From Candidatus Micrarchaeota archaeon (GTDB taxonomy: Archaea; Micrarchaeota; Micrarchaeia; Norongarragalinales; SBBD01): 11,146 bases of DNA. Positions 1 through 11,146 of this stretch are shown here, piece by piece. The DNA lies in assembly GCA_043813365.1 (NCBI GenBank), contig JBDRLB010000031.1, forward strand, positions 1-11,146, written 5' to 3'. How positions within the stretch are numbered: the stretch's first letter is position 1; every line of letters begins with the position of its first letter. Position numbers and translations under genes: made by a program. The notes beneath the pieces were generated by a model. It was not told the DNA's origin, made no database searches, and saw nothing but the letters and a program-made list of their open reading frames with translations.

Positions 1-619
1 GGCGCTTGAGCAGCTGGGCGGATTTGACGAGGACAATATCGCGGAGGACATGGAGGTCGCGCTCAATTTGAGGAGAAACGGGTACGAAATAGTGACAACT
101 ACGGATGCGGTTGCATTCACCGAAACCCCGAACAACCTTAGGAGTTTCTACAAGCAGAGGATCAGGTGGTTCAGGGGCGCCATTTACAACGGCAGGAAAT
201 ATTTCTACATGCTCTTCAACCGCGCGTACGGCAATTTCGGGAAATTCGTTTTCCCGGTTTCATACATCATCCAGGCATTTTCCATAGTCATCATGGCAAG
301 GCTGGTATCGCTATATTTGGAGGGCATGCTGGCAATCCTTGCGGTTTTGCTGAATATTGCACCCGCATCCGCATCGCTCGTGGCGGATGTCCTTGCACCC
401 CATCTGCTCAGGCTGCAGAGCACGGTAATTTTCACAATAACAACTTTCCTCATTTGGGGGTACGTAGTCTACACTAGCTTCGGGATAGCCGGAAGGAAGA
501 TGAATGTTCGGCATTTGCTACCTGTTTTTATTTTTATGAGCATCTATCCTTTCGTGCTTGCCCTGATATATTTGATCAGTTTCATCAGGGAGATCGCAAA
601 GAGTGAGGCAAAATGGTGA
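1..619 (+). CDS. Processive GT2 glycosyltransferase (cellulose synthase/PgaC-like), 5'-truncated by the window edge
   Basis: The frame is open from base 2 (ALEQLGGFDEDNIAEDMEVAL). It has the GGF..xED motif, the QxxRW motif (QRIRW) and several C-terminal hydrophobic helices. The true start lies upstream of the window. Confidence 0.9.
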   Translation, partial: ALEQLGGFDEDNIAEDMEVALNLRRNGYEIVTTTDAVAFTETPNNLRSFYKQRIRWFRGAIYNGRKYFYMLFNRAYGNFGKFVFPVSYIIQAFSIVIMARLVSLYLEGMLAILAVLLNIAPASASLVADVLAPHLLRLQSTVIFTITTFLIWGYVVYTSFGIAGRKMNVRHLLPVFIFMSIYPFVLALIYLISFIREIAKSEAKW

Positions 620-1260
620 GCGTTTTCATAAAAGCGGGAGTGATCGTGCTCCTTGTTTTCATCGGCAACGTATTGGTAGTGAAGAACATCGAGGACGGCA
701 GACAAGCGGAGGTGCAGGAGAAGCTTGCAAAAATGGAGAGGGAGGGCCAGACTTCAAAGCTGATGCTGCTTTACATGCAGACCTTGGACAAGGAGGACGC
801 GGCAGCGCTTTGCCCGGCGCTTGATTCGCTCACATCGGAGCAGATATTGGCGGCAAACAACCTGGCTTACCAGATAGACAAGTACAGGGAGGCCAATCTT
901 ATCGCCAGTTTGGAGGAGGCGCGGGAGCGGTACATCCTGAACAGCGTCGAGCTATGGCTTTACCTGAAGCAGCTGGAGGAGGTTTGCGGGATGAAGAAGC
1001 TTACTCCGATACTTTATTTCTACCCCGAGAAGGCCGCATGCCCCGAATGCAAGGTGCAGGCGGATATTCTGAATTCATATAGGGACAGGTGCACGAACGT
1101 TAGGGTATTTGCCTTCCCTGCAACGCGTGAAAACGGCATTATCAAAGTGCTCACGGCAAAATACAACGTCACCAAAACGCCCTCGCTTGTTATTAACGAC
1201 AAAACCTTTGGGGGAATAATCGGCGAATCCATCTTGAAGGAGGAAGTGCCGTGTGCATAA
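613..1260 (+). CDS. Membrane-anchored protein with C-terminal thioredoxin-like fold (CPEC)
   Basis: N-terminal hydrophobic helix, helical linker, then ILYFY...CPEC and YNVTKTPSLVIN (cis-Pro loop pattern). Overlaps the GT2 gene by 7 nt, suggesting coupling. Confidence 0.75.
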   Translation: MVSVFIKAGVIVLLVFIGNVLVVKNIEDGRQAEVQEKLAKMEREGQTSKLMLLYMQTLDKEDAAALCPALDSLTSEQILAANNLAYQIDKYREANLIASLEEARERYILNSVELWLYLKQLEEVCGMKKLTPILYFYPEKAACPECKVQADILNSYRDRCTNVRVFAFPATRENGIIKVLTAKYNVTKTPSLVINDKTFGGIIGESILKEEVPCA

Positions 1261-1323
1261 ATTGAAATTTGTTGCGCCTTCGAACGCATCGCCCAGATGC
1301 CATTCAAGTGCCTTTGCCCGTCA

Positions 1324-1333
1324 TTTATAAATA
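1324..1333 (+). promoter_or_regulatory. TATA box of the tRNA-Asn gene
   Basis: TTTATAAATA, 25-34 nt upstream of the mature tRNA 5' end (1358). Confidence 0.7.
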
Positions 1334-1357
1334 TAATCAGAAATAACATTACGCTGT

Positions 1358-1577
1358 GCCCCGGTAGCTCAGCTGGTTAGAGCGGCTGACTGTTAATCAG
1401 CAGGCCGCAGGTTCGAAATGACTTGCCCCTTTCTTTTTAGAAAAAAGAAAGCGGCGGTGTCGCCGCTGGAAAGAAAAAATTGTCCTAATTCGCTAATCAT
1501 TAGCGCTTTCTTTGGCGGTGCCATACGCCTTTCTTTCTGGAAAGAAAGGCAAGGCAGCGAATATCCTGCCCGGGGCG
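1358..1577 (+). tRNA. tRNA-Asn(GTT), intron-containing; exons 1358-1417 and 1564-1577; CCA not encoded
   Basis: Acceptor stem GCCCCGG(1358-64)/CCGGGGC(1570-76), D stem GCTC/GAGC, anticodon stem GCTGA/TCAGC with CT-GTT-AA loop (GTT 1392-94), T stem GCAGG(1407-11)/CCTGC(1565-69). The spliced T loop is TTCGAA+T and the discriminator is G1577. A T-run follows. Confidence 0.95.
1418..1563 (+). other. 146-nt tRNA intron at non-canonical position 59/60 with relaxed BHB (BHL-like) splice motif
   Basis: Central 4-bp helix TTCG(1412-15)/CGAA(1558-61) with 3-nt bulges AA|A(1416-18) and TA|T(1562-64). The outer helix is the T stem. The intron helix is TGaCTTGCC(1419-27)/GGCAAGgCA(1548-56) with G1557 unpaired. 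Confidence 0.88.
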
Positions 1578-1578
1578 C

Positions 1579-1585
1579 TTTTTTT
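1579..1585 (+). terminator. Oligo-T archaeal terminator after the tRNA
   Basis: T7 run starting 2 nt after the discriminator base. Confidence 0.5.
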
Positions 1586-1617
1586 AATTGCTATTGCTTA
1601 AGGGTTTGGTGAGTATT

Positions 1618-2469
1618 GTGGATGAGAAGCTAATTGCAAAAGTAACTGAAGAGATGCTAAAAAGGGCCGTTACTGATTTGCCTAAGGATGTAGAGGTTGC
1701 TCTTGCGGAAGCTGAGAGGGAGGAATTGAAAGCAAGGCAGGAAGTCGCCTCCGAACAGCTCTCAATTATCAATAAGAACATCGGGATTGCGAGGAGGAAA
1801 TGCGCCGCTCTTTGCCAGGATACGGGAACGTTGAGCTTTTTTGTAAAGGGAAAAACATTGACGAAGGAAATTGAGGCGGGGATTATTGAAGGAGTGCAAA
1901 ATGCAACTAAAAATGTGCCGCTGCGGCCGAATTCCGTTGATCCGCTTTCACGTAAAAATTTGGGCAACATCCCTTTCATCCACCTCGAATTTTCCGATCA
2001 TGATTATTTGGAAATTTCCGTGATTCCCAAGGGAGCGGGATGCGAGAACATGGCCGCGCTGTTCATGCTAAGGCCGTCTGATGGGATGGAAGGGATAAGG
2101 AAGGCGATTTTGACGCATGTTGCGGAGAAGGCGAGGAATGCTTGCCCGCCGATTGTTTTGGGCGTTGGGATAGGAGGGACGCCGGAAGAGGCGATGAGAG
2201 CCGCAAAGGAGAATCACCTTAGGAAATTGACGGACAGGAACCCGGACAAGGAATTGGCGGAATTCGAGAAACGGCTGAAGGATGAAATCAACCAGCTGGG
2301 GATCGGAACGATGGGATTGGGCGGGATAAAAACTGCTTTGACGGTGAAAGTTAAGAAAATCCCCTGCCACACCGCAAGTTTGCCGGTTGCGCTGAACATA
2401 GAGTGCTGGGCGGACAGGAGGTTGACTGCGAGAATTTTTGAAAATGGGAATATTGAGTATTTGGAGTGA
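1618..2469 (+). CDS. Class I Fe-S fumarate hydratase / tartrate dehydratase family, alpha subunit
   Basis: CQDTG, PLRPNSVDP, KGAGCEN, ACPP, GVGIGGT, GLGG, CHTASLPVA and ECWA motifs, including the three cluster Cys. Start placed at GTG 1618 after GGTGAG (1608-13); GTG 1609 is an alternative. Confidence 0.92.
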   Translation: MDEKLIAKVTEEMLKRAVTDLPKDVEVALAEAEREELKARQEVASEQLSIINKNIGIARRKCAALCQDTGTLSFFVKGKTLTKEIEAGIIEGVQNATKNVPLRPNSVDPLSRKNLGNIPFIHLEFSDHDYLEISVIPKGAGCENMAALFMLRPSDGMEGIRKAILTHVAEKARNACPPIVLGVGIGGTPEEAMRAAKENHLRKLTDRNPDKELAEFEKRLKDEINQLGIGTMGLGGIKTALTVKVKKIPCHTASLPVALNIECWADRRLTARIFENGNIEYLE

Positions 2470-2477
2470 TAGCTTAG

Positions 2478-3041
2478 ATGAAAATTGAATTGAAAACGCC
2501 AATCACGAAGGAGCAGGTCCTGAAATTGAAGTTGAATGATATCGTCTACATAAGCGGAAAAATCTTCTCGATCAGGGATCAGGCGATGAAGAGAATATTG
2601 CAGGAGAAGGATACGCATCCGGAATTGGAGGATGCGGCAATCTACAATTGCGGGCCACTGGTGAGGAAAAAGGGAAACGGATGGGAGCTGATTTCAGCAG
2701 GGCCGACAACTAGCAGCAGAATGAATGATCTGGCTGTTGAATTTATTCCGAGATTCGGGGTAAGTGCGATAATTGGGAAGGGAGGGATGAGCCAGAAAGT
2801 GCTGGAGGCGATGAGGGGGAAATGCGTTTACCTTTCGGCGGTTGGGGGAAGCGGTGCGGTTTCGGCGGAGCAATTGAAAGTTATGGGGGTGGAATGGGAA
2901 GATTTGGGGATGCCGGAGGCATTCTGGAAATTGGAGGCGGAAAAGTTCGGCCCGCTTATTGTAAGCATGGACGCGGCAGGCAACAGCTTATATGAAAGGA
3001 ATATTTCGGAGGTAAGGGCGAATCTGGGAAAGCTGATTTGA
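2478..3041 (+). CDS. Class I Fe-S fumarate hydratase / tartrate dehydratase family, beta subunit
   Basis: RDQA, CGP, GPTTSSRM, IGKGGM, DLGMPEA and GPLIVSMD..GNSLY motifs; starts 8 nt after the alpha subunit. Confidence 0.93.
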   Translation: MKIELKTPITKEQVLKLKLNDIVYISGKIFSIRDQAMKRILQEKDTHPELEDAAIYNCGPLVRKKGNGWELISAGPTTSSRMNDLAVEFIPRFGVSAIIGKGGMSQKVLEAMRGKCVYLSAVGGSGAVSAEQLKVMGVEWEDLGMPEAFWKLEAEKFGPLIVSMDAAGNSLYERNISEVRANLGKLI

Positions 3042-3051
3042 AGTAAAAGCA

Positions 3052-3059
3052 TTTTTATT
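3052..3059 (+). promoter_or_regulatory. Putative TATA box (leaderless transcript for 3081 ORF)
   Basis: TTTTTATT preceded by purine-rich GTAAAAG, about 22 nt before ATG 3081. Confidence 0.4.
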
Positions 3060-3080
3060 CACTTGCAGACTAATGGCAGC

Positions 3081-3620
3081 ATGAATCTTACGGATTACCT
3101 GCGGGCAACATTCTTCCCTTACCTCATCCTGCTTGTCTTGGATGTTTTCGATTATGTGGGAACCATCTATTTCGCTTATAGGAAAACAATCCCCCAAGTT
3201 TACATCGACATTGTTTTCCTGTTCGCATCACTGCCGGTTTACATTTACGTGATCTACAAGGTGGTTGCGAGGGAGGGCGGGGACAGGGAGGATGCGACGG
3301 TTGCGACGTTCCTGCTTGCATTCACGAAATGGGCGATGACATGGCTGATCACTTTCGCGGCGTTCCATTTCGTTTTCGGGGAGGGTGCGAATATGCCGGT
3401 AACTGCATTCACCACTTTTGAAAATCCGTACATGAAATTCTTCTCCTTGGGGACAATTGAGCAGTTCGCATACCATGTGATTGGAGCCGTTGCAGGAGGG
3501 TTCGCATTGGGAATGATATTCGAGGAGTTCATGGGAAGGAAGGACAGTAAAGAGGTCGATATCTACCAAACCCATGATAACGGCGGCTTCGACGAGGATG
3601 GCCCCGCTGAAGAAATCTAG
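3081..3620 (+). CDS. Hypothetical integral membrane protein (~4 TM helices, acidic C-terminal tail)
   Basis: Four hydrophobic segments and a DNGGFDEDGPAEEI tail, with host-like GC3. ATG 3081 is preferred over TTG 3063 because of the TATA spacing. Confidence 0.75.
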   Translation: MNLTDYLRATFFPYLILLVLDVFDYVGTIYFAYRKTIPQVYIDIVFLFASLPVYIYVIYKVVAREGGDREDATVATFLLAFTKWAMTWLITFAAFHFVFGEGANMPVTAFTTFENPYMKFFSLGTIEQFAYHVIGAVAGGFALGMIFEEFMGRKDSKEVDIYQTHDNGGFDEDGPAEEI

Positions 3621-3638
3621 GGACCAAAAGGAGGTAAA

Positions 3639-4466
3639 ATGAGAATATTTGAGTTTATTAAAAAAATACTTTTTTCCAGAAATAATAATGAAGACGAATT
3701 TAAAGCTACTCCGACAATCGATGAATCTGGAAAAAAAATAAACATAGACATAGAAGATGTCAAAGTAAATAAAGAAGATGAAAAAAAGGGACCAACACAG
3801 TGCAAGAAATGTAAAATATATATCGAAGGATATGAAAGAAAGGTTTTTTGTAAGGAATGTAAAGAATATTATTGCGAAAATCATCAATCTCACAAAAATA
3901 ATCATAAAGAGGAGAAAAGTCCAAAACCGACCGATAAATTTTTTGGCATCTGTACCCTCTGCAAGACAAACCTAAATGTACTCAACAGGACGTCTTGTAT
4001 TCGCTGTGGGAGGGATTTTTGTAAATATCATTCCTCAATTGAAATGCATAATTGTAAAGGGATTAGAAAAACTGAAGGCAAGCGAGAGCCCAAACCCGGA
4101 GATAGGATATTAACACGAAAGGAACTCGTAGCAATTTCAAAGGTTTGGCAAACAGTTGCAGGCTATGCGGCTGGCCATTATGAAGTTTCAGGCTTAATCG
4201 AATACGATGGCACTATCTCGCTCATACAAACAGGTAGTCCGGAATCTGTTGAACCATACTATGATCCTCGCTGGAATAAGTCAGGTATCCTGTTCCACAC
4301 TCACCCAAATGAAGACCCTACGCCAAGCGATGCCGATCATAGATTCGCTGCATATGTAGAAGAGAATGGCGGGAAAGTTAAATTCATTGTTGCTACCCAA
4401 TTGGGTTTCACAGCATATGGACGAAATGAGGGTTTAAAGATTTTTTACGGATGGCACGAGATCTAA
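3639..4466 (+). CDS. Tandem AN1-type zinc finger + JAMM/MPN+ (JAB) metalloprotease domain protein
   Basis: CTLC-x11-CIRC-x4-C-x2-H-x5-H-x-C (3951-4055) is a full AN1 pattern, and a degenerate copy starts at 3801. The JAMM motif is E (HYEVSG, 4182) ... HTH-x7-S-x2-D (4296-4337). RBS GGAGGT at 3630-35. Confidence 0.85.
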   Translation: MRIFEFIKKILFSRNNNEDEFKATPTIDESGKKINIDIEDVKVNKEDEKKGPTQCKKCKIYIEGYERKVFCKECKEYYCENHQSHKNNHKEEKSPKPTDKFFGICTLCKTNLNVLNRTSCIRCGRDFCKYHSSIEMHNCKGIRKTEGKREPKPGDRILTRKELVAISKVWQTVAGYAAGHYEVSGLIEYDGTISLIQTGSPESVEPYYDPRWNKSGILFHTHPNEDPTPSDADHRFAAYVEENGGKVKFIVATQLGFTAYGRNEGLKIFYGWHEI

Positions 4467-6863
<2,397 letters not shown>

Positions 6864-6888
6864 TTAGATGCAATAACTTGGCAGCCAA

Positions 6889-6896
6889 TATTTAAA
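6889..6896 (-). promoter_or_regulatory. Putative TATA box of cdc48
   Basis: TTTAAATA on the minus strand, about 55 nt upstream of the start, leaving room for a leader with the GGTG RBS. Confidence 0.55.
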
Positions 6897-6922
6897 TGAG
6901 TTGGGTTTAGGTTAAATTCTTC

Positions 6923-7717
6923 TTAATGCTCGATTGCGGAGATGAGCTTAGGGGAAAAAACTTTCATTTTGGCTTCACCGTAAAAGCCGAGGGTTTTTCT
7001 CGTTACGTCCAATGCAATTTCGTGTGCTTTCGGGTCTTCCCTCCCCAATAATTCAAGGTTATCCAAGAAATGTTTCGGAAAATGCCTCATTACTGCGGAA
7101 GCGCTGGCGAAAAGTTCTTGGGGGTAATGTGATGGGTGGCCTATCGGAAACCCAAAATTCTGATAGTGGGACTCATCAAATATTCTGAAAAAAGGGTTAT
7201 TTTCGAGGGCCGCATTATACTTTGTAATTTCACTTGTTTCTGGGATTTTATAATGTTTGAAAACATTGCTGAATGCTTGGCCAAATTGCTCGTTTTTTTT
7301 ATATAAACGGTCATCCGCGAATAATGCGTGTGCGGCTTCGTGGAATGACGATATTCGATGAGCGTTGGGGGTAGAAAAAACCGCTTGACCGCCGCGAATT
7401 TTTGGCAAACGAACTCCAATAGGCACTTCCTTGAACATGATGTTTGAAAAAACAATATGCATGGTTTTATCATTTTTATCGGTCAGGTCAACCTTCCGGA
7501 TTTTAAAATCATCCGAAACTAGCGGATTTACCAGATTTATTTCTTTGGCCACATCCAATAATTCCTGATCGCTCACCCACCTTCTTGCAGCAATGGATAT
7601 TCCTCCATGGCTAAAGGTCCGAATTTGATCATAGTAAGCATTAACTCCAAGCTTCGATAATACACCAGTCGTGGCTACTCCGCCAACTAATTTCAAAAAC
7701 GTACGGCGAGTGACCAT
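6923..7717 (-). CDS. Putative Tat-exported zinc metallopeptidase (zincin/gluzincin-like)
   Basis: N-terminal TRRTFLK followed by a hydrophobic stretch; HEAAH (7342-7328); downstream ELFASA helix supplying a possible third Zn ligand. Confidence 0.7.
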   Translation of the reverse strand: MVTRRTFLKLVGGVATTGVLSKLGVNAYYDQIRTFSHGGISIAARRWVSDQELLDVAKEINLVNPLVSDDFKIRKVDLTDKNDKTMHIVFSNIMFKEVPIGVRLPKIRGGQAVFSTPNAHRISSFHEAAHALFADDRLYKKNEQFGQAFSNVFKHYKIPETSEITKYNAALENNPFFRIFDESHYQNFGFPIGHPSHYPQELFASASAVMRHFPKHFLDNLELLGREDPKAHEIALDVTRKTLGFYGEAKMKVFSPKLISAIEH

Positions 7718-7748
7718 TTACATCTGCCTCTCTGTAATAACCTCGGAT

Positions 7749-8123
7749 TCAAATCAAAATAACATTATCCAGCTTTGAAAAGTCCCTGTCGCCAGTCACA
7801 ACCTTCGCGTTGAGCTGCTTTGCAGCTGCGTACGTGAATGCATCAATTGCCTTCAGCCCGTGGTGGAGCCGTACTTCAGCCGCGATTTCGGCGATCAACT
7901 CATCTACGGCAACAATTTTGGCGCGTGTTTTGATGAATGACAGCGCAATCAGCAGCTTTTCCTTTCCCACATCCTCTGAAAGGCGGTAATAGATCTCGTA
8001 AAGGTTTGCTGCAGTAGTGAAAACCTCACTTTCCTTGTTTTTCAACAGCGCATAAACCTTCTCGCCCCCACGCTCCTTCTTGAAATATGCAAGCCATGCA
8101 AAACTGTCGACCATGATTTTCAT
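7749..8123 (-). CDS. vapC: PIN-domain toxin, VapC family
   Basis: MVDSFAW, NLYE, AIDA and VVTGDRDF provide the four acidic PIN residues; 124 aa; directly follows an AbrB-like gene. Confidence 0.92.
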   Translation of the reverse strand: MKIMVDSFAWLAYFKKERGGEKVYALLKNKESEVFTTAANLYEIYYRLSEDVGKEKLLIALSFIKTRAKIVAVDELIAEIAAEVRLHHGLKAIDAFTYAAAKQLNAKVVTGDRDFSKLDNVILI

Positions 8124-8342
8124 TTATCTCTCCCTTGCATGCTCCTGCCTGTGCTTATCGAGGTCTATCCCCGGAAATGCGCCCCACATCTCATCGGCTG
8201 AGGGCACCTTCCTGAATATGAGCCGGTCCTCGCTTTTCGTGCGCTCCAGGTTCACGATGAAGGCGCTGCATTCGACGATATCCCGGATTTCCTTGGGCAT
8301 TACTAGCCTGCCACTCTTATCCATTTTTACCATGAATTCCAT
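8124..8342 (-). CDS. vapB: AbrB/MazE/SpoVT-family antitoxin (VapB)
   Basis: VKMDKSGRLVMPKEIR swapped-hairpin signature and a C-terminal WGAF..ID...EH segment. Its stop abuts the vapC ATG (TAAATG). Start ATG 8342 follows AGGTGG; GTG 8351 is an alternative. Confidence 0.88.
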   Translation of the reverse strand: MEFMVKMDKSGRLVMPKEIRDIVECSAFIVNLERTKSEDRLIFRKVPSADEMWGAFPGIDLDKHRQEHARER

Positions 8343-8402
8343 TTCTGCCACCTAAAATATTTATGGTATTCTTAGAAACAATGGAATTAATAAGGCTATT
8401 GG

Positions 8403-9470
8403 CTAGACATTCCTCTCTATTAGGTAGTCGGCGAATTCCTTGAGCTGCTTCTTCGCGCCGGAATCCTTCAGGGAGGGGGAGAATTTGGCCCATCCGGATT
8501 TCACGAGCTCCCTTGCCTTTTCCTTCGAGTAGTCGATTGCATCCGTATCCGTGATTAGAGTGATGGCCTCCCTGATGTAGAACGAATCCTTCGTGTGGGA
8601 GTTGAGAATCTGGAGGAGGCGTTTTCCTTTGTCAGGGTCGAGCTTCCCGAGGGCGCGGAGAACCATGAGCGTGCGTTTCCCTTCCGAAATGTCGCCGCCA
8701 ATTTCCTTCCCATATGCCTGCGTGCCGATGAGGTTGAGGATGTCGTCCTGTATCTGGAAGGCGATGCCTATTGATTCGGCGAATTCGCCGGCGAGCTCCA
8801 TCTGGGCATTGGATGCTCCGCCGAACAATGCGCCCAGCTTGGCAGCCATCCTTGCAAGTGTTCCGGTTTTGAAGGCGCACATCTGCAGATAATCGTTCTC
8901 GGATATGTCAGCGAGCTTGCTGCGGTGCCAGAGGATGTCGAACCCCTGGCCGTAGGAGAGGTTGATCATCTCCTGCATGTAGATTTCGTATGCGGAAAGG
9001 AGGGTTTTGTCGGATAAAAGGTGCCGGTTATTCTGCAAAATTTTTAGGGGAAGGAAGTACATGGCATTGCCGGCATTGATTGCGATGTCCTCGCCGAAAA
9101 TTACATGAATTGCGGGCTTCCCCCTCCTCAGATCGCTGCTGTCTTCAACATCATCCACCATAAGGGTGCCGTTGTGGACAATTTCAGGGATGGCGGAGAG
9201 CTCCATGAGCTTTTTGGGGTTGGTACCGAACGCTTCTGCTATGAGAAGCAGCAAGGCGGGCCTCCAGCGCTTCCCGCCCCTTTCCAGCAGGGACCAGATG
9301 GGCTCGTGGATGGATTGCTCGGCTGCCTTGAGATCGAAAGAGTAGCGGGGCTTCCCGCAGATTTCCTCTAATTTCTTCGCATCCAGCTTCCGGGGTATGG
9401 TTTTCAGTATTTCCGCATCAACCAGCTTCTTGGTTTTCCGCAAATTGGTCTCTAGAGCCATTGTCATCAT
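8403..9470 (-). CDS. Trans-polyprenyl diphosphate synthase (GGPP synthase-like)
   Basis: GGKRWRP, FARM DDVED..RRG, GQG.D, KTG, SARM-like FQIQDDILN and GGDISEGK. The start is ambiguous among ATG 9470, 9467 and 9461. Confidence 0.93.
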   Translation of the reverse strand: MMTMALETNLRKTKKLVDAEILKTIPRKLDAKKLEEICGKPRYSFDLKAAEQSIHEPIWSLLERGGKRWRPALLLLIAEAFGTNPKKLMELSAIPEIVHNGTLMVDDVEDSSDLRRGKPAIHVIFGEDIAINAGNAMYFLPLKILQNNRHLLSDKTLLSAYEIYMQEMINLSYGQGFDILWHRSKLADISENDYLQMCAFKTGTLARMAAKLGALFGGASNAQMELAGEFAESIGIAFQIQDDILNLIGTQAYGKEIGGDISEGKRTLMVLRALGKLDPDKGKRLLQILNSHTKDSFYIREAITLITDTDAIDYSKEKARELVKSGWAKFSPSLKDSGAKKQLKEFADYLIERNV

Positions 9471-9487
9471 ATGTATAAGATGGCGGG

Positions 9488-9496
9488 TTTTAATAA
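9488..9496. promoter_or_regulatory. Putative shared/bidirectional TATA element between divergent genes
   Basis: TTTTAATAA (+) / TTATTAAAA (-) in the middle of a 50-nt divergent spacer. Confidence 0.45.
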
Positions 9497-9520
9497 GGTT
9501 TTTTAGGATAAGATTTGGTT

Positions 9521-10192
9521 ATGGAGTATTGCATATTGTCAAGCCCTGAATTGCGCAGCCTTTTGAGGAAGAGGGCGGAAGAGGCTGTTGAATATTATTT
9601 GGGGATGCGCTCCGACGCGGTTGTTGCGCTAGATAAGTCCGGAAGGATCGCGGGCTTGCTGTTCCGGGAGGCATGGAAGAAGAAGATGGGAAATAGGAAG
9701 CAGCCGAAAATGTTCTTCCTGAATCCAGATCTGGGCGTGACGCCATTGGAAAAAGAACCGTATAAGATCTCATTGCTGGACATGGAAAGAGGGGAAAAAC
9801 GCAAGCCGATTCCAAATAACGTGCTTCCAACTGAGCACGAAAGGCTGCTGCTTGGGAAAAATCTTTCGTTGCATTCCTACCTGGTAAAATACCCCCACAA
9901 TTCTGTTTTGATTATTGATGAGATGAAGGTGTTCGGCCACACGCTCGAAGATGCAACAAAGCTGATAGAATCCCCAAGCAAAGGAAGGAAGGTCCATAAT
10001 TTCGTATTTGCACCGCATGAGCTTCCATGGATGAATACTGAATGCACAGGCGTTAAGGAGCATCAAAGGAGTACTATCCCGTCGGGAATTATAAGGCTAA
10101 AAAATGGAACACGGATTACGGGAATGGGAGAGGAGGCAAAGCAATTAAGGAGAGAAATCAAGCAACTATTCGAAGAACCACGCCGCACGTGA
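9521..10192 (+). CDS. Hypothetical protein with divergent type I phosphoribosyltransferase-like fold
   Basis: AVVALDKSGRIAG resembles the PPi loop, and VLIIDEMKVFGHTL resembles the PRPP loop (hhhhDDhxxTGxT). ATG 9521 chosen as start. Confidence 0.55.
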   Translation: MEYCILSSPELRSLLRKRAEEAVEYYLGMRSDAVVALDKSGRIAGLLFREAWKKKMGNRKQPKMFFLNPDLGVTPLEKEPYKISLLDMERGEKRKPIPNNVLPTEHERLLLGKNLSLHSYLVKYPHNSVLIIDEMKVFGHTLEDATKLIESPSKGRKVHNFVFAPHELPWMNTECTGVKEHQRSTIPSGIIRLKNGTRITGMGEEAKQLRREIKQLFEEPRRT

Positions 10193-10285
10193 TGCATAGG
10201 TTATATCACCGTGTTAGGGAGGAAGAAAATACCTACGTATAAATACTCCCTAAAACCCATAATTTAATGTCCGCGGGCCGAATTT

Positions 10286-10987
10286 ATGGTTTTGGATGGG
10301 CTGTTCAAGAAGAAAGAAGAGAAAGAGGCGGTTGCCGGGGATCTTGAGCTTCAACGCCTTCAGCTTGAAAGGGACGAGTTCGAATTGCGCTCCAATTTCT
10401 ACAAGAAGATCATTGAGAAATATGCCGCAATGATCAATGAATACGAAGAGAAGACAGTCCCGGAGCTGAAGAATCTCATCAACCGCAACGACCCAGCCGT
10501 CCAAGCGCTGAAGAAAAACTTCCTTGCAGAGCTTTCTGTGGAAAAAATCAAGCGCGGCACTTCGCCCCAATTCTCCCATGCCGAGGATTTCCTTTTCATC
10601 ATGGACAAGGTTTTCAAGTATTGCCAATCACTGAAGCACATCCATGCGAATTTATCCGTTTCCTTCTGGCAGTCAATGGCCGAAATAGCCGAGCTGCAGG
10701 CTGCGGATCCGTTTGACCGCGCAATTTTGCTATGCTCGATACTTACGGCATTCGACGGGAAGGCACATGTGCGCGTCCTGGAGCTCGAGAACAATGTGAT
10801 CCATCCCATTGTGATTGCTGAGTTTGAGGGGAAGCGCTTCGTTCTTGACCCATCGCAGCCAGATTCGCTGGCCACCACATATTCCGGGGAGCTGCTCGAA
10901 TCGGTCCTGCAGGAATTCCAGTTCGATGGCAACAAATACCTGAAGAGCGACTATGAATTTTCCGAGGAGGAATACCTGGAATTTTAG
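10286..10987 (+). CDS. Transglutaminase-like fold protein, probably catalytically inactive, with N-terminal charged helices
   Basis: FWQSMAE...ADPFDRAILLCSIL matches the YWQ.P.E...GDCED.AILL.S.L pattern; later HPIV and VLDPS match the His and Asp positions. Confidence 0.65.
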   Translation: MVLDGLFKKKEEKEAVAGDLELQRLQLERDEFELRSNFYKKIIEKYAAMINEYEEKTVPELKNLINRNDPAVQALKKNFLAELSVEKIKRGTSPQFSHAEDFLFIMDKVFKYCQSLKHIHANLSVSFWQSMAEIAELQAADPFDRAILLCSILTAFDGKAHVRVLELENNVIHPIVIAEFEGKRFVLDPSQPDSLATTYSGELLESVLQEFQFDGNKYLKSDYEFSEEEYLEF

Positions 10988-11014
10988 GCAAGGGAATCAG
11001 AATTCATTAAATTA

Positions 11015-11034
11015 CCTACGCCTAAAGGCGTAGG
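11015..11034. repeat. Subterminal hairpin of the IS200/IS605 element
   Basis: CCTACGCCT-AA-AGGCGTAGG, a perfect 9-bp inverted repeat 9 nt from the tnpA stop. Confidence 0.9.
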
Positions 11035-11043
11035 ATTTCCCCG

Positions 11044-11146
11044 TTAATAAGATGTGAGGGTGCGCTGCCTCGGGTCGTTCTCCTCGCGCACATAGCTCCG
11101 AATAGTTTCCAAATCTGCATCGCCAGCGCTGCGATGGAAATACGAG
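11044..11146 (-). CDS. tnpA: IS200-family HUH (Y1) transposase TnpA, C-terminal 33 aa (not in the ORF track)
   Basis: Manual translation from 11145 gives SYFHRSAGDADLETIRSYVREENDPRQRTLTSY*. This matches the TnpA SYFxxSxG....ETIxxY(I/V) helix carrying the catalytic Tyr. Confidence 0.85.
   Translation of the reverse strand, partial: SYFHRSAGDADLETIRSYVREENDPRQRTLTSY

Follow-up and report, generated by a model that had tools for sequence, protein, structure and literature searches.

By which route introns arrive in archaeal tRNA genes is stated to be an open question in the accessible text of a 2026 Asgard preprint (bioRxiv 10.64898/2026.10.13.758758) and of PMC4090602. The tRNA-Asn(GTT) gene described here raises this question for a single locus: what is the mirrored sequence that interrupts its T-loop, and how did it get there? 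The gene lies in a window of 11,146 nucleotides (the whole stretch of DNA analysed) from a Candidatus Micrarchaeota MAG that is 88.6% complete (G000), which was compared with its five congeners (G001-G005) and with more distant relatives. The answer proposed below, to which we assign a probability of about 80%, is that the insert is a BHB-spliced intron built as a dimer of a repeat whose non-coding copies are scattered through genomes of this archaeal order and appear to be mobile, and that the intron is tolerated because it can be excised.

The first exon, identified by direct reading and by an Rfam tRNA match (1363-1428, 41.3 bits), extends from the acceptor stem to T-loop position 59 (1358-1417; this and all following features are on the forward strand unless stated otherwise). 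It is followed by an intron of 146 nt at position 59/60 (1418-1563), delimited by exon rejoining, the MFE structure, and the computed ensemble, and by a directly read second exon (1564-1577) that supplies T60, the 3' strands of the T-stem and acceptor stem, and the discriminator G. The acceptor stem halves, GCCCCGG and CCGGGGC, were paired by the inverted-repeat scan. Excision of 1418-1563 in silico restores a complete and canonical tRNA-Asn(GTT) of 74 nt with the T-loop TTCGAAT. Its T-arm (GCAGG-TTCGAAT-CCTGC) is the same as that of the intron-less orthologue of the congener G005. The sequence by itself permits a cut one base leftward (58/59) besides 59/60. An initial annotation of this DNA had placed the intron at 1419-1556; its core stands, but the T-loop and the G005 T-arm move the bounds to 1418-1563. 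Exon 1 is matched only once in the assembly, and since this is the sole tRNA-Asn(GTT) gene found there, the intron is presumably spliced. The T-run CTTTTTTT (1578-1586), immediately 3' of the gene, is its likely transcription stop. No public sequencing run contained the window: the best share of sampled words was 0.17, and the reads covered almost solely the tRNA exon, with no spliced joint among them. One RNA contig matches the G002-type tRNA-Asn exon 1 together with its upstream flank, and another RNA-library contig carries a T-loop followed by a sequence resembling the repeat unit described below.

In the MFE structure, the exon-intron junctions fall in two 3-nt bulges on opposite strands, with a 4-bp helix between them and further helices on either side, as in a BHB motif. 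The central helix is formed by UUCG of the T-loop (1412-1415) and CGAA (1558-1561), with pair probabilities of 0.68-0.74. The 5' bulge, AAA (1416-1418), contains the 5' splice site and faces the unpaired G1557, and the 3' bulge, UAU (1562-1564), contains the 3' splice site; BHB motifs are cut after the second base of the bulge. The outer helix h' is UG.CUUGCC/GGCAAG.CA, whereas the T-stem lies on the other side of the motif, and the pair probabilities of the motif are about 0.7 in the computed ensemble. Because its 5' bulge opposes one unpaired G, the motif is a relaxed one. A 388-aa EndA reading frame on contig C73 matches the epsilon2 EndA of ARMAN-2 (PDB 4fz2) over residues 12-388 (E = 2e-128), an enzyme reported in the accessible text of PMC3488258 to cleave BHB motifs, strict as well as relaxed ones. 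By this match, G000 encodes a broad-specificity splicing endonuclease of the epsilon2, ARMAN-2 type, the specificity being that described for the ARMAN-2 enzyme.

The hairpins, the mirrored arms, and the direct repeats that the initial annotation had described within the intron were all recovered at the same positions. They comprise hairpins at 1425-1438/1442-1455 (14 nt, 93% complementary) and 1527-1537/1540-1550 (11 nt, 100% complementary), the hairpin AGCGGCG/CGCCGCT at 1450-1456/1461-1467, two arms that are 84% complementary (1428-1446 versus 1531-1549), and the direct repeats GGCGGTG (1453 and 1514) and CTGGAAAGAAA (1466 and 1537). Both the inverted-repeat scan and the ensemble place a further hairpin, CGCTAAT/ATTAGCG, at the centre (1491-1505; strands 1491-1497 and 1499-1505), five of its six computed pairs having probabilities of 0.95-0.99 and the innermost 0.56; by eye, it resembles TTTGATTYGCAAATCAAA, which occupies the centre in other full-length copies (C76, C40, C11, C26, and C72). 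For the pre-tRNA (1358-1577), the computed folding energy is -94.7 kcal/mol versus -69.8 +/- 4.8 kcal/mol in 200 dinucleotide shuffles (z = -5.15), none of which folds equally well (0/200). The ensemble calculation favours a rod in which one arm is paired to the other (probability about 0.98), the local arm hairpins reaching only about 0.01. Thus, of the two alternative folds envisaged earlier, the rod is supported and the multi-hairpin form is not, and the idea that the hairpin at 1527-1550 gates splicing is likewise without thermodynamic support.

Each arm corresponds to a repeat unit of about 55 nt, made up of TGCCTTGCC, (CC)TTTCTTT, a loop, AAAGAAA(GG), GCG-RTGGC-NCCGC, and AAAGAAA. The left unit (1419-1477; covariance model R1, 68.3 bits over a match spanning 1418-1477; nhmmer E = 5e-12) starts with TGACTTGCC (1419-1427), which is the 5' strand of h', and shares 98% identity with the left unit of the copy at C76:18477. 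The right unit is inverted (1504-1557, reverse strand; R1, 59.6 bits; nhmmer E = 1e-10), and h' takes its 3' strand from the GGCAAGGCA (1548-1556) of this unit. The intron is therefore a palindromic dimer, consisting of the left unit, the centre hairpin, and the inverted right unit. This anatomy suggests how the element could be spliced: the inverted termini TGCCTTGCC and GGCAAGGCA supply the outer helix, CGAA just inside the 3' end of the unit forms the 4-bp central helix with the T-loop UUCG, and the epsilon2-type endonuclease of G000 would thereby be able to excise the element from the tRNA. Since the termini and CGAA would in this way offer the endonuclease a site to cut, the element is probably tolerated in tRNA genes. 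A different origin of the central helix, through target duplication of the palindrome TTCGAA, fits tRNA-Asn and fails at tRNA-Arg(TCT), where the 3' end of the intron, inspected by eye, complements a non-palindromic T-loop instead of repeating it.

The unit occurs singly, as inverted dimers, or nested, and it is widespread. A BLAST search with the intron gave 29 matches in its own genome, and iterated nhmmer searches resolved 33 distinct units, which merge into 27 loci (28 if C11 is split). With the covariance model, 35 matches were obtained in G000, and each of the five congeners yielded 14-31. At the level of the order, 44 of 67 genomes have a covariance-model match, family f2 having none (0/7), and in a phylum sample of 151 genomes from outside the order the best match reaches 33 bits, versus 60-75 bits within it. 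The related copies that the initial annotation had suspected are thus present both in this genome and in its relatives. Rfam searches at E up to 1 return tRNA matches only, and none for the unit. Across unit subtypes, the hairpin is preserved through changes on both sides. Identity between units of families f1 and f11 is as high as 98%, and for 20 of the 27 G000 units an equal or better match exists in another genome.

In G000, the unit is enriched in tRNA introns and at gene ends. Inspection of the 28 loci by eye assigned 12 to tRNA introns, five to positions just 3' of tRNA genes, and 11 to the vicinity of protein genes, seven of these 11 copies beginning 0-3 nt past the stop codon. Nine of the intron copies interrupt a T-loop (among the tRNAs concerned are Asn, Arg-TCT, Val-GAC, Leu-GAG, Arg-GCG, and Met) and three an anticodon loop (Leu-TAA, Arg-CCT, and Ala-TGC), all again judged by eye. 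Closely similar intron sequences are hence found in one genome across tRNA identities and positions, as expected of 'intron transposition'. Interrupted tRNAs were named by in-silico splicing combined with ARAGORN, which is too permissive to set intron positions, hence the reading by eye. The tRNA-Leu with a 1253-nt intron that ARAGORN proposed on contig C2 is spurious, an artefact assembled from unrelated pieces. ARAGORN overlooks the tRNA-Asn gene, reporting no tRNA in the window and 10 in the genome as a whole; in practical terms, genes with such introns escape standard tRNA finders. Outside tRNA genes, the 5' boundary of the element lies two bases before GCCTTGCC, directly past the stop codon.

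Orthologous sites are filled in some genomes and empty in others. The tRNA-Asn intron at 59/60 is present in five of the six genomes of the genus (G000-G004), with contents that differ, and absent from G005. Two units each are found in G000 and G004, one unit and a degenerate arm in G003, and one unit with unrelated sequence in G001, and the G002 intron holds a different, unrelated element family at the same site. Beyond the genus, 15 of 16 tRNA-Asn genes have no intron at 59/60. The same holds for gene spacers, as the units at C7:28151 and C74:3837 are missing from the orthologous spacers of all five congeners. What varies is therefore the presence or absence of discrete units, G005 being the empty case, and not the extent of a gradual local duplication. 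The dispersed copies and the filled and empty sites support the earlier suggestion of a non-autonomous palindromic element tolerated within a BHB intron, and we infer that copies move at the DNA level.

The label 'MITE-like', also proposed earlier, fits less well. Prokaryotic MITEs such as the SM elements of Sulfolobus are small, non-coding, multi-copy elements with inverted termini and a strong hairpin, present or absent among relatives. The unit shares all of these features, being short and non-coding, with many dispersed copies and the inverted termini TGCCTTGCC/GGCAAGGCA. In contrast to MITEs in the strict sense, it has no short, constant-length target duplication, searches for an autonomous partner sharing its ends (candidates of the Y1_Tnp, TnpB, and Cas1 types) yielded none, and it strongly prefers tRNA loops and the base after stop codons. 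A scan of the flanks of 27 loci revealed duplicates at five (22 to 65 nt, diverged) and none at 22. Duplicates of 22-65 nt flank the copies at C47:11967, C74:3837, C75:17957, and C7:30918, and at C42:10313 the 3' end of a tRNA-Gly is duplicated directly. Over 61 codons, the duplicated gene ends show 32 synonymous versus three non-synonymous codon differences; at protein-gene ends, the duplicates bear the synonymous changes of another lineage.

The same small element thus occurs in three states: it interrupts about a dozen tRNA genes as an intron, it lies beside tRNA genes together with an orphan 3' exon, and it sits at protein-gene ends. A broader reading, against which we would bet rather than for it, if not heavily, is that the hairpin units are palindromes that move as DNA between related lineages, through homologous-register recombination, and act as vehicles of BHB intron gain in archaea. 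A spliceable intron would form whenever the inverted termini land beside a loop able to pair with the inner end of the element, the self-complementary T-loop TTCGAA being one such loop, and the arrangements in which a unit separates an intact tRNA from an orphan 3' exon, or a gene end from an orphan gene end, would represent frozen intermediates. As to the route, copies may arrive when DNA from related lineages recombines in homologous register, a break at the palindrome perhaps being the trigger, a proposal that we regard as rather doubtful. Bolder still, as a side reading, the excised intron itself could be what moves; the 5' boundary of the element outside tRNA genes coincides with the cut site of the endonuclease in tRNA genes. 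The repeat family in any case provides a handle on how archaeal tRNA introns arrive: with three states of the element and filled and empty sites among six congeners, the arrival route becomes testable by comparative genomics and simple biochemistry.

The flanking duplicates could also be read as the trace of integrative elements that use a site-specific recombinase to insert into tRNA and protein genes at their 3' ends and carry a replacement gene end; the units would be remnants or cis-mobilisable parts of such elements, and decay of the first 3'-exon copy would leave a tRNA intron. Besides the direct duplicates of target 3' ends at some copies and the nearly exclusively synonymous differences between them (32 versus 3), this reading draws on an arrangement that recurs in G007, G029, and G002, in which an intact tRNA is followed by a spacer, a unit, and an orphan 3' exon (copies inspected in relatives were the top-scoring ones, not a random sample), and on a locus of G004 where the orphan copy downstream matches G003, a close relative. 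There is also a precedent in Caldiarchaeum subterraneum, for which the accessible text of PMC3293823 presents an integration model of tRNA gene disruption, in which duplicated tRNA fragments surround the inserted mobile DNA and an intron is gained. There, however, the insert measures 1.8 kb and includes a recombinase gene (PMC3293823), whereas merely 60-150 nt, gene-free and with no adjoining integrase gene, separate the duplicates here, and G000 has a single tyrosine-recombinase match. Furthermore, the duplicates vary from 16 to 65 nt, they flank none of the 12 intron loci, and two gapped patterns of the unit gave no hit in IMG/VR viral contigs. Integrative elements are on balance an unlikely source.

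The extreme conservation of the units across families, with identities of up to 98%, would also fit a selected function. The unit would then be an RNA or DNA module under purifying selection, for instance a hairpin for pre-tRNA or mRNA 3'-end processing or protein binding, or else the intron would be a stable circular ncRNA. The compensatory changes that preserve the hairpin, the tight association with tRNA genes, the exact placement past stop codons, and, weakly, the RNA-library contig with a unit-like sequence all point in this direction. Yet the unit is dispensable at all orthologous sites checked: it is missing from the tRNA-Asn gene of G005 and of 15 of 16 genomes of other genera, two gene-end copies are lacking in all five congeners, and an unrelated element occupies the same site in G002. 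Given in addition that none of the seven family f2 genomes contains it and that no Rfam family matches it at E up to 1, we consider a conserved function improbable as an explanation of the family.

Bacterial REP doublets, or REPINs, which are associated with RAYT, are inverted doublets of a short palindromic unit located at gene ends in tens of copies per genome. The inverted doublets described here resemble them in unit arrangement, position, and copy number, and the units might accordingly be hairpins that a single-copy HUH Y1 transposase (RAYT- or IS200-like) moves in trans, all the more so as G000 has exactly one Y1_Tnp gene (C8:179-523, 95.7 bits). However, that gene is flanked by different hairpins of its own in a stretch devoid of units, and the presence of Y1_Tnp is unrelated to unit counts. 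Within the order, just 18 of 67 genomes have it, and within the genus two of six; it is absent from the unit-rich G004 (31 units) and G005 (19 units), as well as from G002 (18 units; 7 contigs, 91% complete) and G023 (16 units; 9 contigs, 93% complete), but present in two of the seven genomes of the unit-free family f2. Copies show no constant target tetranucleotide, and units here double as tRNA introns, unlike REPINs, so that mobilisation by this enzyme appears very unlikely. A search of G000 for TnpB (IS605-type) gave no match. Casposons depend on a Cas1 integrase, and their target duplications measure 14-15 bp and lie at 3' ends of tRNA or protein genes; a casposon-derived element was rejected, as Cas1 is found in none of the six genus genomes and the duplicates range from 16 to 65 nt. 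Finally, an old private intron mirrored by local duplication and inversion, with no copies elsewhere, has only the direct and inverted repeats within the intron in its favour and next to no chance of being correct, as it is refuted by the dozens of copies found with BLAST, nhmmer, and the covariance model in G000 and other genomes, by the differing contents of orthologous introns, and by the intron-less G005.

A mobile repeat dimer tolerated through splicing, the reading favoured here, has one of its closest known counterparts in the 'transposed' BHB introns of Thermoproteales (Fujishima et al. 2010), which are summarised as near-identical introns across tRNA species in canonical as well as non-canonical positions (PMC4090602; bioRxiv 10.64898/2026.10.13.758758). 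Both cases concern a lineage with a broad-specificity endonuclease and imply spread at the DNA level. By contrast, the host here belongs to the DPANN (Micrarchaeota) and its endonuclease is of the epsilon2 type, what is shared is a modular hairpin unit of about 55 nt that is single, inverted-dimeric, or nested, and some copies have duplicated target ends. Units also lie past stop codons and 3' of tRNA genes, whereas the summaries of the Thermoproteales introns mention no intergenic copies. No description of such a repeat family was found in the literature, the Thermoproteales introns being known through these summaries. Within the same phylum, Ca. Micrarchaeum acidiphilum (ARMAN-2) is described in the accessible text of PMC3488258 (see also PMC3239211) as having non-canonical tRNA introns, relaxed BHB motifs, and an epsilon2 EndA. 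G000 resembles it in its endonuclease, similar over the full length, in its non-canonical intron positions, and in its relaxed BHB motif; whereas the ARMAN-2 work, as presented in the accessible part of PMC3488258, concerns the enzyme and single substrates, G000 harbors a repeat family common to introns and intergenic sites.

The tRNA-Asn gene lies on contig C31 of a metagenome-assembled genome (G000; 1.34 Mb, 78 contigs, 88.6% complete). The relatives of its CDC48 gene belong to Candidatus Micrarchaeota or Norongarragalinales MAGs, which makes the host a DPANN archaeon. ARAGORN found no tRNA over the window, and the Rfam tRNA model matches 1363-1428 (41.3 bits) with loss of the 3' part of the gene. 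Read directly, exon 1 spans 1358-1417 (acceptor stem GCCCCGG, GTT anticodon arm, up to GCAGG-TTCGAA) and exon 2 spans 1564-1577 (T-CCTGC-CCGGGGC-G); removal of 1418-1563 restores a standard tRNA-Asn(GTT) with the T-loop TTCGAAT. None of the 17 matches to exon 1 in the assembly, all of them inspected, is a second copy. Since this is the sole tRNA-Asn gene found and its spliced product equals the intron-less orthologue, we infer that the intron is spliced. An A/T-rich box (TTTATAAATATAA, 1320-1340), about 25-30 nt upstream of the tRNA start, is, judged by its sequence, likely a TATA-type promoter.

The pre-tRNA folds at -94.7 kcal/mol, compared with -69.8 +/- 4.8 for 200 shuffles (z -5.15; 0/200 as good). 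Its minimum-energy structure contains a motif of bulge-helix-bulge (BHB) type, in which the T-stem GCAGG/CCTGC is followed by a central helix of 4 bp (UUCG 1412-1415 with CGAA 1558-1561), two bulges, AAA at 1416-1418 and UAU at 1562-1564, and the outer helix h' (UG.CUUGCC 1419-1427 with GGCAAG.CA 1548-1556). One unpaired G faces the 5' bulge, and the motif is therefore slightly relaxed. BHB motifs are as a rule cut after the second bulge base, which places the intron at position 59/60; position 58/59 would give the same spliced product, and the sequence alone offers no choice between the two. The hairpins, mirror repeats and direct repeats reported for this intron in the initial annotation are all present at the coordinates given. 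In the ensemble, the pairs of the BHB motif have a probability of ~0.7 and arm-with-arm pairing one of ~0.98, against ~0.01 for local arm hairpins, so that the rod form is favoured and the suggested gating of splicing by the hairpin at 1527-1550 finds no support. As for the splicing endonuclease, the genome has a single 388-aa ORF with two endonuclease domains on contig C73, which matches PDB 4fz2 over residues 12-388 (E 2e-128). The latter is the epsilon2 enzyme of ARMAN-2, an archaeon with non-canonical introns, and is reported to cut motifs at non-canonical positions, whether strict or relaxed (PMC3488258).

A BLAST search of 1418-1563 against its own genome returned 29 matches. Near full-length relatives are found at C76:18476-18617 (84%), C40:97-232 (78%) and C11:4976-5104 (69%), and also on C26, and most matches are restricted to query positions 1-64 or 90-139, which defines the repeat unit as one arm. 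Iterated nhmmer gave 33 distinct units, which merge into 27 loci (28 with C11 split), and a covariance model trained on 20 units, with rough E-values, gave 35 matches. The consensus of the aligned units reads TGCCTTGCC, (CC)TTTCTTT, a loop, AAAGAAA(GG), GCG-RTGGC-NCCGC and AAAGAAA. A full-length element, of which the Asn intron is one, consists of a left unit, a centre hairpin (TTTGATTYGCAAATCAAA, by eye) and an inverted right unit. The hairpins are kept across subtypes by coordinated changes, both sides being altered in 8 of 17 predicted pairs and, in a second analysis, in 9 of 11, although part of these changes are register shifts between subtypes. For a pairing between the 5' terminus GCC and the TGGC segment, support is modest: among 72 units it is replaced by A-U twice independently, becomes G-U once and is broken once. 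An additional two-hairpin module of ~50 nt sits inside the hairpin-1 loop of some units (C42:33917-34019, C50:12273-12372 and C75:17955-18058); matches of this ~100-nt type also occur in G003, G004, G005, G008 and G053, and BLAST found no free-standing copy of the C50 module in G000.

Within G000, by-eye assignment of the 28 loci places units in T-loop introns at nine (Asn, Arg-TCT, Val-GAC, Leu-GAG, Arg-GCG, Met, and three tRNAs not identified, on C76, C26 and at C40:99), in anticodon-loop introns at three (Leu-TAA, Arg-CCT, Ala-TGC), no more than ~100 nt 3' of tRNA genes at five (C2, C42:10313, C9, C11:5228, C72) and by protein genes at 11. Seven of these 11 share the orientation of the upstream ORF and begin 0-3 nt past its stop codon; the ORF has at least 90 aa in six cases and in the seventh (C44) is short and, read by eye, zinc-ribbon-like. 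The usual form at gene ends is a stop codon, two bases and GCCTTGCC, and the endonuclease cut in tRNA genes also falls two bases ahead of GCCTTGCC. A non-random sample of 60 loci around the best-scoring covariance-model matches in 13 related genomes held 64 units, which by eye adjoin a sense T-loop (GGTTCRAA.. directly before GCCTTGCC) in 11 cases, an antisense 3' exon in 21 and other tRNA body parts in 13, the remaining 19 being intergenic, at protein genes or unclear. Tolerance of the unit in tRNA genes would rest on its inverted termini, which give helix h', and on pairing between its inner 3' end and the loop. Across G000, ARAGORN called 10 tRNA genes (at least one an artefact) and the Rfam model 18 above cut-off; interruptions at non-canonical positions, frequently two or more per gene, seem to affect most tRNA genes (for example on C65, C76, C59 and C42). 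Intron families common to several tRNAs are described from Thermoproteales (PMC4090602; bioRxiv 10.64898/2026.10.13.758758), as seen here for the unit in introns of different tRNAs, and mobile DNA integration has been proposed as a route of tRNA disruption (PMC3293823). Our literature searches returned no small hairpin repeat acting as both tRNA intron module and gene-end element in DPANN archaea.

Of the 67 genomes in the order, 44 have covariance-model matches at E up to 0.001. Within the own family, which includes G000, the count is 10/10, with 14 to 35 copies in each of the six genomes of the genus, compared with 21/26, 6/12, 4/6 and 0/7 genomes in families f11, f9, f7 and f2. Copy-rich genomes exist in other families (29, 26 and 16 copies in G050, G030 and G023). 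Among 151 sampled genomes of the phylum, matches from outside the order reached at most 33 bits, compared with 60-75 bits for those within it. There is no clustering of units by genome: for 20 of the 27 G000 units, some other genome holds a match that is as good or better, and identity to the best match in another family is 78-98%.

The initial annotation had proposed a discrete mobile unit, recognisable by related copies elsewhere and by filled and empty orthologous sites, and both were found. Among the six congeners the tRNA-Asn(GTT) exons are near-identical and the 59/60 site is variable, with two inverted units in G000 and G004, a single unit plus a degenerate inverted arm in G003, a left unit plus unrelated sequence in G001, a 94-nt intron from another repeat family in G002, and no T-loop intron in G005. 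Among 24 loci scanned in other genera, tRNA-Asn(GTT) was recognised by pattern in 16, with an uninterrupted T-loop in 15 and an unrelated short insert in the other (G026). The unit that follows the gene at C7:28151 is absent from the spacer of the same gene pair in all five congeners, this spacer being 13 nt in G002 and holding a second repeat family in G004, and the C74:3837 unit is likewise absent in 5/5. A D-loop intron in tRNA-Asn, common to G004 (L037) and G005 (L075) and absent in G000-G003, is another case of presence and absence within the genus. The second small family (ACACCTCYAGGGG..CCCCTACGCGTGT..) forms the G002 tRNA-Asn 59/60 intron (L039) and lies 3' of a protein gene with a duplicated gene end in G004 (L067); G000 has at least four copies (C72:12625-12678, C71:1680-1725, C53:11224-11276 and C57:2484-2529; best 94% identity over 54 nt).

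Direct duplicates flank the unit at five of the 27 G000 loci scanned (C42:10313, C47:11967, C74:3837, C75:17957 and C7:30918; 0/200 shuffles as good), none of them an intron locus. The C42 locus has, in order, an intact tRNA-Gly(CCC), a spacer of ~40 nt, a unit and the 3' end of the tRNA a second time, an arrangement seen again in G007, G029 and G002; in G002, tRNA-Gly(CCC) has a true 59/60 intron containing the unit. At protein genes the duplicates encode the same peptide and differ at synonymous sites: 17 nucleotide differences over 19 codons with no amino-acid change at C47:11967, 27 synonymous versus 3 non-synonymous codon differences over 50 codons at four G000 loci, and 5 versus 0 over 11 codons at the G004 second-family locus. 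At this last locus it is the orphan copy, downstream, that matches G003, a close relative, and the spacer past the C74 orphan copy is common to G000 and G004, so that the gene-attached copy plus unit looks like the newcomer. We infer that each copy once served as a working gene end in a different lineage, the unit having come with a neighbour's gene end. Two accounts of the duplicates remain, namely an integration of site-specific type bringing a replacement gene end, and breakage at the palindrome with repair on a diverged homologous template. Movement by recombination between lineages in homologous register is our tentative reading, with a probability of roughly 0.3. G000 has one tyrosine recombinase match and no TnpB-type match, Cas1 is absent in all six genomes of the genus, and two unit patterns had no match on IMG/VR viral contigs. 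RAYT-like mobilisation was rejected, as the single Y1 transposase gene of G000 has other hairpins and the gene does not co-occur with units, being present in 18/67 genomes of the order and 2/6 of the genus and missing in several unit-rich, nearly complete genomes.

Besides these results, some minor observations can be added. The lone Y1 transposase (C8:1-700, at the contig start) is IS200-like, with 143 aa by eye and an HVHVV motif, and is bracketed by GC-rich hairpins unrelated to the unit. At C75:17955-18140 a nested unit lies at a gene start; codons 1-7 (MVEMKQR) occur there twice, the copies showing five synonymous differences, and the reading frame of the upstream copy continues across the unit as far as a stop. 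A 425-nt sediment-metagenome contig carries 1410-1478 (the 5' part of the T-loop and the left unit) without differences and diverges to either side, so that this left arm also exists, identical, in another context or organism. Finally, the neighbours in the window are ordinary, with fumarate hydratase alpha and beta subunits, a CDC48-type AAA ATPase and a polyprenyl synthetase at 1588-3041, 4467-6845 (-) and 8403-9470 (-).
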